64,000 bases of DNA from Sphaerodactylus townsendi. Lineage: Eukaryota. A program made the position numbers and the translations under genes. The DNA is taken from assembly GCF_021028975.2 (NCBI RefSeq), contig NC_059428.1, forward strand, positions 152,148,001 to 152,212,000. The letters run 5' to 3'. This document shows, one piece after another, positions 1-64,000 of this stretch; position 1 is the first letter of the stretch; each line of letters opens with the position of its first letter. Under the pieces are notes generated by a model, which had not been told where the DNA came from, did no database searches, and worked only from the letters and a program-made list of their open reading frames with translations.

Positions 1-561
1 TTTACTGCTCTAGAACTCAGCTGAAAACCATGCTTTACATATAAGGGTGCCAGGTGCCTCTTGGTCACTAATAGGGGTGGGGCACATCTTCTGTCTCTGC
101 CACAGGGATGTTTGAAGGATGGAAGGTCTGTTTCAGACTTTGGTGAGAGGAGAAGGGGGACACGGTGAGGGTTACCAGAAAGTATATGAAGGTATCATGT
201 AACCCGTATTGGAAAAGATGGTGGTCCTCTGGCCAGGTGCTCCCTCACATAAGAAGGTCAGGTCTCCCAAACTTACAGTTCCCTGCAGTCACTGGGCACA
301 CAGCCAGGACTCCCCCAACAAAGGACCCCACCAAGCCTCCAGTTTTCCTTGCAACCCTTCACGCAGCCCTCGCCGCGACATCTCCCAGCATCACAACCGA
401 TCTCCAGAGTGCTGGAATCAGTTCCCTGGGAAGAAAATGGCAGCTTTGGAGGGTGGAGGCTGCGGCATGGCATGAAACTAAATCAGGTTTAGCGTTAAGT
501 CTGAACCTTCAGGCATAGAAACTAAACTAAATTTATTCTGAAATTGTCACTGCGAGACTCA

Positions 562-841
562 GGCCCTTTCCCCACTCACCGTTTGCTGCGTGCTAATCTC
601 ACCGAGTAGCGCAGGGTCCACCTGCACTCCCCACTACAGGGGCGGCAACAACGCAGCCGCCCCGACTCTGCTGCTCTTGCGCCCCTTCAGCGCAGGTCAT
701 TCTGGCGCTGCTCAAAACGGCGCCTTTTGATGACCCCGCACGGAGCGTAAGGCAGTGGGGAAGCCCAGGAACACGACCCTCGCACTAAAAAGGTCCTGGA
801 CCAGACGATACCGACGTCATTTTAAAAGTGGGGAAACGGCC
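562..841. mobile_element. Harbinger-like MITE
   Basis: Terminal inverted repeats (TIRs) GGCCCTTTCCCCACT / AGTGGGGAAACGGCC; CpG-rich interior similar to 10926-11203. Confidence 0.7.
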
Positions 842-1694
842 AAAGTGAACCCAAAAAGCTGTTTCAGCAGTGGGGATGTGGGAAAAGTTATTTTTCAAAC
901 CTGTGGGTCACATCCCCCCCCCCAACATCCAAATAAAACACACGCAAGGTCATGCTGTCACTTGGGTACTTCTCTGGAACTAGATTCTCACTGCCTTCAG
1001 CCTGACTCTCCCTGCCCCCAATTCCCCTACCCCTCTCTACCCCATGCATCTGTGTGGGCCCCCATGGTGTTCCAGGGGCAGGCTGAGCCCCCGACAGCTG
1101 GAGAAGACTGAACTTAGCCATGCATAGTGACAAATTCTTTACATTCACGGCTACTTTGCAGCCTCTGAGAAAAGGACCTGAGATTGGAGAGGAAGGGTGG
1201 GGGGGGGAACGGAGCAAAGCGCTCTTCAAGCTTATTATTAAAACTCTCTCATTAGCACAGAGCCCATGCCGGCTTCTGCTAACCCCACCTGCTTTGCTAA
1301 ATGATGCACTTGAATACTGGGGCCCACTTAGGGTTGCCAAGTTCCCCTCGCCTGGCCACTGGAAGGCGACTGGAGGGATAGGCTTGCCCGATCAAGGTTG
1401 GGAAAGTGCTGGAGACTGGAGGGTGGGACCTGGGGAGGACGGGGTCATCAGTGGGGTACATTGCCAGAGGACCCACCCTCCAAAGTATCCACTGTCATCA
1501 GGGAAACTGACCTCTGTAACCATGGAGACAAGGTGCAGGGTTTGGAGAGAGGACGGACTTCAGTTGGGTGTAATGCCAGAGAATCCACCTTCCTGAATGG
1601 CCATTTTCTCCAGGGGAGTTGATCTCTTTGCCTGGAGAACAGGTGCAATCCCAGGAGATCTCCCGCTACCACTTGGAAGTTGGTAACCCTAGTC

Positions 1695-1822
1695 CAGGGG
1701 TCTGCAACCTGTGGCTCTCCAGATGTTCATGGACTACAATTCCCATCAGCCCCCGTGCTGGCAGGGGCTGATGGGAATTGTAGTCTATGAACCTCTGAAG
1801 AGCCACAGGTTGCAGACCCCTG
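1695..1822. mobile_element. hAT (Charlie-like) palindromic MITE
   Basis: CAGGGGTCTGCAACC...GGTTGCAGACCCCTG; 8-bp target-site duplication (TSD) ccctagtc/ccatagtc; internal ACTACAATTCCCA. Confidence 0.85.
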
Positions 1823-1944
1823 CCATAGTCCGACTCCAAGCCATCTTTCATCCCAGTACAGCCTTATTTCCTGTGTTCAAAAGCCCTCCCGAATAATTCA
1901 GTTTTGCATAGGCTGGGAGTGTGGGAGCCTTCCTAACCTCATCA

Positions 1945-2216
1945 GAGAACCAGGTTTGACACTCTGGGTTTGACACTCTGGAGAACCAGGTTTGACACCG
2001 TACTCTGGAGAACCGGGGTTGACACTCCGGGTTTGACACTCTGGAGAACCAGGTTTGACGCCGTACTCTGGAGAACCGGGGTTGACGTTCCGGGTTTGAC
2101 ACTCTGGAGAACCAGGTTTGACACCGTACTCTGGAGAACCGGGGTTGACGCTCTGGGTTTGACACTCTGGAGGACCAAGTTTGACACCATACTCTGGAGA
2201 ACCGGGGTTGACACCG
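1945..2216. repeat. 63-bp minisatellite, about 4 copies
   Basis: Units start at 1978, 2041, 2104 and 2167: ctggagaaccaggtttgacaccgtactctggagaaccggggttgacactccgggtttgacact. Confidence 0.92.
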
Positions 2217-2844
2217 TTCTCCCAGCGACCTTCTTCTCCTCCCCAAAATTCGCCCTCCTTCACTACCTCTCTCTAGTCTTCAGGAATTTCCCAAGCTGCA
2301 GCTGGCAACCCTATTTTTTGTATGTGATGACCAATGCTTTGGATTGAGCCCAGTCACTGATAGGCAGCCAGAGGAATGATTGCAGTGTGAGAATATTGAT
2401 ACATCCGCTCTGCCAGCCCCGTTTCCTCTCTTTCTATGCCTCCGTCCTTTGCTTTTCCTCCTCTTCCCTATTTACTCTGAATTTCCTCCTGCTTTTTCTA
2501 ATATTTTCTGCTTGCTATTAAACTAATTGGCTGCACCTGCCGGCGAGAACCATAAAATTGGAGAAGTCGCCATGGCCGGCTGAGCTGGATATGATTCGGA
2601 TATGCCCAGCCTCCAGATTGTTTAGATTAGCGTAGCCCTTTGTCACGGGTTCTCACATGTTCACAGCCTGATATGTCGCGATTCAGAGACAATTTTTACA
2701 ACCAGACCTTTTATTTTGTCAAAACTGAGTGGGCTTAGTAGGATTATATAGGCCTCTGGGCCCAATAATTGCTTTTTCAGAGTCCTTCTAAGGCCCAGTT
2801 CAGACATAACATGAATTTTTGGTTTATTTTTAACAACAGTTCTC

Positions 2845-3000
2845 CCCCATGGCAGACCCAAAACACGGTGGATGGACACAATCAATGAAGACCTGCAGGC
2901 AAAGAACCTAACCCCAGAAGACACTCCAAACCGTGACCTTTGGAAGAGACAGTTACAAAACTGACCCTGCATGTGCAGGAAACCAGTTCAGAAAGAAGAA
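2845..3000 (+). mobile_element. RTE-clade LINE 3' fragment
   Basis: From 2851 it translates GRPKTRWMDTINEDLQAKNLTPEDTPNRDLWKR, typical of an RTE ORF C-terminus, followed by a GAA-rich tail. Confidence 0.65.
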
Positions 3001-4148
3001 GTGATCAGCAAATTATCATTCAGAACACAACAGAATTTATTAATTACAGTCATTGGCCAAAGTATGCACAGAATCATTTCAGAACGCAGTTTGCTTTATC
3101 AGACTGGTTTGAACATTTTTTTCTGTGTAGCTGACGAGAAAGTGCAGGGGAATAAAGCAAAATTTACAGCTATTTGAGGGATAGAGATAGGGGAAAATGG
3201 CAACATGTGATGTCACTTCCAGGAGAGGTGATGCTACTACCTCACAAGATGCTCGAGCAATTTCCCCCATCTCCATGGTAAAAAACATAGAGATCCTCAT
3301 AACAACCCTTTGAGGCAGGCTAGGATGAGTTATAGTAACTGGCTCGAGGTTATACTACCCCCTTCCCCTCAATAAAAAGACCTCTGAATTGATAGCCACA
3401 CACCAGCTGGGACTTCCCTGGGTGGCCACAGACCCTGGAATTCAATCTGCAATTCCCCAAAGGATCTTTGCCAGGATTTACACAGAACCTCCCTCTCCTT
3501 CTGCCCGCTTTATCAAGTCTTCCTTCCACAGCCTTCAGATGTCATCAACGCAGCAGAACAACAGAATTTACAAACAACCCATCTCCTGTAGATCTTAGAT
3601 ACACAAAGGGACCGTGGTGAGATGATCCATATGCTTCCGCGTAGCCAACTGATGTTTCCTACAATCTACCCTCTCTCTTGAGAGTAACATCGTAGCCGCC
3701 GGAGCCTGAAAATCTATGGTGGTTACTGATTCATGTGCATGCTTGTGCATGTGTGTGTGTGTGTGTACGCTGGTGTGTGAAACTTCATCTGATGCCAAGG
3801 AAGAACCAAATATTTGGTTCCCACGCAGCAAGCAAAGTAGCAGAAAAGAAACAGACACTGCGTTTTGGCAGTTGTCTTATTTTCGGCTCTGGCTTTTTTG
3901 GGGAAGCTTCTGGATTCTTTTCATCTGGGAGTTTCTTCTTAGGTTTTGGAGTTATGAAAGGCCTTGACTACCTGCAGCCCTAAGAGGAATCTCAAGGAAA
4001 ATGGTGGAACGCACGCTTTACCCGCCACCCCTTCCCACCAGCCACCCTATCGCATCACACCACCATGGCACTGCCAAGGAGATGGGGAAAAATAATCTTG
4101 AAGGAGAGGGCCTTTTAACACAGGGCAGCAAGCGATACATGCCCTGTA

Positions 4149-4427
4149 AAGGTAAAGTTTCCCTTTCAGTCGTGTTCGACCCTGGGGTACCACTGCGAGC
4201 AGTGATTTTATAGGCAAGCCTCTTTGTGGGGTAGTTTGCCATTGCTTTCCCTGGCTATTCTTTACCCCCTAGCTATGAGCTAGGTACTCATTTACCGACC
4301 AAGGAATGGATGGATGGCTGAGTTGACCATGAGCCAGCTGCCAGGATATCTGACCCACAGGGGGCTCGAACTCCTGGCCGTGTGAGTGGCAGTGCAAGCA
4401 CTTAACCACTACGCCATGCGACTCCTC
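4149..4427 (-). mobile_element. Sauria-type tRNA-derived SINE with Bov-B-like tail
   Basis: A/B-box head and gtcgaacacgactgaa...actttaccttta tail; 14-bp TSD atacatgccctgta at 4135-4148 and 4428-4441. Confidence 0.85.
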
Positions 4428-6355
4428 ATACATGCCCTGTAGCGCTTCTCAAATTCTGGCAGAGGCAAAAACAATTGGCGGAAACAGGTATTGTTCAAAG
4501 AGCTCTGCTTAACTAACCCACAGTGGTCCTCAGAGATACTCCTATATGAGTTCCCCTGGAGCAAATGGCAGTTGGGGATGGTTGTAGGGTTGGCAGCTCC
4601 TTGTTGGATGTTAAACCTGGCAAAAGCAGGCGACGGTGCCATGGAGCCCACCCTCCGAAGTGGCAATTTTCTCCAAGGGAATTGATCTCTGTACGACAGT
4701 TGTCATTTGAGTGATCTCTGTATCCCACTTGGAGGTCGGCAACCGTGAATAGTTTGTGGCCTCTCATCTCTGCTGAGCTCCTCCCCTTCCCCAAACTCCC
4801 CTCCCCACAGGCGCTGTCCCCAGATCTCCAGGAAATGTCTCGTGCAGAATGGAAACCCGAGGTACTGCTGTTTGGGCCACCCCTGTGCAATTAACGACGT
4901 ATGAAAAAAAAACAGCAACCTTTTGAACCTTCTTTCTGCCCAGAATCATCCAGCCAAGCTGGAAACGAAATGAAAGCAGGATTACGAAGCTGCTTGTAAG
5001 TTCCAGTCATCAAGTTTAGTCTGTTTCCATGTGGTATACTTTTACCCTACCCTAATTCTAAGGTGCTACATGGTTCTTCCTTCCCCCAGCTCATTGCTGC
5101 AACAGCCCTGTGAGGTAGGTTAGGCTAAGAGAGGGGCCCAAATTCACCCAAATCTTTTTTTTAATATAGACTCAAGCCTGCAACAGCTAATGGGAGAGGA
5201 AATGTGTTCACCTTCAGAAAGTCACAAAGCTCTTCTTTTTTTCTGTTTTTGAAGCAAACTAGGAAGCCTTCCAAATTTATACCTACTACGACCGTTTTGT
5301 CTGAGGAAAAACTTTTGCAGGGTAGCAGATGGATGCCCTTATGCGGCTGGAAGGTGGGGGCTTCTTTTATTTTAGTTTGTGCTGTCAAGTCACAGCTGGC
5401 TTATGGTGCCTCCTGAGGGACTTTTCAAGGCAAGAGACACTCAGAGGTGGTTTGTCATTTGCCGGCCTTCACGTCACGTCCCTTCTTGGAGGTCTCCCAT
5501 TCCAACACCAGCCAGGGTCTACCCTGCTTAGCTTCTGAAGGAGAGGGCCGAAATTACGGTCGTCCTTGACAAGTCATGCCTTGTTTTCCATTTGATTTTG
5601 GGGTGGAGTTGGGGAGGTACCAGATGACTCCTGAAGGGAGTCTCTATCTGGGGGCTCACGTTGCCTGGCTCACAGATGCTCATCGGGTGGCCGCTATAAT
5701 ATTATAAATGTTATTCGAGTTAGACTCCCTGACTTCAAATAGCTGCAAGGAGCCAGGAACACAGGGTTGTGTCGAGAAAAATGAAGAGGAGCAGTAGCCT
5801 CTTGGCAAGGTCTGCCGGCACGTCATTTTCCCACCAAAGAGAAAGCATCTAACATCCGCCCTGCTGTCCCCAAATGGTAATTTCTGCAACTGCTCTTTGG
5901 TTGACCCTTTCAGATTCTGCGCAGCTTCCTCTGGGGCTTAGGGCAGCCCACGGTAATCCTGTTGCTCTGATTTCCTCCAGCTCCACAGAGCGAATTCATC
6001 TCCCAAATGGACGTGTTGACTCTGGAAGAGCCACCTGTGTATTAAAAATCTCTAGCTGGTCATAGAATCAGACATTTTTGATACAGCAGTATCAGCCATT
6101 CAGCATATGAGAACAGGAGGAAGACTATGAGAATCAGCCACACGTGAAACTTGGGTGAACTTGTTTTCCTATGAGACTGGGTCAGGCCAGCTTCAGATGA
6201 CCACAGAATGAGTGACTGGCTCCTTCTTTCTTTAAAGACGACCATTTGCTTCAAGTGAAAGGAGCCACTTGGGACTTCTGTACAGGTCCATTTTGTTATT
6301 GGACCAACAAACTTTGTCTTGACCTGAATGGCTGATGGCTAGCCACACCATGACA

Positions 6356-6500
6356 GATGCCAGAAGCTAAGCAGGGTCAGCCCCTGGTTAGTACTTGGAT
6401 GGGAGAGCACCAAGAAAATCCAAGGTTGCTAAGAGAAACATGCAATGGCAAACCACCTCAGTTCATCTCTCGTCTTGCAAACTGCCTAGCAAACCCTGTG
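6356..6500 (+). mobile_element. 5S rRNA-derived SINE
   Basis: agaagctaagcagggtcag...tggttagtacttggatgggaga (5S internal promoter region) fused to a gcaatggcaaaccac body. Confidence 0.7.
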
Positions 6501-7151
6501 GAAAGGTGGCGGGTAATGTCTCCATCAGAGTGTGTTTCTCGCTGCAAGGCACAACTGTGTCTAGGTCAGGGGTCCTCAGCCTCTCTCCTCCAGCCAGGAA
6601 ATTCCCAGCACCTAGAAACCTAGTACATCAGGGGAAAGCGAGAACCATAACTTCTTGTTTTCTTTGTGGTGGATTATTTTGTATAAAATGGGAAGCCGTT
6701 TGCATGTGTGAGAGTCCCCTGTAGGCTGAAATGGCACAGCGCAGGAACAGCTTTAAAGGCCAAGAGGGAGCGTGGGTGAATGGGTGGGCATCCCATCCTC
6801 CTTCCTGTGGCTTGACACATCTCTCCCCCTCTCTGCTTTGCACAGCTGTTCCTCAACTTAGGACAGTTCACCTATGTGCCTGATTCTTCAAATCCTGTAC
6901 TTTTGCATGCCAGCATAGAAGCTATGCTGCTGTGTCAGAATTAGAACCCAGATCCCTCCTCGGCCCAATCGTACCTCACCCCACACCGATTGTTTCACCA
7001 CTGGCGAGAAGTCTCTCCCAACCCTACAGATAATTCATACTTTACAGAGGACTGTCAGTTTTGGCATCTGTCATGGGTGCAAAACTTTTCCCAGTTCTCC
7101 GGATAATTGGCTTCCTCCCTTGGCTCATGACGAAGAGTGATTCACCAGCCC

Positions 7152-7178
<27 letters not shown>
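7152..7178. repeat. (CTG)9 microsatellite
   Basis: Read directly from the sequence. Confidence 0.95.
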
Positions 7179-7182
<4 letters not shown>

Positions 7183-8266
7183 CGCATCTCCCACCACCCC
7201 TCACTCGTCCCCCTTGCGTTGATCTCTGTGCGCGTTTGTTTCTTTCTCTCCACTGACTCTGAAAACCCCACCACCTGTTGCGGCTCTCCGCACCGTGTTA
7301 CATTCTCATACACCCCAGCTTAGTTTCCCCTGTTAATGAAAACAGGCTTGGGAACCAGGGTAAATCTGTGGGAAAGTTGCAGCGTGTGGGAAGACAGTGG
7401 GGAGCCGGGGGGAAGTGGGGAGATGGAAGCTGGCTCCCCACCCCCGCCTGCTGCTCTGCATCCCCCACCCCTTGTTTAGGAGACAGAATGCCCACCCACC
7501 ATTGGGGGTGGGGAGAGGACAACAATGAGTCAATTAGAGGAGGGAAAATACATAAAAGACAGCCTTCTTCATGGCTTTCCTGTGACAGTTCCTGACACGT
7601 CATATCTGTCTCTGCTGATACAACCCTGCTCTTCTCCCGCCCCCTACATTCCAACGGCAATGGCTGCAAAATCAGGGCCCCCTGGGGCTTTCCCCATGGG
7701 AACATTTGCCCAGGGTGGGAGTCGGGGAATGGCCAGAATTGAGAGGGGCTTCAAGGCTCATCAGCTCTGAGAAACACATGGGAGACAGGCAATCTTGGGG
7801 TTTTTTACAAAAAATAAAATTTGGCAGCATAGTGCAGGGGTCCCTAATGTTTTTAAGCCTGGGGGCACCTTTGGTGTTCTGGTACGGCATGTGGGCACAG
7901 TCACAAAATGGCGGTCACAGAACGGCTGCTGGAGGCGGCAGAGCCAGGCACACGGTGGCGGCTGCAACTCGCCCTCATTCATGCAGAGAAGGTCCTTGTA
8001 CTGTGGCGGCCACTGAACCAACATGTCAAGGGCTTGTACACAGAATCATATGGCCAATGGTCAATCAGAAACCCTGGTGGGTAAAAGCCCCAACTGATAA
8101 TGCTCCCTTTCTGAAAACACTTGGGGGGCACCCGTGAAAGTGTCAGCAGGCCCCTTGATGCCCACAGACACCACATTGGGGACCCCTGATTTAGTGGTTG
8201 GCATGTTGGACCCAGGTCAGAGCCCTCATTCAATGGCTGGCCTTGATCAAAGCTTTATCTTTATCT

Positions 8267-8583
8267 GGAGCCAGCGTGGTTTAGTGGTTAAGAGAAGGTG
8301 CACTCTAATCTGGAGAATCAGGTTTGATTCCCCGCTCTACCACTTGAACTGTGGAGGCTTATCTGGGGAACCAGATTAGCTTGTGCACCGCAACACAGGC
8401 CAGCTGGGTGACCTTGGGCTAGTCACAGTTCTTCAGAGCTCTCTCAACCCCACCCACCTCACAGGGTGTTTGTTGTGGGTGGGGAAGGGAAAGGAGATTG
8501 TAAGCCCCTTTAAGTCTTCTTACAGGAGAGAAAGGGGGATATAAATCCAAACTTTTCTTCCTCCTCCTCCTCCTCCTCCTTCA
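8267..8583 (+). mobile_element. Squam3-like CORE SINE
   Basis: tRNA head (tagtggttaag, ggtttgattccc), core gctgggtgaccttgggctagtcac, cctcacagggtgtttgttgtg, and (CTT/CCT)n tail. Confidence 0.85.
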
Positions 8584-9650
8584 CTAAGAGTTCCTTGTAG
8601 AAAGAAGTAGCTGTCATGTTATGAAACTGCTCTGAACATATGTTCTGGTTTTCCAAGGATAGTCCCTGTTTTCTGGCCCGTGTCAAGGACAGCTATGTTT
8701 TCCCCGGCTATCTTTGCCAGAATCGCCTTCTTGGTTTTTAAATCAGCAGAGGAGTGATGATTGCGGAGTAATCCGATATAGCCATGTGGGCTAGAGTCTT
8801 TGGTGATGTGTAAGTGGGGGAGGAAAACAGAATAAACAGGCAGACAGGAGATCTCTTTGTCCAAAGCTCATTTGTTTGGAGCAGTGGTTTTCAACCCTGA
8901 TTGGGGATCCTCAGGCGAATCCTGGGTCATGAGCCCTTAGAGAGCTGCCGTTTTCTTTTTTTAAGCTGACTTTTGAAGAAAAATAGAAGATCAGGATTTG
9001 GATTTTTATCCCACCTTTCTCTCCTGTAAGGACTCTCAAAGTGGCTCACAAACTCCTTTCCCTTCCTCTCCCCACCGCAGACACCTTGTGAGGTAGGTGA
9101 GATGGAGAGAGTTCTGAAAGGACTGTGGCTGCCCCAAGCAGGCTTCGCGTGTAAAAGTGGGGAAACAAATCCAGTCCCCCAGATAAGAATCGGCCACTCA
9201 TAGGGGGCAGTGGGGAATTGAACCCAGTTCTCCAGATTAGAGTCCACCTGCTCTTAACCACCACTCCGTGCCTGGAAAGGGCTTCTGAGCAAAATCTAGC
9301 GTTATCATACATCCTGCCTCTCTGGGCAAGCAGGTGGCAAAAAGCGGCAGGGCAGTAAGGCAAAGTCTCCTAGTGGTGGAGGTGACTCCATGGCTGGGAC
9401 CTCTGGCTTATTCCACAGGACAGCATAGCTCCTTGGTGCTTGGATTGCCTTTCCTGTCCTTAGCTTTCTAGGTCTGCAGCCCACAGTTTGAGCTGCCACA
9501 CTAGTGAGGTCAAAACCGTTTCCCCTTCTTCCTGTTGTGTGACTATGACGCCATGTGGCTTCCTATTAGCAGCTCAGTCCTGACACCATACCATCAAGTT
9601 ATGCAATTTCCTATCGGCTAATGATAAGAGCAAGGGACAAGGCAAACAGA

Positions 9651-9791
9651 GGCTCATTCCGCACATGCAGAATAATGCACTTTCAAACTGTTTTCAGTGC
9701 TCTTTAAAGCAGTGCGGAATGGCAAAATCCACTTGCAAACAGTTGTTAAAGTGGTTTGAAAACGCATTATTTTGCGTGTGCGGAAGGGGCC
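9651..9791. mobile_element. Harbinger-like palindromic MITE
   Basis: ggctcattccgcacatgcagaataatgc...gcattattttgcgtgtgcggaaggggcc; 3-bp TSD AGA. Confidence 0.85.
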
Positions 9792-10925
9792 AGAAAGTGC
9801 AAAGGTGTCACTATGTGGGTTATGTGGATTCAGGGATACGGTTTTCTGTAGCAGCCCCGCGTCTTGTGTAACATACACATATATCTGCAGGAAGGGCCCA
9901 TGAGGAGAATCGGGGGAAAGCTTATGGTCTCTCACAACCATTCCTCCTCAGAAAAACACCCCCTCGAACACACCATATCCCACCCGTTTAACATGTACCA
10001 GAGGGACTGTAGAAAATGTAAGATCAGAATTGGCCCCAAACATCCTCGCTAATGAGAAATGCCCTTGCTCTCATTAGCTAAGATAACCACAAGAGAGAAC
10101 GCTCTCTTCTTCTAGGAGGAGAAAGTGATATTTTAAAAAACCCTCGGCCCCTTTTCGGAATCTGTTTCGAATAAAAGAGTCAAGCTAGTTTGCCAGTCCT
10201 TGAAAGGATTTTTTTAAACAGTGGAAAACTGCAAGAGAGCAAAGGGTTTTATGTGCTTCAAAGTCAAGCGTGCTTCCTTCGGAGGCTTTCGGCTACAGGC
10301 AGGGGTGAAATTTGGGCGGGGGGGGGGGGGCAAATCTCACATAAAAATAATTAAAAGAGGAGAGGAGCAGCAGCAGCAGCTGAGGAATGTTAATGCTGTG
10401 CAGCCCTCATTTCCACAGTCCCGGTCGAAAAATGCACCCCGCAGCAGCTTCCCAGTGGATTTGCCTGTAAGCTACACATTCCTGACAAACACAGAGATAT
10501 GAAGCCCTCCACCGGTGTGGTGGGATCAATGACTCTGTGTGGAAACCAGCAATGATGATAACCACAGACCTCTAATGCCCAGCCACCCACTCCCAAAGGC
10601 CGGCAGTCTACAGAGCTGATCTGCCTGGTGATCTTTCTGTCAAATAAAGCTGATGACCACAGCCCAATCCTGAAAGCAATGGGTTGCCAACCTCCAGGCA
10701 GAATTATCCATTTCCCCTGGAGAAAACAGCTGCTTTGGAGCACGGACTCTGCGCTGCTGAAGTCTCTGTCCTTCCTAGGCTTTGCCCCCAAAGCATTCAG
10801 GTATTTTCCGACTTGAAGTTGGCAATCTAATATTGGCCAAGATAGATGTAGGACAAGATAGTTTTGGACAAGATAGATGTAGGAACACCAGCCTCTGGAA
10901 TGACGGCTCATCTCAAGACAACAGA

Positions 10926-11203
10926 GGTCGTTTCCCCTCTTACCTCGACCAAAGGTTGCTGCGCACTACTCCCAGGGCGCGTCATTTCTGGTGCGCTCCT
11001 GGGCTTCCCCACCTCGCGCTCTGCGCGGGGTCATCAAAAGGCACCGTTTCGAGGAGCGCCAGGAATGACGTGCGCTGAGGGGGCACGACAGTGTCAGCGT
11101 CGGGGCGGCTGCATTGTCGCCGCCCCTGTAGTGGGGAGTGCTGGGAGACCCCGCGCTACTTGGGGAGAGTAGAGTGCAGCAGCAGGTAAGTGGGGAAACG
11201 ACC
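10926..11203. mobile_element. Harbinger-like MITE
   Basis: 18/19-bp TIR GGTCGTTTCCCC(T/A)CTTACC; 3-bp TSD AGA. Confidence 0.85.
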
Positions 11204-13239
11204 AGAGGTCAGTCCCCCAAGAGAAAATGGGGCCTCTATTTTCTGCACACATGCACCAAAGCATGCACCAAAAAGCAGAGGGGGTGGGACCGTGGCTCCA
11301 TAAGGGCCCTAACCCATGGCACAGATAATGGCTGGGTTGGATACACCAATGTTCTGATGCAGTGGGATGTATTGGCTACTTGGTAGAGAAGGGGTCAGTC
11401 TCCCTGCTCCTCTTTTCCTGCCCAATAGTAAATCAGTAGGATTTCAGCTCTTTTTTTTAAGGGGTGGGGGTCCCCATGCCAGCTGCTTTGCAGGAGCCAC
11501 AACGGATCATAGTGAGGGGCTGGTGGTAAAAACTTGGAAGAAAAAAAACCAGTCGTTGTAAAAAAGAGGCAGATTGGGAACAGATTGCCATGGTCTGAAC
11601 TGCTCACAATATCCATAACAATTCTGTGATAGACTCCAGCTGTTTGCAGCAACACCGTGTCTCTCTCACTGATGGGAGAGCTCTCCTCTCCTCTCCTCCC
11701 CTTCCCTGTTTCCCACCCCTACCTTCTTGGCAGCAAGTGCCTCCTTGTAGCAGCCTTCACATGAGAGTCCAGCTTCTCTTGCTCTGCATATTCAGCCCCG
11801 TAGCTTTGTGGGTGCTGCAATGGCAGGTTTGAAAGAATCAGAATCCCAAGTCCAATTCTGCAGGAAGAAAACGTAGATTCTGAGATCTCACCGAGCGTTG
11901 CTCGCACGTTTGGAATCGGATCTTGGCCATCATCGGGACTAGCAACTTTCCCTTTTTTATAAAAAGAAAGAAAGAGGACAGAAGGAGATAGACAAGAGAG
12001 CAGATTTTCTGGTGACAAAGCTGAGAGGGACTGATAACATGCCAACGATTTTTGCCTTGGTCACTACAGAATTGAGAATATAAAGCTATCTTAAGTGCTG
12101 TGTGGACCTTACAAGGCCTAAGGGGTGAACTGCTGTCAAGTCAGCTCCATTTTTCCCATTCCCTTCAATGCAGGGATAACATTACCGGCCTGCCCCACAG
12201 GGCTTTTGTGCAAATGCACAAGAACCAGCAATTGGCTGGGTAAATTATATAGAGTTATTATTCAGCTAGAAAAACGGCCGTCATGATGAAGGCAATGGAG
12301 AGTTGGGGGGGGGGGGGGGGATGCCTGCATCCTGCATTAATTCCCGAGAACGTCTTTTGGCAAAATTATAGTGCAAACATACCCTTCCACACTCAAATAC
12401 AATGTGTGGGATCCCTGACAGTTAGCGCGATGGAAGCCAGTCCTACCACACTTTGTCCCTATGTATCTCTGGAAGCATAATCTTCCACAGAGACCCTACC
12501 CCACTCCGCCGTGACACCAGCTGTTTCAAATCCGTCTTGCTTCTTTCCTGATTCCCCATCACCGTGGAGTCTATTTCTTGGTTACCCAAGAGCCTAACAC
12601 AATGTTTAAAGGCTGGCTTTTCCCATCTAGGAGCAACATAAGCAGGACTGTGCTTGCTGGGCCTTCTTTCTGCCGGCCTCTGCCGGCCCCTCCCACCCTT
12701 CGGACCACTGTTTATTTGTTGCCGCTTGGGTCTCCAGGGCTGTTTGTTTAAGGAGGGGAACGACAGTCTTCACACTGAGTCAATTTGTTTAGTGACATGT
12801 AGCATGATGGATGTCCTCCCCGCCCCCCCTTCCCTGTCCAGAAGGATCGTGTTTCTCTGCGCCTTACACTCCTCAACCAAAGCCACAAGCCCAGTCCCAG
12901 CCTGTATTTAGACACATTTCCTGTTCCCACTCCCCTTCAAAGACTCCTGTCTCCCTGCCAGTTTTTGCAAGGTATGTCGGTATTTTGCAAGATATGTCGC
13001 AAAACATGCTGGTGTCATCAGGGAAGCGGAAAGGATTCTCTGGTGTGAAATAGGAGGAATTTTATAGGTGCAAAGATTCCAACTTCATTCATGTCATAAA
13101 GATTCAATGGACAGAAATGATCTTTGTCGCCAGGAGATCAGCAGTAATCCAGGAAGGTGGATTCCATGGCATTATACCCCACTGAGGTATGAACCCTGCC
13201 CTCTCCTGGGTCCACCCTCAAAATCTCCAGGTATTGCAT

Positions 13240-13366
13240 CTGTCGAAGGCTTTCACGGCCAAAAACACTAGGGTGTTGTGGGTTTTCCGGGTTGTATGGC
13301 CGTGTTCCAGTAGCATTTTCTCCTGCGTCTGTGGCTGGCATCTTCAGAGGAAAACCCACAACACCC
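13240..13366 (-). mobile_element. Penelope-like element terminal fragment
   Basis: Reverse complement of the 47590-47710 element with an internal deletion in the ribozyme region. Confidence 0.7.
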
Positions 13367-13890
13367 TCTCTGGGTATTTCCCAACCTGGAGTAGGCAGAG
13401 GACTTGGAAGGGAAGCTGGGATTCCTGGCCCTCCCAGTACATAATTTCTTCAAAGGCCAAGAAGTGCAGGTCAGAGCAAGACTGTCCCACCACGCAAGGT
13501 AAATAATAAAATAATAAAAATGGGGGGCTCCAAGTTCACCAAGAATGGTAACTGGTCTCCAGAATAGCTAGATCAGTTCCCCCGAAGGAAACGGTGGCGA
13601 CAAAGTGGAGACTCTACGGAAAGATACCCTCCTGAGTGCCCTCCTCTTTCCAGTGCTACCTCCAGGTGGGGAGTGGACACGTCCTGAGGCTACAACTCAC
13701 CTCCACAAAACAGAGATCCGATCCCGAGAGGGGACACCATGGCCTTATACCCATTCAGGTCACTCCCCTCACAACCATGCTTTCTGCAAGCTCCACTTCA
13801 AATCTCCAGGAATTTCCTAAAGCAGAATTGGTAACCATAGACCGTTGCTAGTCATTGGATGAGGTAGGGGGACTTTGCACTTCATCAGAA

Positions 13891-14200
13891 GCGCCAGCAT
13901 GGTGTAGTGGTTAAGAGCAGGTGCACTCTAATCTGGAGAACTGGGTTTGGTTCCCCGCTCTGCCACTTGAGCTGTGGGGGCTTATCTGGTGAACCAGATT
14001 AGCTTGTGCACTCCAACACATGCCAGCTGGGTGCCCTTGGGCCAGTCACAGTTATTTGGAGATCTCTCAGCCCCACTCACATCACAGGGTGTTTGTTGTG
14101 AGGGGGGGGGGAAGGGAAAGTTGATTGTAAGCCCTTTTGAGTCTCCTTATAGGAGAGAAAGGGGGGGGAATATTAATCCAAACTCTTCTTCTCTTCTTCT
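13891..14200 (+). mobile_element. Squam3-like CORE SINE
   Basis: Full-length copy, same family as 8267-8583. Confidence 0.85.
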
Positions 14201-15145
14201 TATCTTGTCTCTGTCCTGCCAGGACAGCTGACTACAAACCAAAGGAAGTACTGGACAGCTCAGCATCTCTACTCTTGTGTTAAATGTCTACTATTGTGAG
14301 TTGCTCCTGGGAGTGCAGGAGGGGTTTTTAAAATATATTGAGGGGGAAGAGCGAATTGTTGCTTAAACCCCCAACACAGCCTGTCCTGGGAAGAACAGGG
14401 AGATCTTCCTGCTCCAGAGCGTATGACTAAGCTTCTGATTCTCCCAGACGTTCACTTCTTCACAGAGGTTTTTCCCTTTCTGAGCAAAGGCACTCCAGGA
14501 AGGGAGGGCTGGTTTCCACACGGAGATGAATAAAAAGCAGACCGCTGAAGCAGGGAAGGAAACCAAGCTTCCGGAATCGGTAAAGGAGCGCCTTCTTCAT
14601 GCATTTATTTATTAGGTGCCACCAAGCAAGGAGCAGCAACTCACTTTTTGTCCCTGGATATAAATAAGTGACGAGGCTCAGTTCTTCCGAATGCTGATCT
14701 GGAGTCCTAACATCCTCAGTCTGAGTATTAACCCTTCACTGGCTTTCTTGCTGCCCTCTAGTTAAATTGAATTAGAAAACTGACATCTTGTTCTTCTCAT
14801 AAACGGATGGTTGCAACGGAAACAGGAGTCATCTGAGCTGCCTCCGGTCGGATCAAGCCTGATTTTGTTGCTGCTGCTGTGGTGATTCACCCCTCTCCCA
14901 TTTTATTCTCACAACAAGTTAGATTATGCTGGGGCAAACATTGAGTAAAAAGGGGGTTGCTCAGCGGGCTTCTGCTCAGTTGTGATTGTAACCTGTACCT
15001 CCCAGTCTTAGATCCCGTGCAGAGTTACTCCAGCATAAACAAAGGTTGCCAGCTCTGGGTAAGGAGATTCCTGGAGATTTGGTGGGGGAATCTGGGGAAG
15101 GCGGGTTTAGGGGGAGAAGGGACCTCAGTGGGGTATAAGGCCTTC

Positions 15146-15437
15146 GAGAGCCAGTGTGGTGTACAGCAGGTGCTAATCTCTAATCTGGAGAACTGGGTTT
15201 GATTCCCTGCTCTGCCACTTGAGCTGTGGAAGCTTATCTGGTGAACCAGATTAACTTGTGCCCTCCAACACATGCCAGCTGGGTGCCCTTGGGCTAGTCA
15301 CAGTTTTTTGGAGCTCTCTCAGCCCCACCCACCTCACAGGGTGTTTGTTGTGAGCGGGGAAGGGAAAGGAGATTGTAGATCTTTGAGTCTCCTTACAGGA
15401 GAGAAAGGGGGGAATATTAATCCAAACTCTTCTTCTT
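15146..15437 (+). mobile_element. Squam3-like CORE SINE
   Basis: Same family; A-box partly deleted. Confidence 0.85.
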
Positions 15438-16034
15438 TCCTCCAAAGCTGCTATTTTCTGAACACATTGAAAACGTCCCCACCATCCACCCATGGCCCCA
15501 CACCAGCTCTGTTTGTTTGCAACCTGGCTGCTATGTTAGTTGTGCTACCTGGCCTCTGTTACTATTATGTTTCAGTCAGGGTGGTTTGTTTGACCTCTGA
15601 CTTTAAGCACCATCACTCTGTTTGTTTTAAAGACATGATGTTTGGATCGTAACATTTTAACAAAGCTTGTTTGAAGAGTTACTGTATATTGTGTGGTTAG
15701 CTGCCCTGAGTGTAAATGATAAATAAATGATTTTAAAAAACCATCATAAATAATTCCTTTCGAGCTTGCAACAATCTTAGACCTTTCTGCCCTTTGGAAA
15801 AGGGGTGCCACCGGTGCCCTCTGATACTCTGCCTCCTCTCGACAGGATCGTCAGGGTTCGAAACAAAACGAGAAGTGTGTGAACCTCTCCAAATACGATT
15901 TTGCTGGGCAAGCTTTTGCCAGCCCTTCTCTGTTAATTGAGCCGCTCTCTGAGACAAGCGGTGAGGCTGAGCAGCACTGTCTGTCAGCATGCAAGGGCAG
16001 CATTTGATCTGCAAACCCTGTTGCTTTTGCAGGC

Positions 16035-18486
16035 ATGGACCCTGAGGATGCAGAGCAGCTGGCCGCAGAGATGCAGGGGGAGAGTGTCAACGGCTGGGGC
16101 CTTTTCCAGATGGCTGCAGGGACTGGTTTGGCTGCCTATGTCGTGTGGGCGGGGATTCTCATGCCTGGATTCCGCAGAGTGCCTTTAAAATTACAGGTAA
16201 AAAGCAACAGGTGCTTGGGTAGAACCTTTGGAGGGTGGATCGAAAAGTGAAGTTGACCATTGGGAAGGAATTTCTGTAGACTGGCCCACCCACATACAAT
16301 GCATATGCCGTACCCAGGACCTAGGGTAGCCAGTCTTCAGATAGGGCCCGGAGATCTTCTAGAATTATAGCTGGTTTCCAGATGACACAGGCATCCGTTT
16401 CCCTGGAGAAAATGGCGACTTTGGAGGGGGGACTCCACCATCTATCTCCATTGAGCCACTCCACAAATCCCACCGTCTCCAGGTTCCACCCCAAATCTCC
16501 AGGAATTTCACACGCTGGAGTTGGCAACCCTTCTAGCACCCATTCCGATCCAGCTCTTGTCTTTTTTTCTTTCCCTTCCAAACCAAGGTTCCATACATCC
16601 CAGCAAATGCCAAGCAGGTGGAGAATGTGATGTTGCTGCTGGAAGGCCGCACTGGAAAGATGGTGGATTTAGGGTCAGGCGACGGCAGAATTGTAAGCAC
16701 GGGGTGGAGGGGGAGCCTTGGACATGATATTGTGGGAAGCTTGCGACAAGTCCGGGGGAAGGGCTCTAGATGTCTTGTCCATGGAATGCTAGTCTCCGTG
16801 GCATGACGCTCCAGCTGTGCTTGCAGGTCTTGGAGGCCTACAGACGAGGCTTCAAACCTGCCATCGGCTACGAACTCAATCCGTGGCTCCTGAGGCTGTC
16901 CAGTTATCGAGCCTGGAAGGCGGGGTGCTACGGCAAGGTTTCTTACCTCCGGGAGGATCTGTGGAAGGTAAGACGCTCCCGGGACGTGGCATGAAGGACA
17001 GCAGCATCGCAACAGGGCACAAAGCATGCCAACTTCAAGGCGGTTTCTTCCCCCCGGTCCATCTACATGTTGTGTTTATTTCATTGATATAGCAAGATCT
17101 TAGGACCCACTAGGAGCCGCGTGGCATAGTGGTTAAGTGCTTGCACTGCCACTCACATGGTCAGGAGTTCGAGCCCCCTGTGGGTCAGATATCCTGGCAG
17201 CTGGTTCATGGTCAACTCAGCCATCCATTCATTCCTTGGTCGGTAAATGAGTACCTAGCACCTAGCTAGGGGGTAAAGAATAGCCGGGGAAAGCAATGGC
17301 AAACTAACCCACAAAAACGGCTTGCCTATGAAATCATTGCTTGCAGTGGTACCCCAGGGTCGAACACGACTGAAGGGGAAACTTTATTTTTTTTAGGACC
17401 CACTGGATACAGCTGAGAACCGAGTGGTAAAAGTTGGCAGGGCAGGTGATGGTGGACCGGACCATTTCAGACCGCAGCGAAGGGAGGGGTAGCTTGCATA
17501 AATACAATCTCCACATGGCAGGGAGAGGCTGTTTGTTAACTGATTCAATATTCTGAGGTCCTCTCTAAGCAGAGACACCGGGGCTTTTGGCGCTGGGTCC
17601 TGTTAACTGTTTGTTGTGGTTGCTTCTTTTCAGGTGAATCTGTCAGACTGCACTAATGTAACTGTGTTCTTGGCACCTAGTGTGGTAAGTACAATGTTGC
17701 TTTTCAGGACTGTTTAGGGGCAGTATATCTGTGAATACCCATTTCTGGACTATAAGCATAACTGGAGGTTTGGCCTCAATACTTGGCTTCGCAGACTTTC
17801 TGGAGGCATCTTTTGGGCTATTGTGTGGAAACAGGATGCTAAGTGACCTTGGGCTAGCCACAGTTCTTTGGAGCTCTCTCAGCCCCACCTCACAGGGTGT
17901 TTGTTGGGGGGGGGGGGAAGGGAAAGGAGATTACAAGCTCCTTTGAGTCTCCTTACAGGAGAGAAAGGAGGGATATAAATCCAAACTCTTCTTCTTCTTA
18001 AACCAAGCGGATCGTAGATCAGATTCCATGGTAGTTTTCTTACGTTCTCCTAAAGATACAGTTATTGATACTGGCTTTTCATGATTTATGCTTCTCATCT
18101 CTGCAACATGGCAGTTTTTAAAGGCCCTTCAGGCAGGGCCTGCTTTATTTTTGACATTGTTTACAGAGCTCAGTGTTTTTACATGTGGTACTAAAAATGA
18201 TGACTGTTAGGAGATCCAAAAGTTTTGAAACAAAGGAGTGCAAAAGACACAACCTGAATAACAAACCTTCTTTCATCCCCCCTCCCCCTGCCCCCAGCTG
18301 CAGCTTCTAGAAAGAAAGCTGCTCACAGAACTTCCAGATGAGGCCCGAGTGGTAGCCGGGCGCTTCCCACTCCCCAACTGGATGCCCACACACATGACTG
18401 GGCATGGACTGAACCGAGCCTGGGCCTATGACATCAAGGCTGTACGGCAAGCCCAGCAGGACAGTCCAGAAGGAAGCTCGGTATGA
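16035..18486 (+). CDS. ANTKMT: Adenine nucleotide translocase lysine N-methyltransferase (FAM173A), 215 aa; join(16035..16196,16588..16692,16827..16967,17634..17684,18298..18486)
   Basis: Five exons, all introns GT-AG and phase 0. Translation: MDPEDAEQ...[24 protein letters not shown]|[11 protein letters not shown]...[11 protein letters not shown]|VLEAYRRG...GYELNPWL...EDLWK|[17 protein letters not shown]|[28 protein letters not shown]...AWAYD...SV*. It has an N-terminal hydrophobic segment, the class I methyltransferase motif DLGSGDG and the FAM173-type motifs GYELNPWL and GRFPLP. Confidence 0.96.
17113..17392 (+). mobile_element. Sauria-type SINE in ANTKMT intron 3
   Basis: Same family as 4149-4427; 12-bp TSD ttaggacccact at 17100-17111 and 17393-17404. 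Confidence 0.85.
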
Positions 18487-18707
18487 GAACTGAAGACCAA
18501 AGCAGATGGACGCTACTTTGCCTATGACTTTGTCAGCCCAAAACACCACGAAGTGCCAATTGCAAAGGGAGCAGAGAAATATCATGATTTGGCAGGCAAA
18601 AATCACATGATCTGAGTTTCTCCCGATCTGAATCCTGACCAGCGGACAAAACCGATTCTTGAGATTCCTTTGAGCCTTTGCCAAACAATATGGCAGGCTT
18701 ACTTAGT

Positions 18708-18737
18708 TTTAATGCACGTCTTTTGTTTAAATTTATT
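18708..18737 (-). terminator. Candidate CCDC78 poly(A) signals
   Basis: Minus-strand AATAAA (18737-18732) and ATTAAA (18713-18708), about 950 nt after the CCDC78 stop. Confidence 0.4.
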
Positions 18738-19686
18738 TGGATTGAGCTTTCCCAGAACAGGTGGTGCCATGGGAAGCTTTGTTTGTCACTGAAATGGTAC
18801 CTCTCTGTGTGGCCTCTCCCATTTCAGACTGTGGCGGGGGGGAGGTGTCACTTAATCCTTTGTACAAAAAGATCATCCTTGCATACAGAAAATCAGCATG
18901 GATATGGCTAGAATCTTTATGCCTGAGAAGCTAGTATTCTAGGTGCAAGGAGCATGTGGGTAGAGGCACTCCCAGTTGTTCATTCAATCTGATGGGTGGG
19001 GTACCTATGTTGCCATAGCAGCAGGGCGGTATTATCAGTCTTCCTTCTTTGACTTACCTTCCGTTTCTTGGATCTGGAGCCACCCAAGTTCAGCCCCTCC
19101 CCAGGTAATTTTGCTGCATATCCTTTGTGATGTGCAATTGACAGGTTGAGAATGAGATAACAGATGGATCGCGCTGCATGTCTCTTATTTTTTAAAACCA
19201 TATTGGTCCCACAAAATACTGATACACAGTGCAAGCCACTGAAACCACACGTGGCACGGGCAAGATGGCTTTTAACGATTACCCGGCAAATAGCAAAACA
19301 CTGCACTGGAATCCGCTGCAAGGGACTACACTTCAGAAGCAAATGAGTTGTTAGTAAGTTGCGTGGAGGAGGAGATACAAACGGCAGGTCAGAAAACTGC
19401 TTGAATGTGGAGCTCAAGGGCTGATTGTGAGGTACAGGACACTCTCCTTATGCTAGGAAGACCCAGGTTCAAACCCCTACTCACCCATGAAGCTCACCAG
19501 GTGATCTTGGTCCAATCATGATTTCTCAACCTAACCTCCCTTACAGGGCTGTTGTGAAGATTAAATGGGCGGTGGTGGCTGAACAGCGTCCTGAACTCCT
19601 TAGAGGAACAGCTCTAACTGGCTGGCAAAAGCTCCCTGTCCTCTTGATGGATCCTCTTGGCTGCCCCTTTCCAAAGCTTTCTGATG

Positions 19687-22600
19687 CTACATTTCGTTGC
19701 TCACATTCCTCCTGGGTTTCAAGATTGGTGGAGTGTTGGGAGCTCCGGCACTCAAGGCTCGGGGCCCGTCTGTTCCCAGGAGCTTCCTCAGCCGCACAAT
19801 CTCTTGCTTGTATCTGTAGCAAAATAACCGGGTGTCAATCCAGTTGGGCTCATTGTCACATGCCCAAGGCTGACATTCACAATCCCCCAGACAAATGTAA
19901 AGGGGGGGGGGGATCTAACTAGAGCAGAATGAGAAGCCCATGAGCAGAAATCAGTCTGGTGTAAGACTTGGGGATTCCCTCAGAAACACAGTGCTCAGGT
20001 GGAGGGGCATATTAGCATGTGGTGGCTTTCCAGGGGCACCTGATTCCCAGGAAATGTCTAGGCCCGTGGTGGTGAACCTTTGGCACTCCAGATGTTATGG
20101 ACTACAATTCCCATCAGCCCCTGCCAGCATGGCCACTGCCAAGGGTTCCCTCCAGCCACATGAAGTTGCAGATTGCCACACTGGACCAAAGCATATTGAA
20201 GAGCAAAAAAAAACAGGTAGGGGTTTTTCCAACAGCGGGGAGCACTTTACCTAGTGCCCCACCTAGGTTCAATTTAAACATGATACAGATGCAGGCTACG
20301 GGGAAACTGAGCATCTGGGCATGTGCATAACCAGCGTGGTGCTTAAAAAGCTCTCCAATACTACATGTACAATGTTGACAAGCCAGTGTAATGCCTGCCA
20401 GAGCTCTGGATCGCTGCTGTGCAAACACTGTTCACGTAGCAGCTGAGGACTCGCTTTGGATAACATGCTAGTTGTATGCTGAGTCAGACAGTTTCTTGCC
20501 TGACAATGTCAGCGTCACATTTAAATCAGACCCCTGGAGGAACAAGAGGCAGGGAATTGGTGCCTGGCCCCTTTCAGGGCCCTAACGGAGCCTGCTTCCC
20601 AAAACAATAGGAGTTAAAGCCAGCAAGGTGGCGGGGGGCTTTGCAGGAGGCAGCCAGATCCCAAACCAGCAGAAGTCTTCAGTAGGCAGCAAAGAAGAAC
20701 CTCACCTCACAAGGTGCTTATCCACGTACTCGTGCAGTTCAGCCACCTGCTCTTCTGCTACCAGTGCCCGTGCCAGCAGCTGGCTCCTCTCTTTCTCCAG
20801 ATCTTCCTGTGCAAAGGCAAGCAGGGAGGCAGGAAGGAAGGAAAGAAGATTGTCTCAGTGGGAATCTAGCCCAATCCACGTTGCAAAGAGCAGCATTATG
20901 GATGGCTGTGACGCATGTTCCATTTGCGCAGGGATAGTAGAAGAGTTTGGATTTATACCCCCCGCTGCCTTTTTTCTCCTGTAAGGAGACTCAAAGGGGC
21001 TTAAAATCTCCTTTCCCTTGCCCCCACACAACAAACACCCTGTGAGGTGGGTGGGGCTGAGAGAGCTCCGAAGAACTGTGGCTAGCCCAAGGTCACCCAG
21101 CTGGCCTGTGTTGGAGTGCACAAGCTAATCCGGTTCCCCATATGAGCCTCCACAGCTCAAGAGGCAGAGCGGGGAATCAAACCCGGTTCTCCAAATTAGG
21201 GCGCACCTGCTCTTAACCACTGTGCCATGCTGGGCTGAGTTGGCAAATATGTACTAGGCCACATAGGACAAGATGCAAGGATGGGGTTGCCGGCCTCCAG
21301 GTATGGCCAGGAGATCTCCTGGGATTACAACTGGTCTCGAGACAACCGAGATCAGTTCCTCTGAAGAAAATGGTTTCTTTATTTTTATTTATTTATTTAT
21401 TATTTATTAATTCGGCTTTTATACTGCCCGATCCCCGAAGGGAAGGTGGCATTACATCCTGCTGAGGCCCTTCCTCTTCCAAAAGCCCACACTCCCCAGG
21501 TGCCACCCCCAAAACCCCCCTCTGGAGCTGGCAACCCTTTGCATGCTTCAAAAACATTTTTCCCCCTTTTCAAGCATTGATCATTTCCCGCTTCATAATC
21601 CAGGGCTAGAAAGAGAAACTGCCTTGCCTAGTAAAGCTCCTGTGGTCTGAGCATGCTCAGACCTTACAATGGGAAGGGAAGGGGCTACAACACTGATCTC
21701 TGCAGTGGGCTGGTAGCATGCCACCTCTGGACTGGGCAAGCCAAGGACAAATATTAGGAGTCTGGCAGTTGGCTTTTTGCTTGGCCAATCTAGCTCAGCC
21801 TCCAGGTCTTCTAGTTTGCAACAGGGCCATCAACATGTTTGTATATTTTTAAAAGTGATGCTTGAAACACATGTCCAGCATTCACTGACATGGTCCATGA
21901 GTAATCTGTGCCTCTGCCATCTACCCTGAATCACACCCTTAAACGTGGATGGCTCCCAATTTTCATGTGCATCCATGAGATACACTTGGTTATAAAAACA
22001 GGTACATGCAAAACAAACGTCTCAGGGTGTTGCTTTCAGTCCCAGGACTTTACCTGTACGGTGTGTGTGAATTCTCGAAGTTGTTTCCTGAGCTCTGCCC
22101 AGCTTTCCTCGTTCAGTGTGCTAGTAAAAAAAAAGAGTGTGGATTAAGTGAAACCTGGCATCAGTAAGCAACCTCACAGGTACCTCTGATGATGAGGCCT
22201 TTCAGTCCACAAAAGCTTCTGCTGCTAGTTAAAGCTATTCCAAGTTTCCTGCAATCTTTCCTAAAACTTTGGAGCAAAGCAAGTTTGAAACAGGTTGGAG
22301 AAAAGGCAGGGAAACCCCCAGAAGTGGATGAATTAACGACAATGCTGTGGGGAAGCAGGGGGGAAAACCCTGTTTTTCCACAGCACTGAACTTAGGGGAC
22401 AGGTAACCCAGGCAGAATTACCAAAGGGGTCATTAAGGACTGTGAAAGCAATTTTTGGGCACATATACAAAAGCCTATAGCTTTCCTCTTAAGACTCCAG
22501 CACAGTTTGTGCAGCTCAGGTGAGTATCTTAACCTGGGGCTGGCAGACTGGTGAGATCATGACAGAGGAATGCAAACATTTCAGCATCGATCCTGCTTTC

Positions 22601-25600
22601 CATGGTTTGTTATGGAGACTTGGTTAATAAGTATGGAGATGGAAACTCCAGGCTTAGTGGGGTGGGGAGCCTGGATGTCCTTCCAGGGAGCTCTGAAGTG
22701 AGCTGGGACGTTACACAGGCCTATCTGAATGTTCTCAGATACCTCTTTACTATGCCACCTTAAGATTTCTGCTGAAGATATGGGACCTGTGCCCAGTGGT
22801 GGGATTCAGCAGGTTTGCACCACTTCGGCAGAACCGGTTGTTAAAATGGTGCTTGTAAACAACCAGTTGTTAAATTATTTGAATCCCACCACCAGAACCG
22901 GTTGTTAAATTATTTGAATCTCACCACTGCCTGTGCCTGTGTGGCCACCACCCAGTCCCTGCCTGGCTTTGCAAGCATGTAGCTGTCTCATACCGATAGC
23001 ATTGGGTACCAATAGCATTGGGTTGTTATGGTCAATTTGGGTCTCAGTGACAAGCCTTTTGCATCACCTGCTACCTGATACTTTTAACTGGGGATGGAAC
23101 CTGAGTCTCTTGCATGCCAAGCAGATGTTCTGGCCGGACTTCTGAGAAGTCTCTGATCCATGAAAGAAGGCCTTGGCCTCCAACTTCTCATTGCAAACTT
23201 AATAATGAGTGTAGGTTTCCCATGGCCTAGAACTTTGCCTGTTCCCTGGGCTAGAGAGGCTGAGAATGCTTGGCTAGCGTGGGTTTCAGATTACTCGAGG
23301 GTTACCGTAAGTGGAGAGATGTGAGAATGCTTGACTATTCCCATCTAAACCACCCAGCAAAGAGTTCTTTGCGTTGGGATGAGTTGGCCAGTGGAAGACG
23401 GAGGAAAGCTTCCCTGGAATGTCAACTCTGGACTTTAAACAAACAAAAAAAGATACACACATCCCCTTTCTGTGCTTCTGGGCAAATTCACTCATTTGTG
23501 GTGCGATTTCTCAAACCGTGGGGATAGGTGATTTAATTGTAAGGAAGTATGTGGGGCACCCGTGGGAAAGTTTTTCCTGGGCCGCCCGGGGACTTCTTAC
23601 ACAAAATATAGGTCATGTCTGAGGTTTGGGGGAATTCTGGCTGTATAGAACGGATGGTATGAATTGAGGAATGCATTGTGCTACAGCTATAGCATAACCT
23701 ATGTGGGATGCAGAGAATCTGTTCAGGGTGCAAGGGCGCCCTCTGGGGGTAAGACAGCCACAAAACCCTGGAGAAAGGGCCATGTTTTTTATTAGTTGAC
23801 TTTAGGGCAAGCCCATGAGATTCTCAAGGTAAGAGACCTTCACAGGTTGTTTGCCATTGCCTGCATCTGCGTCACACCCCTGGACCTCCTTGGAGGTCAC
23901 CCTTCCAAATCCTGACCAGAGCTGACCTTACTTCGCATCCAAAATCTGACCAGAGCAGGCTAGCATGGGTGTGAGATTACTTGAGAGTCTGCGTGGTGTC
24001 GTGGTTAAGAGCAGGTGGATTCTAATCTGGAGAACCGGGTTTGACTCCCCACTCCTCCACCCCAGTGGCGGAGGCTTATCTAGTGAACCAGATGTGTTTC
24101 CACATTCCCTACATTCCTGCTGGGTGACCTTGGGCTAGTCACAGTCCTCTCAGAATTCTCTCAGCCCCACCTACCTCACAAGGGATCTGTTGTGGGAAGA
24201 GGAAAGGAAAGGAGCTTGTAAGCCCCCTTGAGTCTCCTTACAGGAGAGAAAGGTGGGGTATAAATCCAAACTCTTCTTATTCCCATAAATTGGAGAAATG
24301 TGAACGGCCCCATCCACATCTATATATTTTATCCTACTGATCCTCCAAGGAGCTCAGGGTGATGGACACTGTACACCCCCACCTCCATTTTATTCCCACA
24401 ACACCCTTGTGCGGTAAGCTATGCTTGGGGTTGCCAACCACCAGGTGGGGCCTGGAGCTCTCCTGGAGGGTAATAGCTTATCTCAGACATCACAGAGTAG
24501 TTCCCCTGAAGAAAATGGCTGCTTTGGAGGGTAAACTGTGTAATATGATACTCCACTGAAGCCCCTCCTTCCCTCCCCAATCCATGGCCTCTCCAGGCTC
24601 CATCACGAATCTTGAGGAATTTTCCAACCTGGGGCTGCAACCAGGTGAGGCTGGGGCACTTGGTAGCAATGTATGGCTCTGACCATTACACAGACTGCCT
24701 CATATCCAGTCACAGCAAGTACTCACTGGGGAGGTGAAGTCCTGGCGCTGTTTTCACTGAACTTGACCTGCAGGGACAGAAGTAAAAGACCTGAAGCATT
24801 CGAACAAAGACATTTGGAAGAAGGAGGAGAAGAGGAGGAGGAGGAGGAGGAGGAGGAGGAGGAGGAGGGGGAGGAGTTTGGATTTATAATCTGCCTTTCT
24901 CTCCTGTAAGGAGACTCAGAGAAATCCAACAGGTGACGACGTCCCCAATGCAATGACATGGCAATGAGGGAACAGTCCATTTCTGAATTCACAACACTCA
25001 TGGAAAAGTGTTGACAGCAATTAGCTACAATGCTTAACTAGAACCTTGCAGTTCAGGGGCCTCCAAATGCCGATATGTCAGGGACGGAAAACACAGGAGG
25101 CCTCTATGCCCCACCTGGGTTTTTCCCTGTAGCACTGAGGCCCCTTCCACACATGCAGAGTAATGCACTTTCAATCCACTTTCACAATTGTTTGCAGATG
25201 GATTTTGCTGTTCCGCACAGTTGCAAAGTGCATTGGAAGTGGATTGAAAGTGCATTATTCTGCATGTGCGGAAGGGGCCTGAGCTAGCCAGTAGTGGAGA
25301 CAGGTCACCAAACTAGACAGACACTTCACCTGATCCCACAAGGCTGCTTTTATGTTGAATCTAGGCCTGTAAGCAGTTTCTGAAGGCAACAGGATCTATG
25401 TTAGGAGGAGAAAGCGTGGGAATTGGGGGGGGGGGGGAGATAGATAGGAATCTGGGGAAAGGGCAAAGATGTATTTGGGCTGGATGTCTTTGCTAACCCT
25501 AGACCTGCCATGACAATGCCAGTGCCAGGGATCCAAGGTGAGATGTTCATTTGTGTATAGCACTATCCTGGTGTTCCTGAAACCTCCCGCCGGCACTGTT

Positions 25601-28600
25601 TTGTTTGGAGGACTGATAAATCCTCTTGGCAACATCCCACCCCTTCCAAAGGGATCCGCTATCCTAGCAGACCGAATGCGGGGAAATCCCTCATCATCAC
25701 CTTCATCTGTAGTTCATGCAGCTCAGCTTCCAGTCTGGCTTTATCTTCCCGCAGCCGGTTCAGCTCTTGAGAGGTGCTGGTCAACAGCTCAGCGTCCGTA
25801 ATGGCGAGGTGGTATTCTGGAGGGCCGGGGTCCATTTCATTACTGCCCAGCAATCGGATCTGTTCACGCTGCATCCTGTCACCAAACGGATAAATGAACT
25901 CACTGGCCTTTGAGTCCAAGAGGGGGGTGGTGGTACCCAGGACTTCTAACAAAACTATTTTGAATGAAGGAATAAATAATCTAGCCTCCAGTCGGGAGCG
26001 TTCCCTCTGACAGCACTTTGCTTGGAAGGGCGGATGGCTCACTTTTCTGTGGGTCTCAAAAAAAATAAGCTGTACTTGTGATTAATTTAGCCACCCAAGA
26101 ACCTTTGCCCTAATCTGGCTGAGATCTCCTCAGGTCTCAGAAGCCAAGCAGGGTTGGCACTGGTTAGTACTTGGCTAGGAGCTGACCAAGCAAGTCGAGG
26201 GATGCTACAAGGAGACAGGCAAGGACAAGCAATGCTGATTCTGCAAACTCGGCAGATCACAACAGGGAGGGCAGGAAGGCTAAATGGACAGTAGGATTGC
26301 TTCAGACAGCCAGAATTAGTTTGCTATTCAGATGCGAAAGCCGCTCTCCCCCAAAAGTTTCAGGCCCAGCCCTCCCCAGTTGCAGAGACCATCCCTTGCA
26401 GTCTCCCAAGATTGCCCCCTACCTGTATGCGATCAACAGGTTCTCGTGCGTCCTGACCAGGTTCTGCAGGCGCTTCTTGTAGCCCCGCGCGGCTCCAGCC
26501 AGTTGCTCCTCACGAGACCGATGGGAAGCCCGGATGTCCTTCAGCATGCTGTCCACAAAACGCTTCATATGAGCTGCTTCCGAGGGCACTTTACCAGCCC
26601 CTGCCTTCTCCACGGACTTATTATCGACGTATGCCTTGAAATATACAGGACAGCGTCATGTCAGCCCAAACTACGGATGAGGGGGGCACACTCTGTGTCC
26701 TGAGGAATACATGAATTTAAGATGCTGACCCAGAAGGGAGCTCTTATTTGTTTCCTCTGCAACCAAGGAAGTCTTGGTTGACTTGGGTGGGGGCAGAGGG
26801 CACCTTCAGCAGGTGGATCCCAAAAGGAAAATGCTCACCGCCAGATCTGCGATATACTGCACAAGCCGAGAGCGGTACTCTTCATTCAACTCCTTCAGCT
26901 GTGTTTGGAGCCGGGAATTCTCAGCCTCAACTTCTTGGAGCTGGCTTTGGGAGGTGAGGACAACCTGCAGCCCAAACAAAAAAGGGTGGGGTTAGCCCGG
27001 GAGATTATTGTGGCTGTCTGGAAGGGCAGCCACATTAGCTGGTCGGAGCAACGACAGATAGAAGTCTTGTCTTTGAAGTGCCACAAATGATGCCAACCTT
27101 GTCACTCAGGGCTGCCTTTCTGCACCCTCACTAGCTACTTCGCCCTTTTTTACAAACTAAACACCCCCTCAAGCCTTCCTTACCGCCGACTGTTCCGCCA
27201 ACTTGTGCTGCGTGTTCCGAATCGCTTTCTTGGCTTCCTGCAGCTCTTTGCCCATGACCACCCTGCCAACAGAAGAAACACTGTTGCTTAGAACTACACC
27301 CGTCATGCTGGTTGGTAAGCACAGAATACACCAAGACCTCAACGCTGGCATCCGTGTGATTTGATGCCAGCACTGCCCACCTCCCTCATAGCTGCATGCA
27401 ATTATAGGTTGCCAACTCTGGGCTAGGGATTCTGAGAGATCTCCGTGCCCACCTGGAGGCTGACAACTCTATTTACATAGCACAGAACATGAAGCCTTCT
27501 GGGAATCTCAGTTCCTCTCTTTAAGTTCTCTTGTTCCCATCTCTCATAGTTGCAGAAAAAAAGCTTACAGAGCAATGCTGCCTGACCTATTCTGGTCTGT
27601 TTAGTGATGCCCTCTCCCAGAAAAGTGTTCTTAGGATCACATTGTTAGAAGCCAAGTGGCAGTGTCTTCTGAAGGCCTCAAAACCCAAACATATAATAAG
27701 CCCAGCATTACACATTTATACTAGTTACACAGTTATTCTCTCATCCCAGTAAACTCTAGGAATTACAGCTCTAATGGAGAACACAGGAGAACACTAGAGA
27801 TCTCAGCACACTACCCAAGCCACACTTTCCAGGATTCTCTGGTACCTGGACCATACCATTAAAAGTGATACTTTAAAAACCCTCAGATTTGTAGCCCCTA
27901 AGTCACTAGCTGGCTCTCACATTCTCTCCTCCAGTTTCCGTTGCTGGGAACTGTACATTTCCTTCATCTTTTCCATCTCTGTGGTGATGTGATCCTGATT
28001 TCCAAACAGCTGTGGAGGAGGGGAAAAAAGCAGAGGATTTTTTTGCATCCTGCAAATGTCAGGAATGACCCCTGTGAGAAAATCACAGGGAAGCAAAAGA
28101 CTTCCTGCACCTAGGCCAGCTTGGGGCTATGGAAGCTTTCATACTCTTAACTTTCAGTGCTTGGCTGTGCCAAAGCATAGCCTGAGTCTCAGGAGCACTT
28201 AACTGCGTGACCTGCGCAAGCTATAGTCTCATGATGCCATGAAGAGAAACATACCAAAGCATACAGGAGCATGCATGAACAGTCCTGTTGGTTTGGGGTG
28301 GGAAAATGTCCTCCCAGCTTGGACCACTATTGCAGGGCACCATGTTGATTTCCCTCCTGTCACCCATTGACACCATGTCAGGGGCCCCACACTCACCGAT
28401 TTCTCCAGTTTCCGGCGTTCATGTTCCGAAGCAACCACATCTTCTGGCTGATAGCAGAAAAGCACAGAAGTCTGAGCATAGGAAAAGGACATTGCCTTCT
28501 ACTAAGTCAGGCCATTGGTCTGTCAAGATGGCAGGCTCATTCTCTGGGCGGTAAGCAAAACGGCTGGCAAATGGCAGGGCCGGTGCCAGAGGGTGAGGGC

Positions 28601-31600
28601 AAGGATTGGTAGCAAAAAGGGGGAGATGTAGAACTCTGCAACAGCCATTATTGAGAGGAAGCAGGCAAGTGAGTAAACTCGTGAGTGAGTTGTTCTCCTG
28701 GTTAAAATACTGACTCCCTGCTCTGCACTCTCACTAAACTATAGTCCCCCCAAAGCCCCATGGAAATAAAACCCAGATCCAATCTGTGTCAGCTGGCAAT
28801 TGGTCCCAAGAGTCATACCTTCACTTTGCGGGCAGAGAGACGGTGCACCAAAGCACGCACCCGTTCCAGTTCGGCAGAAGGCTCGGCGGGTTGGCCTTGG
28901 GTCTCGGGGCTGTTCAGCCCACGGGGATGAAAACTCCTTGCATTGGCCAGATTGAGTAACTCTAGGCTCAACTCTTCATTCTTGGTGACCTACAATACGC
29001 GACAGACGATAGAACAGGCTTGCCAGGGACCAGATGGATTCCGACCAGCAGCCTTAATTTTGACTGAACGCCAAGGCCAACAAGAGAAGGATAGAAGTCA
29101 GATGTCTTGGTCACTGCAGAAGGCCCCAGAGCTGGACAAGTCATGACTCTGATTTTCAAATTATGTTGGGACTGGGTGTAGGTCATGTAAGAGAAGAGCC
29201 AGGGGGAATGTTCATACCTCCTGTTCGTGCTCCTTGCTCAGTGCCAGATAGTTGCTCTTCAGAACCAGGTATTCATCCGCCAGCTCCTTACGATTCTCCT
29301 CTAAGGCACGCAGCCGTTCCCGCAAGGCATCCCGCTCCCCGGTGGTCTTCTCATCATGGAGTTCGACTTCCAAAACACGATTCTCCAAGGCCAGGATCTG
29401 GGAAAGTAAAAAATCAAATTCAGGGGGTGAGGGGCGAAATACTTCTAAATTGCAGCTGACCTTCAGACACACAGTAAAAATCTTCACGCTGTGGCAACAG
29501 CTGCTGCCAAAGCAACGTTTTTAAAAATCTGCACAGCCAATCCTGTCTCCAGTGATCAGTCAGGAACACTGCTGGGCAAAATCCTTCCTGATCACATTTT
29601 CCAAAAACACTTGATGAGTGCGAGGAAAGGTGTTGGCAGGGACCAGGGTGTGCATGGGTACCATGTTGGCGATCTATGATATAGCCTGTTAGCTAGTTAA
29701 AATTATAGCCGGTTTCTGCCTCTTTAATTGTTATGCTAAAGAATCCTGAGTCTTATGAGGCAAGGGAGGGATGCTCTGCCGGCCTTCCGAAGGTTCGTTG
29801 GGAAAAGGATATACCTGCTTCAAGTGAGTTGTGTGGATCCACCCAGTGTCTACTAGTGGGTACTTTGAAGGTGACAAAGTGAATCACGTATCGCATTATG
29901 GAATCTGCCCAAAGAGACCTACCATGTTCCTCAGCTCGAAACATTCTTCTTCGTATTGCTCTCTCATCTTATTGCTCTCAATCTGGAAATCAACCAGGTC
30001 CTTGGAAATCTACAGGAAGGCAAAATGTGGTTTTTCTTCTAATTTTGGACACAGAATCCTGAAGTATTAAATACTGCTAGCTTGTGATACTGTATTCCCC
30101 TCCCAACCCTTGCTCCTAAAACATGGCCTTATGTGGGATATTGATGTAAAAAGACAGTCTGGCCTACTTTGCAACGCTGTTGTAGGAATTACTAAAACAT
30201 TGACTGGCTGGCCTTTGGAGGAAATTTCTGGCTCCTTTACAGGATTTCTTATGCTTTATTTTATCATGCTTCTTTCACATTGGGGTGTTTATTTTGTGCC
30301 AATTATTGTAGATGGATTTCTGATAGTTTATTTACATGCACAGTTCCAGCTGTGAAAGCCCCCCTGAGTTCCCAGTGGGAAGAAAGGTAGGGTACATTTT
30401 CTATAAATAAAATAATCATCGCTTATATAAGTATTCTGGACCCCTCCTCAACCAGACAGATTGTTCCCAGAATAGATTACAACAATCAAACCAGCAAAGT
30501 CAAAGGCCGTTTCTGCACGGCCAGGAGGCGCCCCCAAGCCGGCAGGAGTTCTGCCGGCCTGGGGGCGGGAGCCTGCGAAGGGGAGGCCGGCAGACGGCAG
30601 ACGGCTCCGCACGGAGCCGCCTCTGCGCCCTCCCCCGCCCCACATCACGGTGTAGCCTCCTGCCGTCAGCCTGCGAGGTGGTCGCCGAGTCCCCGCCCAT
30701 GCTAGCCCTCCCGACCCCTGGAGGAGTCGGAGGACAGTGTGGGGCGGGGCTGTGAAGCTCTGCCCGCAGGCTTAATGCAGGAGGACTACAGTGAGTGGGG
30801 CGGAGATCGGAGACATGCGTCTTCCCGGCGAAGCCCGGTTCGGGTGACCGGCGCCCTTGAGGGAAGACGCTCCCTCCCCAACAACAACCCCTTTAAAGGG
30901 TTGTTGTTTGAAGCTGACAGCCCTGCAGAAGCAGGAGGAAAGCGCATTGACGCTCTGGGAGTGGAAGCGCATTTGTCGCCGCTGCTGCTGCCAGGCCAAA
31001 GCGCTGCTGCGTTACGCTTAGCGGCCACCTCTTGGCGGCCTGGGGGCGCCTTTTTTGGCGCCCCCAGGCCGTCATTAATGGGCCGTGCAGAAACGGCCAG
31101 TGTCTCATTTAAAATGGTGAAACAAAGAACAGTAGAGTAAGCTTCATGCAACAGGAATAAACATATATAAACATATGAAACCAGCAATTTAAACCATAAA
31201 GAAAGGAGACATAAAAGTGTAAACAGACAAGAGTCTTTCCTAACATTTTGTAGAACCCAGCAACAGTTTGTGACTGAGGGCCACCATTTAGTGACTGGTT
31301 CTGCCTCTGTGGCAGCTGTTTTCAGCTGAGACTGGCATTGGGAAGGTCTCCAAGGGGAGACAGTTCCGAAGCGGGGAAGCCACTATGGAAAAGGCCCTGC
31401 TCATTGCTGTCATTCTCATCCCTTTTTTAAAAGGAGGAAGACACAATAGTATCTTGGCTGATTATCTTATTGGGGAGCGTGGGGATAAAATATTGTAGAA
31501 GGTCATATGCTCATCTCCACATGTGCCGCTTGTGTCTCTCACCTTCAGTTTCTCCTCTTCGCTGTGGATCAGCCTTGATGACAAGGCAGTCTTTGATCCA

Positions 31601-32658
31601 GCCAGCTGCCCTGTCTTCTCCTGCAGCTCTCCGAGTTGGGCATACAGCCTCTCATTACGGTCTTGCAGTTGAACCTGCCAGTGGGGATCAACAAACGCAT
31701 TCAGCATATCCAACACCACTACCCTTTCACTGCAGCTAGAAGCTGCAGCATCACTAAAGGGGGCAAATGTAAGTGGTTAGAGTACCGGACAAGATGAAGT
31801 GGGAGACATTAAAAACCTTTCATGGATGAAAGCTGGGTAGGTGACCATGGGTCACGTGTTCTCTTTCAGCCTCACCTACCTCACAGGACTGTTGTGAGGG
31901 TAAACTCAGGAAGGGAGAATCATGTTTCTCCACCCGAGTTTCTCGGAGGAAGGGTGGGATAAAAAGGAAACAGATGGACATAAAAGAGCCGATAGGGCCT
32001 GCTCAGAGCCAGCATGGGCTTTGAGCGAAGCTTTGACTTGGACATCATATGAAAACAAACCTTATCACTTGCTCTTAGCATTCTCTCCATGTGCACTGTA
32101 CATTCGATGTTTAAAAAATCCCATCATTTATATTTCCTTAAAATAGTTTGGGGGTTGCTGCTGCCGCCGCCTTTTATTCTTACAGCAGCCCAGGGAGGTA
32201 GGGAGGTTGATACATTAACTATCCCAAAATTTCCTTCTCCTTGCCGCATTTATGGCAGGTTGACATATTAATTGTCCCAAAGTTTCCTTCCCCTTGCTGC
32301 ATTTATGGCAGAACAACAGCAATGCCTTGTGGGACAATCATCCTCTCTATATTGGGCATCCCACTATGAGATACCCGTAAATGGAAGGGCAGCCTATAAA
32401 CGAAATACATAAAATGAAACGAAACACCTAATATTCCCCCTTTTACACGGCCACGACTGTGTACTAGCTTGTAAAGTGGTTGTATGAACAGATACCGGTT
32501 TCGGAAGAAATGCCACTTTTCTGTGGCTCTCAGAACTCAGGTACTTCTGCCAGGAAAGCAAATTTTCACAGGGCACTTACATTTTCATTGGTGAGAAGCT
32601 GGACCTGTTCTCGGAAGGCACTGACAGCATTGGTCCCAGAAGTATTTCTAGACTCCAT
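19687..32658 (-). CDS. CCDC78: Coiled-coil domain-containing protein 78, 571 aa; exons high to low: 32658-32581, 31674-31543, 30009-29923, 29397-29218, 28989-28819, 28447-28397, 28009-27921, 27262-27184, 26964-26839, 26634-26423, 25875-25701, 24767-24727, 22120-22054, 20806-20706, 19813-19687
   Basis: Fifteen exons with GT-AG boundaries and matching phases give 1716 nt with no internal stop. Recognisable segments: SEEEKLK|ISKDLVDFQI...FELRNM|ILALENRVLEVEL, EAENSRLQTQLKELNEEY, DIRASHRSREEQLAGAARGYKKRL...LLIAYR, SWAELRKQLREFT, AEEQVAELHEYVDKHL. It lies tail-to-tail with ANTKMT, as in human. The start ATG at 32658 is less certain than the internal exons. Confidence 0.92.
20938..21230 (-). mobile_element. 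Squam3-like CORE SINE
   Basis: Reverse-complement full-length copy. Confidence 0.85.
22794..22929. mobile_element. hAT MITE
   Basis: TIR CAGTGGTGGGATTCA / TGAATCTCACCACTG; perfect 8-bp TSD cctgtgcc; right end internally duplicated. Confidence 0.9.
23984..24280 (+). mobile_element. Squam3-like CORE SINE
   Basis: Full-length copy. Confidence 0.85.
25139..25279. mobile_element. Harbinger-like palindromic MITE
   Basis: GGCCCCTTCC...GGAAGGGGCC long TIRs; 3-bp TSD TGA; same family as 9651-9791. Confidence 0.88.
30505..31098. mobile_element. GC/CpG-rich Harbinger-like non-autonomous transposon in a CCDC78 intron
   Basis: Perfect 18-bp TIR GGCCGTTTCTGCACGGCC / GGCCGTGCAGAAACGGCC bounds the GC-rich tract exactly; no clean TSD. 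Confidence 0.75.
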
Positions 32659-33944
32659 CGGTTCCGAAGAGGAGCAGGTGGGTGGTACTAGAAGATTTGT
32701 ATGGCTTCTGGTCAGCTGTGGTGGAAAAGCTACACAGAATCCAGAGGGCTGTATCTGGCAGAGGCTGCTCTTCCAGGCATTGCACAATCTGGGTTGCTAT
32801 AAACTCAGGTTGCTAACAGGCGTGCCTTCCACCTTGTGGACAAGGTGGAATAAGGCAGCAGTTTGCCCCAGGAAGTACTTCAAAGAATAGGGGCCTGGGT
32901 TTTTTCCTCCCACTTGCCATGATGGGCATGAAAGGAGACCCATAATATTTCATAAAAGTGGAAAGTGGGAGGGACACAACCACCCTGAGTTTAAGATTTT
33001 GAAGGGCAATGTGTCACAAATGGAATGGGGTTTCCTGGACCAAAACATACTCCCAAACTGCCAGAGCTTCATTTCATCATGAAATTCTGATGTTTTCATG
33101 CAGCTGCTTTTGATCAAGAGAAAGGGGGGGGGGTATAAATCAGAGCTCCTCTTCTTCTTTTGAAAACATCTAAGCCAGTGGCCATCACGGTATCCTATAC
33201 ATATACACATGAAGCTGCCTTAGGTCTATCAAGGTTCACCATTGGACTATCAAGGTCCACCACTGGACTATCAAGGCCAGTATTGTCCACTCAGACTGGC
33301 AGCTGCTCCCCAGGGGCTCAGGCAGAGAGAGGTCTTTCATATCACCTAACTGGAATTAGCAGGGATTGAACCTGGGACCTTCTGCGTGCCAAGCAAATAT
33401 TCTACCAGAGCCACAGCCCCTCCCCACTAACCCTAAAGGGTACTCCTAGGAGATAGCAGAAAACAGTTCGGCGGGTTAGTGCCATCAGTCCCTTTGTAGT
33501 CATCCCCAAGAGAGCAAACTCTTTCCCATAGGATCAAGAGTTGCCAAGGGAGACATTAAATTGAGGCCACTGAATGAGCAATGACTAGAACTGGTGGATA
33601 TGCATTGTTTGAAAGTAAGGGCAAGTATGTTATTAATGGTACTTGTATCAATGCAATGATAGGCAATTTCTGATTAACTAGGTATCCATGCAACAGCCTC
33701 TCAAGATCTTGGCACTGGATTCTGTGACAACGAGTTCCATAAGGAAATTCTGCATTGTCGGGACAAAGCATAACTTTAGAAATGTCTAGCAATCAGGAGA
33801 TTTGGGGTGCCTTTAAGGATAGCAGAATTGGTTGCTAGCAGACCTGAGCCAGGGGTAGAGAGAGAGAGTGAACTTTTTGTCATGCTGATTTTCTTTACAT
33901 GGGACTTGGTTACTGTTTTATTATTCACTGAACTTAATTTATAC

Positions 33945-34100
33945 CTCGTCTTTCTCACTGAGACTCGAAGCAGATTACAAAATATTTGTGTGTTTTTTTA
34001 ACATCCAATAAAAAATGCCCTAGAGCTAGGATGACATAGTTAGGCAACAGCGCAAGCTGAATACTGTCTCAAGGCATGATACATTGTCAACAAAATAGTG
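33945..34100 (-). promoter_or_regulatory. Candidate CCDC78 promoter and non-coding first exon
   Basis: RFX half-site GTTAGGCAAC at 34039-34048, FOX-type GTCAACAAA at 34086-34094 and CCAAT at 34005. Minus-strand donor GAG|GTATAA at 33945; acceptor at 32688 just upstream of the CCDC78 ATG. Confidence 0.35.
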
Positions 34101-36064
34101 CTATGAAATATGCCGCATCATGTCAAAAGTTTAATTGAAATGGCCCAGTTCATTTTTTAAAATCTTTGGCTCTCAGCCACTTGCAGAAACCAGACCTATG
34201 GGATGTGCCCTCAATTAAACCAGAGCTTTTGGCAACAAACAGGTTTGGGAAGCCCTGGGATCTTTCTTAATCTGGTGAGATTTTGGAAGCTTGGCCCTGG
34301 ATAGTACTCGAATGGGAAACCACAGAGGAATATGCAGAGGCAGGCAAGGTCATCCCGCCTCTATTTATCCCTTGCCTCGAAAACCCTATGGGACTCTGCA
34401 CAAATTGGCTGAGACTTAATGGCAGTTTCCCCCACCATGAGGTACCGAGTTCTATTCTACTACCGAACACACGAGGGCAGCAGCAACATGCTTGTCTGTA
34501 AAGAGCCACTGGCCGTCTGCAATAGAACCAATTCACCCAAGGGAAAAGGTGAACAGTGCTAATGGTGCATCATAGGTGAATACAATGCTGTGAATTTTAA
34601 TTATGTTTTTATGAGTCGTGAACCGTGTATGAATGCGTTGTTAAACTGCCCTGAGCCCATCAGCGGAAACGTGACCTATAAATTAAATTATAAATCATAA
34701 TTTTAAAATGTATTTCCTGTCTCTTCCTCTCATCATTCATGATGCTGATTGGCAGCAGATTCAGGAGCAGGAAAAGAAAGAGGCTCCATCATGGCACGCA
34801 TGACTAACCTGTGGAACTTCCAGCCACAGAATGCAGTGGCAGCCCCCAGCTCAGGAGATTTCATTTAGTTGGAAAGGACTTTAGAGGCCATCTAGCCCCA
34901 TCCCCTGATGAATGCAGGAAATCCAAAGCTAGAACATTTTCAATAGTCCAGCTTCTGTTTGAGAGCCCCACCACACTCCTAGGTGATTTGGCCGAATTCA
35001 AAAAAAGGTTCCCTAGTGGAAAGAGATCTCTGCCTGCCAAAGATTTATTGATTTGGGGGAGGGGGATAAAAGTGTATCTATAATTTTTTAAAACATCTGA
35101 ACAGATCCTAAGGGACAGCTGCCACAGCAGACGAGATGGGACTTTCAGAAGATTTATCATCTCGCCTCGTCTTAGCGCCAGGGATTTTGCCTGCCAAAAG
35201 ATTTATCGATTCAGCATCCTCGAGGGCAGGACAGAAGATAGGGCTTGCTTTTCCTGCCGATAAGAGCGTTTCTGTGCCAGAGGAGAGGTTTACTTTGCAG
35301 AAGACAAATGACTTTGCTGATTGGGCTTCTCCTGCTGTAAGATCCAAGACATTCCAGCCATTGATACCTTCCCCTTCTGCACACAAACACCCTCTTTCCC
35401 TGGCGTCGCCTGGTTTTCCATATCTTGTGGGGAACGGAGAAGGGCTCTCATCCAGGGTCAGTAATCCTCACCACAGCCTTGTAATGCAGGCCAGTAATAC
35501 GGTCTAAGGGACGCCCGCCAAACCCTCCAAGTAAAGCAGCATGGCTGGATCAGGAGCAGGGAGCAGGGAGAAGGGAGGGGTGGACAGGACAGGACGGGAC
35601 AGCTGCGATTTGGGAGTTGCAAAAGTCGCAAGTGGGTGCTGGTGGCCAGAGTTCTTGTAATGAAGCCAAAACACTTTTTGAGTAAAAGAGGATGATTTAA
35701 TTTTCACTTCGTGTGTAGGGTGTGAGCTGTACCACCAAGAGGCTGCTTGAAGGAACCAGGCCCACGCTTACCATTTGAGGCCCGCTCTCCAGTGCATCAG
35801 AACCTGCAGGACCCACCCCGTCTATTGAATTGAGGACTTCTTCAGATTGCAAGCACCAGCTTGGGAAATTCCTGGGGATTTGGGGGCAGAGTCTGGGGAC
35901 AGCAGATTTCAGGGTGAAGGAAAGAGCTCAGCAGGAATGTAATGCAACAGAGACTGTCTACCAAAGCTGCTGTTTCCTCCTGGGAACCTGATCTCTTTTG
36001 ATCGGTTGTAGTCCCAGGACCTCTCCAGGACTCTCCTGGAGGTTGGCAACCCAAGGCAGGCTGG

Positions 36065-36135
36065 GTGAGTGAGTGAGTGAGTGAGTGAGTGAGTGAGTGA
36101 GTGAGTGAGTGAGTGAGTGAGTGAGTGAGTGAGTG
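36065..36135. repeat. (GAGT)n microsatellite downstream of the PERCC1 stop
   Basis: Read directly; about 17 units. Confidence 0.95.
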
Positions 36136-36389
36136 GGGGCAGAGCATCTTGACCTGTCAATTGCAATGTCTGAAATGAAACATTTTACAGAACCAACATG
36201 AAATATTTCATAGAACCGTGTTTCAGGTACATGGTTCTCCCTGCTCTTTTTCATCCTCACAACAACCCTGTGAGGTAGGTCATGCCAAGAGTTAGCGTAT
36301 GGGCTCCAGGGATTTTGGGGCAGAAAGGGGATTTGAACTGGGTCTGCCCCGTCCCTCCTTAACACTCCACTTTAAGCACTGTCAAACCT

Positions 36390-37244
36390 TCATACACCAC
36401 TGAAATGGTCTGTGTCCACTGCTCGTTGGTGAATGTCGCTCGCAAGCTCTCGGCTGGCTAGGAGTTCCTCCTGACTGGTTTCTGATGTCCAGTTGGCCAG
36501 AAGGTCGCTGAAATCTGGTGGGTTGCTATTGAGGATACCTATGGGGCTGTGAGATGGCTCTTTCCAAAAGGATTGGGGAAGCTTCCTGCTTTGCATGGAG
36601 GTGACGTGGGCATACTTCCTTTCCACCCGCGAGTTCCTGCCTTCGGAGGAGGCGCAATGCTCCATGTACCTGCACAAGCCGTATTCAAAGAGCTCAGCCA
36701 GAGGTCCCAGCTTCCCTGCCCCATCTTTGCCGCAGAGGCACCTCCACAGTGGCGAATCCAGTTGCGCCAGGGTCTTCGGAGCACCTGAAAAGTCATCCCC
36801 TTCCTCCGGCTCCCCGCTCTGAGAAATCCTGACCAAGTCCGCATAGTACAAGACCCGTCCTGACAGCCGCGGGGAGCCATGGTTGTCATAGATGTTGGGA
36901 AGCTCCCCGTCTTCATCTTTGCCCTTCCTGCCAAAATACCTCTGGATGTCACCATTGATGCGTTCTGCGAACTGGAGGAGCTGCAGTGTCATGTTGACGT
37001 TGCTCAAGCTGGGCTCATCTGAGTCCACCCATTCCCCTTGACCTGGACTGAGGCTTTGAGGACTGTCTTCCAACGCCATCTCTTCTCTTTCCTCTTCTTC
37101 TTCTTCCTCATCCCCCTCCATTTCTTCCTCCTCAGATGAATCTTGGAAAACCATCTCCTGGAAGGCCATGGCAGGCAGGAATGAATGCTGGAAGGCTGCA
37201 GGCAGCCGAAATTTGCTCAGGTTCTGTATGACGCTGGCTGCCAT
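36390..37244 (-). CDS. PERCC1: Proline and glutamate rich with coiled coil 1 (FAM181/YAP-like TEAD co-regulator), 284 aa, single coding exon
   Basis: Intact 855-nt ORF. It starts MAASVI, has a poly-Glu tract, and contains LQLLQFAERINGDIQRYFGRK, LYYADLVR, LGPLAELFEYGL, ERKYAHVT-MQSRKLPQSFWKEP and PDFSDLLANW, matching PERCC1 motifs as I recall them. A splice acceptor (tttagtttag) ends at 37266, 21 nt before the ATG. Confidence 0.95.
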   Translation of the reverse strand: MAASVIQNLSKFRLPAAFQHSFLPAMAFQEMVFQDSSEEEEMEGDEEEEEEEREEMALEDSPQSLSPGQGEWVDSDEPSLSNVNMTLQLLQFAERINGDIQRYFGRKGKDEDGELPNIYDNHGSPRLSGRVLYYADLVRISQSGEPEEGDDFSGAPKTLAQLDSPLWRCLCGKDGAGKLGPLAELFEYGLCRYMEHCASSEGRNSRVERKYAHVTSMQSRKLPQSFWKEPSHSPIGILNSNPPDFSDLLANWTSETSQEELLASRELASDIHQRAVDTDHFSGV

Positions 37245-38858
37245 TTTCAGCTCTGGTGCTAAGATCTAAACTAAACAACATCAGACTAAATCATTAGTTG
37301 GCATCCACCTTACCTAGAGAATTTTCATTCTGCTTTTCTGATACAGTAGAGATCAGTAACTTTCATATCAAATATCAGTGTACACATTGTGCAGACTGAG
37401 GGCCTAGCTAACCAATCCAGACAAATGCGGGTAACTAAATTTAGACGTGTTATTCAAAATTTAGAAAAGTCATTTCACATGAGAGCTGTTTGGATGCTCT
37501 TTGAAATGCAGCCTCAGTGAATGAATACATTAATATTGATTTGCAGTCCACAGCCAGCAATAGAAAAATTTTAAATAGAAAGTTCCAGTGGCTTTTAAGC
37601 ACACCCAGAAAAAAAGAGTAGTTAATATTGTAGCTCTTAATAACACAGGAAGTCCTCCATCCTCCTGATTTTCTAAATTGGTTTGCCAAAAGGCAAAAAC
37701 TGTGCTATGGATCTAGAGACCCATTGGTCCTTGCCCAGAAGTAGACCATTCTCCTCAACGGTAAGGCATTTGCTTGGCGTGCACAAGGTCCCAGGTTCAG
37801 CCCCAGGTATTTCCAGTTAAAAAGATCAGGAGTAGGTTATGTGAAAGACCTCTGCCTAAGTAGAAAGCTGCTGCTAGTCTTAACAGACAATAAGGACCGT
37901 GACGGCTCGATGGCACGGTTCAGGAATAGGCAGCTTTGTGTGGTGATGAGAAAGCATCTCAGAGAGGTGGGAGGCAGAAGGGAATGGGTTAACCATGCCT
38001 CCCCCCCTCCCCCCCCCTCCCACACACAATTTCACCACTCCAAATGGACCCCTTCCAAAGCAGCATGTCAGGATGATGTCCTGAATATGGAGCGGAAAGA
38101 ACAGGTTCAAAGGCCAGCTTAGCCATGAAGCTCATCGGGTGATTTGGGGTCAGTGCCCCTCTCTCAGCCTAGCCTACCCCACAGAACTGTTGTGAGGATG
38201 AAAACAGAGGCAGGGAGGACCACTTACGTGGCTCGGAGCACCTTGGAAGGAAAGGAGAATAGGAAAGTGGTTCCTGTTTCCCTCTTCTAACGCTTACATG
38301 CACATGTGTAAAATTCAGTGGGGGTTTCTGCTGTGAAGCAGATTCAATTCTTGGGATCTTCAGGACTCTCTTGCACCGATATGGCTGTGTCTTTAACCGG
38401 GCAATCTTAGGCAGAGTAACACCAACCTAATCAAAGCTGTAACTCTGCACAGGACTGTTAAATGCTACCCTAAGTCACAAAACAGCAGCTCCTGTGTATT
38501 TATGGTATCATTTAAAGGGTCCTTTGGTTAGCCTTGGGGCAGCAGACAAAAAGGACATGATTCCAGACTCTGAGTGGGGCATGCATTCCATTTCCTATGG
38601 CTCCTTCACAAAACAAACAAATCCTGCATGAAGAAAGTTAGCACCCCAGCTGAAATACTACCTTTCTGCCTGCAGTGCTGCTGCTCTTACATGCAGGGAG
38701 TTTTGTTTTTTTAACGTGGGAGTCATTTGACCATACAACACCCCCTTGCACATAACCAGAGCCCACAATTCTGCCTCCTGAGTGATGTATCTCTTAGGAG
38801 AACCCAAAGTTTGAAACCAGTCTTCCCCTCTCCTACTTTCCAAGCTTGCTTTGCTTAC

Positions 38859-39040
38859 CTGACCACTGTGGTTCAAGCGCCCCAAGCTTCTTGGCCGTAT
38901 CAGCCCTACCGCCCAGGGGACTGAAGTATTTATAGAGGAGCTCCCAAACTGGCCGCTGGCAAATATTTAGTGGCTGTATTGTAATCGTAGACTCGGTAAA
39001 CAAAACTCTGGTTTGCTTTAGTGCCTGGCAACAAGAGAAC
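38859..39040 (-). promoter_or_regulatory. Candidate PERCC1 core promoter and non-coding exon 1
   Basis: On the minus strand, TATAAATA at 38934-38927 predicts a TSS near 38907-38900. A strong donor CAG|GTAAGC ends the exon at 38859 and can splice to the acceptor at 37266. Upstream are FOX motifs (38959-38968, GTAAACA 38996-39002) and an RFX-like GTGCCTGGCAAC (39021-39032). Confidence 0.65.
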
Positions 39041-40026
39041 ACCGCAGACAAGGAGAAGGCGAGGATGGGAAATAGGGCTCACCTTAATGGCTCACTTCCT
39101 GGGGGATTTTCGAGTGTTATTCCTGCCGATTCACCTATTAGGTCCACAGGCCCAGCTGCCAAGGGGCCCCGCCTGCGTTGACAGAGGGCTCTTATCTCCT
39201 GTGTTGATTTGGAGACTAAATCAAGCCTCGTCAAATAGGCGTAAAATTAAATTTCACGGTATTTTGACTCCAGGAGTAGGCATCATCTTCTGAAGAAAGC
39301 AATGCTCATCCAACAACCTCTATACAAATAAGAGATGCCGGGCCATGGCAGGAGAGGGAGGGAGAGAGAGAATAGCAGCAGAATAGGGTCTTCCAGTTAG
39401 AAACCCATGTGTGAAAATGCTCCATTTTACTAGCAGTACAACTAGACTTTTTTTGGGGTGGGGGGTGTCATTAGCCCTGCTTTCTTAACTAGCAATTACA
39501 AACCCTCCGTTAAATTCCTTCAGCAGGTTTTTAGAGACGAACAAATGTGCTTCTTCGCCTAATGTGCAAAGTTGCTTGCGGAACTCACTGCCACTAGATG
39601 TAGCCATGCCTGCTAATTTAGGGCTCAACCAGACAAGACTCTGGTACCTCCTTTTTTTAAAAAAATGCAGTTATCAGGCATAAGGGGAGGGCGACTCGGA
39701 TTAAAACTGAGACAAGGTCTTAAACATCTCCCCTGCTTATTCCAACCTTATCTTGTTATCTTTTATGTTGGAACTATCAATTAGTACAAAAAAATGCATA
39801 GCAGCCATATTGGGCCGGACCAGTGGTCTACCTAGTCCTGCATCCCATTTCGAAAAGCAGCCAGCCAGATTTCCCTAAAAGGCCTACAGGTGAGGCATGA
39901 AGGTCAAAGCCTCTCCAACTTCTTGCTCCTCCACACACTGGTAGCCACAGGTACACTGCTTCTGGACATTCAGGTTCCATTTAGTCATCATGGCTTCTAG
40001 CTATCAATGGACCTCTCCTGTGTGAA

Positions 40027-40520
40027 TATTTATTTATTCATTTATTGATATTTGGATGTTTAGACCGCCCTCCCCCAGAGGAAAAAAAATACAATACTTT
40101 AAGCATGTCGTCACATTAAAACCATCATAATTAAAACAGTAAAAACAATTAAAGCAGAATATTACTGTAAAATGGGAACTGTATCACAGCAGATGGCAGC
40201 CCAACCCACCCCCCTATCATGCCTACAAGAGGCCTAGATGTAATGGGGTTAAATGGTCAACCCTGCTGGCCAAACGCCTGGCGTAACTGGTCCATTTTGC
40301 AGGGTCCTGGCCTCCCTCCCTGTAAAAGCCCTGGCCCTTGTGGAGGCCAGCTGGATGTCTTTTGGATCAGGGACCTCCAATAGGTTCTCCTCCGAGGAGT
40401 GGAAGGACCTAGCGGGGCAATATGGGGCGACGCGGTCCCTCAAATATGCAGGTCCGAGGCCGCTTATAGCCTTGAAGGTAAAAACCAACACTTTGAACAT
40501 GATCTGGAACTCAATATGTC
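40027..40520 (-). mobile_element. L2-clade LINE 3' fragment
   Basis: Translates FKVLVFTFKAISGLGPAYLRDRVAPY...RARAF; (TAAA)n-like tail at the left end. Confidence 0.8.
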
Positions 40521-40636
40521 TCTTCAAAGTTGGCTGATCTAGTGGCCATCTTGTGACAGTGAGATCCACAAATCAATTTTGTCCATCCCAGGAATCATTT
40601 TATAACATCTTCCCCCTTTCATCAGTTGGTGTAGAG

Positions 40637-40897
40637 CAGGGGTAGGGAACCTGCGGCTCTCCAGATGTTCAGGAACTACAATTCCCATCAGCCCCTACCA
40701 GCATGGCCATTTGGCCATGCTGACAGAGGCTGATGGGAATTGTAGTTCCTGAACATCTGGAGAGCCGCAGGTTCCCTACCCTTGGTGTAGAGCATAGGTG
40801 TCAAACTCGTGGCCCTCCAGATGTTATAACATGCTGGCAGGGGATGATGGGAATTGTAGTCCACAACATCTGGAGGACCGCAAGTTTGACACCTGTA
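40637..40897. mobile_element. Two tandem hAT MITEs (40637-40784 and 40793-40897)
   Basis: Each element is palindromic; GTGTAGAG occurs before, between and after them. Confidence 0.9.
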
Positions 40898-43387
40898 GTG
40901 TAGAGGTACAAAGTATTCTTTGCAAAACTGTTGGCAAGGACCCCCCCCCCCCACTACATTCAGAATTCCACTCCTGCCCCACCCCTCCAGATCTTGGGGA
41001 GCATAGTAAAGTTTTGCAAACCACACACCTTTTTCTTTTTAAGTTGGGGGGGGGAGGGAGAGATAAAAGAGAGAAAAACACCAGGTTTTATCTAAAAGGG
41101 CAATGGTTAATGAACACCTGAAAATCTCTCTCTATCTTTTTTACCTCAATCCATTTCCTGTCTCCGCACTAGGTCCCTAATGGGTTGATAATAATGGTGC
41201 GGCTGGTGCGATTCGCCTTCCTTTCTAATTGATTTATTGGAACTCATTTATATTGTAAATCACAGGTAGCAACCTAATTATTTTATTTATTGAACCTTTA
41301 GGATGTGTTTGCTGCAGAGAAGCTTTGCAGCCATCCTAGGTGTCTGCCCATGTACAAAAAAGAGACACTTTTGGAGCAGCAGGGTACATGTGTTCGAGGG
41401 GTGTGTGTGTATCTCTTGGACAAGCCAGTGTCCTAGAGCCTGCAATTCAAGTTGCAGGGTTGGGGAGAGCCTTCTCTGAGCATGACACAATGCAAAGTCT
41501 GACATAAGGTTTAAGAATGATGGTGGTGCAGGGATAGGCCTGTGGTAGTTCTCCATTCTGCCTCGAGGTGAGCTCCGGAGTGGAGGTGGGGAAACAGTTC
41601 TGGAGTTTTCCTGCTTCATTTAGTTTGAATTGGCGGCGGCGGTGGCAATGATGGCGACAGTTGTGCTGGACACCTATTGGCTAACATCAGTAACGTCACA
41701 CAGACTCATTTCCCCCCTCATTCCATTCCTTGCAGCAGTTTACAGCAGAAATCTATCTCTATATCTGTGTGTATTTAATTATATGCACACACGTTTGAGT
41801 GCAACTGCACCTTGCTGGTGCCACTGGACTCAATTTTTTTTCTGCTGCTTCTGACCAAAATGGCTATCCTCCAGAATCTCTGTCCTATCCTATCCATCTT
41901 ATCTTATTTACCCACCTATTTATCTCCATATATGGGTAATGGATGGATGCAAATAACCATAGGTCCATATGTGCAGCTTTTGAAAAAAAAGAAAGAAAGA
42001 AAAGCAGATGAAAAAGACATGCCTAATGTCTAAGGCATAGGTGTCAAACTCGCGGCCCTCCAGATGTTATGGACTACAGTTCCGATGATCGGAACTGTAG
42101 TCCATAACATCTGGAGGGCCGTGAGTTTGACAGGCAAGACTAAGGAAGCAGCTCCCTGAGACAGCGCTTGACTTGTTGGTATGTACATTTGTAGCATGAA
42201 ATTGAGGTGTCCGTCTGTCACCTCTTCAGACCAAATGGGAGGAGGTCTTGCATTTGTCACTGATCCCATGAAGCCATCTCTACTGAATCAGACCCATCGG
42301 TCCATCAAGGTCAGTATAATCTACTGAGAACGGCAGGGCTCTCCAGGGTCTCAGTTAGAGAGACCTGCTACGTGACCCTTTTACAAGTACATCTCACCTG
42401 CTACGTGACCCTTTTACAAGTAGAGATGCTGGGGGCACAACCTGGGACCTTCTGCATACAAAGCCAGGGCTCTGTCTCTGAGTCATGGTCCATCAATAGC
42501 GTCTTAGGGAGGGTGGCAGTGGTTGTGGCTTAGGCAGGGACCCCAACTTCTTTGTGGTCAAGTGAAAAAGAAAACACTTCTTGTGTATCTTGCTTCTGCA
42601 GTGAACTCACTGCCTTCTCCCCAGCTATCAGTCTTCAAAGCAGGGAGAGTAATGCTTGTTTCTTTTTCACCCATTTCTTCAAGAGACAGGAGTCTAGCAC
42701 CACAGGACCAGAGACCGGAAGGAGTGGCATTTTAAAAGCCAGTCTTTCGTGGTTTGGTTGCTCCAGAGACAGGAGGAAGACACTCATTTTTCCCCAGCCT
42801 TTGGGGCTGAGGGGGCAGTCTTGTCCCTGGCACCCTTCTGCCCTCTGCGCAAGTGACGTGGGGACCCAGCTCCACATGGGAGCACTTAGCCTTCTCCAAA
42901 CATTCTCACTGGCAGCCCTCCTGCCTCAGCAGAGCCTAGCTGGCTCCTTTGCCGGCTCGACAAACAAGTTTTAGATACACAGACAGATCCGAGAGGTAAC
43001 TGATAAGGCGAGGCTGGTCATCAGCCCTCCAATATGCTCGCCTGACGTCACTACCACTTTGCCGCCTCCTCTTGGGACATAAAGGGGAGGGAACGGGATA
43101 CAGATGCAAGACATAGGGGGGACAGGGGGAGGAGAGGCAGGAATATGATGGAAGACGTGTGGTTTACCCAACTCACACCCAAGTGAACAGGCACAGATTA
43201 CATCCCTGCAAAAGAGGACTCCACCTTCAGGCTCCCTCTTCAATTTAGCTCCTCTTTGTCAAATTGCCAGTTTAGTGTTGTTGTTTTGTTCTGTGTATTT
43301 GTTGGTTTGTCTTGGCAAATGGGGCGAGTTTAAGATGAGTGTTTTATTTTAAGACTGCTGTTTCTATTACAGCATTTGAAGAATCTA

Positions 43388-43690
43388 GAAGAAGAAGAAG
43401 AAGAGTTTGGATTTATATTCCCCCTTTCTCTCCTGTAGGAGACTCAAAGGGGCTTACAATCTCCTTGCCCTTCCCCCCTCACAACAACTACCCTGTGAAG
43501 TGGGTGAAGCTGAGAGAGCTCTGAAGAACTGTGACTAGCCCAAGGTCACCTAGGTGGTGTGTGTGGGAGTGCACAGGCTAATCTGAATTCCCCAGATAAG
43601 CCTCCACAGCTCAAGCGGTAGAGCGGGGAATCAAAGCCGGTTCCTCCAGATTAGAATGCACCTGCTCTTAACCACTGCGCCACTGCTGCT
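43388..43690 (-). mobile_element. Squam3-like CORE SINE
   Basis: Reverse-complement full-length copy with (GAA)n tail on the plus strand. Confidence 0.85.
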
Positions 43691-44489
43691 CTTTATACCC
43701 CCCTCTAGGCGAGAGACAGGTATCACGCTCCTCCTTAAAGGATTTAACAATTAGCTAGGAACCCCTTAAATCCTGTGGTCACAGGTGGCTACTTATTCTG
43801 CTGGGCAGGTCTGCCTAGAACTGCCCCCCAGCCTCACTCTCAAAGAAAAGGGAGTCAGGAGTTGAAGGCTGCCCATCCGGAATCCTTCACTTTGTCCAGG
43901 CCATTTGATTATTTATTTTGGAGAGTGCACCACCTCCCAGCCCCTTGACCACACAAGGCAGGGAGTCGGAGCATCTGCTGGGGCATCTGCTTCTGTCAGG
44001 CGGCCCAGGATTTCTCATTTTAAAAAGCACCACTTGTCGATCTGTCAAACCCGGCTTCGGTCTTATCACCATCCCACCAGCTCGGAGGCGGCAAGGGTGC
44101 CTCCGGGCAAGGGGCTGCGGCTTCAGCTCTGCAAGAGGGTTCTGGGCCCTCTCCTTGGTCTCTGCGCAAGGGGGAGAAAAATCAATAGCGGCAATATGTT
44201 AGCACTCCAAGCAAGCAGCGATAATATCGTGCCAGTCATTAACCTCAGGAGCACCCTGGCTCGCCTCTGCCCATTAGAAAGAGCATTAGACAGGAACGTT
44301 CGGTGCGTGTGTATTCACCGGGATCCGTCTCTGGGATAGCTAATGGTGGATCAGACATTTCTGGTCAGGACAGAGCTTGCTTAGAGAAATCATTGCATGT
44401 TGTACTGTTGGACCAAGGCCAGCTGAGTTTTGATTCAATCACCAAGGAACTTACTGATTGGTGGTTCAATCACCAAGGAACACACCAAG

Positions 44490-44858
44490 GGGACTCTCCT
44501 GATGATACCACCCAAGTTAAATGAGGTTTGGTTTAGGGGGTCAAAAGTTATGGACTCCCAAAGGGGGTGCCCCCATCCCCCATTGTTTCCAATGGGAGCT
44601 AATAGGAGATGGGGGCTACACCTTTGAGAGTCCATAACTTTGGACCCCCTAAACCAAACTTCACCCAACCTGGCTGGTATCATCAGGAAAGTCCCCTAAA
44701 GATACCCTGAAATTTTGATGCTGCTGGCCTAAAAACTGCACCCCCTGCAGGCTTAAAACTTAAAAAACACTAAAAAAAACAAAAAACACAAACAAACATG
44801 GGGGGGCAGCAAAACTCAGATTTTGCACCGGGCTCCATTTTCCCTAGCTATGCCTCTG
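44490..44858. mobile_element. Probable hAT non-autonomous element fragment with internal inverted repeat
   Basis: ggtttagggggtcaaaagttatggactc is inverted against gagtccataactttggaccccctaaacc; ends ctagctatgcctctg. Confidence 0.55.
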
Positions 44859-45096
44859 CGCGATTGCAAATGCAACTGTAAATTAACTCCGCCCAGTCGT
44901 GAATGTGCCTCACCACCCTGTGAGGCTGACAAAATATATACCCCACCACGCAATCACTCCACACTGTGTCATGGAGAGAAACGTATCTTTCCGTGACATG
45001 CCTCTGAAGACGGCAGCCATAGATGTAGGCGAAATGTTAGGAGCAAAAACTGCCAGACCACAGTCAAGCTGCCTGGGAAAACCACAACAGTCACAA

Positions 45097-45408
45097 ATCA
45101 GTGGGTACTAGATCCAGTGAAGCCTGAACTGTCACTGGAAGATCAAATATCTAAACTGAGGCTATTTTACTTTGGTCATGTTATGAGAAGTCAAGACTCA
45201 CTGGAAAAGACAATAACGCTACAAAAAGTTGAAGGCGACAGGAAAAGAGGAAGGCCCAGCATGAGAAGGATTGACTTTATAAAGGAAGCCATGGCCCTCA
45301 GTTTGCAAGACCTGAGCAAGGCAGTTAACAATAGGATGTTTTGGAAGTCATTGATTCATATGGTCACCATGAGTCACAAGCAACCTGACAGCACTTAACA
45401 CACAAACA
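45097..45408 (+). mobile_element. Bov-B/RTE LINE 3' end
   Basis: KPELSLEDQISKLRLFYFGHVMR..SLEKTITLQKVEGDRKRGRP C-terminus followed by a CA-rich tail. Confidence 0.88.
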
Positions 45409-46476
45409 TGTTACCGACAGGAAAATAAACAAAATATTTTCCTGAAGTCAGGCTGCCTAGCTACACTGGCTCCATGCCTGGACACGGAGACTTGTGTGGT
45501 TCAGAAGCCTTCATAAGGTTCACAAAGAATGTATATGCATGATTGTGCCAATGCTATATGGTTTCCCTCTTGTTTATGCCTTTCTAGGATGTAATAAAAG
45601 CCCCTTTTAAGTTGAATTTATGATGTGCCTGCAGTTTAGGATGTTAGTTTAGTTAGGTTCTTCAGTTAGTTTAAGGTTTTGTTATTGTTAGATTTAAGAA
45701 AGCCATACCAATAAGTATCTGTAAAGTCTTGCCCATAAGTATAAGTATGTGTGTTTATCCTTTAAGGTTTTCCTACCATTTAAGTTTAGAAATGTTATTT
45801 TTGAAATTTGTGTCTGAGAATAGAAGCAATAGCCAGTTAAGGTCTGATATTAAGTAACAAGGAAGTTGACTCTGGAATGCTGCTTAGACCAACGCCCAGC
45901 CAACCCTTTGATAAGAACAACGACCCTCTTTGGACTTGCTAATCGAATCTGTTGCCAGCACCCAAGGGTCACCCAGCCTTGGAAGATGTCACCCTGTTTT
46001 GCTATTGGACTGTTTGAAGTTTTACTCTCAGGATCCAGAAGCTCATTGGACTGTTCACATCCTTGCTTTCAGGATCCAAGAATTCATTGGTTCATTTAAA
46101 CTTGTCTTTGTCTAACACTCCCAAGGAACCACCTCAGGCAAGAAGGTGCAGGCTTTTGCTTCTGGGATTTGATCTCATCAGCATGTGCAAAGAGATTGTT
46201 TTCTCCCTTTGGTGTTATATTTTCTCTGTATTAGATGGAAGGAGACCGCCCCCTTCCTGGGTTTTGCACTGTGGGGGTGGGACTGCCCTACACCCCTTTT
46301 CTGGGAAATGTATAAAAGGGGCTGAGGTACAGCCATGTGGGGTTCCTTTTGCTGAGCTGTGCCAAGAAATCACTTGCAATAAAATCCTTTATGCTTTGAA
46401 GAAACGCCTGCTCCCTGCGCCTCATTAAGTTGCTGAGCTGAAATCACTTATTGTTACCTGGCAAATCGCGGTAACA
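45409..46476 (+). mobile_element. Solo LTR (1068 bp)
   Basis: TGTTACCG...CGGTAACA termini, 4-bp TSD AACA, TATAAAAG at 46311 and AATAAA at 46378. Confidence 0.88.
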
Positions 46477-47435
46477 AACACACACAACAAGGTATAAGAA
46501 AACCCAACAAAATCATAAACACAGCAACATCAGAACCAACAAGATTATAGCGAACCACAGAACTCCATCATAAATCTGAGCCCATAAAAACAGCACTGAA
46601 CAACATTTAGCAGGTATATATGTAAAAGAAGCAGCTAAAAGAACAGAACGCTTCAGCCTGTGTCAAAAGCAGTATGCTTAAAAGGACACTGAAATGTGCC
46701 AGGAGAGCGGCCAAGGGGAATGCTTTCCAAAGAGGAAGTGTCACCACTACAAAGGCCCAGTTTTGGTTCACCATCCCCCCCACTTCTGCAGATAGTGGAA
46801 CAAAAAGCAGTCTTTTGGAAGACTGTTAATACACCAACATCCCCCATAAAGATAGTCACAGCCGGTACCACAGCATCTCTGACTGCCAAGTGTCCCTTGC
46901 CCACAGTGACTTAAGATCTGGTAACAGCTTTGTTTTCAGATCAACAGCGGGGTCCCTGGTGGCCAACAGTGTTGCCAACCTCCAGGTGGAGCCTGGATGA
47001 TGGGGTTTGGGGGAGGAACTCAGCAAGAACATTGTGTCACTATAGGACATCCTTTTCTCTTAGACTCTATGGAATACCCATCCTCCAAAGCTGCCATGTC
47101 CTTCTGGGGAAAAGAGCTCTGTATTCTGGACAACCCCAGACCTCACCTGGAGGTTTCTGTGCAAAAGCCGATCTTGCCCCACACCCTTTCTAAAAACACT
47201 TGGTATGTGCCAGAAAAGGTGTCAGCGGGCACTGTGCTGGAGACCTTGATGCTCAATATTCCCATATAGTTTGCCTGACGAAGCTGCCATGTCCTCCAAA
47301 GGAACTGATCTCTGTAGATTTGGGGTGGGGTGGGGGAAACACTTGTAATTCTGGGATAACTCTAGGTCTCAGTGGAGGGTGGCAACCCTGCGCAGAACTC
47401 AAACAAAGCTTGTTGGCCTGAGAACTCTGCTTTTA

Positions 47436-47710
47436 GGTGTTGTGGGGTTTCTGGGCTGTATGGCCTGTAAATATACCTGTGAAATGTCCAGGGTGGGAGA
47501 AAGACTAAAGGGGCTCGTGTATACATTTCTTTCTTGCATCCTGGACATTCCACAGGTATATATATACTTGCTTTACTGCCATCAGATCCTCTGAAGATGC
47601 CAGCCACAGATGCAGGCGAAACGTCAGGAGAAAATGCTACTGGAACACGGCCATACAACCCGGAAAACCCACAACACTCTAGTGATTCCGGCTGTGAAAG
47701 CCTTTGACAA
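47436..47710 (+). mobile_element. Penelope-like element terminal repeat with inverted arm
   Basis: gtgttgtggggtttctgggctgtatggcc (~47437) is inverted against ggccatacaacccggaaaacccacaacac (~47649); contains a hammerhead core. Confidence 0.78.
47587..47629 (+). ncRNA. Minimal type I hammerhead ribozyme motif (Penelope-associated)
   Basis: tcct-CTGAAGA-t-gcc...ggc-GAAA-cg-TC-agga: stem I tcct/agga, stem II gcc/ggc, palindromic ACGT as stem III. Confidence 0.7.
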
Positions 47711-48159
47711 TAACTCTACTTTTGTCTGTGCCATTGTTCACAAACTGCCTGGATTGCCTGCCTTTGAGCTTATGGAAAGTGGCTCCAATGAGCAGTACTA
47801 TGCCAGTCAGCTGTAGAGTCGCCATGACAGCCCATCTCCAGAGATGACAGGAAGCTTTTCCTAAGGAAAATATGGCTGCTTTTGGAAAGTGGCCTCTTGG
47901 TCATCATACCTGGCTCAGGTCCCTCTCCAGGAAGCGGGCAGCCCCAGTCAGCTGAGAGGGGGAACAAAGATTACTTCTTTAGGGCAGTGTATATGGGGTC
48001 AAACTTGGCATTCTCCTCATGCTTGTCACCTCACAAGTTCTGGGGCTGAGCAAGGCCTCTAGAGTCAGGAGAGGGCCAATTGCCAACAAAAGGTTGTCAA
48101 CTCCGGATCTGGAGGTCAGCTGTAATTCTAGCAAGCCTCCAGGGCCCATTGGGAAGCTG

Positions 48160-48960
48160 GCATGACTCCGCTCGTAGAGTGGAACTACAACTTTCCACGG
48201 CGGGAAGGAGGACGCGGCCTCGCAGGGCTCGGGGCAAAGAGCCGGCACTCGACTGAGGCGACGACTACAACTCCCAGAGTGCACCGCGCTCGCCCAAGCC
48301 GCCGTTCTTGGAGAGTCGGCGCTGCCACTTCCGTCGGCGGGAGGCGGGGAGAAAAAAAAAGGAAGTGACAGAGAGCGGAGAAGACGACGACGACAGCGGC
48401 AGCCGCTGTGGCATCCCTCCACCTCCCCCCCCCCGTTTTTTTCCTCCCGTCGTGCTTTGGGACAGTCCGCGAGACGAGAGCCGATCACCCGCCGCCGGGG
48501 CTCGCGCCGCAACCCCCCCATCCCCCCGGTTTCCAAGGAGACGCGGAGTCCTCCCTCGCGGCCGCGTCTTTCACCCGCCGCCGCGGCCATCATGTCGGCC
48601 CAGGCCCAGATGCGGGCGCTGCTCGATCAGCTGATGGGCACGGCTCGGGACGGTGAGTAGCGGCCTGCAGGAAGGACTGGAGGAAGGAAGGAAGGAAGCG
48701 AGGCCCAGACGCGGGCCATAGGCCGAGGCGAGTCGGCTGCGAGGCCCGCGTCGACCGCTGTTCTCCAACCGTGTGCCCACCCAATCGCTTCGCGCCAAGG
48801 GTCGGCGGCCGGAGCTCGAGGAGCACTCTGTGCGTGCTCAGGGGCGCTATCGCCTTGCTAGGTCCCCGTGGAGGATAGCCACTTGGCACGTGCGCAAAGG
48901 CGCTAAAACTTGTCTGCTTGCTGGGACACCCTCGCTCAGACACTGTGCGGAGACGCTGCT
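48160..48960 (+). promoter_or_regulatory. LUC7L CpG-island promoter with ZNF143/THAP11-type and ETS motifs
   Basis: CpG-dense stretch around exon 1. ACTACAACTCCCAGAGTGCACCGC at 48264-48287 and ACTACAA at 48184; CACTTCCG near 48326 and GGAAGTG at 48361. No TATA box seen. Confidence 0.85.
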
Positions 48961-51900
48961 CTCTGCTCTGTTGCTTCTTCAGATTCCTGAGAAGGATCAG
49001 GCTTTCTGCTCATGCTCAGATGCCCTGCCGGGTTCCATGATTTCTCGGGCTCCTGGGTAGGCCAAGCTCTTCTCTTTGCCCTCCTTCAGATTCAGACTAG
49101 AGAATCTGAGTTGCTCTGGGAAGCCTAATTGGGAACGTCTAAAGAGCCTTGCCAGTCATGAGAAGGCAAGAATATGGAGATTCTCTGATGTGGTCTGCGT
49201 TGGTACATGAATACACACGTATGGCTTTATAGCAGCTGCTTTCAGAGCATTGGTCGTGATAGTTCAAGCGAAGCCTCTATGTTTAGAGGCAGTTTACCTC
49301 CACATGCTGGGGAAGGGGGTGAAAGAGCTGAGGGCCTTGCTTCCTACTTCTAAGATTCTCTATTTTGTCAGTGTTTGGTAGGCAGTGGAGGTTGTTGCGA
49401 TCCAGCATGTACTACGTGTCACGTTTGTGAGTTTTGAGGAGAGGACAGCTGGGTGGCAGAGCGTAGCAGAAGTCAAACCAGTCTGCCCAGTTTAGCCGTG
49501 AGGCAGGATGGCTAGCCTGGCATTTGGCCGGTGAATCTCCAGGCCCAGCCCTCGGTGGCAGCTGCCCAAGCAGGATGGCCGAGTCCCCCGTCACTTGCGT
49601 CATTGAATCCTTGAAGTGTGCCAACCCAGCCACCCACCAAAGCAGGTGAAAGCGTTGTTGGTACAACGGTTGATCCCCTGGAAACATCTGCTCGGTAGGG
49701 CAAAGCACTGGTACAGATGGCAGAAGGGGAGCAATCTGGCCTTTTCAGAATAACGCCGTGTACTCAGTACATTTCTGGGGCTGTTCTGGGGAAGCAAGGA
49801 ATAAATACAACATTAATTCCTGTAATTTGGGCAGTTGAAGCTACCAGAGCAGGGAGTTTTCAAGCGCTGGATTTTTCAGCCCGAGTTCTGTACCGTGAGC
49901 TGGAAGTCTCACTGCTGTGCCCTTACATGGTGAGGCTTTTCTTCGGTAGGCTCACATGTGGCATTAATGCTTCGTGGATTTAAAAAAGACACAAAGGCAG
50001 ACCTGTTCTGTGTACAGACAGGATCTTAGTGTGTTGCTCCAGGAAAACATCAGATCCCTTTAAAAAGCTGTGCATTCCTGACAAGGTTTGTATCTGCTTC
50101 GTCCCTCCAATCAGCAACTTAAAAACTGAGAGCATTTGCAGAACTCTGCGAGATAAACATTTTTGTGCACTTGGTTTCGTAAGTGAATAAGTGCTCGTTC
50201 TTTCNNNNNNNNNNNNNNNNNNNNNNNNNNNNNNNNNNNNNNNNNNNNNNNNNNNNNNNNNNNNNNNNNNNNNNNNNNNNNNNNNNNNNNNNNNNNNNNN
50301 NNNNNNNNNNNNNNNNNNNNNNNNNNNNNNNNNNNNNNNNNNNNAAAAGCCTCATGTTCATCGAGCCGTGAGTCACAACCAATTCTTAAAGCTGTTGTAA
50401 CAAAACAAAAGTGTTTGCTTTTTTTTCTCTCACAAATAACTTTAAAGCGTAGTTTAGAACGAAGAAGAGGGGAAATTTTTTTAAAAAAATACATTTTCAG
50501 TAGACACAACATTAATCCTGGATGCTTGCGAATCCTGAGCTATACACAGACTAGCTTTCTTTTAAGAAAAGAAAATTGTCACATACCTTTTACCACTTTG
50601 CTTTTACTTCTTATGTATCATTCCCCCTGACTTCCTTACTGCAGGTGTGGGCAAGAAAACTTTTCCTTTAAAACTTTTCAACAGCGGGCATAAAATTCTG
50701 CAGCTGAGGTCTTGAAGAATGCAGATGGGTATAGTATGTGTTGGAGCTCGCAGTGTGTATTAACCAACTTTTGTTTTGTTTTTTTTCCGGCTTGTTTTAA
50801 GTGGCTCCCGAATGTGAAATGTTTTCAGGGGGGTGGGAAGGGATAAGTTCCCACTTTCCAGGCCAGCACTTAAACGTCCTTGCGGCTTTGGGAAGTCCGT
50901 TACATGTTAATCTTCTATGTGCAACGTAGCAGTAATTTATCCTTCCCGTTACGGGATTCAGAAATAGCAGCCGATCGAAATTCTCATTTGTGGGTATCTT
51001 GATTCACGCTCTACAGATAGCATGGGTTTTGGGATTTCCAGACCCGTTTTCTCCATCTAGAAAGTCCGTGCAGTCTCCGTCCAGACTGCCTTTTGTTGAT
51101 GCCGCCGTCTCCTTACGTAGCTATTATGGACAACGTTATGATCTGCACCCTGTTTAGCTGGTGGTGCGTGCGATGTTTAACGCCTACCTAGTATGATTCT
51201 TGGCTGTGGAGGAAAAAAGAAAACGTACAGCTTTTTGTAGTTTTCCAAGCAGTTCTGGGGGGTTTGTAAAATATTGTAATCTGCGTAACGAAGCAAACAT
51301 TTAAAAAGTACCTCGATTTGCCTTGCTTGATCAGCTTTGAAAAAACGCTTTTCATATTTATAACCAAACGTGAATTTCAGGAGACGAAACAAGGCAAAGG
51401 GTGAAGTTTACAGACGACCGAGTATGCAAGAGCCACCTCCTGGACTGTTGCCCTCACGATATCCTGGCAGGAACGGTAGGTGCTTTGGGCTGGGCAGCAA
51501 AAGCATGCCAAGAACAATTCTGCAAGATTGTTCGCGGTCTGGTGGCAGGGCCCAGTTTCCCTCATCAGGGAAAGCAGTGGCGTAGTGGTTAAGAGCAGGA
51601 GCAGCAGTGGCGTAGTGGTTAAGAGCTGTAATCTGGAGGAACCGGGTTTGATTCCCCACTCTGCCGCCTGAGCTATGGAGGCTTATCAGAGGAATTCAGA
51701 TTAGCCTGTATGCTCCAACATATGCCAGCTGAGTGACCTTCGGCTAGTCACAGTTCTCTCTGAACTCCCTCAGCCCCACCTACCTCACAAAGTGTCTGTT
51801 GTGGGGAGAGGAAGGGAAAGGAGATTGTAAGCCCCTTTGAGTCTCCTTACGGGAGAGAAAGGGGGGATATAAATTCAAATTCTTTTTCTTCATAGTTGAG

Positions 51901-54900
51901 GGCAATCATAGTTGGGGGCGATGGACTGCTTTATAGTAGCCCTGACCTTTCTGACCCAGGCTAGCCTGACCTTGTCACATCTCAGAAGCTTAGGAGGGTC
52001 AGCCCTGGTTAATATGTAGATGGGAGATCACCTAGGAAGCCTATGCAATAGCCAAGTGTCTCTGAACGTCTCTTGCCTTGAAAACCCTACAGGGTTGCTG
52101 TGAGTCAGGTGTGATCTAGCAACACTAAATAAATAAAAAGGTAGTGCTGTCGGTTACCTTGAAAGTCCAGTACTTGGTTCCAGCCATTGTCTTCCAAAGT
52201 AATTAAATTCTTGCAGATATTGACCGCTGGCCCAGACTAGCATGATCGTCCGATCTTAGAAGTTAAGCAGGATCAGCCCCGGTTAGTATTTGGACGGGAG
52301 ACCGCCTGTGAAGTTCAGGGTTGCTGCGCAGAGGCAAACCACCCCTGAACATCACTTGCCTCAAAAACCCTTCAGGGCCATCATGGGTTAGCTATGATTT
52401 GGCAGCATTTTCCACCACCCCCAGTGATAGATGGTTGTGCTTGTAACAATACATGAAAACGTTTCCCTGATTTCCCTCTTCTCTTTGCCAACAGCGCATG
52501 GACCTGGGAGAATGTTCGAAAATCCATGATTTGGCACTCAGAGCCGATTATGAGATTGCAAGCAAAGAGAAAGACCTGTTCTTCGAGCTGGATGTAAGTT
52601 CACGTGTGTTTTCTGGCAGCGATACACAGATATCAGTTTGGGCGGCAAGGAGTCTTGATGTTCCCAGCCGTCCACATAAGTGGTTCTTTCTTCAGGAAAG
52701 CTCCTTGTTGCCAAGATCAGCAGAGGCTCACTTCCGTTTGCAAGACATTACGCAGTTTCTTGGATACGTGGAACTGCAACTGGTGGTGTTTGGATAGGGA
52801 CAGAATTCTGCACTGGTGTCCACTGAGCAAGCCAGCCGGCTGCACTTCTGTGCAGGGGATATTGTTGGCATGAGCCTTCCCTGGTGTGTTTTTGTAGGAT
52901 GAGTTCTTCACTTTTGAAGGCCCAGTTAGGAATCTTTCCCTATTAGCCTAAATTTTATTAAGACCATCCTGAGGCCCACGTTAAAGATAGACTCCAGCAT
53001 AGGGGCTGTCTACACACCACCTCTGAACTATATCCCTTTAAGTTTAAAAAAATTGATTCATTTGAACAGTGAATAACATTAAACATGAATTCAACATCTG
53101 TTATACATATATAGTACACTTGTCAGTACATAAGAACATAAGAAAGAGCCTGCTGGATCAGACCAGAGTCCATCTAGACCAGCACTCTGCTACTCGCAGT
53201 GGCCCACCAGGTGCCTTTGGGAGCTCACATGCAGGATGTGAAAGCAATAGTCTTAAGAACATAAGAAAGAGCCTGCTGGATCAGACCACAGTCCATCTAG
53301 TCCAGCACTCTGCTACTCACAGTGACCCACCAGATGCCTTTGGGAGCTCACATGCAGGATGTGAAAGCAATGGCCTTCTGCTGCTGCTCCTGCTCCTGAG
53401 CACCTGGCCTGCTAAGGCAATTGCAAACTCAGATCAAGGAGGATCAAGATTGGTCGCCATACATCGACTTCTCCTCCAAATATCTGTCCAAGCCCCTTTT
53501 AAAGCTATCCAGGCTAGTGGCCATCACCACCTCCTGTGGCAGCATATTTCAAACACCAATCATGCGTTGCGTGACACTATAACTTGGGTCATGTTTTGAT
53601 CTTCAGTACTAGTGTAGGTACCGAATACCACGTTAACAAGCGATAGCTATGGATTTGTCATCTTTGGTTATTCTGGATACTAAGTTTGCACTGCTGGGAC
53701 ACAAGTTGAATCTTCCATTCTGGAGATTCCGTCTCAACATTTCACAGAATTGTCTCTCAAGCAGGCCAGCTTTATTCTTGAATTAATTTCTAACGTTTCC
53801 TCGTTTGGCTTGTTGTTCCCCTTTACCGGTTCAGTTTCACCCTTTAATTACAGTCACAGTGAATAAGATTTAGTTATTTCTCCATGCTCCAAGAAAATGG
53901 GCATACTGTCTCTTTTGGCATTACAATTTGTTGCTTTCTTCACTCATCACTTTCACTGTTCATTCTGATCTATGATGTCCCACAGTGGGCAATAAGGAAT
54001 AACAGCAAACTTGGTAATGTCAATATATGTCCACGCTGAATTTTTGTGTGTGTGGTGCTGGTCACGTTCGTTACAGTCTTCTGGTGCTTTTTCCCCCCAG
54101 AAAAAGAATGCTTTTAAAGTAACATCATAAGAATGTCCAGATTTTCACCTGTGTTTTGTTTGTCACGTGCCCAGGCAATGGATCACTTGGAGTCTTTTAT
54201 TGCCGACTGCGACAGAAGGACTGAGCTGGCCAAAAAACGTCTCGCCGAAACACAGGAGGAGATCAGTGCCGAAGTGGCAGCAAAGGTATCTGGCCCATGA
54301 GAAACCATGAACAGAGGATGGGAAGTCTCTTTTTAATGCCACTGCAAACTCTCAACTTTCATCCTCCAGCCTGCAGGGAGTTTTTGGAGGGTGCTAATGA
54401 TGTAGCACCCTGGCTTTGAAGCATAATAGGTCTGGGTCAGACACTGTGAAAGTCAGAGTTTGAAATGATGTTTGGATAGAGGTAGTGTGATGTGAGGCTC
54501 TGCCCCAACCTCTCCCTGAAAGTTGTCCAAGCTGACTTACAGTGTCAAAAGAAGAGATGTCCAGAGCTGGTTTGCCATTGTCTTCCTCTGAGTTCGGAGA
54601 GAACTCGGACTGGCCCGAGGTCACCCAGCGGGCTTTCTGTGGAGGAGAGGGGAATTGAACCCAGTTCTTTACATTAGAGTCTGCCACTCTTAACCAGCAC
54701 ACTATAACTTGGGTCATGTTTTGGTCTTCAGAAGAACAGCTCGGTTCAAGTCCAGTCGCATTTTCCAGACCAGTAAGTTTTTTGGGGGACGAGCTTTTCG
54801 AAGCTGGTGTTACAAAAACCATGTTGGTCTCTGAGGTGCAACTGGGGTCAAGCCACTTAAGAAAATCATTATAATAGTTTTTAGTTGCTGGAAAGCATTG

Positions 54901-57900
54901 TTGGAGTTAAAGGATGAAGGCCAAGAAAGAGCAAAGCACGTATCGCTGTTTTGTCCCCTTGAATCTTTCTCTCAAGAACTTGGGGGAAAATTGTGTTCTT
55001 TGGGCAGTTCGATTTCTCACTTCTCCTGAACACAGACTGAAAGTGCAGCTGATGCACTTAGTTGCTAAAAAAAAATTTGTTCTCCCCTCTGCTTTAGGCA
55101 GAAAAGGTGCATGAGCTCAACGAAGACATCGGCAAACTCCTGGCTAAAGCTGAGCAGCTGGGTGCTGAAGGGAATGTGGACGAATCCCAGAAGATCCTGA
55201 TGGAAGTTGAGAAAGTTCGAGCGAAAAAGAAAGAAGCAGAGGTTTGCTTTGGTTTCCTTCTTACGTTTGTTTTTGTGCGTGTGCTTATGTGTTCAAGTAA
55301 CAATCAATTGCTTCAGCCTCAGTCCACAACAGAGTAAGATGCGGAATTACCCGCATAGGTGTCAAACTCGTGGCCCTCCAGATGTTATGGACTGCAGTTC
55401 CCATTATCCCCTGCCAGCATCATGCCCAGGGGATGATGGGAACTGTAGTGCTGGTTCTCTGGAGCTTGCCTCCAATCTTAAATTAAAACTCTCGAGATTA
55501 CTCACAGTGAACTCTTGCAGTGCTGCTTTCCAAAGCTTGTTTCTGTTGTATTTTTTTGTGGAACCTTTTTTTAGCAATATTTTTTTAACCAATAGCCTGA
55601 GAAGTAAATCGGTTGTTGATCCCAGCTCTTTGGGAGCAGGAGGGATTAGGTGGGTTTTTGTCATACCCCTAGAATATTGGGATGTGGCCAGATTCCATAC
55701 GACCTCTTCTATTTCAGTTAATGACATGAGTAGACGAAGACATCGAGATAATGGCGGTGGGAAAGCTGTGCTTGCAGTGTACAACCAGTTGCAGGAGAAT
55801 AGGCAGGAATGGTGGAAGTGGAGGAAAGAGCAGATGAAAGGGAAACTGCTTTGGGAAAACTCCTCTGCTTTTTCCCCCACAGGAGGAATACCGCAATTCG
55901 ATGCCTGCCTCCAGTTTCCAGCAGCAGAAGCTGCGGGTGTGTGAGGTCTGTTCGGCATACCTTGGCCTTCACGACAATGACCGCCGTCTTGCCGATCACT
56001 TTGGAGGCAAACTGCACTTGGGCTTCATCCAGATCCGTGAGAAATTGGACCAGTTGCGGGTAAGGTTTCTTACTTCCTGGCCTCTTTTTAGCCAATGAGC
56101 AGCTGTGAGTTTCTCCCATGCCTTGTTTTGTACACTGTGGATCGTTTTATCTTACACCCTGTGGATAGTTGCCCCTTGCTCACATCTGTCTTGTTTGATT
56201 GTCCTGCACTGGAGTACCTAGTTCTCCATTGAAGTTCGATGGTTCTGCATTGGTGTACATGACAGTGATGTTCCTCCGGTGAATATGCATTCCCTTTTCC
56301 CCCTCACAAACGTACATTCCCAGGTTGTAACATTTCATGGGTGCAGCTGTTGGTTTGGAGTGTTTGTCCCAGCCATGGAGGGAACACTTGATATTTCTAT
56401 ATGGATATTTCACACCTATTTATTGAGCCTGAAGGAGCTCAGAGCTTTGTAGATTATTCTCTCCAGCGACCCTGGAAGAGAGTTTAGGCTGAGAGAATAA
56501 CTAGCCCACAGGGATCCACAGAGTTCAGTGGCTCAGTGGGCATTTGAACATGGGTCATTCTGGTCCTAGTCCTCCTATTTGCATGTTCGTTTAACCCCAC
56601 ATTTCCCTTGTAGCTCTAGGCAGTTAACAGTTTCACAATTTAAAACACACACACAATAGGGCAAAACTCAGTTTTCCAGCTTCCCAAGAAAACACAGCTT
56701 AACCCACTCAAATGGCTTAACAATGTGCCTCTCCCCAATTTGGTCAAGAAGCCTGGTCCATTTGGGCAGGGGGCAGAATTGGCAAGAAGCAGACTTTTAA
56801 GGAGGAGAACTAGAAGGTGGCAACCACCCGTCTTTGGTGCATGGACATATCTGGGGAGATTTAGAATATTGTTTGGCTGATAAAACACACTCCCTTTCAA
56901 ATATTCACGACCCCTGCGTTGTTAGCCGCTTAAGACTCAAGGTGTGGTCTCTCAGTGAACACGCTCAGCAGTTTGTGTTTTTTCTAGAAAACCGTGGCAG
57001 AAAAACAGGAGAAGAGAAATCTGGACCGGATGAGGCGGAGAGAAGAGCGCGAGCGGGACGATCACGTGGCGCAGCGGTGAGTGGACAGGAAGTGACCCCC
57101 TGTGACATGGCAGGCTGGCAGCACTTGTGAGTCAGGAACATCTGGTCCCAGGGTCGTTTGCGCTACACCAGGCAAAAGTTCTTGCTGTGGTTGGGAACCT
57201 TTAAACTAGGTGCAGGCGTCCAAGTTTAAAACTCCTTCCTTCAGCGGTCACCAAACCGGGCAGTGTATGAAAGGGAGAGTTCAAATAGAAAGGCCTGATT
57301 CACTGGCCTGGCTCCATCCCACAAAGAACCGGTTCTTCCAAAGCACATTCCATCTGGCAGTCATTATGGGGACACCTAGAGTTACCTAAGAGTTTAGTGT
57401 CTGGATTTGTTTGTTTTCCTCTCTCCTTTTAGTCCCCTTTTTCTGTTTTGTAGGTGCCATTTTGTGTTCAGTATGGTTGAGCATTCAGTGGCAAAAAGGG
57501 TGTACATAAACTGACAAATAGCCCTTTTTACCCTGCTTTTTCTGCCTCTAAACAAAGCAATGGGAGTTGAGTAGTTTTTTCCTTCCACCTGTCAGCGGAG
57601 TCGTTGGTGACTGTGGTGGAAGGAATGGGGCTTGAGAGGAGGAGGAGGGTCAAAAATAAGACACGGGGCGCCGCACAAACTTGATGGTGTTGCCAATGAC
57701 TGTATTCTCTTCTCTTCTCTCCTAGGTCTGGATCAAAAAACAGAGATCGCAGGAGGTGGGTCATCTTGGGTTTGGGGGAGGCTACATAAATGTTTGGTGC
57801 CATGGGGCAACAGGGACTGATGGGCTTAGTCCACGAACATCTGGAGGGCCAGAGTTGGACAACCCTAAGATAGATGATTTCCTGCTGAGGCCTGCGCATG

Positions 57901-60900
57901 CAGTGAAATTGGGTAGTGTTCGTGGGCTGGACTGTTCCAGACTGCAGGTGGGCAGCGTTTCCTCACAAGCCAAACCCTGGCACAGCCACGAGCTGCTGTA
58001 GTAGTTTTCTGTTTGGGTGGGGTTGTTCCATGAGGGAGGATCCAGAAAGGTGATCATACCACTGCACGCTTGAGCGGGTTGGGGGGCAGTTTGTTTTGCC
58101 ACTTCCTTCTGCTGCACACATTAGACCAGTCCCGAAAGAGGTGTTTGAATTGCCTCTGTTAGAAAGGGGATTTGAGGTAAGCCCTGTCTGTTTGATCTGC
58201 GAGGCTTTTTGATATATGTTCACTGCTTGAAGTTGTCATTGAAAGACAAATCCATCACATTACAGAAGTGGGTCTGTACAACTAAAGTAAGCAATCGAAA
58301 CAGTCGCACAGTATACGGCTAGCAGTCAGAAAAGATGGAATCGCTCAACCGTTTACTCCATCAATAATGTTTACAAAGACGTGAGGCTCAATAACAGGCT
58401 TTGCCTCTACTATGCCACCTCCGACAAATATTTTTTACACAGTCACAAAATGTTAACAACAGACAGATGTAGCCTGAAAAGAATATCTGTCTCGCATAAA
58501 GTAGAAAACCCGCCTAGCTAGCGTCTGGCAATTGTCTGGCTTTGACAAATCTTCAGAGGCTGGTGGTATTTTCTCTGTTCATCAAAATATCACTTGTTGA
58601 CATCCTCAAAATCAGCTGGGACTGTGTGCACCTCTGCTAATCTCAAGCTGCAACATGTCCTCCAAAATAAAAACGTAAAAAGAGCCTTGGGCTACCACAG
58701 GTAGTGTCTGTGCTGTTTGTTTGTTCAGCGGGAGGGAACTCTTAGGTGTCAGCGCTCAACAGATCTTGCAGGAAGGCAGTTCCAAAGCTCTGTAGGACCA
58801 GTGGTGGCTGAAGCCACCACTGCCTCGTAGGAGCACCTGCATGGAAAGCCATGCTTCTGCTGCAGTATCATTGGTTTTCAGTTGGTTTGCATGTCCCCAA
58901 ACTGCAGGTCTCGATCTCGGGAGCGGAGGCGAAGACGCTCCAGGTCCACTTCGCGGGAGAAGCGGAAGTCCCGCTCCAAGTCCCGAGAGCGGGAGAGGCA
59001 CAGGCGCCACCGCAGCCGTTCTGGCAGCCACGGCCGAAGCCATCGCCGGGGGTCCAGGGACAGGAGCACGAAGCACAAGTAGGCCTAGCCCTTATGACTG
59101 TTCTCCCTCGGGGGAAAGACTGTTTAATAGCTAAAGGGCAGGTAAAGGGGGTAGGCTGGGAAATTTTAGCGTATGCTGGCCCACCTCAAAGCATTCCCTG
59201 GAGGAAGAGCCACTTCAATTATTTTCTGGGGGGAAAACAGGAAGGTGTCAGAAAAGGAGAAAATGCTGTAAATTGTACTTCTTCCAAAGGGCAGTTGAAT
59301 TTTGAGAGATGGCAGCAGGCGTAAAGATAAGTATTCTAGTTTTAGCCAGATGTGCCAGTCCACATGCAGGAGAGCAAGGGATGAAAGATGAGATCCACTT
59401 GGTCAGAGGGGATGGGAATTGTTCCTTTCTTCTGTCTTTCCATTGTTTGCAATTACACCTTCAGATGCGAAGCCTTCCCAGTGCGTTAGCTTCAGCGTTT
59501 CAAAAATAATTAAAGCATTGTTAAAAATTAAAGCTTTGTTCTTGAACAATCTGGGTTGTTTTCCATTTTCATAGCCTTCTGTTATCCTAGAGTCACCTAT
59601 TGTCAAATAAAGCTTATTTCTTACGAACAGTTACCGAGAGTCTGCCTTGGCTTTAGCTGCACAGTCGCCCTGGGTTGACACCTAGCGTTAAAAACCGGCA
59701 TTTTTCTCGGAGCTGAATATGCTGATCTGCTAATTGCAGATAAAAATGTCAGAAGTCACCATGTGCTGCTGTGAATGGATCTATTTTTAGTGGCTTAAAG
59801 GGCCGCTTTGCATGTGGAATTGCAGTAATCAAAAGCCACTATATTTAATCTGTCGTACGTGGTGTTGGGAAGACAGCCGTGGTGGTGGGAAGACAGCCAC
59901 AGGGTCTGTCGTACGTGGTGTTGGGAAGACAGCCACAGGGTTTTCAAGGTGAGAGACGTTTGGAGGTTTGCTGCTGCCTGCTTCCGCGTAGCAGCTCCCA
60001 ACGTCCTTGGTAGGCTCCCGTCCCAATAAAACCAAGGCCAGCCCTTCTTAGCTTCCATGATCTGATGAGAGTAGGCTAGCTTGGGCTGTCCTGGTCAGGG
60101 CACATCATACATATGTCCTTGCGATTATTTCAGTGAGTGCCTGTGGTTTCCCAAGAGCCCTGGAAGTTGCCCAAGGCTTGTGAAAAAGCAGGCCGTGGCC
60201 CCAGCTCACCTGGGAAGCTTCATAGGTTCATCTGCTTGGGTTTTCTGGATCCAGGGCCTTCACCTCCCAGTGGGCATCAATAGGTGCTTAATTGTGGGCA
60301 CTGTGCAGAGGGCAGCTGGACCTGTGGTTCTTATCCAGTCCAGAAAGGTCCAGAATCAGGGGTAGGGAACCTGCGGCTCTCCAGATGTTCAGGAACTACA
60401 ATTCCCATCAGCCTCTGTCAGCATGGCCAATTGGCCATGCTGGTAGGGGCGTATGGTTTCCACTTTCGGAACAGTTATCGATTGCCGGAGGTTCCCTGCC
60501 CTTCATTCAAAATCTTTCCCTTTCCTTGGCTTCCAAACTGGGAGCACATTTGGTCCTACCTAGCTTGAGCTAGCTTCCTGCTTGGGGTACAGAAAGGAGA
60601 ATTGTCAGGATAAGTTCGTCCCTGGTTAACTTACGTTTCCCTGGTTAACTTACATTTGCTGCTACCTAGCCTGATCTAGCTTCCTGCTTAGGGTACAGAA
60701 AGGAGAATTGTCAGGATAAGTTTGTCCCTTTTTACAGCGTGGCTTGGTTTGTGCTTCAGATCCTCCCGAGATCGCTCTTCGAGGGAGAAGTCACGGGAAA
60801 GAGAGAGGAAAGAAAAGAGCTCTTCCGAAAGGAGGCACGAGAGCACCAACGGCAAATCTCGTTCCAAGAGGTCGGAGGAGCGGGAAGCCGGCGAGATCTG

Positions 60901-60901
60901 A
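48592..60901 (+). CDS. LUC7L: RNA-binding protein Luc7-like 1 (U1 snRNP-associated splicing factor), 372 aa; join(48592..48652,51381..51475,52495..52593,54175..54285,55098..55241,55883..56059,56988..57076,57726..57755,58908..59078,60760..60901)
   Basis: Starts MSAQAQMRALLDQLMGTARDG. Zinc finger 1 is CKSHLLDCCPHD...ECSKIH; zinc finger 2 is CEVCSAYLGLHDNDRRLADHFGGKLH. An RS domain follows, and the protein ends ESTNGK...SEEREAGEI*. All introns are GT-AG with consistent phases (1119 nt). MRALLDQ and AEKVHELNEDIG, plus neighbours from the human 16p13.3 region, favour LUC7L over LUC7L2. Confidence 0.96.
50205..50344. other. Assembly gap (140 N) in LUC7L intron 1
   Basis: Run of N. Confidence 1.
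50645..50733 (+). other. Candidate LUC7L poison (stop-containing) exon in intron 1
   Basis: Long pyrimidine tract plus CAG acceptor ending at 50644. In-frame TGA at 50713-50715 when joined to exon 1. Donor ATA|GTATGT at 50734. Confidence 0.5.
51573..51891 (+). mobile_element. Squam3-like CORE SINE with duplicated A-box
   Basis: gcagtggcgtagtggttaagagc occurs twice at the head. Confidence 0.85.
51955..52410 (+). mobile_element. Two 5S rRNA-derived SINE copies in LUC7L intron 2
   Basis: Degenerate 5S segments (atctcagaagc...ctggttaatatgtagatgggaga; gatcttagaagttaagcagg...ggttagtatttggacgggagaccgcctg) with a shared non-5S body. Confidence 0.7.
53130..53573 (-). mobile_element. CR1 LINE 3' end with tandemly duplicated tail
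   Basis: ataagaacataagaaagagcctgctggatcagacc occurs twice (~53130 and ~53254); same family at 61985-62088. Confidence 0.8.
59606..59611 (+). terminator. Intronic poly(A) signal for a short LUC7L isoform (326 aa)
   Basis: Read-through of the exon 9 donor gives AAG TAG (stop 59080-59082); AATAAA lies about 520 nt downstream. Confidence 0.5.
59849..59940. repeat. Short tandem duplication in LUC7L intron 9
   Basis: tctgtcgtacgtggtgttgggaagacagcc twice, plus a partial third copy. Confidence 0.85.
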
Positions 60902-61620
60902 ACTCCGGCCAGACCTGTTTGTCATACTGTACATAGTCTCTGAGAAGTGTCTGACGCAGCCCAAGCGTCCCATTTATATTAACCGAAAACAGCACATCTT
61001 TTGTAGTTCTGGATTTTTATTATTTCTGCAGGCAGCAGAGCTGGTATTGTCACCATTCTTTGGGTCTTTACCATTGACCAAGACTTAAAAAAAAAACCAA
61101 GAATAAGCAAATAACAGCCACTTGATTTAAGCCAATCAGGCCGCTGCAAGCTAGCGCAGTGGGGTGTGGAGCCGTAGCTTGCTCTACACCTCTGCTCTCC
61201 CCTGTCTCGTAAAAACGCCTTTCTGTTGCGGGCAAAGTTCATGAAATGCTAAAGGACCCCACTTGGCACTGACGCTTCTCTTCCTTTTCCTCGTCTGGCC
61301 GTCCATACTATGTTTCCTGCATTTAAACTGCTCAATGTAAACAAGCCAGATTGGTTGACGTTTCATACAGTTGCCTCAATTCAGTTGCTTCTCCCTCCTC
61401 AAAAACATGTTTCGGGAGGGATAGCTTGTACTACATGGTACAGTCCTTTGTCCTATTTATAGCACTCCCCGGCAGCAGCTGAGGAGTGTTCTTGAGGCCT
61501 TTTTAAAAGAAAGAAGTGGCTGCCAGCTACATGAGAAATTCCCCGGCAGACGCACTTGATTCAGGGACTTGGGAGAGTATGAGCAGTGGCTGAGGGCATA
61601 TCCTGCTTTCAGAAAGGCCC

Positions 61621-61626
61621 AATAAA
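61621..61626 (+). terminator. Candidate LUC7L poly(A) signal
   Basis: AATAAA 720 nt after the stop codon with a U-rich tract downstream; alternative ATTAAA at 61781. Confidence 0.45.
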
Positions 61627-61984
61627 GGAAATCAGCAAAGATTGGTCACATGTACTGAGCAAAATAGTAGGTTTCCATCCTTCAGTGGGATTTGGGTATT
61701 TGATTCTTTTTTCTTTGCTTTTGATGCATTTTGGTCTAAAGATGTGAGTAAAATACTCTTCTGTAGCCTGTCTGATTCACATTAAAAGCTTATCTTTGTG
61801 GCTTGGGGTGGACTCTGCTCTCTTGGTGCCTGCGTTCCTTCTTTGCCAACCCAGTCTCTGTGCTGTTTTGGCTGCCCAAGTCCGGTTTGGAGCCAGTTGG
61901 TTCCTTCAGTAAAAATATTGCTGAAGGAACCGGGAATGAGAAAACCTGGCTGTGGAGCAAAGCAATAAAGATCTCATGCACGTT

Positions 61985-62088
61985 ACATAAGAACATAAGA
62001 AAGAGCCTTGCTGGATGAGACCAGAATCCATCTAGTCCAGCAGTCTGATACTCGCAGTGGCCCACCAGGTGCCTTTGGGAGCTCACAC
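61985..62088 (-). mobile_element. CR1 LINE 3' fragment
   Basis: acataagaacataagaaagagcc...ccatctagtccagca. Confidence 0.75.
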
Positions 62089-64000
62089 TGACAAGGGTTT
62101 GCCTAAGGCTTCCCAGTTAATAAGGCGGTCGAGGTCAGATTTGAGTTGGGGATCTTCTGGCTTACGCTGCAGCATTCCTTGTGTAGGCGGACTTATTTAC
62201 CTCACTGGTGGCAAATGTCAAGCAACGCTGTAGGTTTGCATTGTGCTGTTCAGATGAAGTGCCGAGTCTGGGACCAGAGGGACATATGCTGCCCGAGAGG
62301 GGGGAAAAATCCATATTTAATGGAGCTGAGTGGTAGGCTTCAACCCCAATATATGGGGAACAGACTGGGAGAGAATTTGGAGTCTCAACCCCAGCTTGAT
62401 GTTTTATATCTCCCCCCCACCCTTGTATCCTTAACATCACAGACAAGCCTGTATGATCCACATTACAGATGCGTTTCACACACATTGTGTTGTTTGAACC
62501 TCCCAACATTGCAGAAGACAAAATGTGCTGTTTTATTTTACCGTGTGAACCATCACCGACATAAAAATCAGGCTTCCCTCTTGTTCACAAATGGTCCTTC
62601 GCTGTAATAGGAGTGTGACATCTAAACTGCATCCCAGGAACTTCCACGAGAGGGCACCAAAGCATTGGTTAAAAATGTAAAGACACAGATGGGTAGGAGA
62701 ACAGCACATAGAGGAGGCATTTTATGCAAAACGCTGGAGCTTTAGACGGGACACTGTGGCGGGCCCCCTTCTGGGACAATTTTAGTTTCTGAGAAAGATA
62801 AATACTGGGGTTTGGGCCATTTGGGACCTCTGGCCACTGGTCCTGAAAGCCTTTCCTTTGGATATGGAATGATGATTAGCATAGGGTTCTCAACAGGCCT
62901 AGAGGAAAATGTGTCCCTTCGACAGGGATGTAATGGGCAGTTAAAGCTTTCTGTGTTGTAAAGGTAAAGAACTCTCCATTAGGCCCCAAGGGAAGGGATA
63001 GGATATTTCTTTCTCGAGCCAGCTGGGAACCCCATATCAGCAATCTCCCCTGTGTTGCACTGGTCTAAAGTAATGTGCCCTCTTGTTCAAGAAACTTGCA
63101 CAAGACCAGGATCTCCTTTGAGTGCGTGAAAGAAACTGCCCTGTTTGGTGGATCCTGCCCTACATGTGCCCTGAGCAGTTGAGGGAGGAAGAGGCTGCCT
63201 GGGTCCTGACATTTGGAAGATCACATTTCACACAGCTGTCACCCTTAGGCACACATGAAGCTGCCTCAAACGGAATCGGACCATTGGCCCATTAAGCTCA
63301 GCATTGTCCACTCTAGACTAACAGCAACTCTCCCGTAGAGGTCTTTCACATCATCTGCTACTGGAAATGCCTGGGATTGAACTGGGGAACTTCTGCATGT
63401 ACAGCAGATACTCTTCCACTGAGCCATGGCCCCTCATGGGCAGGCCATGAGAGAGGAGGCTTTTTCAGTGGTGGAACTTCATGCAAGAGTGCATTCCTCA
63501 ACTCGTCAAGCACCACGTGTGTGTCTGGTTTTCTGCACCATGGTGAAGCTGGATCATGGGCTTGTTCCCTAATCAGCTGTGCGTTTTTTCTTGCTGTTCA
63601 TTTCTCCTCCCTCCCAAAAACGGTTATACTTTTTACACTAGGAACACAATTTCAATGTTATGATTGGTTTTTTAATGGTTTAAATGATGCGTGCCATCTT
63701 CGGGAAAACAGCCCTGAGAGATTGTTTTTTGATTGGATAGTGCAGTAGAGAAATGTTTTCAGCAGTTCTGCCAAATGTGCTCTGTGAAGCAAGGACTTCA
63801 TAGTCCAAAATGGATAGTGGAGTGGGGGAAAGACAGGAACGTAGCGACTCAGCCCAGCCTCAAAAAGGCAACACTGCGTGTCTGTGCTGCCGTGGAAACC
63901 TTGTTTTACCCCTTTCAAGTAAGTTTGAAGCCCCTGTTGAGATCTCTTCTGCCTTCATTGTAATTCCCCCATTATTCCACTTGGGTAAAAGGCACTAGAG

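What the first reader, a model, noticed from the sequence alone, without database searches (positions are those of the whole stretch)
38859..39300. Putative reptile counterpart of the PERCC1 intestine-critical region: TATA, 5' mini-exon and FOXA/RFX/E-box/CDX motifs
Seen on the minus strand: TATAAATA (38934), a ~45-nt exon and a consensus donor (38859). Within 320 nt upstream are GCAAATATTT, GTAAACA, an X-box-like GTGCCTGGCAAC, CAGCTG (39153) and CGTAAAA (39240), in sequence with no recognisable repeat. Established: deleting the non-coding ICR beside human PERCC1 abolishes its expression and causes congenital diarrhoea with enteroendocrine defects; FOXA, RFX6, NEUROD1/NEUROG3 and CDX2 drive that lineage. 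Inference: this is the orthologous control element, with readable motif grammar.
Basis: partly seen in the sequence, partly recalled or inferred. Interest (0 to 1): 0.7.

Follow-up and report, generated by a model that had tools for sequence, protein, structure and literature searches.

The report
Conserved PERCC1 promoter in a gecko

Summary
All named motifs are present. The ORF 1.6 kb downstream is a single-copy gecko PERCC1. No mammalian DNA was available, but some public gene models mistranslate through their own PERCC1 promoter. Four of 50 N-terminal extensions (dunnart, vole, camel, frog) match minus-strand 38985-38955, with 0, 0, 1 and 0 of 286 control tiles scoring as high. All four, plus two sharks, also encode the TATA word. 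Reading frames differ between species, so the constraint is on DNA. It is best read as the core promoter and non-coding exon 1. Overlap with the human ICR is inferred from published coordinates, not aligned. The RFX, E-box and CDX words occur at chance level, miss the consensus tested, and their conservation is untested. No RNA evidence was obtained. Verdict: a real, conserved promoter of a known disease gene; the five-factor grammar is overstated.

The parts
38955..38985 (-). Conserved block A: ACAAT word plus forkhead palindrome
   Evidence: Best or near-best hit in the whole window for dunnart P0167 (35.3 bits), frog P0292 (24.8), vole P0182 (22.9) and camel P0301 (21.7) extensions; base-level compatibility
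38978..38982 (-).
   Evidence: Compatible with the residues of all four species; factor identity inferred
38961..38968 (.). AAATATTT, core of the FOXA1 homodimer (DIV) element; strong half-site GCAAATA at 38959-38965 (+)
   Evidence: Core defined in PMC6009666; 2.9% of tiles; compatible in dunnart, vole, camel and frog; binding untested
38927..38934 (-). TATA box TATAAATA
   Evidence: encoded in 6 of 50 extensions (four above plus two sharks), shuffle mean 0.18, 0 of 5000 shuffles reach 6
38859..38904 (-). Predicted non-coding exon 1 (start inferred about 30 nt after TATA, range 38907-38898); no ATG
   Evidence: the frog model P0292 joins the coding exon about 68 nt after its TATA word and the pig model about 59 nt, against 76 nt here (read)
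38853..38858 (-). Splice donor GTAAGC after CAG
   Evidence: Best of 601 GT sites
37266..38858 (-). Predicted intron 1; holds repeats at about 37586-38203; acceptor most likely at 37265 (alternatives 37270, 37258, 37252)
   Evidence: Heteronotia extension P0003 has Q (possible CAG) 8 codons before the ATG, the same place as the window's TAG (inference)
36390..37244 (-). PERCC1 coding exon, 284 aa
38996..39002 (+). Second forkhead core GTAAACA; conservation untested
   Evidence: RYAAAYA occurs 109 times in the window
39021..39032 (+). RFX half-site (GGCAAC) only; not a full X-box
39153..39158 (.). E-box CAGCTG; not the NEUROG3/NEUROD1 type; chance level
39240..39246 (+). CGTAAAA, weak CDX-like word; chance level

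Best explanation
38985-38859 (minus strand) is likely the core promoter and non-coding first exon of gecko PERCC1, homologous to the sequence upstream of PERCC1 in mammals and a frog and likely to the promoter end of the human ICR. Shown: motifs, single copy, PERCC1 ORF, and cross-species conservation of an ACAAT word, AAATATTT and the TATA box at near-fixed spacing. Inferred mechanism: a FOXA dimer binds the palindrome about 30 bp upstream of the TATA box, perhaps with a SOX factor on ACAAT, and opens the promoter in gut and pancreatic endocrine progenitors. TBP then fixes a start near 38904. A roughly 45-nt exon splices at 38859 to the coding exon near 37265. Odds by step: promoter plus exon 1, 0.88; overlap with the human ICR, 0.7; FOXA dimer as the main input, 0.6.
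For: PERCC1 identity: 343 hits, best 85% to a gecko. Human gene has a non-coding exon 1. Four of 50 extensions hit 38985-38955, with 0, 0, 0 and 1 of 286 tiles as high. As a negative set, 82 further N-termini, mostly distant relatives, gave at best 9 of 286. The TATA word follows at the same distance in frog, 1 nt closer in dunnart and 3 nt further in vole and camel, while the frog spacer has diverged in sequence. Frames differ between species and the frog frame has a stop in the gecko, so the constraint is non-coding. In vole and camel the eighth TATA base is G, which keeps TATAWAWR but breaks RYAAAYA. A related organism shows 10 listed substitutions in 38204-38808 and 0 in 38809-39233, P 0.005-0.011. 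Human coordinates put the ATG at hg38 1432594, the fetal-gut transcribed element at -1863 to -1294 and the ICR at -1745 to -269/-218; the gecko TATA is at -1690.
Against: No transcript, start site or binding was observed. No human, mouse or chicken DNA could be aligned. The three mammalian models may descend from one another through homology-based annotation, so they are not independent as models (the residues still come from each genome; the frog is in another frame). The shark hits are weak alone (13 and 41 of 286 tiles). The substitution table was truncated: 13 of 24 differences on that contig were not shown. The hg19-to-hg38 offset (50,001) is recalled. Equal distance to the ATG is partly coincidence, as the gecko intron holds repeats. 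The site misses the full FOXA1 monomer consensus AWTRTTKRYTY by more than one base. The human upstream neighbour C16orf91 is on another contig. A second good donor lies at 39083.
Confidence: 0.75

Rival explanations
1. One reading: the region out to 39300 is one control element in which RFX6, a bHLH factor and CDX2 act through 39021-39032, 39153 and 39240 together with FOXA.
For: All words are present. The set occurs in only 9-25 of 1023 tiles and 9 of 2000 shuffles. The low-substitution stretch appears to reach 39233. CpG is less depleted at 38900-39300 (observed/expected 0.49-0.60, against 0-0.29 in 37300-38900; 39500 and 40300 are as high).
Against: Each word alone is at chance level. There is no full X-box, no strict CDX site and no NEUROG3-type E-box in the element. 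The set was chosen after looking. No gene model reaches these sites, so conservation is untested.
Confidence: 0.2
2. The element is the orthologous promoter but not the ICR: the critical human sequence lies in intron 1, or the promoter block falls just 5' of the ICR boundary.
For: By coordinates most of the ICR's 1.5 kb would be intron 1, and the human transcribed element begins 118 bp outside the ICR (recalled offset). The human start site is unknown to me.
Against: The only active element reported in the region largely overlaps the ICR (PMC7826262). The single-copy gecko intron part diverges at about 1.5% from the related organism while the promoter shows no listed change. PMC12881181 calls the mouse mutation a promoter mutation.
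Confidence: 0.2
3. The conserved block lies inside a longer first exon or encodes an N-terminal extension, with transcription starting further upstream (for example an exon ending at the donor at 39083).
For: Several public models start upstream of the TATA word. One gecko frame is open from 38985 to the donor. A second consensus donor exists at 39083.
Against: The frames differ between frog, dunnart and placentals. The gecko has ATT where mammals have the ATG, and a stop in the frog frame. The spacer changes by -1 nt in dunnart. The invariant word is a TATA box.
Confidence: 0.07

Closest known systems
Human PERCC1 intestine-critical region (ICR; Oz-Levi 2019, not readable here; described via PMC10182134, PMC10182130, PMC7826262)
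   Same: Non-coding sequence 5' of the single PERCC1 coding exon. Similar distance to the ATG: gecko TATA -1690; human transcribed element -1863 to -1294; ICR -1745 to -269/-218.
   Different: The ICR is a 1.5-kb deletion overlap defined by patients; this is a 130-bp promoter and exon. No direct DNA alignment was made. Flanking genes differ (CCDC78-like and LUC7L-like here; C16orf91 and CCDC154 in human).
[quoted passage not shown]
   Same: Two-exon layout with a non-coding first exon and one coding exon; the promoter block is shared with vole, camel and dunnart.
   Different: Predicted exon 1 is longer here (donor 76 nt after the TATA start, about 59 in pig). The spacer between the forkhead site and TATA is 3 nt shorter than in vole and camel. 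The gecko transcript is unobserved.
FOXA1 DIV (D0) homodimer element (PMC6009666; also bound by FOXO1, PMC8034652)
   Same: Exact AAATATTT core with one canonical RYAAAYA half-site.
   Different: Characterised there in enhancers of breast and prostate cancer cells; here it sits about 30 bp from a TATA box. The second half-site is non-canonical. The weight matrix could not be read and binding is untested.

Membership tests
PERCC1 gene | Protein homology to PERCC1, single copy | tested here: met
   (85% to a gecko PERCC1, about 41-45% to placental mammals); 1 match among 9 candidates in the own genome
PERCC1 gene | TEAD interface 2 (LxxLF) and interface 3 motifs (PMC9710580) | tested here: met
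   Pfam TEADIR3 25.3 bits, just under the cut-off of 26; the first Pro of interface 3 is Ser here
PERCC1 gene | Non-coding exon 1 spliced to one coding exon | tested here: inconclusive
   Signals present and homologous models splice from this region, but no transcript was seen
PERCC1 gene | Human neighbours C16orf91 and CCDC154 | tested here: not met
   C16orf91 family match on contig C12, window on C4; the CCDC154 search was blank and uninformative
Orthologue of the human ICR | Sequence homology to mammalian PERCC1 upstream DNA | tested here: met
   Indirect, through mistranslated gene models of dunnart, vole and camel; covers 38985-38910 only
Orthologue of the human ICR | Homology to the human 1.5-kb interval itself | not testable with these tools
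   No human DNA available; position inferred
Orthologue of the human ICR | Needed for PERCC1 expression in gut endocrine cells | not testable with these tools
   Needs deletion or reporter assay
TATA-type core promoter | TATAWAWR (recalled consensus), conserved | tested here: met
TATA-type core promoter | Start site about 30 nt downstream | not testable with these tools
   Needs CAGE or 5' RACE
FOXA DIV element | AAATATTT core | tested here: met
   compatible in four other species
FOXA DIV element | Flanks fit the published matrix; cooperative dimer binding | not testable with these tools
   Supplement unreadable; needs EMSA
RFX X-box | Two half-sites (recalled consensus) or the RFX6 word CATGGCAA | tested here: not met
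   One half-site only; one mismatch to CATGGCAA
NEUROG3/NEUROD1 E-box | RCCATCTGBY (PMC8387919) | tested here: not met
   CAGCTG at 39153 does not match even with one mismatch; a one-mismatch word at 39180 is one of 70 in the window
CDX site | GYMRTAAA (recalled consensus) | tested here: not met
   Only the loose YRTAAA is present, found in 46% of tiles

The most novel reading that the evidence does not exclude
The essential content of the human intestine-critical region is a 60-bp module: a SOX-like site, a cooperative FOXA dimer site and a TATA box held about three helical turns apart, kept since frogs and mammals split, with the TATA context reaching back to sharks. Single-base changes in it would silence PERCC1 and cause congenital diarrhoea missed by exome and deletion tests.
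Probability: 0.3. Interest if true: 0.65.

Novelty: new member of a known kind. Interest (0 to 1): 0.42.

Why it matters
What drives the narrow endocrine expression of PERCC1 is open in the papers I could read; one motif scan reported only TEAD1 sites and none for MNX1 or HHEX (PMC12881181). Narrowing a 1.5-kb patient-defined interval to about 60 conserved bases gives specific bases to mutate and a place to look for non-coding variants in unsolved patients. The coordinates also suggest that the long patient deletion removes the promoter and exon 1 and the short one removes the whole coding exon, so no distant enhancer is needed (inference, with a recalled assembly offset). The gene, its exon 1 and the ICR are known, and the primary paper could not be read and may already describe this conserved stretch, so surprise is moderate.

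Tried and rejected
RNA evidence: no RNA holder listed; the four runs laid are contigs of unrecorded kind and show no junction. Metagenome scan: 4 loci of 105 stretches, 32-39% identical and invertebrate-like; no upstream alignment above shuffles. LEPRW (pig, warthog, two bats) against LEPQW in the gecko exon looked like exon homology (0.3-1% per pair, but 55 of 250 family-wise). Rejected: camel and sheep models show that this mammalian stretch starts inside the TATA box, about 50 nt upstream of the gecko LEPQW. A published human exon-1 forward primer aligns 14/20 on the gecko TATA (7 of 127,962 positions reach 14). Not counted as support: vole and camel keep a TATA word where the primer would not, and the reverse primer has no colinear match. 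Reading the TATA as a forkhead site was rejected (eighth base G in vole and camel). Bird extensions (MHG...) score at chance (165-273 of 286 tiles). A plain BLOSUM scan put only 2 of 50 extensions (dunnart, one shark) top at the promoter and missed frog, vole and camel; the codon-aware score was designed after seeing the matches by eye. Region and longer-length protein searches added nothing on exon 1. Earlier scan notes: none. Oz-Levi 2019 is not held. Supplements: the FOXA matrix was unreadable; NEUROG3 peak tables are not held; the ChRO-seq supplement gave no hit. These could bear on which factors bind. No complex or structure prediction was run, as the finding is non-coding.

Full report
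Observation. Every word is at the stated place. TATAAATA (38934-38927) and the donor after 38859 are on the minus strand; GCAAATATTT, GTAAACA, GTGCCTGGCAAC and CGTAAAA read on the plus strand. The stretch is single copy (1 match), at single-copy depth in 4 of 4 runs, and without tandem repeat or Rfam match. Of 25 TATAWAWR sites in the window only this one has a consensus donor within 200 nt, and that donor ranks first of 601 GT sites between the gene and its upstream neighbour (recalled frequencies).

The gene. The ORF 37244-36390 (284 aa) is PERCC1: 343 hits, the best being geckos at 74-85%, one copy in the genome, TEAD-interface motifs present. Its neighbours are a CCDC78-like gene downstream (DUF4472) and a LUC7L-like gene upstream on the other strand. 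The C16orf91 family, a human neighbour, is on another contig. Human PERCC1 has a non-coding exon 1 and one coding exon (PMC10182134, parts 1-2 of 3 read; PMC11608836, whole text).

Motif statistics. Against 1023 tiles of the window and 2000 dinucleotide shuffles, only AAATATTT is uncommon (2.9% and 0.7%). This is the core of the FOXA1 homodimer element DIV (PMC6009666, passages). The RFX half-site, E-box and CDX word are each in 18-51% of tiles. No full X-box or strict CDX site is present (recalled consensus). The RFX6 word CATGGCAA (PMC10794167, passages) is missed by one base, like 81 sites in the window. The NEUROG3 motif RCCATCTGBY (PMC8387919, passages) is absent from the element; its only exact copy in the window is at 40188, in multi-copy DNA.

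Conservation. No vertebrate DNA from other species could be fetched. But among 312 PERCC1 proteins collected, 50 distinct N-terminal extensions exist, and some read through the promoter. Scored by codon against both strands of the whole window, four hit the same place, starting at 38985/38984: dunnart XP_074135755.1 (35.3 bits, 0 of 286 control tiles as high), frog XP_077305600.1 (24.8, 0 of 286), vole XP_049988026.1 (22.9, 0 of 286) and camel KAB1252068.1 (21.7, 1 of 286). The other 46 had 13 or more tiles as high. Two of those, both sharks, start exactly at the TATA box (13 and 41 of 286). A further 82 N-termini from a wider search gave at best 9 of 286. A peptide word able to encode TATAAAT occurs in 6 of the 50 extensions, these same six; shuffles give a mean of 0.18 and never reach 6 in 5000. 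The score was set up after I saw the matches by eye, and a plain BLOSUM scan ranked only the dunnart and one shark first (BLASTP dunnart E 2e-05 for the single comparison).

What is conserved. Two islands: ACAAT...AAATATTTG (38985-38955) and the TATA box. For the dunnart, 42 of 48 bases are forced or compatible. The frog aligns without a gap across both islands while the spacer between them has diverged; the spacer is 1 nt shorter in dunnart and 3 nt longer in vole and camel. The frog, dunnart and placental models use different frames and the gecko has a stop in the frog frame, so this is DNA-level constraint and those N-termini are likely annotation artefacts. Amino acids fix only some bases, so 'compatible' is weaker than 'identical'. 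The mammalian models may have been propagated from one another. The models start at 38985, so nothing further upstream was tested this way. In a related organism, 10 substitutions are listed in 38204-38808 and none in 38809-39233 (P 0.005; 0.011 with the border at the donor), but 13 of the 24 differences on that contig were not displayed.

Relation to the ICR. Two patient variants (c.348 at 16:1432941, PMC13151016, part 1 of 2; c.492 at 16:1433085, PMC13673151, part 1 of 2) put the human ATG at hg38 1432594 on the plus strand. The fetal-gut transcribed element that largely overlaps the ICR is chr16:1430731-1431300 (PMC7826262, passages), or -1863 to -1294. With the deletion coordinates and a recalled offset of 50,001, the ICR is -1745 to -269 (-218 with the 1,528-bp figure of PMC10182130, passages), and the short deletion runs to +1356, through the whole coding exon. 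The gecko TATA is at -1690 and the donor at -1615. So the ICR likely contains or abuts the promoter and exon 1, and the gecko element likely corresponds to its 5' end. This is inference from position plus homology to other mammals, not an alignment to human.

Mechanism. Shown: sequence, uniqueness, gene identity, conservation and spacing. From the literature: FOXA1 binds AAATATTT as a cooperative dimer; PERCC1 is expressed in gastric and duodenal endocrine cells (PMC9710580, parts 1-2 of 3) and is induced on MNX1 or NKX2.2 knockdown in a beta-cell line (PMC12881181, passages and supplement). Inferred: a FOXA dimer, perhaps with a SOX factor on ACAAT (consensus recalled), opens a TATA promoter; transcription starts near 38904; exon 1 splices to about 37265. 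Other forkhead proteins bind the same core (PMC8034652, passages), so the factor is not fixed by sequence.

Novelty. Searches for PERCC1 (31 papers, 30 listed), the ICR, older gene names and PERCC1 with TATA or promoter listed no base-level description of this promoter; for most hits I saw only the listing. The primary paper, Oz-Levi 2019, was not available, and I recall that it mentions a conserved part of the ICR, so the block may be partly in print. Other papers seen: PMC11444705 (part 1 of 2) and PMC7298854 (passages). Verdict: a real, conserved promoter and predicted first exon of a known gene, new for this species; the proximal forkhead-TATA core is well supported, the distal grammar is not. 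Interest 0.42.

Noticed in passing
Proteins P0167, P0182, P0301, P0292, P0038, P0048, P0102, P0122, P0112, P0125, P0207, P0239, P0279: Public PERCC1 models of dunnart, vole, camel, frog, two sharks, pigs, bats, sheep and goat carry N-terminal extensions that start upstream of or inside the TATA box; likely annotation artefacts, but useful as a record of promoter DNA.
   Followed up: yes
window 36390-37244 (-), residues 4 and 216: The gecko protein has Ser at two positions that are nearly invariant in the 28-sequence alignment (Gly4, and Pro216, the first Pro of TEAD interface 3). Real change or sequencing error not checked.
   Followed up: no
window 25659-31776 (-) and 48592 onward (+): PERCC1 lies between a CCDC78-like gene and a LUC7L-like gene. 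Fused models in a horned lizard (P0032) and a rattlesnake (P0288) suggest the CCDC78 adjacency is shared by squamates; the C16orf91 family is on contig C12. The neighbourhood differs from human.
   Followed up: partly
window 39083 (-): A second consensus donor AAG|GTGAGC inside the finding, fourth of 601; could end an alternative upstream exon.
   Followed up: no
window 37314 (-): TAG|GTAAGG, an acceptor-like AG directly followed by a strong donor, 69 nt before the ATG; fifth of 601 donors, weak pyrimidine tract.
   Followed up: no
window 40188-40197 (-): The only exact NEUROG3-type motif in the window lies 1.25 kb upstream of the TATA box, within multi-copy DNA.
   Followed up: partly
window about 38904-38896 (-): The shark model P0038 is compatible with 9 of 9 bases at the predicted start site, exactly 30 nt after its TATA word; hints at a conserved initiator but is weak alone.
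   Followed up: partly
L002-L005: Four distant PERCC1 relatives (32-39% identity, invertebrate-like) in metagenome contigs; no similarity to the gecko promoter.
   Followed up: yes
window about 36065-36135 and 1848-2347: A (TCAC)n microsatellite downstream of the PERCC1 stop and a tandem array near the window start, seen as repetitive ORFs.
   Followed up: no
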